From: Carcharhinus amblyrhynchos
Lineage: Eukaryota
Direction: 5' to 3'
Assembly: GCA_965287045.1 (NCBI GenBank)
Contig: OZ336887.1
Location: forward strand, 11,780,001-11,844,000
DNA: 64,000 nt
Part shown: one piece after another, positions 1 to 64,000 of the stretch
Position numbering within the stretch: the stretch's first letter is position 1
How the letters are laid out: each line of letters begins with the position of its first letter
Position numbers and translations under genes: made by a program
The notes under the pieces: model-generated
Seen by the model: the letters and a program-made list of their open reading frames with translations, nothing else
Told to the model about the DNA's origin: nothing
Database searches by the model: none

Positions 1-1519
1 ACCTGTCACTCATATCTTGCAGTCAGTTTCTCCACCCGTAATCTCCTGTATTCTGCTTGGCATTTTCTTTCTCTCCATGTAAAGATCTCTGAGGCTTCTT
101 CGTGCACCCAGATCACAAAATCAAAGCGCGTTGTCTTCTTACTATTCTTGTAATTTCTCCAAGTCGTAACATCGTCAGCACTTAGCGGGATTTTCCAGCC
201 TCGTTAACCCCAAAACCAGGAAATCCTGCCCGAAGTCAACGGATGTTTCTATGGATTGCCCCTAGCCCTCTCCTATTCCCCCATGTTCTTCTGTGCAGCA
301 GAAGGACATTTCTGACCAGGAGGTTCTTTCTTCAGTCTTGGGGCAATTCCTCAGCGGTTGTGAAAGCAAGGAGCCATATTTGATTGTGACACGCCCTTGT
401 GTTCGGTGGGGAGTACAGGAAGGGGGAGTGAGGTCAGTTCCCTACTTCTAATCATTACTCTATGACTCTTTGGGTGGAATTTCACCAAAGTTTGTCAGAG
501 TGTCAGGATTGACAGAAAACCGATGTGTGTCTCTCCAGATGCACTGCCGAGTTTTCAGACCAGATTTTCCAGCATTCAGTACACAGAGAATCTGGGAGCA
601 TGACTTACTCTGACTCCATGACCAGAAGGTTTCTCTTCAGTCTTGGGCCAGTGCCTCAGTTAGTGCAGCAACAAGGAGCCATAATTGATCTTGACATCCC
701 CTGTGTTTGGTGGGAGGGTAGGGGAGGGGAAGTGAAATTGGTTCCAGGGTTGGGGTCTGATAGAGCCGGTAAGGCTGGCGCCATGGAGATCTGGGTGGCA
801 TCTTTAAAAGGCACCTCAATCAGCGCTGGAATTAAATTCCCCCTCAACCATGGATATGGAGGACTGCCTCCATAAGCATCAGAGGAACACTCTGCACCAC
901 AGATAAGGGGAACTCCCCCAATAGAGCTTTCCAGTGGACCCACCCACCACTGCCTGGCACAGGTTGGCATTTCCAGGGCACTGCCCAGACATATCCCTCT
1001 CCCCCAGTGGGTGCCCCTTGACTGATTCGCATTCTTATATAGCTGTTGCAAACCTCACTGGCAGGGACGTACCAATACTTAATGAGGTGGGATCATGTGG
1101 TTGGGAAGATCTTTAATAATATGCTAATACACTAAAACATATGAAACTGAGGTCCCCACCCTTTGTGGGCAGGAATCTCGTTACGTCACCAGCAAGGAGC
1201 AGGGAAAACTGGGAAATGAAATCTCACCGACAAGAATCTTGTTTGCTGACTCTCGTGGGATTTTGTGTCCGTGTAGCTGTTCATGTTCACTGCAAACATG
1301 GGCACAAAATTCCGCCCCTCCCCTCCAGCAGCATAAGTAAGCATTACATCTCCCGATCTCTCCCCATTGCTGCCTGGGTTCACAGGAAAGAAGTGGCACT
1401 CTGTGGTAGGTATGAACCTCATCGTACCCTGGCAGCACTTGGCACCTTGAGAACAGCAGGAGAGAGACAGAGATGTTCCAAATATCCACAGAAATAAGCA
1501 GAAAGGAACAAAAGAATGA

Positions 1520-1950
1520 AAGGAATGGGCTTGCCTTTAAATACCATTTCTCACAGCTTCATCAGCTCCCAAAGTGCTTCACAGTCAATGAAGTCATGTA
1601 GGAAATGTAGCCAACCTTTGCACAGCAAGATCCCACAAACAACAGCTTGATAGTAATTAGATAATGTATTTAACAATGTTGGTTAAGGGGTGAGTATTAA
1701 CCAGGACATTTGGGCGATAGCCCCTGTTCCTCGTCAAAATAGTGCCATGGATATTTTAAGTTCACCTGAGGGAGCAGATGCCTCGGTTTATTATCTCATT
1801 CGAAGGTTAGGACCTCCAGCAGTGCAGCACTCCCTCAGTACTACACTGGGACTGTCAGCCCATAGTATGTGCACATGTCTCCGCGGTGAGACTTAACCCA
1901 TGACCTTATGCCTAGTGGCAAGATTGCTCCCAAAGGAGGTACAGCTGACT
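1520..1950 (-). mobile_element. Deu-domain SINE (SacSINE1-like)
   Basis: Minus strand has a tRNA-like head, CAGTGTAGTACTGAGGGAGTGCTGCACTGCTGGAGGT, AAACCGAGGC, TTTGTGGGATCTTGCTGTGCA and an L2-type tail. Confidence 0.75.
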
Positions 1951-3789
1951 TAGCTAATGTCAATGTCAAGTTCTTGTAGCTGTGTCCCTTCTCTAGAGAC
2001 TGATGCTGGATGTAAGCCTTGAAGTAAAATTGACCTGCTTCAGTCAGATCAGCAGTGGCAGATTGCCAGAAAGAAACTGATGTCAGTGGTAAATCGTTTC
2101 TGGTCTATCCTTCTGGTAACAGTCTTAACATGACTTTATCCTGTCCTTTCCGCCGATTGCAGAATAACCACCTCTGTCCTTTAATTCTGATATCAGGGCT
2201 GGGACTGTCATGAATGTTTTTGAATTCCGCTATCAGAGTAAAATGTGGGTCAGAAACCCACATTGTCAGGGATATTATTCCTGATTGCCTTGCTTTGTTA
2301 GAGAACTAAATGTGCTGTGATGCCTCATGGTTGGTGCATTGATGTTTGCACCATAGTGACATTTCCTTTATTGTGGAAGAAACAGTGAGCAGAATTTTCT
2401 GTTTCTCAGTGGGTGTCTCACTCACTGCCTGAGAAAGTGGCAAGACACCTGTGCTGAGTCTGAGGAGGAAGGCCCACGGTACTTTCTGCCCATCAGGCAG
2501 TTAGGGTGAACAGCGCTGGCCTTTCTCCCAGACAGAGCATCCTGGAAGATGACCTTTTCGCCCACCAAGAGCTGTTGGCCAATCAAAGGCCAGCACAACA
2601 GAGAAGGCCATGGCTGCAGCTGGAAGAAGAGCCTCTGGAGAGTGAGGATCACAGAGCGACCCTGGAGGAGTGCTGGGGGGAGGGGGGGCAGCTTGTCCTC
2701 CATCATGCACAGATTCCACACACGGCCCACACAGCTTTACCAGTTGTGCAGGCCACATATCAAGAGGGCAGCCTGGTGCTGGGAGCAGATATTGGTGCCA
2801 ACACCAACCCACCAAATCCTCAGGCCCACACACCTCCTTCCTCACCTTGTGGGAGGGAAGAGGATTCCAGCTAATGTTTGTGTTTTTGCGCTGATTTGCT
2901 ATTGAATGTTTATGTTAGCGTCCAGTATCCTGCTCATTACTGTGTGGGACATGTCTGCACAGGAACTAACGGCACCCCCCCTCCATGGCATTGTAATGGA
3001 CAGCATCATCTGAGGACAATCTTGCAGGGATAATTGAAATGTGGTAGATGAACTCAAAGCCATCAGGCGTCTGAATGGACCTACCTCATAATAAGTTGAT
3101 CTTTCTCTACTTCCTAGCTATGACACTATATTCTGCACCCTCTCCATTCCTTCTCTTTGTCTGTCTGGTGTGCAAGAAACAATAATTTTCAATGTACATG
3201 TGACAAAAGTAAACTGTCATGATTCTTACTAACATTCTCCACCCCCAAAAGAAATAACCTTACAATTGTGCAAGCATGAACTTACAGCTTGTAGGCTCTC
3301 CGGGGGCTCAGTTATACACCTCTTACATGAAAACAAAACATTTTGCCAATCACTAAGAAACTGAATCTGTGAGTTAATGGCCATCCTACCAGTGGAAAGT
3401 TTTTACTCATTTACTCTCACAAACCCTTCGTAATTTTGAACACCTCCATCCAACCCATAACCTCCTCTGCTCTCAGGAAAATACTCCCAGCTTCTCCAGT
3501 CTTTCCACATGAGTGATATTCTTCACACCTGGTTCTAATCCAGTCAATCTTTTCTGTGCTGTCCCCAAGGCTTTGACCTGTTCCCTATTGTGTGGTGCCC
3601 AAAATTGAACACAATACTCCAACTGAGGCCTAACTAATGATTTTGTAAAGATTGAACATAATTCCTTTGCTTTTGTACGCTGTGCCTCTATTTATAAGCC
3701 ACAGATCCCACAGACATTTTCAGTCGTCTTAACAACCTGGCGGAGTATGTTTTTTAAGTTGAATTTTTATTTGAAATTTGCTCAGTACC

Positions 3790-4200
3790 ATTGCAGAGAA
3801 GAAAGAAAAAAACTTGTCTTTCACAATCTCTGCTACACAGTTAATTAATTGACTTTGTTTCACTTTTTTTAAGTGTAGCAAGAAGGCAGGAAATTGCAAC
3901 AGGCAATCAACAATGTCCTTACTATAAACGGCAATGGAATAATTGTCCAGGTGTTAGTTGAGGTATAAATATTGTCCGGGACTCTGGAAGATGATCTCTT
4001 TTTTTGAATAACCCCTTGGGGTCTTGTGCGTCCATCTGAGTGGACAGATGTGGCCTCAGCTCATCTGAAGGACAGAACCTTCCACAATGTAATATTTCTT
4101 CAGTAGTGCACTAGTGGGCTAACCTAAGTTGTATGTGCAAAGCACAGGCATGACACCACCGCCTTCTGAGTGAGAGACAAGGTGGCTCCCACTAAATCAT
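3790..4200 (-). mobile_element. More decayed Deu-domain SINE copy
   Basis: Colinear similarity with 1520-1950 (TCCATCTGAG..CAGAT..GCCTC..TCATCTGAAGGACAG..CCTTC..CTCAGTAGTGCACT). Confidence 0.55.
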
Positions 4201-5870
4201 AATGATGATAAGATGACAAGTGAATGGGAACCATTCCATATGGAGCATTTTGAGATGAAACTTGCTGTCTCCTCACACATTTGAACTTGTTCAGATCCCA
4301 AATATTTGGAACTGGTTTCTGGGCCAAAGTGGACATGTTTACAATGCTTGGATTGACCAAGATTTAAGACCTTCCTTTGTATAGTAAACAGCATAAAGAG
4401 AATAAGAAAGAGACACTGTTTACATGTGTCATGGTACTTGGAATTCAACTATAACAGTAAAAGGAGAAAACTCTGTCCTCATTGACACTGTAAGAAAACT
4501 GTTCAAAATTCCAAACCTCACACCATCCAATGGCACTTAAGGATCTTGTAAATGAAAGAATTATATAAGTCAAGGGTGATGAATGAACTCAGCTGTCATT
4601 GTATCGCTTCAGCTCCCAAAAATGGTCTTTCTGTTGGATGGAGCTTCAGTTGTTTGAAATCTGCTCCAGGCTTTTGTAAATACTCAAAAGGCAAGACAAA
4701 GTGATGGAACCACCAGGAATACATCCAGCCAGAGTTGGCAACACAAGTGGAGTGGGAATTTGATCATCAGCAACTCTACATCCTTTAGTTCTCTTTCACT
4801 TTTTCACTTTCAGTGTTTTAGGATATTAAATTTGCTGGACTTAGGCAAATCTGAGAAAACTAAGCCTCTGGATTCCAGCAGGCCTGTGCAAAGATTAATT
4901 CTTGAAACATAAAATCTTTGCCTTACCCTTTGATGTAGATGCGGGGAACTACTCCCTCCTGTACACCATTGTGGGTGTACCTACACTATGCGGACTGCAG
5001 CGCTTCAAGAAGACAGCTTACCACCACCTTCTCAAGGGCAATTAGGGACAGACAATAAATTTGCTGGCTTAGTCAGCAACGCCCACATCCTGAGAAAGAA
5101 TGAAAAAGAACCAAGCTAGCTGGGGGTTGGGTGTGCTTGCCACTCACAACTTAAAATTGCAGCGGATCAGATGAAGGGAGGGAGAGAAGCTCCTGTTCTC
5201 TGTTTCAGCTGTCCCCTCCCCCTATTGGTTTCCATGGTGAAGTTAACATTGTTCATGTTTGATATTTTACAATTTCTGACAGCCTTATAACCAAGCAGCA
5301 CATGAATGGATGCACTGTTTCAGCACATAACAAACAGCAATCCAACTCAACGCTTAGACTTGTAGAAAGGGAGGGTTCCAGTGCCTGCATTTTCTCAGGC
5401 AAAAAAGCAGAACAGAAAAGCGTACTTGACTTCACAAGCATTTAATGAGGCTTGTAACCTGACATGGGCCTGGCTTACTGCTCTGACCCTAATTAAAGAT
5501 GACACTGAATTAGATAAACATTCTCATCGATGTGGCAGGTCTGAATATGTGACAAAAATATCGATACAGAGTTTGAGGATAGGCTAGCCAGGAGCAAAAC
5601 CAATTGGCCCCTTGTCACTTTTTTGGCCTCGGCACACATACATACTGTTGAAATAACGCAAAATAGTTATGAGTGGACTGGTCATATAGGGAATCAGGTG
5701 GCAGACCCCAGTCAATGGATAAAGGATTCTCTCTGTTTTTTTTCCACAGGAATACCAAAGAATCGGATAAGTTCCCACATGAAAGGTTTTTAAACAAAAT
5801 GACAGCAAATGGGGGTTAGAGTAATATATCAGCTCGTAGGGTGGACTGATTAAAGGACAAAAAAAACAGA

Positions 5871-6006
5871 GGCTGGAATTCTCCGGTCTTACTCATCTCA
5901 CTACCACTGCCAATGAGGACGGGGAATTTGGCGCTCAGCCAAATCGCTGTTCACAGCAGTGGGACTGGATAATCCCAGCCGCAGGCGAGGCTGGAGAATT
6001 CTTACC
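5871..6006. mobile_element. ~136-bp MITE-like element with terminal inverted repeats
   Basis: GGCTGGAATTCTCC ... GGAGAATTCTTACC. The internal sequence is shared with 18292-18427, and it interrupts a CR1 frame. Confidence 0.65.
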
Positions 6007-6459
6007 AGAAGGTAGGAATAAACAACTGATTTTCAGGTTGGCAGGTTGTTACCCAACGAGCTTCCAGTCTCCAGGGACCTCAGCCATTTACAATCGACAT
6101 TGATAACTTAGATGGAGGAACTGGGTGCTATGTATCAAGATTCGTTGATGAAACAAAACTTGGTGGGAAAGTGAGGAGGATGTAAAAAGGCTGCAAAGGG
6201 ATATTGGCAGGTTAAGTGTTTGGAGAAGGAGGTGGAAAATTGGAGTGTAATCTGGAGAACTGTGAGGTAGAAAAAATAGAAAAATCTGAATATTTTTTAA
6301 ATTATGAGAAACTAATAAATGTTGGTAATCAAAGAGATTTGGAGGTCTTTATACACAAAACACATGCTGGCACAGGAAGCAATTAGGAAGGACATGGTAT
6401 GTTGGCCTTTATTACAAGAAGTTTGGAATACAAAGAATAAGGAATTTTTTAAAATAGTA

Positions 6460-6790
6460 TTTTCATGGATGTGGGCGTTGCTGGCTGGGCCAATATTTAT
6501 TGTCCGTCCCTGAGGACATTTAGAAGTCAACCACATTGCTGTGAGTCTGGAGTCATATGTAGACCAGACCAGATAAGGATGGCAGATTTCCTTCCCTAAA
6601 GTATATTCGTGAACAAGATGGGTTTTTACAACAATCAACAATGGTTTCATGAGCAGCGTTATTTCAGATTTTTATTGAACTTAAATTTCATCATCTGCCA
6701 TGGTGGGATTTGAACCCAGGTCTCCAGAACATTACCTTGGGTCTCTGGATTACTAGTCCATGGCAATACCACTATACCTTGCCTCCCTGG
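6460..6790 (-). mobile_element. tRNA-headed SINE with MER131-like core and CR1-group LINE tail
   Basis: Minus strand reads TAGTGGTATTGCCATGGACTAGTAATCCAGAG..GGGTTCAAATCCC, then TTTAGGGAAGGAAATCTGCCATCCTTATCTGGTCTGGTCTACATATGACTCCAG, then a tail CCAGCAACGCCCACATCC. Confidence 0.75.
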
Positions 6791-6934
6791 AATTGCACAG
6801 GCTTGGTGAGATCACACCTGCACTATTGTGTTCAGCTTAGGTCCCTCTATCTAAAGAAAGATTTTTAAAAATTAATTCAAGGAATGTGGACCTCACTAGT
6901 TAGACAAACATTTATTGGTTATCCCAATTATTTT

Positions 6935-7290
6935 TTATTCATTTGTAGGACATGGGTGTCGCTGGCTGGCCAGCATTTACTGCCCATCCCTGGTTGCCCT
7001 TGTTCAGAGGGCAGCTGAGAGTCGACCACATTGTTGTGGCTCTGAAGTCACATGTAGGCCAATCTAGGTAAGGACGGCAGATTTCCTTCCCTAAACGAAA
7101 CCAGATGGGTTTTTCTGACAATCGACAATGGTTTCATGGTCATCAGTACATTCTTAATTCCAGAGTTTTTATTTATTGAATTCAAATTCCACCATCTGCT
7201 GTGGTGGGATTCAAACCCTGGTCCCGAGAACATTAGCCGAGTTTCTGGATTAATAGTCCAGCGGTAACACCACCAGGCCATCGCCTCTGA
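6935..7290 (-). mobile_element. Second copy of the same MER131-like SINE
   Basis: Colinear with 6460-6790 over ~330 nt. Confidence 0.75.
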
Positions 7291-9408
7291 GAAGGTGCCC
7301 TTGATAAGGTGGCAGTAAGTTGCCACCTTGGACCACTGTAGTTCATGTGTAGGTACACCCACAGTGCTGTTAGAGAGGGAATTCTCAGGATTTTGACCCA
7401 GTGACAGTAAAGGAATGGCAATTTATTTCCAAGTCAGGATGGTAAGTGGCATGGAAGGGAACCTCCAGGCGTGGTATCTGCTGCACTTGTCCTTCTAGAT
7501 GGTAGTGATTGTGGGTTTGGAAGATGCTGTCTAAGGAACCTCAGTGATCTGCTGCAGTGCACCTTGAAGATGGTTCACACTTCTGCCACTGTGCATTAGT
7601 GGTGGAAAAAGTGAATGTTTGTGGGTGGAGTGAATTCATGACGAGAGTCAGTTGGATAAGGAATCAATAATTTAGGACTCAGATAAGGAGAAACTTCTTC
7701 AAAGGGTCGTGAACTTTGGAATTCTCTACCCCAGATGTTGCTCACTTACTGAACATATTGGTAGGTGTTAGGGATATGGGAATCAGGTAGGAAAGTGGAT
7801 TGAGGTTAAAGAGTAACAATGATATTAAGAGGCACAGCTGACTCAAGAGGCTGTACAGTTTACTCAATGTCCTTTCTCTTATACTTTTACAGTCTAAGGT
7901 TTCATGTTCTAATCCTGTCATCTTTTAGAAGAGTCAGACCAACCTAGAAATGGTTGTTTATTAGCGTTGGAGCTTTCCAAAATGTTGGGTTGTGAGTATA
8001 AGGGACAATGTTTGGTCTAACGTCTATCTGCAGTGTACTGGCTGCCTGTTGCACTGCCTAGTCCCTTCAAGATTGCCATCAGGTTGCGTGTGCGTACATC
8101 TTAAAGGGAACACTGATATTAAGATGTTACATCCTAAACTCTGGAATTCTTTCCCTAAACCTCTCCACTTCCCTTCTCTCTTTTCAGACATTTCTTAAAA
8201 TCTACTTCCAAGCCTTTGGTTATCTCCTTAGTGTCTCAGAATCAAATTTTATTTGAGGCGCTACTGTGAAAGCATCTTGGGATATTTTACTATGCTTTTG
8301 GCGCTATATCAATGCACATGAAGCTGATGTGACAGGCCTGTGCAATGGGACTGAACAGAAAGACAGTGCAGCAGCTTGCTTCATAATCCCTCTGTCATTA
8401 AATGCTCTCTGCAGCTCTGCAAGTTTTAGACTGGAATAGTTTTAACTGATAAAAATCCACTTTATCTGGGGAAAAACAATCTCTTTTTATCAGACAAGTA
8501 AATATCTGGTGGATGGTCTTAAAAAGGCCTTGTGTCCACAGGATGCCTTAACCGTTGATGTCAGAGTTTTACTGTACCTAGCAATCCCCAGGAAGATTAA
8601 TCTCAAACACAAATGAAGAATTGAAAAAAAAGTAACAAATTTATTAATAATTTTAACTATTTAATTACAAATCTGAATCTGACCAAACATAGAATACAGT
8701 TGTACGAAGAGGATAGTTTCACCATCAAGTACACATTTTTAGATGGCAGACAAAATTCAGGAACAAATTTAAAAATGTTCACCCAACCATTCCTGGGGCC
8801 AGGGTGGGTTGTTTAAAGGAGCAACATAGGTGGGAAGAACTGAAATTTGGAGATTGTAGGAAACCTAACTCCCACGGGTTACAAACCTCTTTGGTCATTT
8901 TTGGAAATCCTGACACTTTTGGGGAGTTTAGTCTGTATCTTGAGGGCTTGGATAGTAATCTAATACGAATTAGGGAAATGTGCAGCCTACAATATATTTC
9001 CCTCATCCATTCCCGTGCCACTGTTGGGCAACAGGACATTCTGAGAGCTTGGCATTCAGCTTAATGGGACTGTGAGAAGTCTGCGAATTCAAAGGCAACT
9101 CCTAGGATGTAATCAACAGTAACAAATACAGAAAATGCTGGAAAACCTCAGCAGGTCTGACAGCATCTGTGGAGCGAGAATAGAACTAATGTTTTGAGTC
9201 TGGATGAGCCTTTGTCAGAGCTCAATGTTAACTGTTACAGTGGGGGAGTGGAGGGGAGCCGATATTGACAAAGATGTCATGGACAAACAGAACGTAGGGA
9301 ATGTAAATGGTGGTCTAATCATGGCTAAGAAGGGTGCTGGTAGCAGCACATAATAGATCAGAATGTGTAAATAGTAGAACAAAGGTAAGCAGTGTGTTAA
9401 AGGACGAT

Positions 9409-9705
9409 GGGCAGCACGGTGGCACTGCTGCCTCATGGCGCCAGGATACCGGGTTCAATTCCTGGCTTGGGTCACTGTGCAGAGTTTGCATGTTCTCCCT
9501 GTGTCTGCTTGGGTTTCCTCCGGGTGCTCCAGTTTCCTCTCAAACAGCCCGAAAGACGCGCTGGTTAGATGCATTGGCCGTGCTAAATTCTCCCTCAGTG
9601 TACTTGAACAGGTGCCGGAATGAGGCAATCAGTGGATTTTCACAGTAACTTCATTGCAGTGTTAATGTAAGCCTACTTGTGACATTAATAAATCAACTTT
9701 AACTT
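9409..9705 (+). mobile_element. V-SINE (HE1-like head and V domain), tail type B
   Basis: GGGTTTCCTCCGGGTGCTCCAGTTTCCTC V domain; tail TTTTCACAGTAACTTCATTGCAGTGTTAATGTAAGCCTACTTGTGACATTAATAAAT. Confidence 0.85.
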
Positions 9706-10000
9706 TTAACCAGAAACAGGTGACAGCTGCTAGTGGGTTGGTGGCAGGGAGAGAGACCATTGGAACAAGATGGAAAGTAAGATTATTAAAAAGTGGACAA
9801 ATGAAGAAATGAAAATTGAAAGTAAAAATAAATAAGATAAAATAAAATAAATGGAAAGGTGGGGAGAGAGTTTATGCCCTGAAGTTGTTGAACCAAAAAT
9901 TCAATCAAAACAGTGAGTTTCAGACAAGCAACTTAAAGTGGAGAGATCGAGAAAGCTTTGGGCTTAGTTGACTGAAGGTACAGCTGCCAGTGGTGGGTAA

Positions 10001-10290
10001 ATCATAGAATCCCTACCATGCAGAAGGAGGCCATTCAGCCCATCAAGCCTGCACCAACAACACAGACTCTATCCCCGTAACCCCATTTACTTACTAATCT
10101 CCCTGACACTAGGGTCAATTGAGTATAGCCAGTCAACCTAAACCGTGCATCTTTGGATTGTGGGAGGAAACTGGGGCACCCGGAGGAAACCCACACAGAC
10201 ATGGGGAGAATGTGCAAACTCCACACAGACAGTGACCCCCGAGGCCAGAATTGAACCCTGGTCCCTGGCTCTGTGAGGCTGCAGGTGCCA
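10001..10290 (-). mobile_element. V-SINE (HE1-like), tail type A
   Basis: V domain plus tail GGCTGAATGGCCTCCTTCTGCATGGTAGGGATTCTATGAT. Confidence 0.85.
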
Positions 10291-12609
10291 CCAGCAAGTA
10301 GAGGATGCACAAGAAGTCAGATGTAAAGGAATACAGAGTTCATGCAAGTTGTAGGACTGCAGAATGTTACAAAGGAGGAGGAAGCAAGACTATGAAGGAA
10401 TTTAAACATAAGGGTGAGATTTCTTTCATTGAGCTATTGACTTGGAAAATATTGCCAAAATGTTTGACTTTAAACAAGTAAAAATAACAGTGAGAACAGG
10501 AAATGAGTATCCAAAAAGAGTTTAAACTATTGGTCTCTGAGCTTTAGTGGAAAGGGGATCAGGTGTGGTGAAAAATACTCTTCTCATTCATTACAAGCTC
10601 AAGTGTCACTGTTGGTATGAATAAATTCTACCCCAGAGGGGGGATATAAGAAGGCCATTCAGCCCATCGTACCTGCACTGGCTCTTTTAAAAGAGCTACT
10701 GTATTGGTCCCACTCCCCTGCATCTTCCCCATAATACCACACATTTTTCCATTCTCCTTCCCATACAACTCCCTGTTGATAAATACTATTGAACAGGCTT
10801 TCACCATCTTTGTAGGCAGTGCATTCCAGATCAGAATGAATCAGAGTAAAAGCAAATTCTCTCCATGACCCACCCTGCTTTCCCCACAATCCTGCTTCCC
10901 ACGACAGATCTTTTCCCAATTTTTGTAAATCGGAGTCCCCTGGTTACCAGCCTTTCTGCCAGTGGAAACTGTTTCTCATTACTTACTTTAGCAAAACCCC
11001 TTATGATTTTGAACAACTCTGGTAAACTTTCCATTTTGAGAAGAACATCTTTAGCTGCTCTCGATTCCCCACATATCCTCCACCCTTGCTGCTGTTTGAG
11101 GTGAATCTCCTCTGCACCCCCTCGAAGGCCTTGACATCCTTCCAAACTGGACAGTGAAGCTGGGATCTACTTTACTGGGAGCTGTACCATTACTGTTAGA
11201 CCACAGGCGGCAATCTGAGTAACCTAGGGTGACATGAGTGTGGGGCACAGCTGTATAAACTGTTAACACTCATCTTGTTTTCTTTCTTTGCAAGATCAAA
11301 ACAAGATTCATCTGTGATATGAGGTGATTTGGCAAGATGTCACAAACCAAAACATGATAGATACTAAGGGTGGAATTTGCTGATAGGCCACGCACTGAAC
11401 CTGACGGGGGACAAAAAGTCAGAAACCTGCTGGCACTAAACGATGTCGCAATCCTCCCAATGGTGGGTTAACGGTGGCAGGAGACACATACACCATTTCG
11501 TTCATTTCCATCTCATGAGTGTTGATTAAAGCAGCTGTCCCCTGGCATCCTGTCAGGCTTTCCAATCTTGTGTCACATCAGAAATCCTATCAGTGTTAAT
11601 ACGGCCCTCATTTTGCCCAAAACGTCAAGGTAAGTGCAACACTGCCATACCTCTCCTGAGGCACTGTTCACCACTCTGCCAAGACAAACCAGTTCCTGCC
11701 CTCCATCTCTATGCCAAACTGGTCTTCATTGATAGCACTGTGCTGCTGGAGTTAAGCAGTACAGAGGTCTCCCCCCACCCCCGGTGCCACACACCAGTGT
11801 CTAACTGGACAGCACTGTCCTGTGGGACTCATGCATCCACTGCAACAAAGATCTGAAGTTTGGCCGGGGTGGGGAGCAAGCAGAGAAGATTGGGGAGTTC
11901 TGGTGGCCTGACAATGACACAGGGGGGGCAATGTGGAAGGAGGTATGTGCAGGGGGGGCGCGGAGTGGAAGGGAGCACACGAAGGCAGGCAGAGAGGTAT
12001 GGAGGTGGATAGGTGGATGAAGAAAACAAATAATGAAAGACCAAGAAGAGGGAAGCTGGACCCTGACAAGACTGCTTGAAAAGCTCATACACAACTGCAT
12101 CAAAGGGACACCATAATGATACAGGAAGGGGACACACAGATTCCAGCTGCATTGGACCAAGTGGGCATAGGCACCTTGCGGGTGATGGGATGGGTGGGGA
12201 GGATGGTGGAATCGTGGAACAGATTTCTCCTTGAGGCTGCGAGTCTTTTCCCTCTGGACATCCTGCAGGATCTGGTGAATTCAGGTGGGCTGAAGAGAGT
12301 GATCAGAGTATGCTGGACTGGTATTTAAATACGGCACCAGGATCTTCAAACTAAGGATGGCAGATGAATCAGCTGGTCAGGTAACTCAGAGGGGAACTGG
12401 CTTGTGCATAATTAATGATGTTCCAAGCACAGGATCTGCTGTGGGACCCCATCATTCTGGCCATCGAGACAGGCATCATTTGATCTGCCCACCTTCACAT
12501 TTAGTCTCAAATAGGAGAATTCCACCCAAATTGACATCGCTATCATTGCACATTTTGAATGTTTGAACAGGGCTTGCAGCAGGAGCTCTGTACTCACGTG
12601 TAGTAAAGT

Positions 12610-13520
12610 CAAAAGCTACTTATTCTGGCTTTACCAATGAATGATTTATTATCAATACTATATATATATATACAAAATAAGGGTCTGACAGAACTCATAC
12701 ACAAGTCTACTCTCATCTCCTCCCTGGCTCTGACTGAGGTTCCTCCCTTCCCAGGATACGCGCCCTTGCTCCCAATTGGCTAAGTTTCCCTCTCCATAGG
12801 GTCCGGCCAATCACATGGCCCTCAAAGAATTGCCCCCTTTAAAAGGGCCAGGTTATTTCTTTCCCCCTAATTCCTGAGTCCACTCGTGAAGGAAACAAAA
12901 GAAACATCATTGAACATTGGCATTCATGGCACATCCCCAGGAAGAACTCATTCACAAAGTCAATTAGTCTGGAGACGTTCGGACTCTGGAGGAACGTCCC
13001 AACTTGGTATTGGGTCTTTCCGTGAGTTTAGAATCCAGGCAGATGTAAAAAGCAAATTCATCAATCAGGGCTTAACATCCTCCTCAGTTGCTTCTACCTT
13101 CCCAGCTACAGAAACCGTGGGTTGCCTCTGCACCACATTAACAACAGGAATCCCTGGATCACCACAGGACACAGCTGTTGATTCCCTGGATCAGGGCTAA
13201 CCCTCTGCCTCAGATGATCCACATTTTTTTTTACATGGTGATCTTGTACTTCTAAAATGTAGGAGACCAGTCCCATTCTTTTGACAATTTTACCAGCAAT
13301 CCATGTCGGTCCTGCTGCAAAGCTCCCAGCCAGAAATAAATCATCAACCTGGAAAATTCTGTCCTGTTTTATTTCTGAGAGGCTTGCTCCACCCTCCCTT
13401 CAAATCTGGAAAGACCAAATCCAGACAGCCTTGTAGGCAGCATCCCATTAATAACTCAGCTGCTGTAATCCCTGTGGTCACATTCAGTATGATATTGTAT
13501 CACAACTAGAAACTTGCCAA
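12610..13520 (-). mobile_element. Gypsy-type LTR retrotransposon relic (integrase C-terminus, polypurine tract, degraded 3' LTR)
   Basis: Minus strand reads TTGITAAELLMGCCLQGCLDLVFPDL (cf. TTG.SPAELLMGR.LRT.LDL) and VDHLR. Purine tract AGGGGGAAAGAAA at ~12868-12856 is followed by an LTR-like segment containing AATAAA. Confidence 0.6.
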
Positions 13521-14689
13521 ATGAAAAAGCAGTGGCCAGTGATCTTACTTTTTCATCCACGATTTGAATGTTTGTCCAGCTCCTTCTGTTAACCCATTGG
13601 AAGCTGGGTGGTAAGGAGCTGACCAAACGTGACGAATGTTGCCGTTGTGACTCTAAGGTATCATGCTGTGCTCCATGATCACTGACAGCCCTATTGCATC
13701 CATCAGTTGTGCTGTGACAGTGTGCAGATGTGACGAACCTGGTCAACAGCGTGGGCTCATGCTGATAGATGAGTGGCAAGGCAGCAAGTGGCTGGGATAA
13801 TGAGCCTGGTCCTGTTCACTGTCCATCCACACAGAGCACCAAGGGAAGAGTCATATCCACATTTTGCAGCTAAGGTGCGAGACCTGGCTCATACCACTGC
13901 TTCAGCATTGAGGCGTATATGTGTAGGCAGATCTTATAGGCACACATGGAACAATGTGAATGAGCACTGTGATGCACAACAGTGAAGAGCAATATTCCTC
14001 CACGCGTTGTAGACTAACATAAATTCATGTTAACATTGCAGTCGAAAAGAGCAAAGGGTGCTTAGACTGGGCATGGGTCAGCCTGGCTGAGACACATCTG
14101 ACCTGTGGGACAGATGGAGATTGCCTGGCTGCCTGAACAGTTGCCTGTTAGCAGCTGATAAAGGCAGGTGCTGAAATCATTTGGAACATGGTGGCAGTGT
14201 TGGAGGTCATGATCTCAGTTCATTGAGCGTAAAGGGACATAGACATGAGGAGGAGTGTAATGATGGGGTTGTGTCATACAGGAAACTCAAGCATGGTGAG
14301 ATGCAATGGTGCACATCAGAACGTGCTTTCACTATGAAAAGGGCTCTACCTAAGTAACTTCTCTTGTGTTTCACACAGGTCCTAGCTCTGTTCCCTCATG
14401 TCTCACATCACCAACATTCACCCCCTCCCCTCCTGACATCCCCCTCACTTCCTGGCCGGATCATTCCTTAAGCATCAAGAGATGTCCTAGGAGATGGTGT
14501 CAAAGGCAGAGACATCTGTACATAGTCCCGATCGGAGGAGGGAGGAATGTTGCATTGATGCTCCAGTGGATGGAATGTGAAGCCTCAGGAGTCACTTTCT
14601 GAGTAACAGTATTGGGAAAATCAGCAAAAGATGTGTGGACATCTGGCAGACTTCCCTGAGGCAGTGGAAATTCTAGCACTCAATGAATG

Positions 14690-17180
14690 AGTCCATCACT
14701 CATGAAACTTCAGTATGCAGATGACATCATCATCTCTGCTCTCTCAGAAGGCAATCTTCAAGAACTTGCCTGATGCCTTTGCAGAAGCATGCCAAAAAAG
14801 CCTCAACCTCAAAACAGATTCAAATCCTTTACCACCTACCCTTGGGCTGGATCCAGTCTCTCCTTCCATCAAGATTAATGGAGAAACCTTTCCAAACATG
14901 GAATATTTCCCCTACCTGGGGAACCACCTCTCATCTAAGGCTGACATTGGTGTGAAAATCTAACATTTTATCCAGTCCCCGAGTAGCAAGGATCAGAGTC
15001 TTTGATGACCGCAACATCCACACTGATACCAAAGTGTACAAGACAGTCATCCTCCCAACTCTCTAAACTGCCTAGAAATTTGGACTACATACAGACACCA
15101 CCTCAAGACTCTAGAGAGGTGTCATCAATGCTGCCTGAGACAGATCCTCCACATCAGCTGGTGCAACAGGCATACTAACATCAGCATCCTTGAAGGAGTG
15201 AAGAACACCAGCATGAGGGCCATGGTCATCCAAAACCAACACCACTGGACTGGCCATGGTCATCCAAAACCAACACCACTGGACTGGCCATAGTCATCCA
15301 AAACCAACACCACTGGACTGGCCATGATCATCCAAAACCAACACCACTGGACTGGCCACGATCATCCAAAACCAACACCACTGGACTGGCCATGGTCATC
15401 CAAACCAACACCACTGGACTGGCCACGATCATCCAAAACCAACACCACTGGACTGACCATGGTCATCCAAAACCAACACCACTGGACTGGCCATGATCAT
15501 CCAAAACCAACACCACTGGACTGGCCATGGTCATCCAAAACCAACACCACTGGACTGGCCACGATCATCCAAAACCAACACCACTGGACTGGCCATGGTC
15601 ATCCAAACCAACACCACTGGACTGGCCATGATCATCCAAAACCAACACCACTGGACTGGCCATGATCATCCAAAACCAATTCCACTCGACTGGCCATGGT
15701 CATCCAAAACCAACACCACTGGACTGGCCATGGTCATCCAAAACCAACACCACTGGACTGACCATGATCATCCAAAACCAACACCACTGGACTGACCATG
15801 GTCATCCAAAACCAACACCACTGGACTGGCCATGGTCATCCAAAACCAACACCACTGGACTGACCATGATCATCCAAAACCAACACCACTGGACTGGCCA
15901 TGGTCATCCAAAACCAACACCACTGGACTGGCCATGGTCATCCAAAAGCAACACCACTGGACTGACCATGGTCATCCAAAACCAACACCACTGGACTGGC
16001 CATGATCATCCAAAACCAACACCACTGGACTGGCCATGGTCATCAAAAACCAACACCACTGGACTGGCCATGGTCATCCAAAAGCAACACCACTGGACTG
16101 GCCATGGTCATCCAAAACCAACACCACTGGACTGGCCATGGTCATCCAAAACCAACACCACTGGACTGGCCATGATCATCCAAAACCAACACCACTGGAC
16201 TGGCCATGGTCATCCAAAACCAACACCACTGGACTGGCCATGGTCATCCAAAACCAACACCACTGGACTGGCCATGGTCATCCAAAACCAACACCACTGG
16301 ACTGGCCATGGTCATCCAAAACCAACACCACTCGACTGGTCATGGTCATCCAAAACCAACACCACTGGACTGGCCATGGTCATCCAAAACCAATTCCACT
16401 CGACTGGCCATGGTCATCCAAAACCAACACCACTGGACTGGCCATGGTCATCCAAAACCAACACCACTGGACTGACCATGGTCATCCAAAACCAACACCA
16501 CTGGACTGGCCATGGTCATCCAAAACCAACACCACTGGACTGACCATGGTCATCCAAAACCAACACCACTGGACTGGCCATGGTCATCCAAACCAACACC
16601 ACTGGACTGACCATGGTCATCCAAACCAACACCACTGGACTGACCATGGTCATCAAAAACCAACACCACTGGACTGGCCATGATCATCCAAAACCAACAC
16701 CACTGGACTGGCCATGGTCATCCAAAACCAACACCACTGGACTGGCCATGATCATCCAAAACCAACACCACTGGACTGGCCATGATCATCCAAAACCAAT
16801 TCCACTCGACTGGCCATGTGCTTGAGATATCAGAGTCCCAACAAATCTTTTCCACCCAACTCAATAAGGCTCCCGAACAAAGAAGCACTTCAAAGACATT
16901 CTGAAGGCTTACCTCAAAAAATGCAATATAGACATAAGGCCAGGGAGACGCTTGTTCAGAAAAAAACCTACCTGGAGGAACCTCCTGATTGAAGGGACAC
17001 AATTCTTTGAGAACAACAGACAATAAGAGAAAGCCTGGAAAAGGAGTCTGAGAAAGGAACCCCAGCGACCTTGAGTCCAAGGACTGAACCCACCGCCCCA
17101 GAAACACCTGCCAGGTGCACGGTTGGAGATGTGGCTCTGGGATTGGCTCATCAGCCACACAAGGACCCACAGAACCCATG
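14690..17180 (+). mobile_element. Degenerate RTE-clade LINE (RT C-terminal half and terminal Zn-finger-like region), interrupted by the 34-bp minisatellite
   Basis: Fragments: LQYADD; INGETFPNMEYFPYLGNHLSSKADI; RVFDDRNIHTDTKVYKTVILPTL; WTTYRHHLKTLERCHQCCLRQILHISW. After the array: WRNLLIEGTQFFE and CGSGIG..SHTRTH. Multiple stops and frameshifts. Confidence 0.8.
15218..16818. repeat. 34-bp minisatellite, 47 units (GGCCATGGTCATCCAAAACCAACACCACTGGACT)
   Basis: GGCCATG at 15218 and at 16812 are 1594 nt apart, which equals 47x34 minus four single-A deletions seen in the array. Confidence 0.95.
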
Positions 17181-18291
17181 GCCAGTGATACGGAGTTTCT
17201 TAGGTGGATGATCATACGCGTTAGCGAGTGATCATTGAAGAAGCATCTTAGGCAGCTCCATACAGGACCTTTACTCTGTTTATTTGAATTTCTCTTTTTG
17301 GTTTCCAATCTGCTTCGCTGATGCAGCTGCAAAGTAAAATGATCATCGTGCCCTGGCCATCTGTATCATTTACATCTGCTCAGTCGGGTTTTTCTTTCTA
17401 GTGTTTGTTTGGTTCTGTCTTTTCTTTTACTCCGTAATTTTTATTCCACTACTTAGCCTCCATTGGAAGGTTAATTATTGGGCTGCAAAGTCTTTGTAAA
17501 TTTGTTATAATTTCAGCTTAACAGTAATCCTCTCCAAAGGATTTTAAATTTAGATGAAGTTGTTTGTTATAATTTAGAGATGCAGCTTTTTCAAACACAC
17601 AAGAAGAATGATTATTTTTCCACTATTACCAACCATTCTGTCTTTAACTGAACCAGGATGCACATTGGGTATCTGCTCAACTCATGGCAACAAAGCAGAA
17701 AGGGCCTAAAGGTCCTCGGACGGTTGGTGGCGCCCATCCACAGCCACCTGCCCCCCTCCCCCAACCACTACCCCGAGGAACATCACCACCACCCCCTCCT
17801 TCCCCACCATACAACCTCACGTGTATCAAGATTACATAGAGGGTGGTGTGAGGATGAAAATATTTTGTGGATTGCTATATGGGGGGGAGCGGTTTCCACC
17901 TCCACTTTTGGCAGCGGAAATGGAGGAAGGGACAGAGAATCTCAGGAAGTCCCAAAAGAGCTTTGATGTTAATGGAATTTCCCCGCATGGTTGTTCCCAC
18001 CCCCACCAGTGACATACCAGAGTTCCTGCCATACAATGACTGGAAACTCATTTGAATTTATTTAAATATAGTCATACCCCTTGGAAGATCCGGCCCACCT
18101 CCAGTGGCTTCACACTGTCAAGAGAATGGGGAACTGGTGAACAGGACCCACCAGGGGCACATCAGTAAGTACTCCCCCCAGGGTGGATTATAACCAAGCA
18201 GAGGGCCAGTGCCAGGGAGGAGGCGATGGGGTTTCATATCTGCAGGGAAGGAGGGATTCTGAGTTTGGAGGGGTTCATTTATTTAATTAGT

Positions 18292-18427
18292 GACCAGAAT
18301 TCTCTTATCTTCCACGCCCTGCCCACCACTGCCAGCAGGAATGGAGAATTTGGTGCTCAGCCAAGACATCATTCACTGCAGCGGGACTGGAGAATCTCAG
18401 TCTCAGGGAGGTCAGAGAATTCTGGCC
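18292..18427. mobile_element. ~136-bp MITE-like element, same family as 5871-6006
   Basis: GACCAGAATTCTCT / AGAGAATTCTGGCC (13/14 inverted match); shared core CCACTGCCA..GGAGAATTTGGTGCTCAGCCAA..GCAGCGGGACTGGA. Confidence 0.65.
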
Positions 18428-19850
18428 GGTATCTTTGCGATATCAAGGCCCCCTTCCAAAATGCTAGCTTGATATTGTGGGACCCACCTCCAGGATTTCC
18501 TTTGACTAAACGTCAAACGATATGGCAGGAAAAGCCAGCAGAGGAACTGGTAGTGGAAACAGCAGTCTACACCCAACTTTTCCCATCTGAGTCGACACTT
18601 AGTCAAAAAATGAGAAAGTCCCGTTTATTACATTTGAGCTACCAGTGAACTGAGCTGCCAGTGAAAGTGAATCTGCACCCCACATTTTGGAAAATCTCAG
18701 CTTTGAGGTATTAAAACAACAGTTCAACTTCAGCCTTCCCATTGAGAAGCTGACCAAACCAATCCAATTGTGGTTTTACAGCTCACTTGATTTTGTTCCC
18801 CATCAGAATCAGCATTTCACCTGGCAACTTCAGCTAAAATTGCCTCCAATCGTTTCGGACTGGCGAGGGAATAGAAATGGTCAAATGGCGAATGTTGGAA
18901 GACTCAGAACTCAGCTGATGAAGGGGCAGCCAAAACCTAGTGGCTTTTGCTACCAAATAAACCTGTTGGACTTTAACCTGGTGTTGGAAGACTTCTTACT
19001 GTGTTTACCCCAGTCCAATGCCAGCATCGCCACATCATGTTGGAAGAGACATGGGTTTCCAAGGCTCTGACTGAATAATTCTTCCCTTGTATGTAACAAT
19101 TCGTCAGTAGTGCTTTTGACATGGAAACTATTCACTTTTGGGCCTTCTCTCAACACTCCTGAATTGTGCTTCCTGTTAGTGGATCCACGGGCCTTGTAGC
19201 CAGACAGGAATCTTACGCTAATGGTGAACAGAATGTAGCCGCCATCAGAACTAACAATGTACTCTTTTAACTCCTAATTAGAAGCCCTGAAATTCTGGCA
19301 GGGCACTCCAACTCTCCTGCTTAGCTTTGGCAAGAGATGGATGGAATTTCTCAGGAAATGGCCTATCATTAGGATTCCCTGGCAGCCTCTCTGTCCTCCC
19401 ACTGAAGTTATAGTGGAAAAGTGGGAAAACTCCCTCAGGATCTCGTGTGCCCACCATAGGTTGCTCCAAAGGAAAAGCACCAAACTGACTGAACACATAT
19501 TGCTGGCTTTTGAATTGCTTGCAGCAGGAAAGCAATGTTTACGATATAATCAGATTTAATTAGCAATACAGTAATCAACTTTCATTAAGTGTTTTCTGAG
19601 TCCATCATTGCTAATATTTCTGAAAGTCACCCTTTAAATATAGTCGAGTGATAAGCCTGAAATATCCCTGAAAGTTTAGTGGAAGCAGAGGTGCAATATG
19701 TTATTCCAAATAAATTCATGCTTAGATCCTTTATAGCCAAAAACTGACTCTGGACTGAAGAAGAAGCTGTATAGGCAGGTGACCAAAGGTGTGGTCAAAG
19801 AGGTCGGTTCTCAAGGTCGAGGAAGATGGAGAAGCTGAGAGAAGGAGGTC

Positions 19851-20158
19851 ATCATAGAATCCTTATAGTGCAGAAGGAGGCCATTCGGCCCATCGCTTCT
19901 GCACTGACCACAATCCCACCCGGGCCCTATTCCCATAACCCCATACATTTACCCTGCTAACCCCTCTGATACTAAGGGACAATTTAACATGGCCAATCCA
20001 CCTAACCTGCACATCTTTGGACTGTGGGAGGAAACCGGAGCACGTGGAGGAAACCCACCCAGACATGGGGAGAATGTGCAAACTCCACACAGATAGTCAC
20101 CCTGAGCCAGAATTGAACACGGGGTCCCACTGCTAACCACAATGCCACCATGCTGCCC
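19851..20158 (-). mobile_element. V-SINE (HE1-like), tail type A
   Basis: Same head, V domain and tail as 10001-10290. Confidence 0.85.
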
Positions 20159-21627
20159 TGATGGCACACCTTTCTGTTATATCTCTAACTTTGTTATTGT
20201 GATAAAAGATCATCAACCTAAAACATTCACTCAGTATCTCTCTGTACTGCTGCTGCTTGGTCTACTCACTATTTACAATATTTTCTATTTTAAATTACGT
20301 CACTGGTTTTGATGTTTTGACGATGGAGTGGAAGGTTGGGTGGGGGCAGGGGGGTGGGGGGGGGGGGGGAGGCGGTGGGGGTGGTGTAGATGCATGAGAG
20401 GCAGGAATCCGAAGTGAGAGTTTCCAGCTGGAAAACATTACAGATACGTCTGATGCCATAAAGGAATATAAACACAAGGGTGAGAATTTTAAGCAACACT
20501 TTTGGGGTGCCACCGTACACTTCCAGGAAAGCGTCAGCAAAAATGAAAAGATTGGCGGGTGGGGGGGTGAAATTTAGTTCCCATTTAGTAAACTGCTGAA
20601 ATACTTAGGGAGGTTTTATTGCACAGTGGGTAGTGTCCTGCCTCTGAGTCAGAAGCTCTGGGTTCGAGTCCCACCCCAGGTCTTGGTGGCTAAGGAAGGC
20701 TGCCAAACAGGTTGAATATCAACCCTCAAAATCCTTCCAACACACACTAATGGCTGGAGACACTCCTGGTCGTCCATGCTTGATGCGGAGTGGCGTCCCT
20801 CTAGCTATAAGCCTCTGGCAACAGACTGGTGACCTGTTCCATGAAAAGTTAGTTATGGAAACAGACAAAAGTCTGCCTTGGGCACCACTAAGTCCAGGAA
20901 GAGAATCAACAAAACAACAGCTATGAGCAATCTCTCTCATTTTCCCTCCAAGGATGCAGAACAACAAAGAAAAACATGAAACGGTAGCCTTGAGTACTGG
21001 TATGTGAGAACTGAAGACATAATTAACACTGTAGCATTTATTTTAAGCACCAAAGCAAACTTTATAAAACAGCAGTCAGACAGATAGATAAGTTCCAGTC
21101 ATAACATAAAGCACAACTAAAGTAAGTTGACACAGTTGCTTACTCCACATGTTATGATTAAGGTATTACGTTCAGATGTTTTTACTATGTGACATTGGGT
21201 AATTAACTAACGATTAATGGAAAGTTACAGAATAAATGCTGTAAGGTAGTCTTAGATCACTGAAGTGTACTTTAGGTGCAAAATTACCAGCATGAACAAA
21301 CCAGCTTTCTCTGCAAAAAAGAGAGAAAACGCTAATCATAGCATATAATAATCTCATATTTCATTTCAACATGAATGTGATCCCAGAAAATGGCAGGGAA
21401 GCAGCAAACTCAACAAGAATGCATCCTGATGTCCACCAGACACAGATACAATATGATCAACAGGAATTGAGGTGGGTAAAGGGAGTCAAATTTGACCTAG
21501 AGAAAGAGGAAAAGAGAGGGAGATCGACAAGGAAGAGGCAATGAAGTATTTACATGTTCATCTCCAAGGTCATGGCATCCTACTGAAACAAGAATGTTTA
21601 CAGCCTCTGCAAAAGCTGCAATTATCT

Positions 21628-21948
21628 GTGGCACAGCAGTTAGCACTGCTGCCTCACAGCACCAGAGACCTGGGTTCAACTCCAGCCTCGGATCACTGTC
21701 TGTGTGGAGTTTGCACGTTCTCCCCGTGTTTGCATGGGTTTCCTCCGGGTGCTCTGGTTTTCCCCCACAGTCCAAAGATGTGTGGGTTAGGTTGATTGGC
21801 CATGTTAAATTAACCCTAGTGTCAGGGGGATTAGCAGGGTAAATATAAGGGGTTAGAGAAATAGGGCCTGGGTGCGATTGTAGTCAGTGCAGACTTGATG
21901 GGCCAAATGGCCTCCTTCTGCATTGTAGGGATTCTATGATTCAATGAT
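21628..21948 (+). mobile_element. V-SINE (HE1-like), tail type A
   Basis: GTGGCACAGCAGTTAGCACTGCTGCCTCACAGC head, V domain, GGGATTCTATGATT end. Confidence 0.85.
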
Positions 21949-22500
21949 GTTTCAGCATATGTGAAGGTGTTTGGAAGCAAAATTACTTGGCAGAACCCAG
22001 TCACTGGCTTAAAATTGCACACAGGTTAGAAATTGATTCTGTTACCAAGTATTGGAGCAGTGTAATATTCCAACCTCCATTCCATGGATTTCAGAGTTTG
22101 AAGCAGGGACAGTGATGCTGTCTGGCACTTCAAGACTCTCCCTGGAAAGTACCATTGCAGTATCCATATCCATAAAATCCCTTCAGTGCAGAAAGAAGCC
22201 ATTCGGCCCATTGAATCTGCACTAACTCTCCAAAAGAGCGTAGTACCTAGGCCCTCCCCTCCGCCCTTTCCTCCGAACGCCATGCATCTACCATAGCTAA
22301 TCAACGTACGTCTGGATGGGGACAAGGAGAAAGGACTAGAGGACACAAGTGCTGCAAATGCCATTTATAGTGCCAACTTATTATGCACATTAGAGAGAAT
22401 GAGGGATCTTGCAGCAGACAACACGAATATATCCTGGGATTATGGTTGTAAGTTAATGTGATGTCCATTGTCATGGTCACATAGGTACACCTTTCCCTTA

Positions 22501-22805
22501 AAGTTTATTTATTAGCGTCACAAGTAGGCTTACATTAACATTGCACTGAAGTTACTGTGAAAATCCCCTGGTTGCCACACTCCGACACCTGTTTGGATAT
22601 ACTGTGGGAGAATTTAGCATGGCCTACGCGCCTAACCAGCACGTCTTTCAGACTGTGGGAGGAAACCAGAGTACCCAGAGGAAACTGGCTTGCAGGCATG
22701 GAGAGAATGTGCAGATTCAGCACAGACAGTAACCCAAGCTAGGAACTGAACCCAGCTCCTTGGCGTTGTGAGGCAGCAGTGCTAATCACTGTGCCACCGT
22801 GCCGC
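22501..22805 (-). mobile_element. V-SINE, tail type B
   Basis: Reverse complement of the head, V domain and B tail. Confidence 0.85.
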
Positions 22806-23082
22806 TCTTCCCTGTAAATGTTCACAGAGGTCTGACTGCAAGGTGAGTACAGATTGTCTTTGACCTGTCTGGAATTGTTCTCCCTGAGGCTCCTCATACT
22901 TCCCATTTCCCCTACCCAAAAAACATAAGGAACAAAGGTTTGGTAAACTCACTGTCCCAGTATCGTGGACATACTGAAACAAAATGGTGCAACACTATGT
23001 GATGGGGGGAGGTGTTTGGATACAAGGAAAAGAAATTCACAAATGAACTCAAACTGTTGTTACAAATCTTACATTAAATGCA

Positions 23083-23382
23083 GGGGTGGCACAGTGCTTA
23101 GCAAGGCTGCCTCACAGCGCCAGAGACCCGCGTTCAGCTCCCTGCTTGGGTCATTGTCTGTGCGGAGTCTGCACATTCTCCCCAGGTGTGCATGGGTTTC
23201 CTCCAGGTACTCCGCTTTCCTCCCACAGTCCAAATGATGTGCTGGTTATGTGCATTGGTCATGCTAAATTCTCTCTCAGTGTACCCGAACAGGCACTGAC
23301 ATGTGGTGACTAGGGGATTTTCACAGTAACTTCACTGCAATGTTAATGTAAGCCTACTTGTGACAATAATAAAAATAAACTT
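23083..23382 (+). mobile_element. V-SINE, tail type B
   Basis: Head, V domain, tail ending CTACTTGTGACAATAATAAAAATAAAC. Confidence 0.85.
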
Positions 23383-25754
23383 GTTTTTAAACTTGGAACT
23401 GCAGTACCCAGCAACCCTGATCAACTATTTTATCCAGACGTGCTTCTGAAGGGAGCACTATGCCAATGACAATACCAAGCAAAAACTCTGCATGATAGAA
23501 TTAATCCCAACTGAGGCACATTTCTTGCATCAGTCCAAAACCTTGCCAGAGCACTGATGAAGGTGTGAAATGAATCAATTAGGTGTTAGCGATCTGAAAG
23601 TCTATTTTAGTGAGTTGTACAAACAAACCATTGTACGGGTTTACTATTCCAACCATCAATTCATCCAGCTCCATTTCAGCTGTGAGCTCACGTACAGCTT
23701 GACATTAACAGAGTTTATGACGTTGTAAACTTTCCACACAAGTATCCCTTGTTACCTGTAGATGCACAACAAACTCCAGCTTTGGTCTCCAGAGCATTTC
23801 CAATTCAGTGGTTCAATGTCAGCAGTTTTGCACTCAATCTGAAGGCAACCACTGGAAAGACAACAAAATAACAGGAAACAAATTAGTAAAATTGCAAGCT
23901 CTAGTCATTCACATGAATTGCTCAATCACTAAAACTTACATGTGCTGCTAACCATAAAAATCCTCTGCATTATTCTTGTGTTGGTTACATTGAAACCTGA
24001 TTATGTCACGTTGTACGTAATGAGGAAGTGAAGTCAGGGAATCATGGACGAGTTGGTTTTAATAGCAGCAGTAGGCAAGGAATACACAAGTGTTTTACGG
24101 GATGCTATTGCGATACTTCAAAAACCATGGAGCTCATATGCACAGTCAACATAGTTTTAGAGGCACTGGCTACTGGCTCTTCAATTCTTTGGCAAATGGC
24201 AGACAAATTACATCAGTGACTACAATATACTCGGATTTTCAAAAGGATAGATCCTTGCTTGCATTAGTGAACTGAAACTAAATAATTAATGTTAAATATT
24301 GAAAAGGATGGAGATCTCTACTCTGAAACCCTCTTCCATTAATCAACTGCTACAGAATAAATATGCCCCAATGCAAACACCAAACCAGACCAGCATCTAC
24401 CCTGCACTGAGCAACTGACTGGATTCATTATGAATCATATTCATAACAACTCTCATCACTTCTTTTAAGAGATAATAGTTTCTAGTTCACATAATTTTTG
24501 AGAAGTCCGTGGAACTAACAACTAAGGACTCTTCCTCCCATCCCCCCAACAAGCCCTTTCTGCCTTCCTATCCAGCTTTCTCTGCTATCTCATACTGGCT
24601 ACAATTCTACTGGCACTGGCAGTCCTCCAATGTCTGTTGGGAATGTGGTTGTCTCCTCTTATGTGAATTTAGATACTCACCTCTGCTCGGTTATTGAATT
24701 ACTGGGAGCATCACAGTTAAATTCAATTCTCCCTTTCCCTACAGGGATCACTAAATAGCAATCAGGAATGGAATTTCTGACTAACGTTTCACCACCATCG
24801 ATCATTAAACTCAACATGACCTGGCGATCAAGCTTTGGCCTTTCTAGTCTATGAGGCTGAGTACTTTATATATCATCTTTAATCTAGCAAAACCTCCAAA
24901 GTTGATTCACAGGAGCCTTATTGGACATAATTTAACACTGAGCCACCATAAAGAGATCTTAGGACACACCAAAAGCTTGGTCAATGCAGCAAATTTTACG
25001 GATTGATTTAAAGGAGCAGCGAGAGGGGGAGAGAGGTTTGGGGTGGGAATTTCAGAGTTTAGTGCCTACATAGCTGAAAACAGGGTCAGCATTGATGGAG
25101 CGTTGAAAATTGGGGTCTTCAGCGAATTGAAGGAGATGGTGTAGCGATCTCACAGGATTGCAGAGCTGAAAGGGATTATCAAGAGATGGAGGGGTGACAA
25201 CGGTGGACTGAATTTTCATGAACTCAGGGCTGGGACCCACTTCTGGAATTCTAGATCCATTCCTGCCGTTTCTAACCCTTAATAATGCCTTGTAAGGGTG
25301 CATGCTGGTTTGGGATGTGAGCATGCACCCTGACTCTGTTGCAGAGACAGGTATGTCCTAGTCCTGTGTCATGGATCACGGCCTGTCAGAGATATTGTGA
25401 ACCATAGTCTACACCAGTGGTCCTTATGAAAACCATATTGAAAAGTCTTCCTCATGCTTCCCAAGCCAAGGGATACTTCTCACCACACCCTGTGATCTCT
25501 CATGTGCCCTATGTAATGGGATGCTCCCTCATACCATCCAATCTGTATGGACCCTATGCCAAGCTATAGAACTCAAATACCGATTCATCCATTATACGCT
25601 GTATAGTACCAGTGAAAAGTATAATGACAATAGTATGTGTAAAAAAGGAAATACAAAACAATCATTAATTTCTAACTTTTCACTATCTTAAAAAATACTC
25701 TTTTTTATTGCAGCTCAATAAAAGTGTCAATCATGCAGCCTCTTTAAAGTATTA

Positions 25755-28700
25755 GAGTCATAGTCATAGAGTTATATAGTACAGAGGAGGCCCTTTGGCC
25801 CATCAAGTCTGCACCAATAAAACTACACTAATCCCACTTTCCAGCACTTGGCACGTAGCCCTGAATGACATTTCAAGTGTTCATCCATGTAGTTTTTAAA
25901 GGATGTGAGCTAAATCTCCTGCCCCTCACCTTAAAATTATGTCCCCTCATTACTGACCCTTCAACTAAGGGGAAAAGCTGCCTCCGATCCACTCATGTCC
26001 ATGCCCCTCATAATCTTGTATACCTCAATCAGGTCTCCCGTCAGTCTTCTCTGCTTTAAAGAAAAACAACCTGAGCCTATCTAGCCTCTTCATTGCTCAA
26101 ATGTTCCACCCCAGGCAACATCCTGGTGAATCTCCTCTGCACTCCCTCCAGTGCAATCACATCCTTCCTATAGTGAGGGAACTAGAACTGCACACAGAAA
26201 TCCAGCTGTGGCTTAACCAAAGTTTTGTACAACTCCAACATAATCTCCCTGCTTTTCTAATCTATGCACGGCTGAAGGCAAGTGTGCCATATGCCTTAAC
26301 TATTTTATGAACCTGTCCTGCCACCTTCAAGAATCTGTGGATAAGCATCCCAAGGTCCCTCTGTTCCTCAGATTCCGAGTGTCCTGCCATTCATTGAGTA
26401 TTCCCTTATCTTGTTACTCCTTCCAGGATACATCACCTTGCACTTTTCAGGGTTAAATTCTATATGCCACTAATCTGTCCACCTGATCAACCCATCTACG
26501 TCTTCCTGCAACCTAAGGCTTCTTCTTCACTGTTAAGTACCCTGACGAACTTCGTGTCATCCACAAACTTACTTATCATCCCCTCCACATTCTCATCTGT
26601 AGTGTTCATATATATATATAATGAACAATAAGAGACCTAGCAGTGATCTGTGCGAAATGCACTGGGCACCAGCCTCAGTCACACAAACAGCCTTCTACTA
26701 CCACCCTCTGTGTCTCCTAATACTAAGCCAGTTTTGGATCCAACTTGCCAAGTTACCCTGGATCCCATATATCTTTACCATCTTCATCAGTCTGTCATGT
26801 GGGACCTTGCCAAATGCTTTGCTGAAATCCATATAAAAACTACACCAACTGTGTTACCCTTATCCACACACCTGGTCCCCTCCTCAAAGAATTCAATCAA
26901 ATTTGTTAGGCATGACCTCCCTCTAACAAAGCCATTCTGATTAGCTTTGATCAAACCTTGCCTTTCTAAGTGGAGATTAATTCTCTCCTTCAGGAATTTT
27001 CTCCAATAAGCCTGATAAAAACCTCCTATACTTCCTCACTCCCTATGTCAAACTGTTCAAGAACTTCACAGTCCCTCTCCCCGAAATCTGCACCTACATC
27101 TTCTTTCTCCTGAGTGAAAACAGATGTGAAGTATTTGTTTAGCACCCTACCAGTGTCCTCCAGCTTCATGCACATAGTGCCCCCTTGGTCACTGGTTATC
27201 CTCTTCCCCATAATATTCTTATAAAATATCTTGGGATTCTCTTTAATCTTACCAGCCAGTGCATTTTTATGCCCCTTCTTTGCTCTTCTAACTACTCTTT
27301 TCAGTTCCACCCTGCACTTTCTATTCTCCACTATGGCCTTTGCTGATTTGCTCCCTTTGTACCTGCTGAAAGCCTCTCTCTTCCTTCTTAGCGAGTCCTG
27401 AATATTCCCAAACATCCAGGGTTCTCTGGGTTTGTTGCTCCTACCTTTCACCCTAAAGGGAACACATCGTACTCTTCCATTTCCTTTTTGAATGCCTCCC
27501 CACTGCTCTGCTGCAGAAGTAGACAGAAGAAGTAGAAATGTCGAGAGCTTCAAGTTTTTAGGTGTCCAAATCACCAAAAACCTGTCCTGATCCCCCCATG
27601 CCCCACTATAATTAAGAAAGCCCACCAACGCCTCTACTTTCTCAGAAAACTAAAGAAATTTGGCATGTCAGCCATGACTCTCACCAACTTTTACAAATGC
27701 ACCATAGAAAGCATTCTTTCTGGTTGTCTCACAGCTTGGTATGGCTCCTACTGTGCCCAAGACCGCACAAAACTACAATAGGTTGTGAATGTAGCCCAAT
27801 CCATCATGCAAACCAGCCTCCCATCCATTGACTCTGCCTATACTTCCCACTACCTTGGCAAAGCAGTCAACATAATTAAGGACCCATGCATCCCAGACAT
27901 TCTCTCTTCCAACTTCTTCCATCAGGAAAAAGATACAAAAGTCTGAGGTCACGTACCAACCGACTCAAGAACAGCTTCTTTCCTGATGCCATCAGACTTT
28001 TAAATGAACCTACCCTGCATTAAGTTGATCTTTCTCTACACCCTAGCTATGACTGTAACACTACATTTTGCAGTCTCTCATTTCCTTCTCTTTGAATGGT
28101 ATGCTTTGTCTGCAATGTGCAAGAAATAATACTTTTTTACTGAATGCTGATACATGTGACAATAATAAATCAAATCAAAATCAAAAGATTTTCCACAAGA
28201 AACTGTTCCAGTCTATTTTGGTCAGATCCTCTTTATTGTAATAAAATCTACCTTCCCCCAATCCAAACCATTTTTTGCAGACCAGCTTTTTATTTTCATG
28301 ACAAGCTTCAATTGTACTGTGTTGTGGTCACTATCATTAAAATGCCCTTCCACCTTCGCTGCCATGTCAAACACCTGTCTGGCTTTGTTCCCCAGAATTA
28401 GATCCAGCTCTGCACCTTCCCTTGTTGGACCTTCTACATATTGACATAACAAACTCTCCTGAATACATCTCAAGAAATCTGTCCCCTCTAAACTCTTTGC
28501 ACTATGACCATCCTAATTAATGTTGGGGAAGTTGAAATTCTGTAATCCAATTACCCATTTATTATTATTATTTTTACACACCTCAGTGAATTGTTTACAT
28601 GTCTGTTCCTCTGTTGCCCCTGATCGTTTGGAAGCCTATAATACACTCCCAGCAATGTAACTGCTCCTTTTTAGTCCTAAGCTTTAACCACAAAGCCTCA

Positions 28701-28990
28701 TTTGGAGACCTTTCCAAGATATCAACCCACCTTACTGCAGTAACTGACTTCTTAATTAATAATGCAACACCTCTTTTGCACCCTCCCTATCTCACCTGAA
28801 GATCCTGTACCCTGGAATGTTGAATTGCCAGTCCTGCTCCTCCTTCAAACATGTCTCCGTGATGACAACAATATCACAATTCCACGTGTCAATCCATGCC
28901 CTTAACTTGTCAGCATTACCTGTAGTACTCATAGCATTAAAGTAGGGGCCATCCAACATTGCCTTACTCCCTTGGAACTCAACATGGCTG
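25755..28990 (-). mobile_element. Degenerate CR1 LINE (endonuclease start to 3' tail, with internal deletions), interrupted by a Rex1/Babar insertion
   Basis: YFNAMS..DKLRAWIDTWNCDIVVITET; QYVEGPTREGAELDLILGN..SDHN; KENPKIFYK..NKYFTSVFTQEK; RT remnants at 26100-26950; tail near 25755. Confidence 0.85.
27520..28185 (+). mobile_element. Rex1/Babar-like LINE 3' fragment nested in the CR1
   Basis: VESFKFLGVQIT..KKAHQRLYFLRKLKKFGMSAMTLTNFYKCTIESILSGCLTAWYG and RTNRLKNSFFPDAIRLLN; ends TGTGACAATAATAAATCAAATCAAAATCAAA. Confidence 0.8.
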
Positions 28991-29599
28991 AATTCCCTCT
29001 TGGTTCCCTTATTATTAATAACAGAACCACAAGCACTTGAAACCTCTTCATCTTGTGCAGACAAATATTGTGTAGTTGACAAATCAGAAAGCCAGAGTTG
29101 TCATTCAAGCAATGCTTTCCCTGGTGTTCAGGTCTTTCAGTATTCTAATGGATGCTTGGATTCTCAGCCAAGAATGCACATAAAGACTTGGCTGAGAGCC
29201 CAGAAATCCATTAGTGTGTTGGAACAGCTATAATTCAGTAAGCACAATGGTGATGGGTGAGCTAGGGTATGGAGTTAGTGTAAAAAGATCATGGGAGCTT
29301 CTGATTATAGGACAAGTCTTAATTCAACTGGGACCATCAGGTAAAACCACAATTATAACTTTAGGGATTGAATACAGTAATTGACATAAAAAACACATCT
29401 CCACTTGCAAGTAGGTAAGTGCGCTCTCTATCAAGTGCCAATGAATCAACCGTTAAAATTTAGTAGTTTGTCGAGATTAACATACAGCTGTGAATACAGG
29501 CACAGGTTGGACACCGCGCTAATCACTTTGGCTACCTGCCTCCATAGTACCATCCAATATGCACTCAGCTGACCCTGGAGAAGGAACAGTGTTTGCAGG

Positions 29600-29905
29600 C
29601 ATTTTGATTTGATTTATTATTGTCACATGTATTAGTATACAATGAAAAGTATTGTTTCATGCGCACTATACAAACAAAACATACCGTTCATAGAGTACAT
29701 AGGGAAGAAGTAAAGGAGAGGGTGCAGAATGTAGTGTTATAGTCATAGCTGGGGTGTAGAGAAAGGACAGCTTAGTATATGTTAAGTCCATTCAGAAGTC
29801 TGATGGCAGCAGAGATGAAGCTGTTCTTGAGTCAGCTGGTATGCGACCTCAGATTTTTGTATCTTATTCTGGATGGGAGAGGGTGGTAGAGAGTATGCCT
29901 GGGGT
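29600..29905 (-). mobile_element. Rex1/Babar-like LINE 3' tail (another copy at ~3050-3210, + strand)
   Basis: Reverse complement of the 3' end of the 27520-28185 element (TTTGATTTGATTTATTATTGTCACATGTA...GAAGCTGTTCTTGAGTC). Confidence 0.75.
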
Positions 29906-30264
29906 TCCCTGACCAATGAACACTTCAGAATGTGTAGTGGCCATTGAAAATAACATTACGTTTATACATGTTCCTTTTTATGATTTCATTTGCAAAATGG
30001 TCCCTCTAAACAAAATAGGGGGACTTCCGCTTGATAACACCGAGGCAATCCAATATCTCGTTATTCAAGATAGGGTAAGTTGGGGGAAAACATTGGTTGG
30101 GAAGTCGAGGACTGTGAGGCATAGACTAAATACTAAAAGCTGGTTAATTAAACACAGATGTGAAACTATGAAACACCAAGTGTGGCAGAAGTTTAGAACA
30201 CACTTCTACAAAGAGCAATTGATCAGTTGGAGCTTTTAAATCTGATTGATTTAATTGATTGATT

Positions 30265-30597
30265 GGGGTGGCATAGTGGTTAGCACTGCTGCATCACAGC
30301 ACCAGGCACCTGGGTTCGATTCCAGCCTTGGGTGACTGTGTGGAGTTCGCACATTCTCCCCGTGTCTGCGAGGCTTTCATTCGAGTGCTCCGGTTTTCTC
30401 CCAAAGATATTCAGGTTAGGTATATTGCTCCTTTGTGTCCCAAGATGTGTAGGTTAGGAGGATTAGCAGGGTAAATGCGTGGGGTTATAGGGATAGGAGG
30501 GGAGCTGGGTTTGTTTAAGATGGTCCGAGAGTTGGTGCAGACTCAATGGGTTAAATGGCCTCCTTCTGCACTGGTGGGATTCTTTGAATCTATGATT
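30265..30597 (+). mobile_element. V-SINE (HE1-like), tail type A
   Basis: TAGTGGTTAGCACTGCTGC..GGGTTCGATTCC A/B boxes, V domain, tail A. Confidence 0.85.
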
Positions 30598-30645
30598 GAT
30601 TTTTGTTAAGTAAAAGGTGTTCAAGGATAAGGGGCCAGTGTCCCA

Positions 30646-30985
30646 GGGTGGCAGGGTGGCACACTGGTTAGCACTGCTGCTTCACAACTCCACAGACCTG
30701 GGTTCGATTCCCAGTTTGGGTCACTGTCTGTGTGGAGTTTGCACATTCTCCTCGTGTCTGTGTGGGTTTCCTCCGGGTGCTCCAGTTTCCTCCCAAAGTC
30801 CAAAGATGTGCAGGTTAGGTTGATTGGCCATGCTAAAATTGCTCCTTAATGTCCTGAGATGCTTAGCTTAGAGGGATTAGTGGGCTAAAATATGTAGGGA
30901 TATGGGGGTAGGGCCTGGGTGGGATTGTGGTTGGTGCAGACTCGATGGGCCGAAGGGCCTCTTTCTGCACTGTTGGGCTCTATGG
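30646..30985 (+). mobile_element. V-SINE (HE1-like), tail type A, ~450 nt upstream of the FSCN1 TATA box
   Basis: A/B boxes, V domain, GGGCCGAAGGGCCTCTTTCTGCACTGT tail. Confidence 0.85.
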
Positions 30986-31128
30986 TACAGGGAGTTTAGG
31001 AACAACCTCAAGGGGCCAACAATGATCCCAACAATGATTTATTGAGGGGAAAAGGCAGTGGAAACACAGCTAACTGTATTTGTCAATTGGTTACACACAG
31101 TAAGAGTTTGTGTGCATTTAAAAAAAGG

Positions 31129-31342
31129 AGGATAAACCCCATCAGGGACAGGGAAAAGCAGGATAAACCCCATCAGGGACAGGGAAAAGCAGGATAAACC
31201 CCATCAGGGACAGGGAAAAGCAGGATAAACCCCATCAGGGACAGGGAAAAGCAGGATAAACCCCATCAGGGACAGGGAAAAGCAGGATAAACCCCATCAG
31301 GGACAGGAAAACGTAGGATAAACCCCGTCAGGGACAGGAAAG
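31129..31342. repeat. 31-bp minisatellite, ~7 copies (AGGATAAACCCCATCAGGGACAGGGAAAAGC)
   Basis: Units start at 31129, 31160, 31191, 31222, 31253, 31284 and 31315. The first five are identical and the last two are slightly diverged. Confidence 0.95.
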
Positions 31343-31381
31343 ATTGGAGTAGTAGTGAGTGAATGGTGTGAGTGTAAGGCA

Positions 31382-31470
31382 GCGTGGCTGAACCGCTGCT
31401 AAAAAGGCGGTGCTGCTGCCTGACGTCAGGCACTCTATATAAGAGGGCTGGGTGACTGCAAGCTCAGCCT
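31382..31470 (+). promoter_or_regulatory. FSCN1 core promoter: GCGTG core (31382-31386), full CRE TGACGTCA (31421-31428), TATA box TATATAAG (31436-31443), probable initiator near 31466
   Basis: Motifs read directly. The A of CTCAGCC at 31466 lies 30 nt after the first T of the TATA box, and there is no upstream ATG between it and 31647. Confidence 0.8.
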
Positions 31471-31646
31471 TGCTGGAGGAGGCTGAGAGCTTACAAAGAC
31501 ACACTCACTGGGGGCTTCATTCAAACAAAGGGACTTGATACAAACCGTGCAACACCAATCCACTAAACAGGGAAACATTTTTAAAAAAACCCCAAGCTCT
31601 GATTCCAGGGAGAGTTAAAGCAACAAAAGAGCCAAAGTCTGCAGCC

Positions 31647-32466
31647 ATGCCAGCCAACGACCCCAGTAACAGTCTGCAGATCCAGTTTGGGCTCATCAAC
31701 TGCGGGAAGAAGTACCTGACGGCTGAAGCCTTTGGCTTCAAGATCAACGCCTCGGCGACCAGCATGAAGAAGAAGCAGATCTGGACCCTGGAGCAGAACG
31801 GCGAGGATTCCAATGTGGTCTTCTTCAAGAGCCACCTGGGCCGGTACCTGGCGGCGGATAAGGACGGCAATGTGTGGTGTGAGAGTGAGGAGCCGACCGC
31901 CGACTGCAGGTTCCTCATCGTGGCTCACGATGACGGCCGCTGGTCGCTGCAGTCCGAGCCCCACAAGCGCTACTTTGGCGGCACCGAGGACCGGCTGACC
32001 TGCTTCGCCCAGACCATCTCGGTGGCCGAGAAGTGGAGCGTCCACATCGCCATGCACCCGCAGGCCAACATCTTCAGCGTGACCAGGAAGCGGTACGCCC
32101 ACCTGAGCGCCAAGGACGAGCTGGCCATTGACCGCGACACCCCCTGGGGAGTGGACTCCCTTATCACGCTGGTCTTCCAGGACCAGAAGTACAGTATCCA
32201 GAGCAGCGACAACCGCTTCCTCCGCAACGACGGGCAGCTGGTGGAGAAACCCGACCGCAGCACCGGCTACACCCTGGAGTTCAGGTCGGGCAAGGTGGCC
32301 TTCAGGGACTGCGAAGGCAAATACCTGGCACCCTCCGGCCCCACTGGCACCATGAAGGCTGGCAAGAGCAGCAAGGTGGGCAAGGATGAACTCTTTGTCC
32401 TGGAGCAAAGCCACCCACAGGTGGTCCTCAAGGCTGCCAATGGCAGGAATGTCTCCATCCGGCAAG
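31647..32466 (+). CDS. FSCN1: Fascin-1 (actin-bundling protein), coding exon 1 (820 nt, ends in phase 1)
   Basis: [49 protein letters not shown]...RNVSIRQG matches the fascin-1 N-terminus ([21 protein letters not shown]) better than fascin-2. Kozak context GCAGCCATGC; donor CAAG|GTAAGG at 32466/32467. Confidence 0.97.
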
Positions 32467-35400
32467 GTAAGGGTTTCTTTTAGAACTATGTTCCACCAAT
32501 ATCAATGACCCCTATTGTGAGGGGAGGCCAATGTTGAGAAAACATCTGTATTCACTTCATTTTTTTTGAAAGGTGGACATCCTTTGAGATTGAGAATTCC
32601 ATTCCCTCCTCTATTTGCTGGGAGAATTATTTATTTGTGAGGCTTGGGAGAATTTCTCCAACATGGCTTCTATTTTCATTCCATTGTTTTCCTGCAGGAT
32701 TTTTTTTTTGGGGGGTGGAAGGCGTGACCCCAGATAAATACCTCACACATCCATCCCAGCCTTTCCTATCTCTCTTGGTAACGGTATTTAATTACTTTGG
32801 GCGGTGTGTCAAAGGTTAACTAGCTCGACCGAGTCTCAATTCTGTGGCCTTCCAAATGATTAACATTGCGTTGAAAAGTGGGTAACTGGGAGGAGCAGTG
32901 AATGCAACAGATTCCCAGACTCTTTTTTTTCTGTAAGGTAAGGCCTCTTTTAGGTCAAACCAAATTACTTTAACTCAGGGTAGACGCTCCTTTTTTTAAG
33001 GGGGGGGGGGGGGGGGATTTTTTTTCCGATTTCCCCATGCTGAAAGGCAGGGATTTTAGTTGCTCTCTCTCATTGTCTGCGATAACGGTTTTGTACAGCT
33101 GTTCACAATTGCTTTGCTCCTTCATTACAGGAATGGTATAATCGTTCCATTGTGCAGCGAACAATCCAAACATTTCCTTCCAATTCTCTGCCAAAGCTGA
33201 TCACTCCTCTCCCAGCCAACACTCAGCTTTCTAGTGGAGAATTGGTGTGTGTGCGCAATAGAGGATTGTGACCAGCCATATCCTTGACCAGGAGACTACA
33301 AAATAAACTTCAAGTCATGCAGTTGTAAATGTTGATTATGGAAATCTGGCCTTTCCAGGTGATTTTTCTTAAGGTGGTCAGAAAATGAGTAGTCGAAATC
33401 TGGTCTAGCGCTTTATCTCATCAGTAGTTTCCTGTATCTCTCAATGAGGCGTTAAATAACAAAATTGGCTTCATCCACAACAAAGGAAATGTACTGAAAT
33501 GTTCCCCCAAAATGGGGTTCAAGCAGGGATGTATAGTTGGTTTAGCAGAGACTGGATCAAACCCCACTTTGAAACGAGCTGCCCTTATGGTCTGAAATAT
33601 AGATATTTAAAATCCTGCAGCCCTGCAAAAAAAAATGCATCAGCGTGACCTCACCCGTGACTGTAGAACAAAACCAGATGTGTTATTTGAGCTCTTAAAG
33701 GGAGGACTTTGCTACCAGCCTCGGGATCCGCCGACAGAAATATAATGTGGGCGCCTCGTCTGCCAGAGAGGCAGAAAGCAATGTGCAACATTTCACACTG
33801 CATCCAGACTGCGGAGCATTCAAATTAACCCTTCTGTCGCTATTTAAAATAAAATTGTTCGACCACTTGATCAAATGCCCCCCTGATCTCATGGAGTATT
33901 GTAACATTTTAATTTTTCTCATAATCTTTGCATTAATTATTCTTTCTAAATTCTAAGGGCGGCAAGTGTTACAATGATTGAGCAATAGGTTTAAAAAAGG
34001 GGGAAAGATTCAAATTTTGGTTGCAGGAGACTGGGAAGATGTATTTGTGTCTTGAGATTATAAGAAGTGTGATCATTCATGCTTTGGTTCCAATTGTAGA
34101 ACTAGCATGTCCCTAGCACAATTTAAATATGGCAAAATGTTCCATTGTGTTTTGCTGGAACATTATCAAGGAAAATTTGTGGCCAAACTACAGGTGATGT
34201 GAGCCCAATGACAAAATTTGGGCAGATGTAGGTAGGTTTTAAGATGCATCTTAAGGAGGGGGTGGGGGCTATGTGGTATCAGGAGGGATTTCCAGAGTTT
34301 TGAGCCTTGACTGACTGCAGATGTTGCAGTAATGGAAATGGGGGATATGTAAAGAGAATGGGAGGAAACTTGAAATGAGGCTTGTGGAGGTCAGAGGTGG
34401 AAGAGGAGTAAATGTGTAGAGGAACTTGAAAACAATACCATCTTGGGCACTCAGTCCTTCCCAAGAAGGACACTGAATCTAAATCTGTTTCAAGTGCAGA
34501 TCTACTTCTCAATGCCTAGAGACCCTGTCAGTTAATGGAGTGATCAATAGAATATCCTTCCACTTGGACTGTGTTCAGGAATTGTCTAACATTAACAAAA
34601 AAAATTCATGAGAAATTACTATTGTCACATCTAATGCAGAACATAGGCATCTACTCAGCCTGAATATGTGCATTTTTAAATTTCCTCATCCTCACTTTTT
34701 AAATGGGATGAGATTTTTTTGTACCAGTAAAGAAGAACACAGCTGCTCATCCTCCTATTCCCTTTTCCCAGCTGCCACTTGTCCATGGTAATTGTCCCCT
34801 CCCTTCACTTGGTTTTGCTAATTGCCTTTTGCAAGTTAAAGGGGGAGGGGTGGGGAAATAACTGCGCACACAATCCAGGCATGTTAACATTTTAAGGAAA
34901 ATCTCTTCAGTCGATCCTCAAGTAGTGAGGAAAAGGAAAGCAGTTTAGCTGGACTGGAGCCCAAAATGCTTATTCACTGCACGTGTAGAATTGGGTTCCA
35001 GCCAGTTTGAATTGTTTAGCCTACAAAGCATTTTCTTGTGTCTATATAAATTTGGACTAAAGCTGTACAGTAGATGTTGTCCACAGGTGTGTGTGTGTCA
35101 GTGTTCTTCCTGTTTGCTCAATTTGTGATATTTGGGAAGTTCAGTAACTTCTCACATGTATCCCCCCACCCTGTTGTTTCACATGAAGCTGTATTTGGTG
35201 CAAAGAACTGATGCACTGCTTTATCTGTTGTATTAGGCAACTTGGTCACTGCACACTGGCTGCAGTATGTTCTAGCTACAGGATAAGCTGCAGCAACTCA
35301 CCATCTCTTTTGATAGCACTTCCTAAACTCATGACCTCCACCAGCTTGAAGGATAAGGGATGTGTTTGGGGATACATTGCCTTTGAAATTCACTGCCTTA

Positions 35401-36829
35401 GTTGACTTGAGCATATATTGCTTTTGATTGCTGCTGTGTCAAAATCCTATGACGCTATCCATTATAGGAGAACCTTCACCTTACAGCAGTTGTTCAGGAC
35501 AGCTTCCTTCCATCAGCTTATAGTGAGCAATTAAGGATGGGCAATAAATGCTGACCTTGCTGACAATTCCATCTTGGGACATTAAAACTAAAATGATACC
35601 TATGATTTGCCAGAAGACAAATGGGAGATAAATGTTCTGAGACCATGCATCCATACACCAGTACTTTCTGTAGCTGAATAACCTGCCTTGATGTTTGCAT
35701 GAACAGTAATGACTTGGTCATGATGCTGATTGAGTGCTAAGCACTGATGGCAATGTATGCCAGTGAGGAATTCAATTCCACTTCGGGAGGGAGGCCTTTT
35801 TCAAAATATTTCCATTTGTGACTGAGATAGTGGGGACATTATTTGATTTGGTCTGTTTCAGCACTCCCAATTTCCAAACCAAATGGGTCCTGATGCAGTT
35901 TCCTGTTGCTCAGTATTGGGAATATCAGCCTGCAGATAGGTGCTGGGAGACACAATAGCATTAAATATTTTTGTGATACCAGTGGGTGTAGTGTTCAAGT
36001 CCACTCATGTCCCTGAGGATTGCAATCAGAGCCCTAACAATGTCACTAAGGCCCCAATTTCCTTGGGGAAATGAACTGTTTGTTTCTGGCAGGTGTGTTG
36101 GAAAGTTAAAAGTTGGCCGATTTTGCCAGGATTAATAAAGCGGCAAGGTTACGAACCCTTGCCTTAACCCAAAATCCATTCAAATTTGAGAGATAAGAGT
36201 TCTAGATTTTGTTCAAATCCCAGTTTGTCTAGCTAATTCAGTTCAAAATCACCTGACTTGCTCAATTTTTTTGATTTCATGTTGGTGGAATATGCAGAAG
36301 GTAAGGGGCTGTCTCAGCTGCTGATCTCCTTCAGGGATCATGCGCAAAGAGGGCGTGGATGACATTGATTACACTTGGCAAACCACAGCAGTACTATTGC
36401 CATTGCCTTCTGCAATATGGCTGATTGGATAACTCTCCTGCTCTTATCACCACTGCCAGCAGGTGTATTGGAGAGATTATAGGCTGATGACAATTTTTAT
36501 GAATCGGCAATAAAGTTAAGTCGCTTCTAGCCCCACATTGAGGCTTATAAATAGCAGTGAATTTAATTTAAACTATCATCCATAAATGTAATGGATATAA
36601 CTTAGTTCAGCCCTGGCAGCAACATTAGATGTTTTTTGGCAGAATGTAATATCTGCTTGGCAGAAAAGATGAAACATATTTGTTTCAAGTAAGAATATCT
36701 CCATTCTGGAAGTAATAATTATTTAAACCACCCCTCCCCGCACCATGTCCATGTGACTTGTCTCAAACATACAAAATGCGGAAAAGGAATTGGCTACTCA
36801 ATCCCTTGACCCCTAGTTCTACATTCTCC

Positions 36830-38150
36830 CACAAGAGGAAAGGAAACATGCTGTCCAGATCTCGCCTGTCAAGACTCCTCAGGATCTTAATGGTTTCAGT
36901 CAAGTCATCTCTAGCCTGTTGGCCCTTTCCTCAGAAGACAACCTGTCCATTCCTATTCCTGGTTCTGGTCCATAAACCTTCTGTGAACTGCATCTGAATG
37001 TTTAATGCATTTACATCCTTCCTGAAATAGAGAAGGCCAGTACTGTACACAAGTGGTTTCACAATTGCTCTGTACAACTGAAGTATAGCCTACTTTTATA
37101 TTCCATTCTCTTTGCAATAAACAATAACATTCTATTAGATTTCAATTTACTTGCTATAACTGCTACTAGCCTCTTTGATTCATGCAGGTCCTTCCGCACT
37201 TCCAGAGTGTGCTCATTTCTCATTTAGATAATTTATTTTATTTTTCTTGCCAAAATAGACAATTTCACATTTTCCCAAACTATATTCCAGTTGCCAGATC
37301 TTTGTCCACTCACTTGACCAGGTTCTTTATAACCTAATGATGTCCTCTTCACAACTTGCATCCCTACTTATCTGTATCATCAGCAAATTTAGCAATCACA
37401 ATTTTTGTCCCTTTGTCCAAATCATTTCTATAAATTGTAGAGTTGAGACTCCAGCACTGATCCCTCTGATGATCACTTGATCAGGACCCTTTCATGTCTA
37501 CTCCCTGGCTAGCTAACAGAAAATAATCTACACATGCTGCCCTGTACATCTAAGCTTTTTTTTGCAATGATCTTTGATTATGGCACCTTATCTTCTGAAA
37601 AAACACAGTGCATTTACCTTTTATCCGAAACATGTGTCTTCCTCAAAGAGCTAAAATAAATTGATTTAACATGATTTTTCTTCCTCAAAACCATGTTGAC
37701 TCTGCCCGATTGCCTTGATTTTTTTTTTTCTAAATGCCCAGCCAGAGAAAAAATATTGAAGCCAAGTTAACCGATCTGTAGTTTCAAGTTTTCCGGTTCC
37801 CTCCCTTTTTTTTGAGTATAGGAGTTGCGTTTGCTATTTTCCAATCTAGTGGAAACTTTCCCAAATCTCAGCAATTTTGGAAAATTTAAATTGCGTCAAT
37901 TATCTCACTGGCCACTTAAGACTCCTGGATGAAGTTCATCTGGAACCAGGGATTTGTCAGCCCACAGCCTCAACAATTTACTAAGTACCCCTTACTTACC
38001 TGGTGGTTTTAATTTTCCTGAGTTCCTTATTCCCTTCCATTTACAGCTATTTCTGGGATGTTATCGTATCTTCTACAGTGAAGACTGATGCAAGATATCT
38101 GTTCAATTCATTTGCATCTCTTTCCATTATTAATTCCCCCAGACTCACTT
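36830..38150 (-). mobile_element. Old, decayed CR1 LINE fragment in intron 1
   Basis: Reverse-strand remnants of SVFTVE, DKSPG, NYR.V.L, QSQHGF, GSVL and KFADD motifs with many indels. Confidence 0.65.
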
Positions 38151-38473
38151 TCCCCAGGATCCAGAATGCTCTGCAGTAGCTTGGAAAGGATCACTTCACT
38201 TTGAACCTTGAATAACTACTTGTGGAAGATTGTAGTGCCAACCTTTTCTAACTTAAAATGTTATTACCAGGCAACAAGATAGTGAAAATTTGGTTTAAGA
38301 CTAAAAGCAATGGCTTTTTCTTCTGTGGTCATTGAGGAATGTGGAGATGGCATACTGAGTTGGCATTTTGTTAGCTCATGGCTGAACCAACTTGAGTTGA
38401 ATGGCTCACCCTGCCCCACTGATGTGTGGTTGAGTCTGATTTGTAGTCAGGTCTTGGTTTAGCATGCTGGTGG

Positions 38474-39356
38474 ACATAAGAACATAAGAAATAGGAGCAG
38501 GAGTAGGCCATCTAGCCCTTCGAGCCTGCCCCGCCATTCAATAAGATCATGGCTGATCTGTTGTGGCTCAGTTCCACTTTCCCGCCCTCTCCCCATAACC
38601 CTTAATCCCCTCTCTTATCAAGAACCCATCAACCCGCTTCTTAAAAATATTTAGCGAGGCAGCCTCCACCACTTCAACGGGCAGAGAATTCCAGAGATTC
38701 ACCACCCTTTGAGTGAAGAAGTTCCTCCTCAACTCCGTTCTAAACCGCCTCCCCTTTATCTTGAGGCTGTGCCCCCTAGTCCTACTGTCTTTTTTGAGCG
38801 GGAAGAGTCTCTCCACCTCTATCCTATCCATCCCATTCATCATCTTGTACGTCTCAATGAGATCTCCCCTCATTCTTCTAAACTCTAACGAGTACAAGCC
38901 TAGTTTATTCAGCCTCTCCTCATAGCTCAATCCCCTCAACTCCGGTATCAGCCTAGTAAACCTCCTCTGCACTCCCTCCAGGGCCAAAATATCCTTGCGC
39001 AGGTGCGGCGCCCAAAACTGCACACAGTACTCCAGCTGCAGCCTCACCAATGCCCTATACAGCTGCAGCAAGACCTCCCTACTTTTATATTCAATCCCCC
39101 TCGCTATGAAGGCCAGCATCCCATTCGCCTTCCTGACCACCTGCTGCACCTGCAAGCTGGGTTTTTGCGACTCATGCACAAGGACCCCGAGGTCCATCTG
39201 CACCGTCGCCTGCTGCAGTTTTTCGCCACGTAAGTAATAGTCCTTCCTACCATTCTTCCTACCAAAGTGGACCACCTCACACTTGCCAACATTAAATTCC
39301 ATTTGCCATTTCCTGGCCCATTCGCCCAGCCTATCTAGATCCTTCTGCAGACTCTC
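38474..39356 (-). mobile_element. Young 5'-truncated CR1 LINE 3' end in FSCN1 intron 1 (antisense)
   Basis: Stop-free RT C-terminal ORF (LQKDLDRLGEWARKWQMEFNVGKC...GIKGYGERAGKWN, stop at 38568), a 3' UTR, and a short TTCTTATG-type tandem tail at ~38474-38490. Confidence 0.9.
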
Positions 39357-42300
39357 ATATTGGAGCTTGCATCTTCTGGACATTTTCCTGGGGGAGAGAG
39401 AGATTTTGGTGGACACCACTTGAGCAGCACAAATGATTAAAAAATTGTATGTAATGATAAAATCAGTCATGTAAATTTTGTCATGGGGGTATTGTGGAAT
39501 GGTGTCATTTCAGTCTTGCACTGTATTTCCATTGAGTTTTGGTTTTCATTGCTGTGGTTTTCCTTTTGTGGGATTAACTGCAATTTTTTTCCCAAGCCTG
39601 TGAGCAGAAATGCTAAGTAGTTGTCAATAGGAATTCTATTCCAAGCAATAAGAAGTAATCCCAACTGAACTATACTGTACCTGGTGTGGAGATTAAAACT
39701 TCAAGAAATGGCAACACTGGGTTGACAATTGTATCTGTTATGTAAATATATTCTCTTATGCATATTTCAGCATCTAGCTTGGCAACAAGGAGTTAGAATC
39801 CAGTTTTATGTTAATTTTAATTTTGGGTCTTCCACAAGGTGATACACTCAAAGATGAGTGAAACTGTTGAATATATATTTGTTAACCCCCTTGTTGGGTG
39901 TTATTCTATTGTACTGATAACTATCTTGCCATACTAAATACTTTTCAACAAAGGAAAGGAAATTTTTATATATGCTAGTCTATCCTTTTTTATTCCCATC
40001 GACCTTGGAGCTCCATACCTGATTTCCCAAGTGATTTTCGAGTAATCCTAATGGGATAATACATGACCAAAATAATTTTTCACTGTTTTTCTTTTTGGGG
40101 AACCTGCCTGTACTTCAGTTTCTTTTGCTGTATTTTGGTTTTAGTAGTGCAGTTCTAGAAGTAAGTTTTTAATGAATAGTTGATTTTATTGGTATGAATT
40201 ACATGCTGAAAAATGACGACTCTACTGTAAAGGTGCTTGAGTAGTATCTACATTTGTCTGGGAACTCTTGAAGTGGCATGAATGTAGAATGGCTGTCGAT
40301 CTATACCATCAATGTCTCACGGTTAGATGATTGATCAGTTTTTCTTCTTTTTTGGTAGCTGAAGTCCAGAACACCCAAACCTTACTCCTTGTTGAATAAT
40401 AATTACAGATTTTCACTCTTGGTAAGCTAGTACCTGTTGCAGTATGACACCAAAGCTATTGTATCTTTTTTCATCCTTGACCTACTTTTTCCAGCCAGAT
40501 AGTGGTTGCTCCAAGTTTTTTACACACACACACACACACAAAAGATTGTAAATAAATATTGTCATTTTAGCTGAGAAATTGAAATTACATTACTGGTTTA
40601 TGTTTGGCCATTCCTTGGTCTCTTAGACTTGTACTGAAGAGGGTATCGAGGATAATGCATTGTTTTGCTTGTCTGAAGTTTGAGTATGAAGTAAGCCCTT
40701 TTAGTCTATAATCTGTAAAAGCAGTTGTTCAGATCTTTGCAATGTGTTGGTTTATGAATTGAGTTAAAATTGTATGTACATATCCACACTAGCTACAGGT
40801 GCCGGTAACTTATTCCACAGATACTAGTTATTTGGGTTAACAGTATTTCTGAGTATCAGAGTGGTTCTCTGCATTGGCCCAATTGAACGACTAGCTGTCA
40901 TTATGTTTGACCTTTCAGTCTGTACTACTCTTTAAAAAATTGCTAAAGTCTTTGAACCTGTCCCAGAACACTCCTTTTTTAATAAGGTGTCAATCTAATG
41001 ACCCTGCTCTGAAACGTTTTTCTGATGTTCCATAACCCCTGACTACTTCAGGGGACCAAAACTGTCCATAGTATTCTACATATGGCCTCTGAGGCTTGAA
41101 TTAACAAGATGGTATTTCATCTAGCTTCAATCCCCCTATTTGCTTTCCTGATGGCCTTGCAGTATTGGTCATAGACCTTCAATGAATGATGCACTATGAA
41201 GCACACTAGCCTTTTTGCTCAGCAGCTGTAGACAAAAGGCACTCCCTGTCTGGCGTATTCATGTATGGGATTACATCGTGAATAAATCTGTATCCTTTTG
41301 ACCTGAAGGAAGCAGTACAAGTTATCTCGACACCACAATGTATTTTTGAAATATCTTTTCTGCTGCTTAATGACCAAACTGAGAAATGGACAAAGACTGA
41401 TTTTAAGAATTGAAGCCAGATGTTGGTGAGCTGCTGTGTTAAGAGATGCCCTGTTGATCTAAACTGGCTTTTGTAATAGCTGGAGACCTGGTCCAGCAAG
41501 TACAGTTCTTGCTAACTTTTAGTTTTGTGATGTTTTGGTGCTGTCTCGCACATACACACTGATATCATGTCCTTTGAATAAAGGACAGACAGAAGTCTTG
41601 ATTGTATTTTTCTTTTGCCCAGCAAATCTTTGCTTGCTTTTTGTTTTATCTTTGCTTTCATTGTACTTTTTGTCAGTCAATGCACTAGCTGACTGAAGGC
41701 CTATTCATACGTGGGTGTGAATGATTTCTGTATATCAAAGCCTATTAGGGTATCAGCTGCCAGTGAACACTTCCTGAGTGCGGAAAGGAACACGTTGCTG
41801 TTATAATTGTGTAGTATTGAATTTACGCCTTGTAAGTTTTTCTCATGTTACAATATGCATTTGGTGGGTGATTTTCCTTATTTGCTTGAGGTCATCGGGG
41901 GACTTTGCTGTGAACGCTCCCTGCCCCCACCCCAGTGGATGATATCCAAGAGGTGCAGAGCAGCCCTCATGACCTGACTTTTGACCTCTTGTTGTCATGG
42001 CAATCCATTCTCCTGGCTTGAAATGCGTTAGCATAGCAACTGGGTTGAGTAAGTGTAGCTGACTCCCATACTGGCACAGTGTGGTGGTTAGGGGTGGGGG
42101 GGGGTTGTGTGTGGGTGGGAAGGAAGGGGAGCTGATGGATTGGAGCAAATTACCATCAAGCAGTTCATGGTATGAGACATGTTAGTTGGACAGAGGTTCT
42201 CTTTTGGCAGAGTGGGCACAGTGCATCCCCACTCCAGTGAAAGAGTTAACCATGCTATTGCCATTTAAGATAATGTGCTGTGCAATAGCATCTATTATAA

Positions 42301-43310
42301 TAGGGTAAACTAACTTGTATTGGCTTTGAGTTTGAGCAGTAAGGCAGTATCAAAAGAAAATTGATGTACAAGTTGAAAGGGACACTGAAATCAGCTTGTA
42401 GAAACATGTGAATTCATGGCAATCATCTGGGATTATGTATATTTTTCCCATCTTCCATTTTTCTGCTGAGAGTGCCGTGACTGAAATAATTAGTCACGTT
42501 ATGAAACTTGAGCAAAAGATCAGACTTTTTTTAAAAATGCAATGACTTGTCATTGAACCTGCAGAACAATTTGCAATCACTTTTATCCTGTCAGCACTCT
42601 ACTATGCAAAAAATATTCACTGCCTGTAGATTTTGGTCTGTTTTTTTTCCTTTTTTTATCCAGACTGCTCCCATCCTCCAAACAAAATCCAGACTGTGAT
42701 ACAATACTGAGTAAACCAAATCACCAGGCATTGAGTAATGACTGAAATGGTTTGTGCTTACTGTAGCTGTGGCAAACCTATAGGAGTGGCTCTGCCCCTC
42801 ATCCTCCATATATAAAGTTGCTGTACCTCAGGGCAGGTTGGACAGAGTGAGGAAATAAACTTGGAAAAGTGGGCAATCCTATACATGTAGATGTGCTGTC
42901 TCGCCAAGCTTCAATTTGGGTTTTTTAAGCACTGTCTCTGGTCACAGTAATTCGCTGAAGGAAGTGTAGGCCCCAGTGTTTATCGCCAAAAGAAGCATTT
43001 GAATGAATAATTGTGCCTCCAATGTCTTGATTCACATTACTTCATATTATCAAGAGTTCTGGAATTAAATTACTGGGTGCACATTTGGAACAGAACTGTA
43101 GAAAGTGTAACAGGATACAATATGAATGAAGAATTAATTCATCTAGTGGTGATTGACAGAATAATGCTGGACAGAGTACTCCTCCTGCTCTTGATGGTAA
43201 AATGTAATGTTCACCTAAACTAGTGGTGACCAATGTGCAATGCTGTAAAAAGAGCCCAGCAAACCCTAATGCTACTCTTCTCTAACATGCTAACCACAGA
43301 TCCCTGAAAG

Positions 43311-43438
43311 AAGACTCTCAACACCAGGTTAAAGCCCAACACGTTTATTTGGTATCACAAGCTTTCGGAGTGCTGCTGCATCATCAGGTGATGAAGGAGC
43401 AATGCTCTGAAAGCTCATGACACCACACAAACCTGGTG
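43311..43438. mobile_element. Palindromic Penelope-like terminal repeat carrying minimal hammerhead-like motifs
   Basis: CACCAGGTT...AACCTGGTG ends; CTGATGA..GAAAGC on the minus strand and GTGATGAAGGAGCAATGCTCTGAAAGC on the plus strand. Related copies at ~18915-19040 and 62628-62720. Confidence 0.6.
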
Positions 43439-44890
43439 CACAAAGCTCTGAGTCAGTAAGCAATCCCAAAATTAAAAGAGCTGAACTGACAAAGCAGCAG
43501 GCCATTTTGCTCTTGGACCTGAGTGAGGGAGAAGTGGGACTCCACTAACACGTCACACTGGGTGAGTGTTTTAATTTTTATTTAGGTTTGCTTCAAGGAA
43601 AGGTTGTTCCCTCAACTAAATGGCATGGCCAATAACTGCTGTCAGCTCCACTCTTTTTCTGAGTGATAATCCCTTTCTTTGTACTGGCTGGACCTCAAAC
43701 TCCTCTCAGCACTACTTGTCATGGCTTGTGTTATACTGAAAATCTCTTTTGAACTGATCAAGTTGAGTGGCCTGTTTATTTTGACACACGGTACTTTCCA
43801 GGTTGCTTCGTGGCCACATTTGGATTTTAAAAGAAGGTTTGATTCTGAGGTTGGTTGAAATGCGTTCTCTGAAAGTTCACTGGTTAAATAGACCAGGTGA
43901 TGTGCTGCTGAATTATAGTGTTAGAGCCTGGAGATGGACTCACTCAAGAAGATTTGCCAGAGTAGCAATTCTGCAATTATCTTCATGGGATCATTGATAA
44001 AGGCTGCTCAGTTTTTGTGTGGCTACCAGTGTTCATCTAATTCACAAGGAAGGGCCAGCTTAAGCAATGCTTAAGGTCTTAACACACTCTCAGCAAACTT
44101 TAGACAGATGAGGTAAACTGGGGAACATTAGAAAGAAACTAAAATAATTTAAAAGCATTAAGCCTCCATTTTACACTTCTACACAATCATTCTTAACTGG
44201 TGTTGCTATAAATAGTTTGTTGGCTAGTGTCCAAAATAAGTTGTTGCCTGTTTTTAAACACTTTTTATTCTGATTGTGCTTGACTCTAAAGCTGCGAATA
44301 CAGCTTCCTCTGCAATGAGTGCCCCTACTACAATGGGATGAACAGAAATCTTTGGGGCTTTTCTTTGTTTCAACTGTTCCTCGAAATTACTGTTGCCAAT
44401 TTCCTCCCGAATTCATTGGAATGTGGGAGCTGGGGAAGGCAGAAGACCTTTTTGAAGTGGCCTGTCAAAATTCACAACCATTTCAAAAAGAAAACTGCCA
44501 CAGAATCTTTGGAAATTTTATTTTCAAGGGAAATGCGCAATTTTAACAACTCATTTTAAATGGAGTGGTAAGATGGTTTCTTTTTTCATAAATTTCTTGT
44601 GTAGTAATTTTTCTACATAGCTACATTAGTCTGCCATTCCCCCACCCAGTGAATTTAAAACTGGCAAATTCCAGCTTATTCATCTAGCCTATAATCTGGT
44701 TTTGTGGCTGGCTAGAATGTTTTGCAATGGAATTCAAAATAAGTTACAATCCAATTCTCCCTGGCCTCCAGTTAACTTGCTGAATCTGTATACTTTTCCA
44801 CAGCTAGTTTAGAGCCATCCAGTCATGGGCCTAATCCCTCTTGTAACCACACCAATATCCAACAGTGCTGTGGTAGAGCTGATGAACTCT

Positions 44891-46100
44891 TAGAACAAAG
44901 AAAATTGTAGCATAGGAGAAGGTGCTTTGGCCCTCCAAGCTTGTGCCAATCATGCTATCTGTCTGAATTAAAAACCCCTATGCTTCCAGGGATCCTATTC
45001 ATGTATTTGTCCAGATGCCCCTTTAAAAGTCACTATCAAATCTACTTCCACTATCTCCCCACACATTAAGTTCCAGGCACCCACCACCCTTTGCATAAAA
45101 AAAAAACTTGCCTCTTACATCTCCTTTAAACCTTGCCCCTTGCACCTTAAACCTGTGCCCCCAAGTAATTGACTCTCCCACCTTGGGAAAAAGCTTCTGA
45201 CTATCCACGCCCCTCATAATCTTGTAGACTTGTCAGGTCGCCCTTCAACCTCTGTCATTCCAATGAGAACAAACCAAGTTTCTCCAACCTCTTCTGATAG
45301 CTAATATCCCCCATATGAAGCAACATCCTGATGAATCTTTTCTGTTCCATCTCCAAAGTCTCCACGTCCTTCTGGTAGTATGGCAACCAGAATTGAATAC
45401 TATATTCCAAGTGCAACCTAACTAAGGTTCTATAAAGCTGCTTTAGATGTGACTTAACAATGACTTGCCAATTTTTAAACTCCTGGCCCTGGCCGATGAA
45501 GGCAAGCATGCAATATACCTCCTTGACTACCTTCTCTACTTGAGTTACCACTTACGGTGACCTGTGTATCTATATGTCCAGATCCCTCTGCCTATCAGTA
45601 TTCTGTAGGGGTCTGCCATTTATGTATATTTCCCATCTGTATTAGACCTTTCAAAATGCATTACCTTGAACTTGTCTGGATAAAATTCCATTTGCCATCA
45701 CTCCGTCCAAGTCTCCAACTGATCTGTATCTTCTGATGGTCCTCATTGCTATCAGCAATTCCACCAACCTTCTGTACATACACATAAACAGCAACAGTCA
45801 CAAAAACAGCATTGATGCTTGAGGAACACCACTCATCACAGCCCTCCATTCAAAAATGCACCCTTCCACTGCTACCCTCTGTCTTCTATGACCGAGCCAG
45901 TTCTAATCCATCTTGCCATTTCACTTCTGATCCCGTATGACTTCACCTTCTGCACCAGCCTACCATGAGGGATCTTGTCACAGGCCTTACTGAAGTCTGT
46001 GTAGACAACATCTGCTTCCCTACCCTCATCAATCATCTTCATCACTTCCTCAAAACTCAATCAAGTTAGTGAGACACAACCTCCCCTTCACAAAACCATT
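44891..46100 (-). mobile_element. Degenerate CR1 LINE 3' portion in intron 1
   Basis: ORF pieces: FEEVMKMIDEGREADVVYTDFSKACDKIPHGRL; LYRTLVRLHLEYSIQFW; HRFKVQGARFKGDVRGKFF. Confidence 0.85.
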
Positions 46101-47135
46101 CCCTCTTCCCCACTACAACCCACTTTACATGTGCAAAATTGCAAATGTGTTACATCTTTATCTTCTAAAGTCCAAATGTTTTGGAGGCATTTTGTTATGC
46201 TGAGCTTATATCTTGCAGTCTAATGTAGTCATCCTTTATTCTAAACTATAAAGAAGTGACTTGCTTTCACTTCTACTTTTCTTTCATAATGTTGGAGGAG
46301 AAAATTCAAATTTTGGATCCTCCCAAAAAAGGATGGTTCTATTTTTAGCCCTTGAAGTGTAATGTTAGTCCAAACAGAAGACTGAACCAACAGTTGCTCT
46401 TGAGAATTGCTATCATTTGTCTGTCCAAACTTTATTTAATGTATTTTAGTCCCACTATTTTGGTTTGGTGAATGTTTTCCTTAGCCCTTTTATTATTCTA
46501 AGGCTTGGGGGTAAAATGCAAATATTCTGGACAACCATTTCCTCTTTGTCCAATTAACTGACTTGACATTGAGTGCAGTGGTTTCAAATTCTTGGAAATA
46601 GAAATTTATCTCAAAGGTGCTAAATAACAATGGACAGGATATCGCTAATTGCACACGTCTGCCTCTTTACATTTCCAGTCTTTAATTGAGTGCTTATCAT
46701 GCTGAACTTTAACCTGATGTGTGCTCTGCCCAAAGGCAAGCCCAGGGCTCAGTTTGCTGATGCTTTATCCTTGGCCACTGCCTTGACAGTATTTTGTCAA
46801 TGAATTGTTTGCTATTCAGTCTCCAGGTCCCAAGTCTACCTCAGCTGGATTGAGAATCAAACCCAGACTGTTGGCATTGTCCTGAGTCACGGACGAGTTA
46901 ACTGCGCTAACTAACCCCAATTGTGGTAGCTTTTGTTCTAACATGCCACCGGTTAGTTGTGTATATCAGGTTTCGGTCTGACTGCAGCAAAACCGGTTTG
47001 ATTTGGTTCGTTTGCTGTTCTGTTGTGTTGCTTGAATGTGGAGAAGTGATTCAATTCTGTTTTGGCTCTGATTTGAATTCTGATGTGATTTCCACCGCCC
47101 CCCCCCCCCCCCCCCCAACCCCCTCCCTGCAAAAG

Positions 47136-47292
47136 GAATGGACCTGTCTGCGAACCAGGATGAAGAAAGTGACCAGGAGACTTTCCAATTAGAAATCAAC
47201 AAAGAGACCAAAAAGTGTGCTTTCCGAACCTGCACTGGGAAATACTGGACTCTGACATCTAATGGAGGGGTGCAGTCAACTGCCTCGACAAA
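47136..47292 (+). CDS. FSCN1: Fascin-1 coding exon 2 (157 nt)
   Basis: Acceptor AAAAG|GA ATG. Translates (G)[52 protein letters not shown]; donor AA|GTAAGT. Not in the ORF track; read manually. Frame is continuous with exons 1 and 3. Confidence 0.95.
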
Positions 47293-50200
47293 GTAAGTGA
47301 ATGCAGATCCACATACAGATGAGCTATAGGATTCAGCAAAAATCTTGTGTGCAGTCACCAGCTGTCATTGTTAAATAACATCTAATGACATTGTGGTTAC
47401 TTTTAAGAAAACCACAAACATTTACTAAACTGGGCCTCTTTTTATATAAACATCCATAAGTTTTACAATGGAAAAGCAATTTCTTTGACCACTTTTTTTT
47501 TTGACTACGATCATGGCCTAAATGTTGAAACTTGGTGGAATGCTTGTATTTTAAGTATTTCTAAATGTTAAAATACATTGCATGTCTTTTGAGAATGTAA
47601 GACTTGTAGTCAAATTACTTGTGATTTTGCAGTGGCTTTTCTACATCCTGATCTGTATCCTCTAAGTGCTTCCTCCTTTTAAGTCTTCATTACATTGAAG
47701 AAATTAAACTGTATGTGATTGGAATCTTCTATTGAACGATTGTAATGAGCAGATGTGCTCCAGTGTCATCTGGAAATGAACACAGTTGATTTTTATACTG
47801 ATTTAAGTCCTGGTAGGGAAAAGTTTAGAACTTGCACAAAATTAGTTTAAATCTTGATGACAGGTTATCTTAAAATTGGGCCTAAACTGGAATATTTGAA
47901 ACTGCCAATATGTTTAACTTAAACCATTGACTAGCAATAGAACTCTGATTGCAAATCCCATAAATCAAGATTAGTTTTCCCCTTCCTAATGCAGCTGGCA
48001 TCTGCAGTAGATGTATGTGATGTAGTTTGAGGCATGTAAAACAACCCCATTTTCTTCTATGCCAAAAACTTTCTTGCTATGAAAATCAACCTTCCACCTT
48101 TCAGCTATGGAAATAGTCTGCCTCAGTTTGTCACCCTGGAAATGCATATTTTGCTTGGCTGATACAATAATTTGGCAGGAGTTTGATGCGTCCACATAGA
48201 GTAGACCACATTTAGCATGGTGAGTGATCAACAGAAATGGCTCCTCCAGCAAAACTAATGATGCATAGTCATAATATTTGCTAACTCAAGTAACTGCTGC
48301 AGTGAGAAGATTTGATGTTAATGGTGTGAGGTACCCTGATGTTGTCCAAGACCTATATACACCATGTAAACAGGGACCAGCCTGGTCTGTATCAGAACGG
48401 TTACATTGTCATATATACACACATTTCCAACCAGTTCCTGAGTCAAGCTTAAGCTAATTGCTGTTTCAGATTCCAGCATTCACACAGTATTTTGCTTTTA
48501 GCTAATTGGTTTAGCTGTTTGTAGAATGAAAATGTCTAGTGTTGCAGCAGGAGAGACAGCAAGACTGCTTGGAGATTAGCAAAAACCTTGGGTTGTCTCC
48601 TGCGGGAAAAGCAGAAGGCAGCCCATTAGCTGTCTTGCTGCGTTTTCCTGCCATAATTCCAAATACTTGGGAGTAAAAAACAATGGGAGGAAATAATCCC
48701 TGACATCAGGCTGGTGGATGTCAGCAACCACGGCTGCTATTAAAACTTAAAAAAAGATCCACCTCCTCCTCGGGGTATGTTTGGGGACTCCCATTAATTT
48801 CCTCCCCCCACCATCTTTCCCAGTCACCAAAAACAATCAGACAGTGGCAAAAACACGTACCCATTAAGTCACATCAGCAACATTGAAGCACCCATAAATT
48901 TTGATTATGGCCAGCAGATAGTAGAAAGGTTCAGAAACTGTTCTAATGAAAATGACTAGATTCATGGTGGTACCAGGTTAAATGGCTTAACGCCCACGTT
49001 GCAGTTGTACTGGGGTCCATTGTCTGTTGTTCAACTTTTGGAATTTTGCCTTGAGGATGGTGTTCTCACTGGATGACTGAAAGAGGGGGAAAAATCTCAA
49101 TGGAAATATGCAAGCTGCCTACTGAATATTTTGTGATTTCATTATAAAATCACAGGATAGTGACCCATGTTCAGTCAAAAATAGACTATCCAGTTCAGTG
49201 GCTAGCAATGATTTGTTGTAGAGGGATGATTCTGAAAGTGAAAGCACCAAATCTGATCCAGAGTGGGATCCTTATGATGGCATCAAAGTGACTTGATGTA
49301 TTTGATGAAGTCTTTGCTTGGATGCCAAAGGTAATTAATTTGACAGTTTTACAAACACTTTGTGCACTGAATCACTCACCATGGTTTATTGACCAGGTGT
49401 TGCCTTCGGATTTGAGAGAGATTTTTGCAGGTTTCCAAGGTCATTTTGTATGCTGTGATGTCTGTTATTTCTGGCTCAGTTCTTGTATGTTAAGAGAATT
49501 GGTATAGTATACTGAAATAATTATTTTAATTTGGCTGTTGCACGATGTGAGAATTTAATGCATGTTGCCTTCAAATTATTCAGAATGTATAGCTGCTCAG
49601 TTAAGAATTTGGTGTTAGGACACTACTAAAGTTGGTGATGCAGTTTAAGTTTGAGTGGTTGTGCTGTCTATTAAGTGGCATGGACTAGAGACTGGGATGG
49701 ATGCAAAGCTTAATATGTCAATGTTTTATCAATTACATTGAGACAAATGGGTTCTGGAACTCATCAGCTAAAACTGGGACACTGTGTGGATACGAGGAGT
49801 GTTTGATAAATTCTCTCAGCAAGGAAAGGCTCTTTGTCTTAATTTTGCCCTAACTGACAGGTGTGTGGATCCTGTTAACAATCTGTGCTATGTTGAGTAG
49901 AAGCAGACACTTGCAAAGCGGGAAGAATTTTACTTGAGCTGTCTATAGTGACTGGACTGGAAGCAGGACAATGTCCAGCTTTGTTGCTGTGGTATGAGCT
50001 GGAAGGCAGGAAAGGGATGAACAATGAAGAAGTGTTGTCCAAGATGTTCCCCCTTAGGTTCTTGAGAGTACCATTTGGGCAACAATTTTGTAGTTGTATC
50101 TAAATTTGACAGTGTGGTTGTCTTTTTAAGATTATTATAAATTTCAAATTGGTGTGCAATTGTACTCATTCTATACATCTTCAAACCACATTGAAAACAA

Positions 50201-50417
50201 GGCAAGGATTAAAGTTCCAGAAGCTGACTCTTCAACAGTGTGTGGCAGTTCCCTTTTGTTTAGAACAGGTTGAATCTGGTAAAAGAATAAATTGAGGAAA
50301 AGCACTAGCACCAACCGGTGCTGATTACAGGGTCTGTTTGTTATGGATGTGCTGTGATTAGATTGAAATGAAATGCTTTTTTTAAAGCTACAAGGAGTTT
50401 TTAAAATTTCATTTCAG

Positions 50418-50539
50418 AAATGGTAACTGCTACTTCGACATTGAATGGCGTGCAAAAAGAATTGTTCTGAAGGCTGTCAATGGAAAATATGTGGCAGCTA
50501 AAAAGAATGGACAGCTGTGCGCCAGCATAGAAACACCAT
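50418..50539 (+). CDS. FSCN1: Fascin-1 coding exon 3 (122 nt)
   Basis: Acceptor TTTCAG|A. Translates [40 protein letters not shown]; donor T|GTAAGT. Confidence 0.95.
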
Positions 50540-51034
50540 GTAAGTCCAGCCTGTCTGTTGCTTCTAGCTTCTTTATGCTTCCTCCTTGCACCCTGCATTG
50601 TATTTTGTTGCAAACTGTTCCAAATCAGGCAGGCTTCATCTGGTGCCATGGAGCAGTGGACATGGGTGTGCAGTCTCCTGCTTTGATTTTACCTTTCTAG
50701 AAATATATTTAAGCTTAAATATTTTTAAGCTTACGTTTATTTTGTATTTTACACTTTGTTTTTCCACTGCTGATTTGTTGACCTGTTTGCTAACTTCTGC
50801 TCGGTTACTTTGGGCCACATCCTGTCACTGAACTTTGCTTCTCCAGTCCAGCATTCTTTTCTTTGATTCTTAACTTGCTTTTCTGCTCTTGCATTTTTTT
50901 CTCCTATTCTCATTTGGTTCTTTTCACCAATTCATCTCCAGAGACAAATCAAGCAATGCTTGTTTCTTTCCCCAGTGCCTAAAAACTTCCTATTTGAGAC
51001 AAATTGAGCTGGGAGGCCACCTTGGTTTCCATAT

Positions 51035-51362
51035 GGCAGCAGAGTGGCACAGTGGTTAGCACTTGCCTCACAGTGCACAGAGACCTGGGTTCAATTCCCT
51101 GGTTTGGGTCACTGTCTGTACAGAATCTGCATGTTTTTCCCATTTCTATGTAGGTTTTCTCAAGATGCTCCAGTTTCCTCCCACAGTCAGAAAGTCATGC
51201 TGGTTAGGTGCATTGGCCGTACTAAATTCTCCCTCGGTGTACCTGAACAGGTGCTGGAGTGTGGCAACTAGGGGATTTTCACAGTAACTTCATTGCAGTT
51301 AATGTAAGCCTACTTGTGACACTAATAAATAAACTTATTGTGATATTAATAAATAAACTTTA
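51035..51362 (+). mobile_element. V-SINE, tail type B, in intron 3, with a duplicated terminal ~24 nt
   Basis: Ends TTGTGACACTAATAAATAAACTTA TTGTGATATTAATAAATAAACTTT. Confidence 0.85.
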
Positions 51363-52918
51363 CTACAAAACTTTAAAACATACAGAACCTTTATTCCAAT
51401 CTGTGTTGGAATGGTTTAAAATCATCAGTGTTATTGACCTGTGTGTACATAGCTCGGTCTGTATGCAATCAAAAAATATTGTCTGACTGCACCACGAAAG
51501 ATTCCTATACTGATAACTCTGTCAACTTCCTCCTTCCTTTCCTTACTCACTGAAAATGTTACGACTGAGAATAATTCATTTGTCTGAACTTTTTCCAGTT
51601 GTTAATTCCTGAGTCTCCGCAAAGTACTCCATTTACCTCTCAGTATTTCCCTCTTCCTTTATTCTCTAAATCTCTGCCAAAGTACATTTTATTTGTCTCT
51701 CTGAATCTCCACCTCTGTGTAACTTTTTATTAAATTTGCCTTTCTCCATTTTAACCTGCCTTCCTGGGGGCCTCAATAGCTTTATTGCTCTACACATTAT
51801 CTCATTACAAGGAGACATATGATTGTTTTCGTTGTGGTCAATGCTGTCCCCTTATTCCAGCATTCACTGTTGCAGTTTGGTGTAAAAGCACTTTACTTTG
51901 CACTACATCTTGACCATCCCAATTTTCCTCCTTCAACCTGGCTACTGCACAGCAGTAGAAACAGCTAACAGTTTTTAGCTGTTTATCCTCTTTTAAAGTA
52001 TTGCACTAAGTTGCAGATAAACTCAAAATACTTCAAGGTTTATTGAAAACTCTATTCATTCATGTTTAAAACTCAACATGAACAAAAGCTGAGTTCTTCT
52101 CCTTAGCCAGCAGATTTTGATGAGCCTGTCCCTTTCTTTTTTGACCCAGACCTCATGATGACTCTTTCTAACCTTCCATGAATTGGTGTTCCAGCATGTT
52201 GCTAATCTAGGAAGCAGTTTATTCCAGTACTTTTGCGAATCGTGAAGTAGCATAGTATTGTGAAATTCTGGGGTTTAATATCAGTAAAGAAAAATTGCTA
52301 CAGATATACCAACTTTTTCAATATTGAAAAGGTTGTGTTCTAACTCCCCAGGGAATTGGATGCTTTTCACTCTCCCTTCCATGTCTTTGCAAATCAAGAC
52401 ATTTGATCATTTTTGACAGGATAATAGAGGACTACCTTTCGTCTAGCGATTTCTACTAATCTAGGTGCCTTGTGCTGGCAATGAACAACTTTTGAAGAGT
52501 TATGAATCAAAATTGATTGCTACTGCAGGTTTTCTCATCTGCTAAACTTAATGTTTTTGAGCCATGTGTTGATCCTGAATAACTGTTTTAGTTCAAATAC
52601 CCCGTGCAGGTAAACCAAAAGTTTGTTTCCTTCGCTTTCTGTTGGTGTTTTCCATGCCATTCAGGAAGTGATTCTATAATTCTGTGTAACTGAATCCAGT
52701 TAGATTTTTCCACCCCCTGAGGTTTCAAACAACTGTGGGACTAAAATTACGCATCGTTTTCTCTTCCTGCTCTACTCCCAGGTTTTTCTCCTTCCCTGAA
52801 TATGTTGACCCATTATGGTGTGTGTATTTAAAGAATAGGTGCTCTCCTGATGCCTCTTAATGAAGTGACCATTCTTCCAAATTGCAGAAACATTCACCTG
52901 TTCCTTTTCATTCTCCAG

Positions 52919-53086
52919 CTGAGTCCGAAGAATTTGTAATGAAACTGATTAACAGGCCTATTATAGCCCTTCGAGGAGAGCATGGCTTTATTGGATGTCG
53001 GAAAGTGACTGGAACCTTAGACTCAAACAGATCCTCATACGATGTCTTCCAGTTAGAGCTCAATGATGGTGCTTACAGACTGAAAG
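52919..53086 (+). CDS. FSCN1: Fascin-1 coding exon 4 (168 nt)
   Basis: Acceptor TTCTCCAG|CT. Translates [56 protein letters not shown]; donor G|GTAAAT. Confidence 0.95.
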
Positions 53087-53439
53087 GTAAATGATCCAAC
53101 TTGTGTTTTTCCTTTGCAACTTCCTCTCCTGAAGGAATAAATTCCTGTAGAACATAGTTTCTTGAACATTGGAATCTCATCCCTGTTTTTCAAGTTTGAC
53201 TCTGGGTAGTTAGTGTATGTAGATGGACTAATTGCTTTGCCATGAAAGGCCTTACAGTTGAATCCACTCCTGTTCTTCATTGGCAGCCATGTTTGTGCAT
53301 GTCACAACAAGAATGACTGACAGCAGAGTAACAAAACTGTTTTTATTCCCTCTGACCACTCCCCCACACTCCAGTTTCTGTAGCGCACGCACCAATATTC
53401 TCCATCACGTGGTGGTGGATCAAATCTATACCATTTTTG

Positions 53440-53640
53440 AAACAAAAACAGAATGCTGGTGAACCTCAGCAAGTCTGACAGCATCTGTAGACAGAGAATA
53501 GAGCCAATGTTTCAAGTCCAGATGACCCTTTGTCATGAATAGCCATCCAGACTCTGTTAGCTTGATTCTCTCTCCACAGATGCTGTCAGACTGGCTGAGA
53601 TTTTCCACTTCTGTTTCAGATTACTGCTGATTTGCTTTTA
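53440..53640. repeat. Inverted pair of Penelope-like termini (fold-back) in intron 4; related copies at ~9120-9220 and ~56770-57180
   Basis: Arms 53465-53499 and 53565-53599 are complementary at 32/35 positions. Confidence 0.7.
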
Positions 53641-54045
53641 TCTATGCCTGTATCAGATTGTGTTTTAGCTCATGGTATCAGATTTGAGCAGGAAAACTCA
53701 ATTGAGCCATTTTGAACTTGAAATTGAAGCTGTTTGAACCCGTTTGCTACTCAGTCACATGAGTTAACCTTTGAGCTTCAGCCAGTTGACTGATTTTTTT
53801 TTTCCCCTTTTGGAAATGAATGGCCTGCCTTACTACTGTTCACCTGGGTCATGTATTTTTTATGAATATAAAGAGCCAGGGGCCAAACCAAATAGCACGT
53901 GATTGCTACCATGACATGCTACAATAATTGCATAAATCTTTGCATCAGGAGATGGGTGTGAGACAAATGGTGTGTACATTTAGTTTTGAAAGGTTTATGC
54001 TTCTGAGTCAGGACTGGTTCTCACTGTCTTTGTATTCCTTTGCAG

Positions 54046-54248
54046 ATTCCACTGGGAAGTACTGGATGGTTGGCAGTGACTCCTCTGTCACCAGCAGCAG
54101 TGATCAGCCTGTGGATTTCCTGTTTGAGTTCTGTGATTACAACAAAGTTGCAATTAAAATTGATGGGAAGTATTTGAAGGGGGATCATGCAGGTGTGCTG
54201 AAGGCATCTGCTGATAGCATTGACTCCTCAACCCTCTGGGAGTATTGA
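54046..54248 (+). CDS. FSCN1: Fascin-1 coding exon 5 (203 nt to TGA stop)
   Basis: Acceptor TTTGCAG|AT. Translates [67 protein letters not shown], the fascin C-terminus. Spliced total is 1470 nt = 489 aa + stop. Confidence 0.96.
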
Positions 54249-56320
54249 ATGCACTTTATGTATAAATGTGGCTTTCCAGCATTTTGTTTTTTTGCAGTAG
54301 TCCTACCATGGGTTGCAATGCCTGCCTGCCTTTCACTACATATCACAACAATTTTTTAAGCAGATTTTCTATATTCATCTTGACGATAGTTATTAGTGAA
54401 AGAGGTGATCTCTCTAAGTCTGTGCAGGCTGTATAATTCAATATCACGTGACATTCCTTTCAGCATTCCATTTTTTTTGTTAGGTTTTCTTGGATATCTT
54501 TTTAACTTTGGTAATGCCAAAGTTATAGTTACAACTTGCTTCATGTGCCTCAGGCCATGGATTGCAACTGCTATACTAACCGCTGCTCTGATATTGTTAG
54601 CCATGTTCACAAGTGCTTTGGTCTTGCCGGGCTGGGTGTTTGGTCATTTGTGCCCTCTTGTGATGGGAGGGGAGGGCGCAACTGATGAGGGGAGCTCTTT
54701 GTGCTGACTCGATACCAGATCCCAGTGGCCACTGAAAGCCAATCCTCTTCAGCAGAAGGCAGTTTAGCTCATGTGGACTTGAGCATAAACTGCACACTCG
54801 TCATCCCAAAGGATTGAGCAGTTTCCCTGCCTGTAGTATTTAAAGCTTCACTTCATTCTCGCACTGAACAAAACACAAGTCACCAGAACTCTAGTTTCCA
54901 TTGTAACTGAAGATGTTGGTGTCGGAACTATATCCAATGGTTCTAGGAATCTTTAGAAAAAAGAACAAAACTGGTACAAGAGAGAGGTATAGGGATTTGT
55001 AGAGCATTACATCTCCCAAAATAAAACCGTATGGATGTGGAATGACATAAGCTGGCCTTGTGTGTTCATTCCTTTTTGTTTATCCAATCTGTAGTTCAGC
55101 AAGTTGCTTTTGTTGTTATGAGCTGTCCTTTGGAAAGTGCATTCAGTGTGTTGATGACTTTCTATCTCACTGGAGACACAAGATAATAAGTCACTGCTTT
55201 TTATTTTTGCTATACGTTTGTGTATTAAAAGTTGGAAGAGACACCATCAGATAGGATCCATATATTCCTTGTCAGTTAATGCCCTGCAATTGCAAAACAA
55301 TATTTCATAACTGCTCAGATTGGGTAATCCTGAAACACTGGACACAGCCATCTAACCTGTTGCTGGCACTGGAGATGGGGATATAGTCTCATTTACTCTT
55401 CCCCAATGATCCAGTGGTTACTGGAATTCTTAGTATTTTTTTTTGTACTGGGGTTATTTCTGGAATGTTTAAAGCCTTAATTCTTCTAGAACTGGAAAAC
55501 CAGGAACCTTCCCTCCTACCTAAATTCCAATGTGCCAATATAACAGACTAAACTGGATACCCCAAAGTGAATTGCTAACAATCCAATCAGGTGGGTCCTC
55601 TGAAAAACTGGAACAGTCATCTTTGCAAAATGCCTTTCTGGATGGACTATATTTGTTTAAAAAAAATTGGAACTTTAAGGCAGCTTTTTAAAAAAAAATT
55701 CATGCATTTGCTAGTTCTGAGTGAAAGATGGACAGGCATTTAGAATATAAACTACTTTTAGTGGTCCATGGTAGGGTCTCTTAATGCAGTTCTGCAATCA
55801 CTGAGCAATGTACTTTATGAAAATGCATGTGGTCTTGTAACTTGTTGTGGAGGGAAATAATTGCCAAAACCCACATCTTCATGTGGAACCTCTTGAGTAT
55901 TGTCCAAGGAGCAGATTCATTTGGTGTGAGGGGACAACAGAGGTCAACTCACACCTTCCAGTTTATGGTTTCTTCATCCAAAACATACTGAATTTTTACA
56001 AGCATGGTCCAAAAAGTAATGAGATTTATTTTTAAGTGTTGGTTACACTGTACTGTGCATAAAATTCAAACATTGCTTGATCCAAAATTCTGCTTCTGTG
56101 TCAAGACACCTTCAAATGTTCTCAAAGGTCAGGATAATGGTCAATGCTCAGTTATCAGGACATTGAAAAATGGTGCCAGCTTAAAGGTTTCACCTCACAA
56201 ATGTTGAATTATTCCACCCAAATGTATCTTGTAGAAGTAACACTGTATTCCACTTTATTTTGAATCTCTTTTCTTCTTTTTTGTACATGTCATTTGTGTA
56301 ACTTGAGGAATGTCATGTCA

Positions 56321-56326
56321 AATAAA
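56321..56326 (+). terminator. Probable FSCN1 polyadenylation signal AATAAA (alternative proximal AATAAA at 55020-55025)
   Basis: AATAAA follows a U-rich stretch and TTTTTTGTACATGTCATTTGTGTAACT, at the end of ~2.1 kb with no recognisable repeats. A SINE starts ~155 nt downstream. Confidence 0.65.
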
Positions 56327-56480
56327 ACAAATGTTGCATATGCCAAAAACCACAACTGTGTTAATCACCAGAGGGTGTTTTCTGACTTGTGCCAAATTAA
56401 TAATTTTGACAAGAGACAACACAATTTTACAGCACACAAACTGGTCATTTGGCACAGTTGGTCTATCCCAGTGTTACTGA

Positions 56481-56768
56481 ACAGTGGTTAGCACTGCTGC
56501 CTCAGTTCAATTCTGACCTTGGATCACTGTATGGTGTCTGTATGTTCTCACCATGTCTGGATAGGTTTCCTCCAGGTGCTCCAGTTTTCTCCCACAGTCC
56601 AAAGATGTGTGGGTTAGGTTGATTGGCTGTGCTAAATTCCTCCTTGGTGTCAGGGGGTTAGTAGTGTAAATAAATAAATGGGTTATGAAGATAGGGCCTG
56701 GGTGGGATTGTGTTTGGTGCAGATGCAGTGGGCCAAATGGTGGCCTTTGCACTGTAGGGATTCCATGA
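56481..56768 (+). mobile_element. V-SINE (HE1-like), tail type A, just downstream of the putative polyA site
   Basis: ACAGTGGTTAGCACTGCTGCCTC head (internally deleted), V domain, tail A. Confidence 0.8.
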
Positions 56769-58879
56769 GCACAAAGGAATAAAAACACAACACTGGAAAA
56801 TAAACTCCAGTCTGGCAGCATCTGTCAAGAGAGAAACTAGAGTTCTGAGTCAGTTGAGTATCATTTGGTTCTACTAGCTTATCTCTGTTTCTTATCTATA
56901 TTGGGCCTGCAACTTTGAGTATTGTTTGCACTGTAGTTCACTTTGTTCATGCAAGTTGTTCAGTTTTTTTACATTTTAGTTTTCCCTCTTGGAGTTGCTG
57001 ACTCTTAGAATTATTCCACAGGCCACCCTTCACTACCTCCATCTTGTTTAAGTCTAAACTAGATAGCAGCATAAAAGCTAAAAAAGAGATGCTGGAAATC
57101 TGAAATAAAAGGAGAAAATTCCAAAGAATATTTCTCTCTCTCCACAAGTGCTGTCTGCCTTGCTGAGTTTATCCAGTATTTAGTTCTATAGAGATAGCAG
57201 TGGCCTGTTTTTAATTGTGGGGTGCATCACAATGCTGTTCCACTTTTACATTCTCTGATATTCTTTTCCAATAGGGTCCATCACCCCAACACTGACAATC
57301 CAGGATCTTGGCTTGAACCAGAATTTGAATAGTGGGTGAGGGCAGGATTGGAACTGGCTATAATGCAGCTTAATGTAGTCTCACAACCTATTGACTATCA
57401 TTCTTTACACTTGGGTGTAAAAATTCCCACTTCAGTCAGTAACATAGGGTGCAGCTGATTCTCATGCTAACCATAAACCAGGAGTATTGGATGAAGTAGA
57501 AAAAGGGTGTATAATAGATGCTAACTTGATGATAGAAGGGACAATCATCCATTATTTTAAATGGAAAAAGAGGCTGTGCAAGAGTAGATTGGCAGTTAAC
57601 AGGAAATCTAAAGGTTTTCTGTAGACTATCAATAGTAAAATGGTTGTCAGATAAACAGTGGACCAAAATCTACTGATGATGGCAGATAACTGGAAGATTG
57701 CAAATATTCACATTCAAAAAAAGTGGAGAAGGGTAAAACTGGCACCTATAAACAAGCCAACTTAATGCTGGTGCTGTGAAAGCTTTTCCTTTCATGGGAT
57801 GTGGGTGTTGCTGGCTAGACCAGCATTTATTGCCCATCCCTAATTGCCCATGTGAAGAAAGTGGTGGAAAACATTGCAGTCCTTGTGATGTAGGCTCACC
57901 CACGGTGCTGTTAGGGAGGGAGTTGTAGGATTTTGACCCAGTGACAGTGAAGCAATGGTGATAATATTTCCAAGTCAAGATGGTGTAGGGGCTTGAAAGG
58001 GAGCTTGCAGGTGGTATCTGTTGACCTTCTAGGTGGTAAAAGTAGTAGATTTGAAAGTATGCTGGATGGGTTGCTGTAATGCATCTTGTAGATGGTACAC
58101 ATTGCTGCTTTTGTGGTTCCAATCAAGCAGGATGCTTTGTCCTGGATGACATTGAGTTCCTTGAATGTTTTTGGAACTGCACTTATTCAGCAACATACTC
58201 CTGACTTGTGTCTTATAGATGATGGACAAGTTTTGGGGAGTTGGAGGTGAGTTACTTGTTACAGAATGCCCAACCCCTGACCTGTTGTAGCCACAGTAAA
58301 CATATAGGTTTAGCCCAGCCATAGTATTAAAGTTTGAGCCCAGGTAACACCCAGGATTTATTCAGGTCTTGTTGCATTTGGACTGTCAGTACCTGAGAAG
58401 TTGTGAATGGTGCTGAGCATCATGCAATTTTTTTTGTGAGCATCCCCATTTCTGACTTCAGTCACAGGATAGTGCTGCAGCTGTTCCTCAGGGTCATGTC
58501 CTAGGCATTTTAAGCTGCTTCATCAATGGCATTCCCTCCATCATGAGATGATTGACCTCCAACAACCAAAACCATCTTCCTTTGTGCCAGGTGTGACTAC
58601 AACTACTGGGAGTTTTCCCCTGCTTGTGACTCCCAGTTCTACTGGGGTTCTTAATATCATACATGGCCAACTACTGTTTTGGTTAAGGGCAGCCACTCTC
58701 ACCTCTGGAATTCCACTCTCTTGTCCATGTTTACACCAAGACTGTAATGAGGGCAGGAGCTGAGTGATCCTGGTAGCACCCAAACTGGACATCACTGAGC
58801 AGGTTAGTGCTTAGCAAGTGCTGCTTGATGGCACTGTTGCTGATTGCCCTTCCATCATTTAACTGTTGAGCAAGGTAAG

Positions 58880-59252
58880 CTGGCAAGATGGATACAGAAC
58901 TGGTTTGGTCACAGAAGACAGGATAGCAGTGGAAGGGGGCATTTCTGAATGGAGAGCTATTGACAAGTGGTGTTCCTCAGGTATCAGTGCTGGGATCTTT
59001 GCTGTTTGTAACATATAAATGATTTGGAGGAAAACGTAACAGGTTTAGTTAGTAATTTTGCAGACAACACAAAGGTTGGTGGATTTGCAGATCGTGATGA
59101 GGATCATCAGAGGATACAGCAGGATATAGATCAGTTGGAGACTAGGGTGGAGAGATGGCAGATGGAGTTTAATCCAGACAAATGTGAGGTAATGTATTTT
59201 GGAAGGTCTAATACAGATGGGAATTATACAGTAAATGGCAGCACCCTTAACA
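58880..59252 (+). mobile_element. Older CR1 RT fragment (host of the young CR1 insertion; resumes briefly at 61868)
   Basis: GVPQ.SVLG, FADNTKVGG, WQMEFNPDKCEVMYFGRSN, YTVNGSTLN|SI continuing across the TSD. Confidence 0.8.
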
Positions 59253-61860
59253 TAGAACATTACAGCGCAGAACAGGCCCTTCGGCCCACGATGTTGCGCC
59301 GACCAGTTACAAAACAATGACCCTCTAACCTAAACCAATCCCTTTTCATCCATAAACCTATCCATGGATCTCTTAAACGCCCCCAAACTAGGCGCATATA
59401 CAACTGCAGCAGGCAGGGCATTCCAATCCCTCACCACCCTCTGGGTAAAGAACCTACCCCTGACATCCGTCCTATAACTACCTCCCCTTAATTTAAAGCC
59501 ATGCCCCCTTGTGCTAGCTTTCTCCATCCAAGGAAAAAGGCTATCACTATCCACCCTATCTAAACCTCTAATCATATTATATGTTTCAATAAGATCCCCT
59601 CTTAGCCGCCTTCTTTCTAGCGAAAACAACCCCAAATCCCTCAGTCTCTCCTCATAGGACCTCCCCTCCATACCAGGCAACATCCTGGTAAACCTCCTCT
59701 GCACCCTCTCCAAAGCCTCCACATCCTTCCTATAATGTGGGGACCAGAACTGCACACAATACTCCAAGTGCGGCCGCACCAGAGTTGTGTACAGTTGCAA
59801 CATGACGCTGCGACTCCTAAATTCAATCCCCCTACCAATAAACGCCAAGACACCGTATGCCTTCTTAACAACCTTATCTACTTGATTCCCTACTCTCAGG
59901 GATCTATGCACACATACACCTAGATCCCACTGTTCATCCACACTATTCAGAGTCCTCCTGTTAGCCCTATACTCGACACATCTGTTATTCCTACCAAAGT
60001 GAATTACCTCACACTTCTCCGCATTAAACTCCATCCGCCACCTCTCGGCCCAGCTCTGCAACCTGTCTAAGTCACCCTGCAAACTATGACACCCTTCCTC
60101 ACAATCAACCACACCTCCGACTTTGGTGTCATCAGCAAATTTACTAATCCACCCAACTATACCCTCATCCAGATCATTAATAAAAATTACAAACAGCAGT
60201 GGCCCCAAAACAGATCCCTGAGGCACACCACTCGTAACTGAACTCCATGACAAATATTTACCATCAACCACCACCCTCTGTCTCCTATCTGCTAGCCAAT
60301 TCCTGATCCAATTTCCTAGATTACCCTCAATCCCATACATCTGCATTTTCTGCAGAAGCCTACCATGGTGAACCTCATCAAACGCCTTACTAAAATCCAT
60401 GTATACCACGTCAACTGCCTTTCCCCCATCCACCTCTTTGGTCACTTTCTCAAAAAACTCAATAAGGTTAGTAAGGCACGACCTATCCGCTACAAAACCA
60501 TGCTGACTATCTCCAATCAATTCATTACTCTCCAAATAACTATAAATCCTATCCCTAATAATTTTTTCTAAAACCTTGCCCACAACAGAAGTAAGACTCA
60601 CCGGTCTATAATTCCCGGGGAAGTCTCTGTTCCCCTTCTTAAACAATGGGACAACATTCACTATCCTCCAATCTTCCGGTACTATACCTGAGACCAACGA
60701 CGACCTGAAGATCAGAGCCAGAGGCTCTGCAATCACCTCTCTTGCCTCCCAGAGAATCCTAGGGTAAATCCCGTCCGGACCAGGGGACTTATCTATTTTC
60801 AAACCCTCAAGAATATCCAGCACATCCCCCTTATCAACTGCAATACTGTCTAGTTTACACCCCTGCAACCCAGTGTTCTCCTCAGCTACATTCATGTCCC
60901 CCTGCGTGAACACCGAAGAGAAATATTGGTTCAATGCCTCACCAATCTCTTCCGGTTCCACACACAACTTCCCTCTGCTGTCTGTAACTGGCCCTAATCT
61001 TGCCCTAACCAACCTTCTGTTCTTAACATACCTATAGAACACCTTAGGATTCTCCTTAATCCTATCAGCCAAAGTCTTCTCATGTCCTCTTTTAGCCCTT
61101 CTTAATTCACTCTTCAACTCCCTCCTAGCCAATCTAAAGCTTTCTAGTGCACTACCTGAGCCCTCAAGTCTCATCCGAACATAAGCCTCCTTTTTTTCTT
61201 TTTAACCAACGAATCAACTTTTTTAGTGCACCACGGTTCCCTAGCTCTACCAATTCCTCCTTGCCTGACAGGGACATTCCTATCAAGGACTCGCAGTAGC
61301 TGCTCCTTGAAAAAACTCCACATTTCGGACGTTCCCAGTCCCTGTAGTCTCCTAGTCCAACCTATGCTTCCTAATTCTCTCCTAATAGCCTCATAATTAC
61401 CCTTCCCCCAGCTAAAACTACTGACCCGAGGTTCATGCCTATCCCTTTCCATCACTAAGGTGAACATAACCGAATTGTGGTCACTATCACCAAAATGCAC
61501 ACCAACTTCCAAGTCCAGCACCTGGTCTGGCTCATTTCCCAGCACCAAATCCAATATAGCCTCACCTCTAGTTGGCCTATCAACATACCGAGTCAAAAAA
61601 CCTTCCTGCACGCTTTGTACAAAAACTGCCCCCTCTAACGAGCTAGAGCTATAGCAATTCCAATCAATATTAGTAAAGTTAAAGTCCCCCATAACAATTA
61701 CCCTATTACTTTCACTCCTAACCAGGATCGTCTCCGCAATCCTTTCCTCAACCTCTCTGGAACTTTTAGGAGGTCTATAAAAGACTCCCAACAGGGTGAC
61801 CTCTCCTCTCCTATTTCTAATCTCCGCCCATACTACCTCAACAGACAAGTCCTCATCAAA
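59253..61860 (-). mobile_element. Young 5'-truncated CR1 LINE (partial APE endonuclease plus full RT), 7-bp TSD CTTAACA
   Basis: ORFs 61171..61929 (GDFN, LDL, SDHN endonuclease motifs) and 59330..61174 (NYRPVSL, QHGF, GVPQGSVLGP, FADD) are joined by one frameshift at a homopolymer (T7 at 61191-61197). CTTAACA occurs at 59246-59252 and 61861-61867. Confidence 0.93.
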
Positions 61861-63469
61861 CTTAACAGTATTAAAGGTCACTGAAAATGGCAATGCAGGT
61901 GGACAGGACACAGCTGGGCAACATTCCACATTGCCAGGTAGATGCCAGTGTTATAGTTGTACTGGGACAGCTTGGCTAGTGGTGTGGCAAGTTTTGGAAC
62001 ACAAATCATCAGCACTGTTGCTGGGATATTGTCAGGGCCCTTAGTCCAGCATCTTCAGCTGTTTCTTGATGTCATGTAGCAAATTGCTGAAGGCTGGCAC
62101 TGTAATTTCCTGTGACCTTGCAAGGTGGAGGGTAGGATTTTCCAGCCTCGCTTCACTCAAACAGGAAAATCCCACTCAAGGTCAATGGACATTTCCATGG
62201 TCAGCCCTCCGCCCCCACTGCCTACTACAATTCCCGTGTTGGTAAATTTCACCCCAGAACATCCATTTGGCACTACCATCTGAAGGTGATTACAAATGCT
62301 TCAGCTTTGTCTTTTGTACTAATAATACAACTTTAAAACAATCTGGGAAAAGTTAACAGACTCACACTTGTCCAGGTGATTGTTAAAATCGTCATTGATT
62401 ACGAGTTCTTTTGAGATAACTGGGTGAGGAGAGTACAATTTGATGTTGTGCATTTAGAGAAGTGCCACATATTAGTAAAATTAAAACTCATGGGATAAAA
62501 GGGTCAAAGTGGTAGCATGGATACAAAATGTCCAATTTTTGGCAGTGCCGTTGAAGGGTGTGGACTGATTTGGATCAAAAGCCCAGCACTTCTGACCTGG
62601 TGGGCTCCACTGGGGAGTTATTCCTCATAAAAAGTCTGACAACACCAGGTTTTAGTCCAACCTGGTGTTGTCAGACTTTTTACTGTGTTTACCCGAGTCC
62701 AACACCGGCACATCCACATCAGAGTTATTCCTCTGCAGTGTCTCTGGATGAGTCCAGATTTTAGGGTCATGGTTCACTGTCCCTCAGTGGCATTGTGAAC
62801 CCTAGCCTACATGAGGGCATCTTTTAAAAAGTGAGTTCAAAAGGGCCTCCTCCCACCTCCCCATGCCAAGGTCAGGCCCCTCCACCCAGCCCTGCTATGG
62901 TTCCTGGGTCCCCTACGTCATGTCTTGGTACCCACTATACACTTTGGAGAATCAACAAACCCAACAGTAACAGTAGAATGTGCTAAAAAAAAGTCATTCA
63001 TTCATTACTTTCCACTATGTCAAAAAAAGCCACCACTGCAGAGCAATGGAAGTGTTAATCATTCTGAGCCTAAAAAGTATTATTAATAAAAACCACAAGC
63101 CCTTAAAAACCACCTCATTTGTGTAAATAAACATTTTGAAATTGATTGCAGAAAGCCAGAGCTGTCAATCAAGCAACATATGAAAGGTCACAGTGTGTGG
63201 GAGGGCGAACATGAGGTGGGATGAATGGGGACTATGTGGAGGGAACGGTGGGGGGTGTGAGGGCTGCAGAGGGCCTTTTAAATGACCCACCTCCACACCT
63301 GACAGTCCATGTAGCTGCCTCCAATCATTTTCCCCAACTCCAGCTCTTTCCCTCCCCTGGCAATAAGATCCTGCCTTTGTGGGCACTTTCTTTGTAGGCA
63401 AGCCGAGCTGGGAATTTTTCTGACTCCCGTCATCTGCCCCACTGATGAAAATTCAATCCATAAGAGACA

Positions 63470-63990
63470 TATGGAGGAGTTTATCTCCGGAATATTGCAC
63501 CCAATTCGGGACATCACACTTCAGGAAGGGTGTGAAGTCTTTGCAAAAGGATTCAGAGGAACTTTGTTAAGGGTAGTTCCAGAGATGAGGCATTACATTT
63601 ACATGGACTGACTGGAGAAGCCTTAGTCGGCCTCCTCAGAAAAGAGACGATCTGAAAATCATGAAGGATTTTGAGTAAATGAGGATGGTTCTAATGGTTG
63701 AAGGGTCAATGACCAAGGACAATAAGATGATTGACAAATGAACCAGAGGTGACAAGCAAAAATAAAGCTTTTGTATACAATGTATGGTTAGGATTGGGAA
63801 TGAACCAACTGACGGCGATGGTGAATACAAATTTGATACATCCTGCAAAAAGGAATTGAATAAATATCTGACTGGGAAGAAAATTCCTTATATCCGTATA
63901 AAATTTGTTGCAGTGGACTAACAGAATTGCTCTGTGGAAGAGCTGGCACATACCCAAATGGGCCCCCTGTGCTGCACTATTCTCTGCCCA
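63470..63990 (+). mobile_element. Old CR1 3' fragment
   Basis: EYCTQF, L.RIQR.F.R.VPEMR, RRDDL..MKDF and ELNKYL remnants, plus a CR1-type 3' UTR. Confidence 0.55.
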
Positions 63991-64000
63991 TGAGTTAATA

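Follow-up and report, generated by a model that had tools for sequence, protein, structure and literature searches.

The 3' UTR of a shark FSCN1 gene carries the hexamer ACTGGA seven times within 445 nt, and this hexamer is the seed match of miR-145-5p, which is the best documented among the regulators of human FSCN1. All positions below refer to the analysed stretch of 64,000 nt (the window) unless a contig is named. The cluster is likely a real and old instance of a known regulation, and the comparisons presented here suggest that the miR-145 brake on fascin-1 also works in sharks. It is probable that Argonaute loaded with miR-145 binds these sites and reduces fascin-1 in cells expressing mir-143/145.

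The FSCN1 gene and the extent of its 3' UTR

The gene and transcript features on which the analysis builds are as follows.

31647..32466, + strand: FSCN1 coding exon 1 (ATG at 31647; open reading frame with GT donor; E=4e-149 to a PDB fascin, 99% identical to a shark fascin)
47136..47292, + strand: FSCN1 coding exon 2 (AG/GT ends)
50418..50539, + strand: FSCN1 coding exon 3
52919..53086, + strand: FSCN1 coding exon 4
54046..54248, + strand: FSCN1 last coding exon, exon 5 (TGA at 54246-54248)
54249..56352, + strand: FSCN1 3' UTR, about 2.1 kb (from spliced contigs; 3' end approximate)
55020..55025, + strand: proximal AATAAA, 143 nt before site 1, read through by the contigs
56321..56326, + strand: distal AATAAA; contigs from three studies stop 19-26 nt past it, a weak hint

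Judged by its identities, exon structure and neighbourhood, the gene is FSCN1 of a shark, which bears out the assignment made in the initial annotation. The five joined exons form an open frame of 489 aa, of which 485 are identical to a Mustelus asterias protein named fascin-like. Exon 1 is nearer to fascin-1 than to fascin-2: its identity is 85-86% with the fascin 1a proteins of chimaera, skate and coelacanth, compared with 64-70% for proteins labelled fascin-2. According to the accessible text of a review, human FSCN1 also has five exons (PMC7873579). A separate fascin-2-like paralogue, 70% identical, lies on contig C21. An actin gene with a beta-type start is found about 174 kb upstream of FSCN1 in divergent orientation and another actin beside the C21 paralogue; both actin-fascin pairs are divergently oriented. 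These pairs fit the ACTB-FSCN1 and ACTG1-FSCN2 neighbourhoods of mammals.

The genome holds two more divergent fascin-like genes (G000:C3:50063780 and G000:C6:46078796; 42% and 47% identical to exon 1), the former a single open frame of 488 aa that looks intronless. On C8, actin-family genes that are almost identical and have a long second exon form clusters of about ten, at 125172725-125388596 and 93217892-93272086. A 31-bp tandem repeat with 7 copies (window 31123-31338) sits some 300 nt ahead of the FSCN1 ATG.

The stretch is contained in 20 of the 22 listed runs, from eight coded organisms. The alignments covered 7 of the 22 runs and seven of the nine organisms (all but E and F); four of these runs were compared over 52850-56800. 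In three of the four, a GT..AG joint spans the last intron between exons 4 and 5 and the same contig continues through the site cluster. The fourth run, from organism I, yielded no aligned contig and is evidence in neither direction. In organism A the spliced contig reaches 55698 and another one covers 55712-56345; those of B and D extend in one piece to 56352 and 56350. That they derive from RNA is deduced from the GT..AG joint, the records carrying no RNA label. Since spliced contigs of three organisms run through it, the cluster lies inside the transcribed 3' UTR of FSCN1, where the initial annotation had placed it.

The long contigs rule out the proximal AATAAA as the sole transcript end. 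The initial annotation had regarded transcripts ending mainly at this signal as an argument against the cluster; the contigs show that long read-through transcripts exist, whatever share of the transcripts may end at 55020. A GU/U-rich stretch follows the proximal AATAAA (window 55020-55080), ahead of the whole array. If a short isoform ended at this candidate signal, it would be without all seven sites. The long isoform likely uses the distal AATAAA at 56321 as its poly(A) signal.

Seven ACTGGA motifs and their background

The hexamer starts at 55169, 55337, 55368, 55420, 55491, 55552 and 55607, always on the sense strand of FSCN1, and does not occur elsewhere between the stop codon (54248) and 56350. 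Sites were classed as 8mer, 7mer-m8, 7mer-A1 or 6mer by the standard definitions, against the mature sequence from the shark's own mir-145 hairpin.

55168..55174, + strand: site 1, CACTGGA, miR-145 6mer and miR-199-5p 7mer-A1
55335..55342, + strand: site 2, ACACTGGA, miR-199-5p 8mer and miR-145 6mer, additional 3' pairing predicted for both microRNAs
55367..55373, + strand: site 3, CACTGGA, miR-199-5p 7mer-A1 and miR-145 6mer; miR-145 7mer-m8 in organism D
55420..55426, + strand: site 4, ACTGGAA, miR-145 7mer-A1
55490..55497, + strand: site 5, AACTGGAA, miR-145 8mer
55551..55557, + strand: site 6, AACTGGA, miR-145 7mer-m8
55606..55613, + strand: site 7, AACTGGAA, miR-145 8mer, seed pairing extending to about nt 10
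54969..54974, + strand: marginal miR-145 offset 6mer (AACTGG)
55460..55465, + strand: marginal miR-145 6mer-A1 (CTGGAA)

For miR-145 the cluster comprises two 8mers, one 7mer-m8, one 7mer-A1 and three 6mers, and every position and extension given in the initial annotation was found again. Its description as seven miR-145 sites holds for the four strong ones; the other three are better called shared with miR-199-5p. Neighbouring cores are 162, 25, 46, 65, 55 and 49 nt apart. Predicted accessibility of the sites is ordinary (19th-71st percentile), as is most 3' pairing, with 3 of 14 site-microRNA pairings below 5% of random flanks (uncorrected). The predicted duplex at site 2 reaches about -21 to -22 kcal/mol, a value equalled by 2-3% of random flanks (uncorrected). 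A site scan of the UTR revealed no miR-133 site and only 6-nt matches to miR-143.

The genome encodes one mir-145 hairpin with the exact seed (RF00675, 95.5 bits, C13:44248119-44248204) and, 2.8 kb upstream of it, mir-143, so that the microRNA genes whose presence the initial annotation had left to be confirmed are at hand.

In none of 20,000 dinucleotide shuffles of 54249-56340 did ACTGGA reach seven copies (mean 0.62, maximum 5), and the excess suspected from the start stands. The signal was weaker when 7mer and 8mer counts alone were to be matched, as happened in 24, 26 and 55 of 20,000 shuffles. ACTGGA was the top-ranked hexamer of the UTR in all four background models. As a further background, representing genomic DNA and not 3' UTRs, we used 43 stretches of the genome, five of which adjoin the window (430 kb in total, counted on both strands). 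They contained 329 ACTGGA matches, or 0.80 per 2.1 kb, so the initially assumed rate of one hexamer per 4 kb was too low; at the genomic rate the Poisson probability of seven is 2e-5. The densest 445-nt background window held three copies, none of 344 tiles of 2.1 kb had more than four cores, and none had four strong miR-145 sites. Conditional on there being seven sites, so short a span has a probability of 4.9e-4.

The cluster does not derive from a repeat: TRF reported no array here, and the only match to 55050-55750 in the 2.9-Gb genome is the segment itself. Flank similarity among the seven sites equals that of random pairs (0.26 vs 0.26), and none of the 20 repeat families shown joins them, in line with the initial view that the sites are not part of a tandem repeat. 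Elsewhere in the window, a 34-bp minisatellite with 47 copies (15218-16818), some 15 kb before the FSCN1 start codon, contains 43 CACTGGA on the + strand; this load is probably a coincidence.

Among the letters beside the cores, those specific for miR-145 are not enriched (4 of 7 sites strong, P=0.59), and the miR-199-specific C precedes three of seven cores (P=0.063). As neither class is clearly enriched, the sequence alone cannot name the microRNA, and orthology does most of that.

Six coded organisms (A, B, C, D, G and H), differing by about 1-4%, cover the cluster. None of the 39 variable places in 681 nt across these close relatives falls on one of the 42 letters of the cores, where 2.4 would be expected (P=0.078), and none among the 48 letters of the full miR-145 sites (P=0.053). 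The list of substitutions is complete for all six organisms and that of gaps for A, C, D and G. One 3-nt gap is unplaced in B (within bin 55490-55621) and another in H (within bin 55474-55496), so that the integrity of sites 5-7 in B and of site 5 in H is provisional. The initial annotation had made its reading depend on the presence of the sites in other sharks. The close relatives keep them as far as is visible, in a comparison that spans only 1-4% divergence.

These data bear on whether one hexamer could have piled up by neutral coincidence, which we consider quite unlikely. Some hexamer is at least equally over-represented in 30 of 172 background tiles, so the cluster draws its weight from the fact that ACTGGA matches the seed of miR-145, known to regulate human FSCN1; a chance accumulation would also agree with the conservation test, which is not significant at 1-4% divergence, and with the unenriched flanking letters. 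Against it stand the identity of the top hexamer, the low probabilities of count and span, which are separate tests, and the lack of core substitutions. A non-microRNA element sharing ACTGGA, be it bound by an RNA-binding protein or a DNA-level motif, or a decayed local repeat, is most unlikely. The restriction of the signal to the hexamer would suit such an element; the unrelated flanks, the single copy and the lack of a joining repeat family speak against it, as does the sense orientation of all seven cores, and we know of no protein motif that fits ACTGGA.

Overlap with miR-199-5p sites

The three cores that match miR-145 only as 6mers form canonical sites for miR-199-5p (one 8mer and two 7mer-A1), which the initial annotation had overlooked. 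The genome encodes two mir-199 hairpins, and the UTR contains overlapping canonical sites for two microRNAs that are both encoded in the genome. The pair miR-145-5p and miR-199-5p is listed with a 6-nt seed overlap (PMC9650897, Table S2, in the part available), and cooperative microRNA sites tend to be 8 to about 60 nt apart, as stated in the accessible part of PMC5101187. The shark UTR resembles these cases of seed-overlap and neighbourhood co-targeting in that its pair is on the list and most of its gaps fall within 8 to about 60 nt. It differs from the cases seen in PMC9650897 in that one site changes between the two classes among related species. FSCN1 gave no match in the available supplements of that paper.

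This arrangement raises the tentative possibility of a cassette with two inputs, in which the three 5' sites serve miR-199-5p, the four 3' sites serve miR-145, one hexamer is shared and either microRNA damps FSCN1. Such a cassette extends the miR-145 explanation and is not exclusive of a miR-145 array. It would account for the fact that every core weak for miR-145 is canonical for miR-199-5p and that the site classes are ordered along the UTR and not mixed. At least three strong miR-199 sites occur in just one of 344 background tiles, and the two mir-199 genes and the listed seed overlap point the same way, as does the fascin-2 paralogue, which has a miR-199 7mer-A1 and an 8mer 1.03-1.09 kb after its stop codon. 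However, the P value of 0.063 for three C-preceded cores given seven is not compelling, and the accessible text of the human FSCN1 review does not mention miR-199 (PMC7873579). The sites of the paralogue, moreover, are predicted from genomic DNA and lie beyond an AATAAA at +598. Among the 22 letters of the miR-199 sites, one is variable compared to 1.26 expected by chance; sites 1 and 2 have no listed change, and the change removes site 3 in organism D.

At the fascin-2 locus (C21:20503400-20511500, - strand), CACTGGAA and ACACTGGA are 58 nt apart, 1028-1092 nt after the stop codon. Their distance from the stop is similar to that of FSCN1 sites 1-3.

Organism D is the most distant relative, with 25 differences in 681 nt. 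Its substitutions G55366A and C55367A keep the core of site 3, remove the miR-199 site and create a miR-145 7mer-m8. The sole change beside a core among the relatives yields a stronger miR-145 site, and this switch favours miR-145 as the main input.

A more elaborate version appears doubtful to us: an ordered cassette of three miR-199-5p and then four miR-145 sites at cooperative spacing, in which the letter before the core switches the microRNA, use of the upstream poly(A) signal could drop the whole cassette, and the cassette is the ancestral form of the miR-145-fascin brake of human cancer cells. If true, it predicts an overlooked miR-199-5p input on FSCN1.

Age and proposed role of the miR-145-fascin link

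The claim that mammalian FSCN1 is a multi-site miR-145 target is supported by the accessible text of PMC2833258, which describes four conserved miR-145 sites in human FSCN1, two of them active in luciferase reporters (377-383 and 1140-1146), as well as one miR-133a site. The review PMC7873579, in its accessible part, lists miR-145 as a regulator of FSCN1 in many cancers. Human and shark are alike in the orthologous gene, the seed, the presence of the mir-143/145 cluster and the number of 7-8-nt sites, four in each. In contrast, the shark sites, which are predicted, are packed in 445 nt (UTR 921-1366 of about 2,100), while about 760 nt separate the two active human sites in a UTR of about 1,180 nt. 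The shark UTR also differs by its three extra sites shared between miR-145 and miR-199-5p and by the missing miR-133 site.

A metagenome scan for distant orthologues yielded two loci, a teleost fscn1a and a distant fascin-like exon (L003) that was not used. The last exon on the teleost contig is 92-96% identical to named fscn1a proteins, and the partial UTR of 1,028 nt, which contains no poly(A) signal, has one 7mer-m8 and one 6mer for miR-145. A blastn comparison of the shark UTR with this stretch and with the region downstream of fascin-2 gave only matches of 11-20 nt (best E=0.03), none over a site. One of them, a 20-nt block with 18 identical positions (window 56087-56106 and teleost L002 2713-2732, E=0.03), may be due to chance. 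The teleost sequence is compatible with ancestry of the link and is no proof of it.

From the two lineages of shark and human we infer, by parsimony, that the miR-145-FSCN1 link was already present in the jawed-vertebrate ancestor. Alternatively, the sites could be functional but convergent, gained independently by shark and human in a gene for which control by miR-145 is an advantage. We regard this as rather improbable. It would fit the different positions of the shark and the active human sites, and the partial teleost UTR, which is without a dense cluster and whose sites do not align to those of the shark. Yet the teleost contig has two cores in 1,028 nt although it ends without a poly(A) signal, and microRNA sites kept in unalignable UTRs, the general idea behind the initial annotation, are common: LncLOOM found them in 29% of 2,117 genes with shark in the species set (PMC7798263, section 9, as far as accessible). 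That method needs a conserved motif order, whereas for shark FSCN1 only the number of sites is comparable. In the readable text of the same paper FSCN1 appears only among tabulated proteomics data, and the further results of that study may cover FSCN1 with shark included. Judging from literature listings, we found no report of miR-145 regulation of fascin in sharks or fish, or of miR-199-5p acting on FSCN1, and the accessible part of PMC7018135 makes no mention of miR-145.

The cluster is likely a selected multi-site miR-145 array that would lower fascin-1 mRNA and protein in cells with mir-143/145 expression, as in human. Argonaute loaded with miR-145 would bind the four 7-8-nt sites at 55420, 55490, 55551 and 55606, and the three 6mers more weakly. 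Because the core gaps of 25, 46, 65, 55 and 49 nt are in or near the cooperative range of 8 to about 60 nt, repression may be stronger than from scattered sites. Single sites would have been gained, lost or moved since the jawed-vertebrate ancestor.

Both cytoplasmic actin genes checked carry one miR-145 8mer, 69 and 100 nt after the stop codon, where about 0.015 are expected per 500 nt. Their loci adjoin the two fascin genes.

C18:11632000-11640000, - strand: cytoplasmic actin locus with miR-145 8mer
C21:20587000-20595000, + strand: cytoplasmic actin locus with miR-145 8mer

These sites suggest a wider set of actin-cytoskeleton targets of miR-145 in the shark.

Overall, no new mechanism emerges from our results, and it is already established that microRNA sites are often deeply conserved in UTRs that have diverged. 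The shark UTR offers a short sequence in which to study cooperative sites and the switching of a site between microRNAs with overlapping seeds. So far, miR-145 control of fascin-1 has been known almost only from human cancer lines. The dense array in the shark suggests that it is a normal and old part of actin-cytoskeleton control in jawed vertebrates, with which the 8mers behind the actin stop codons agree.
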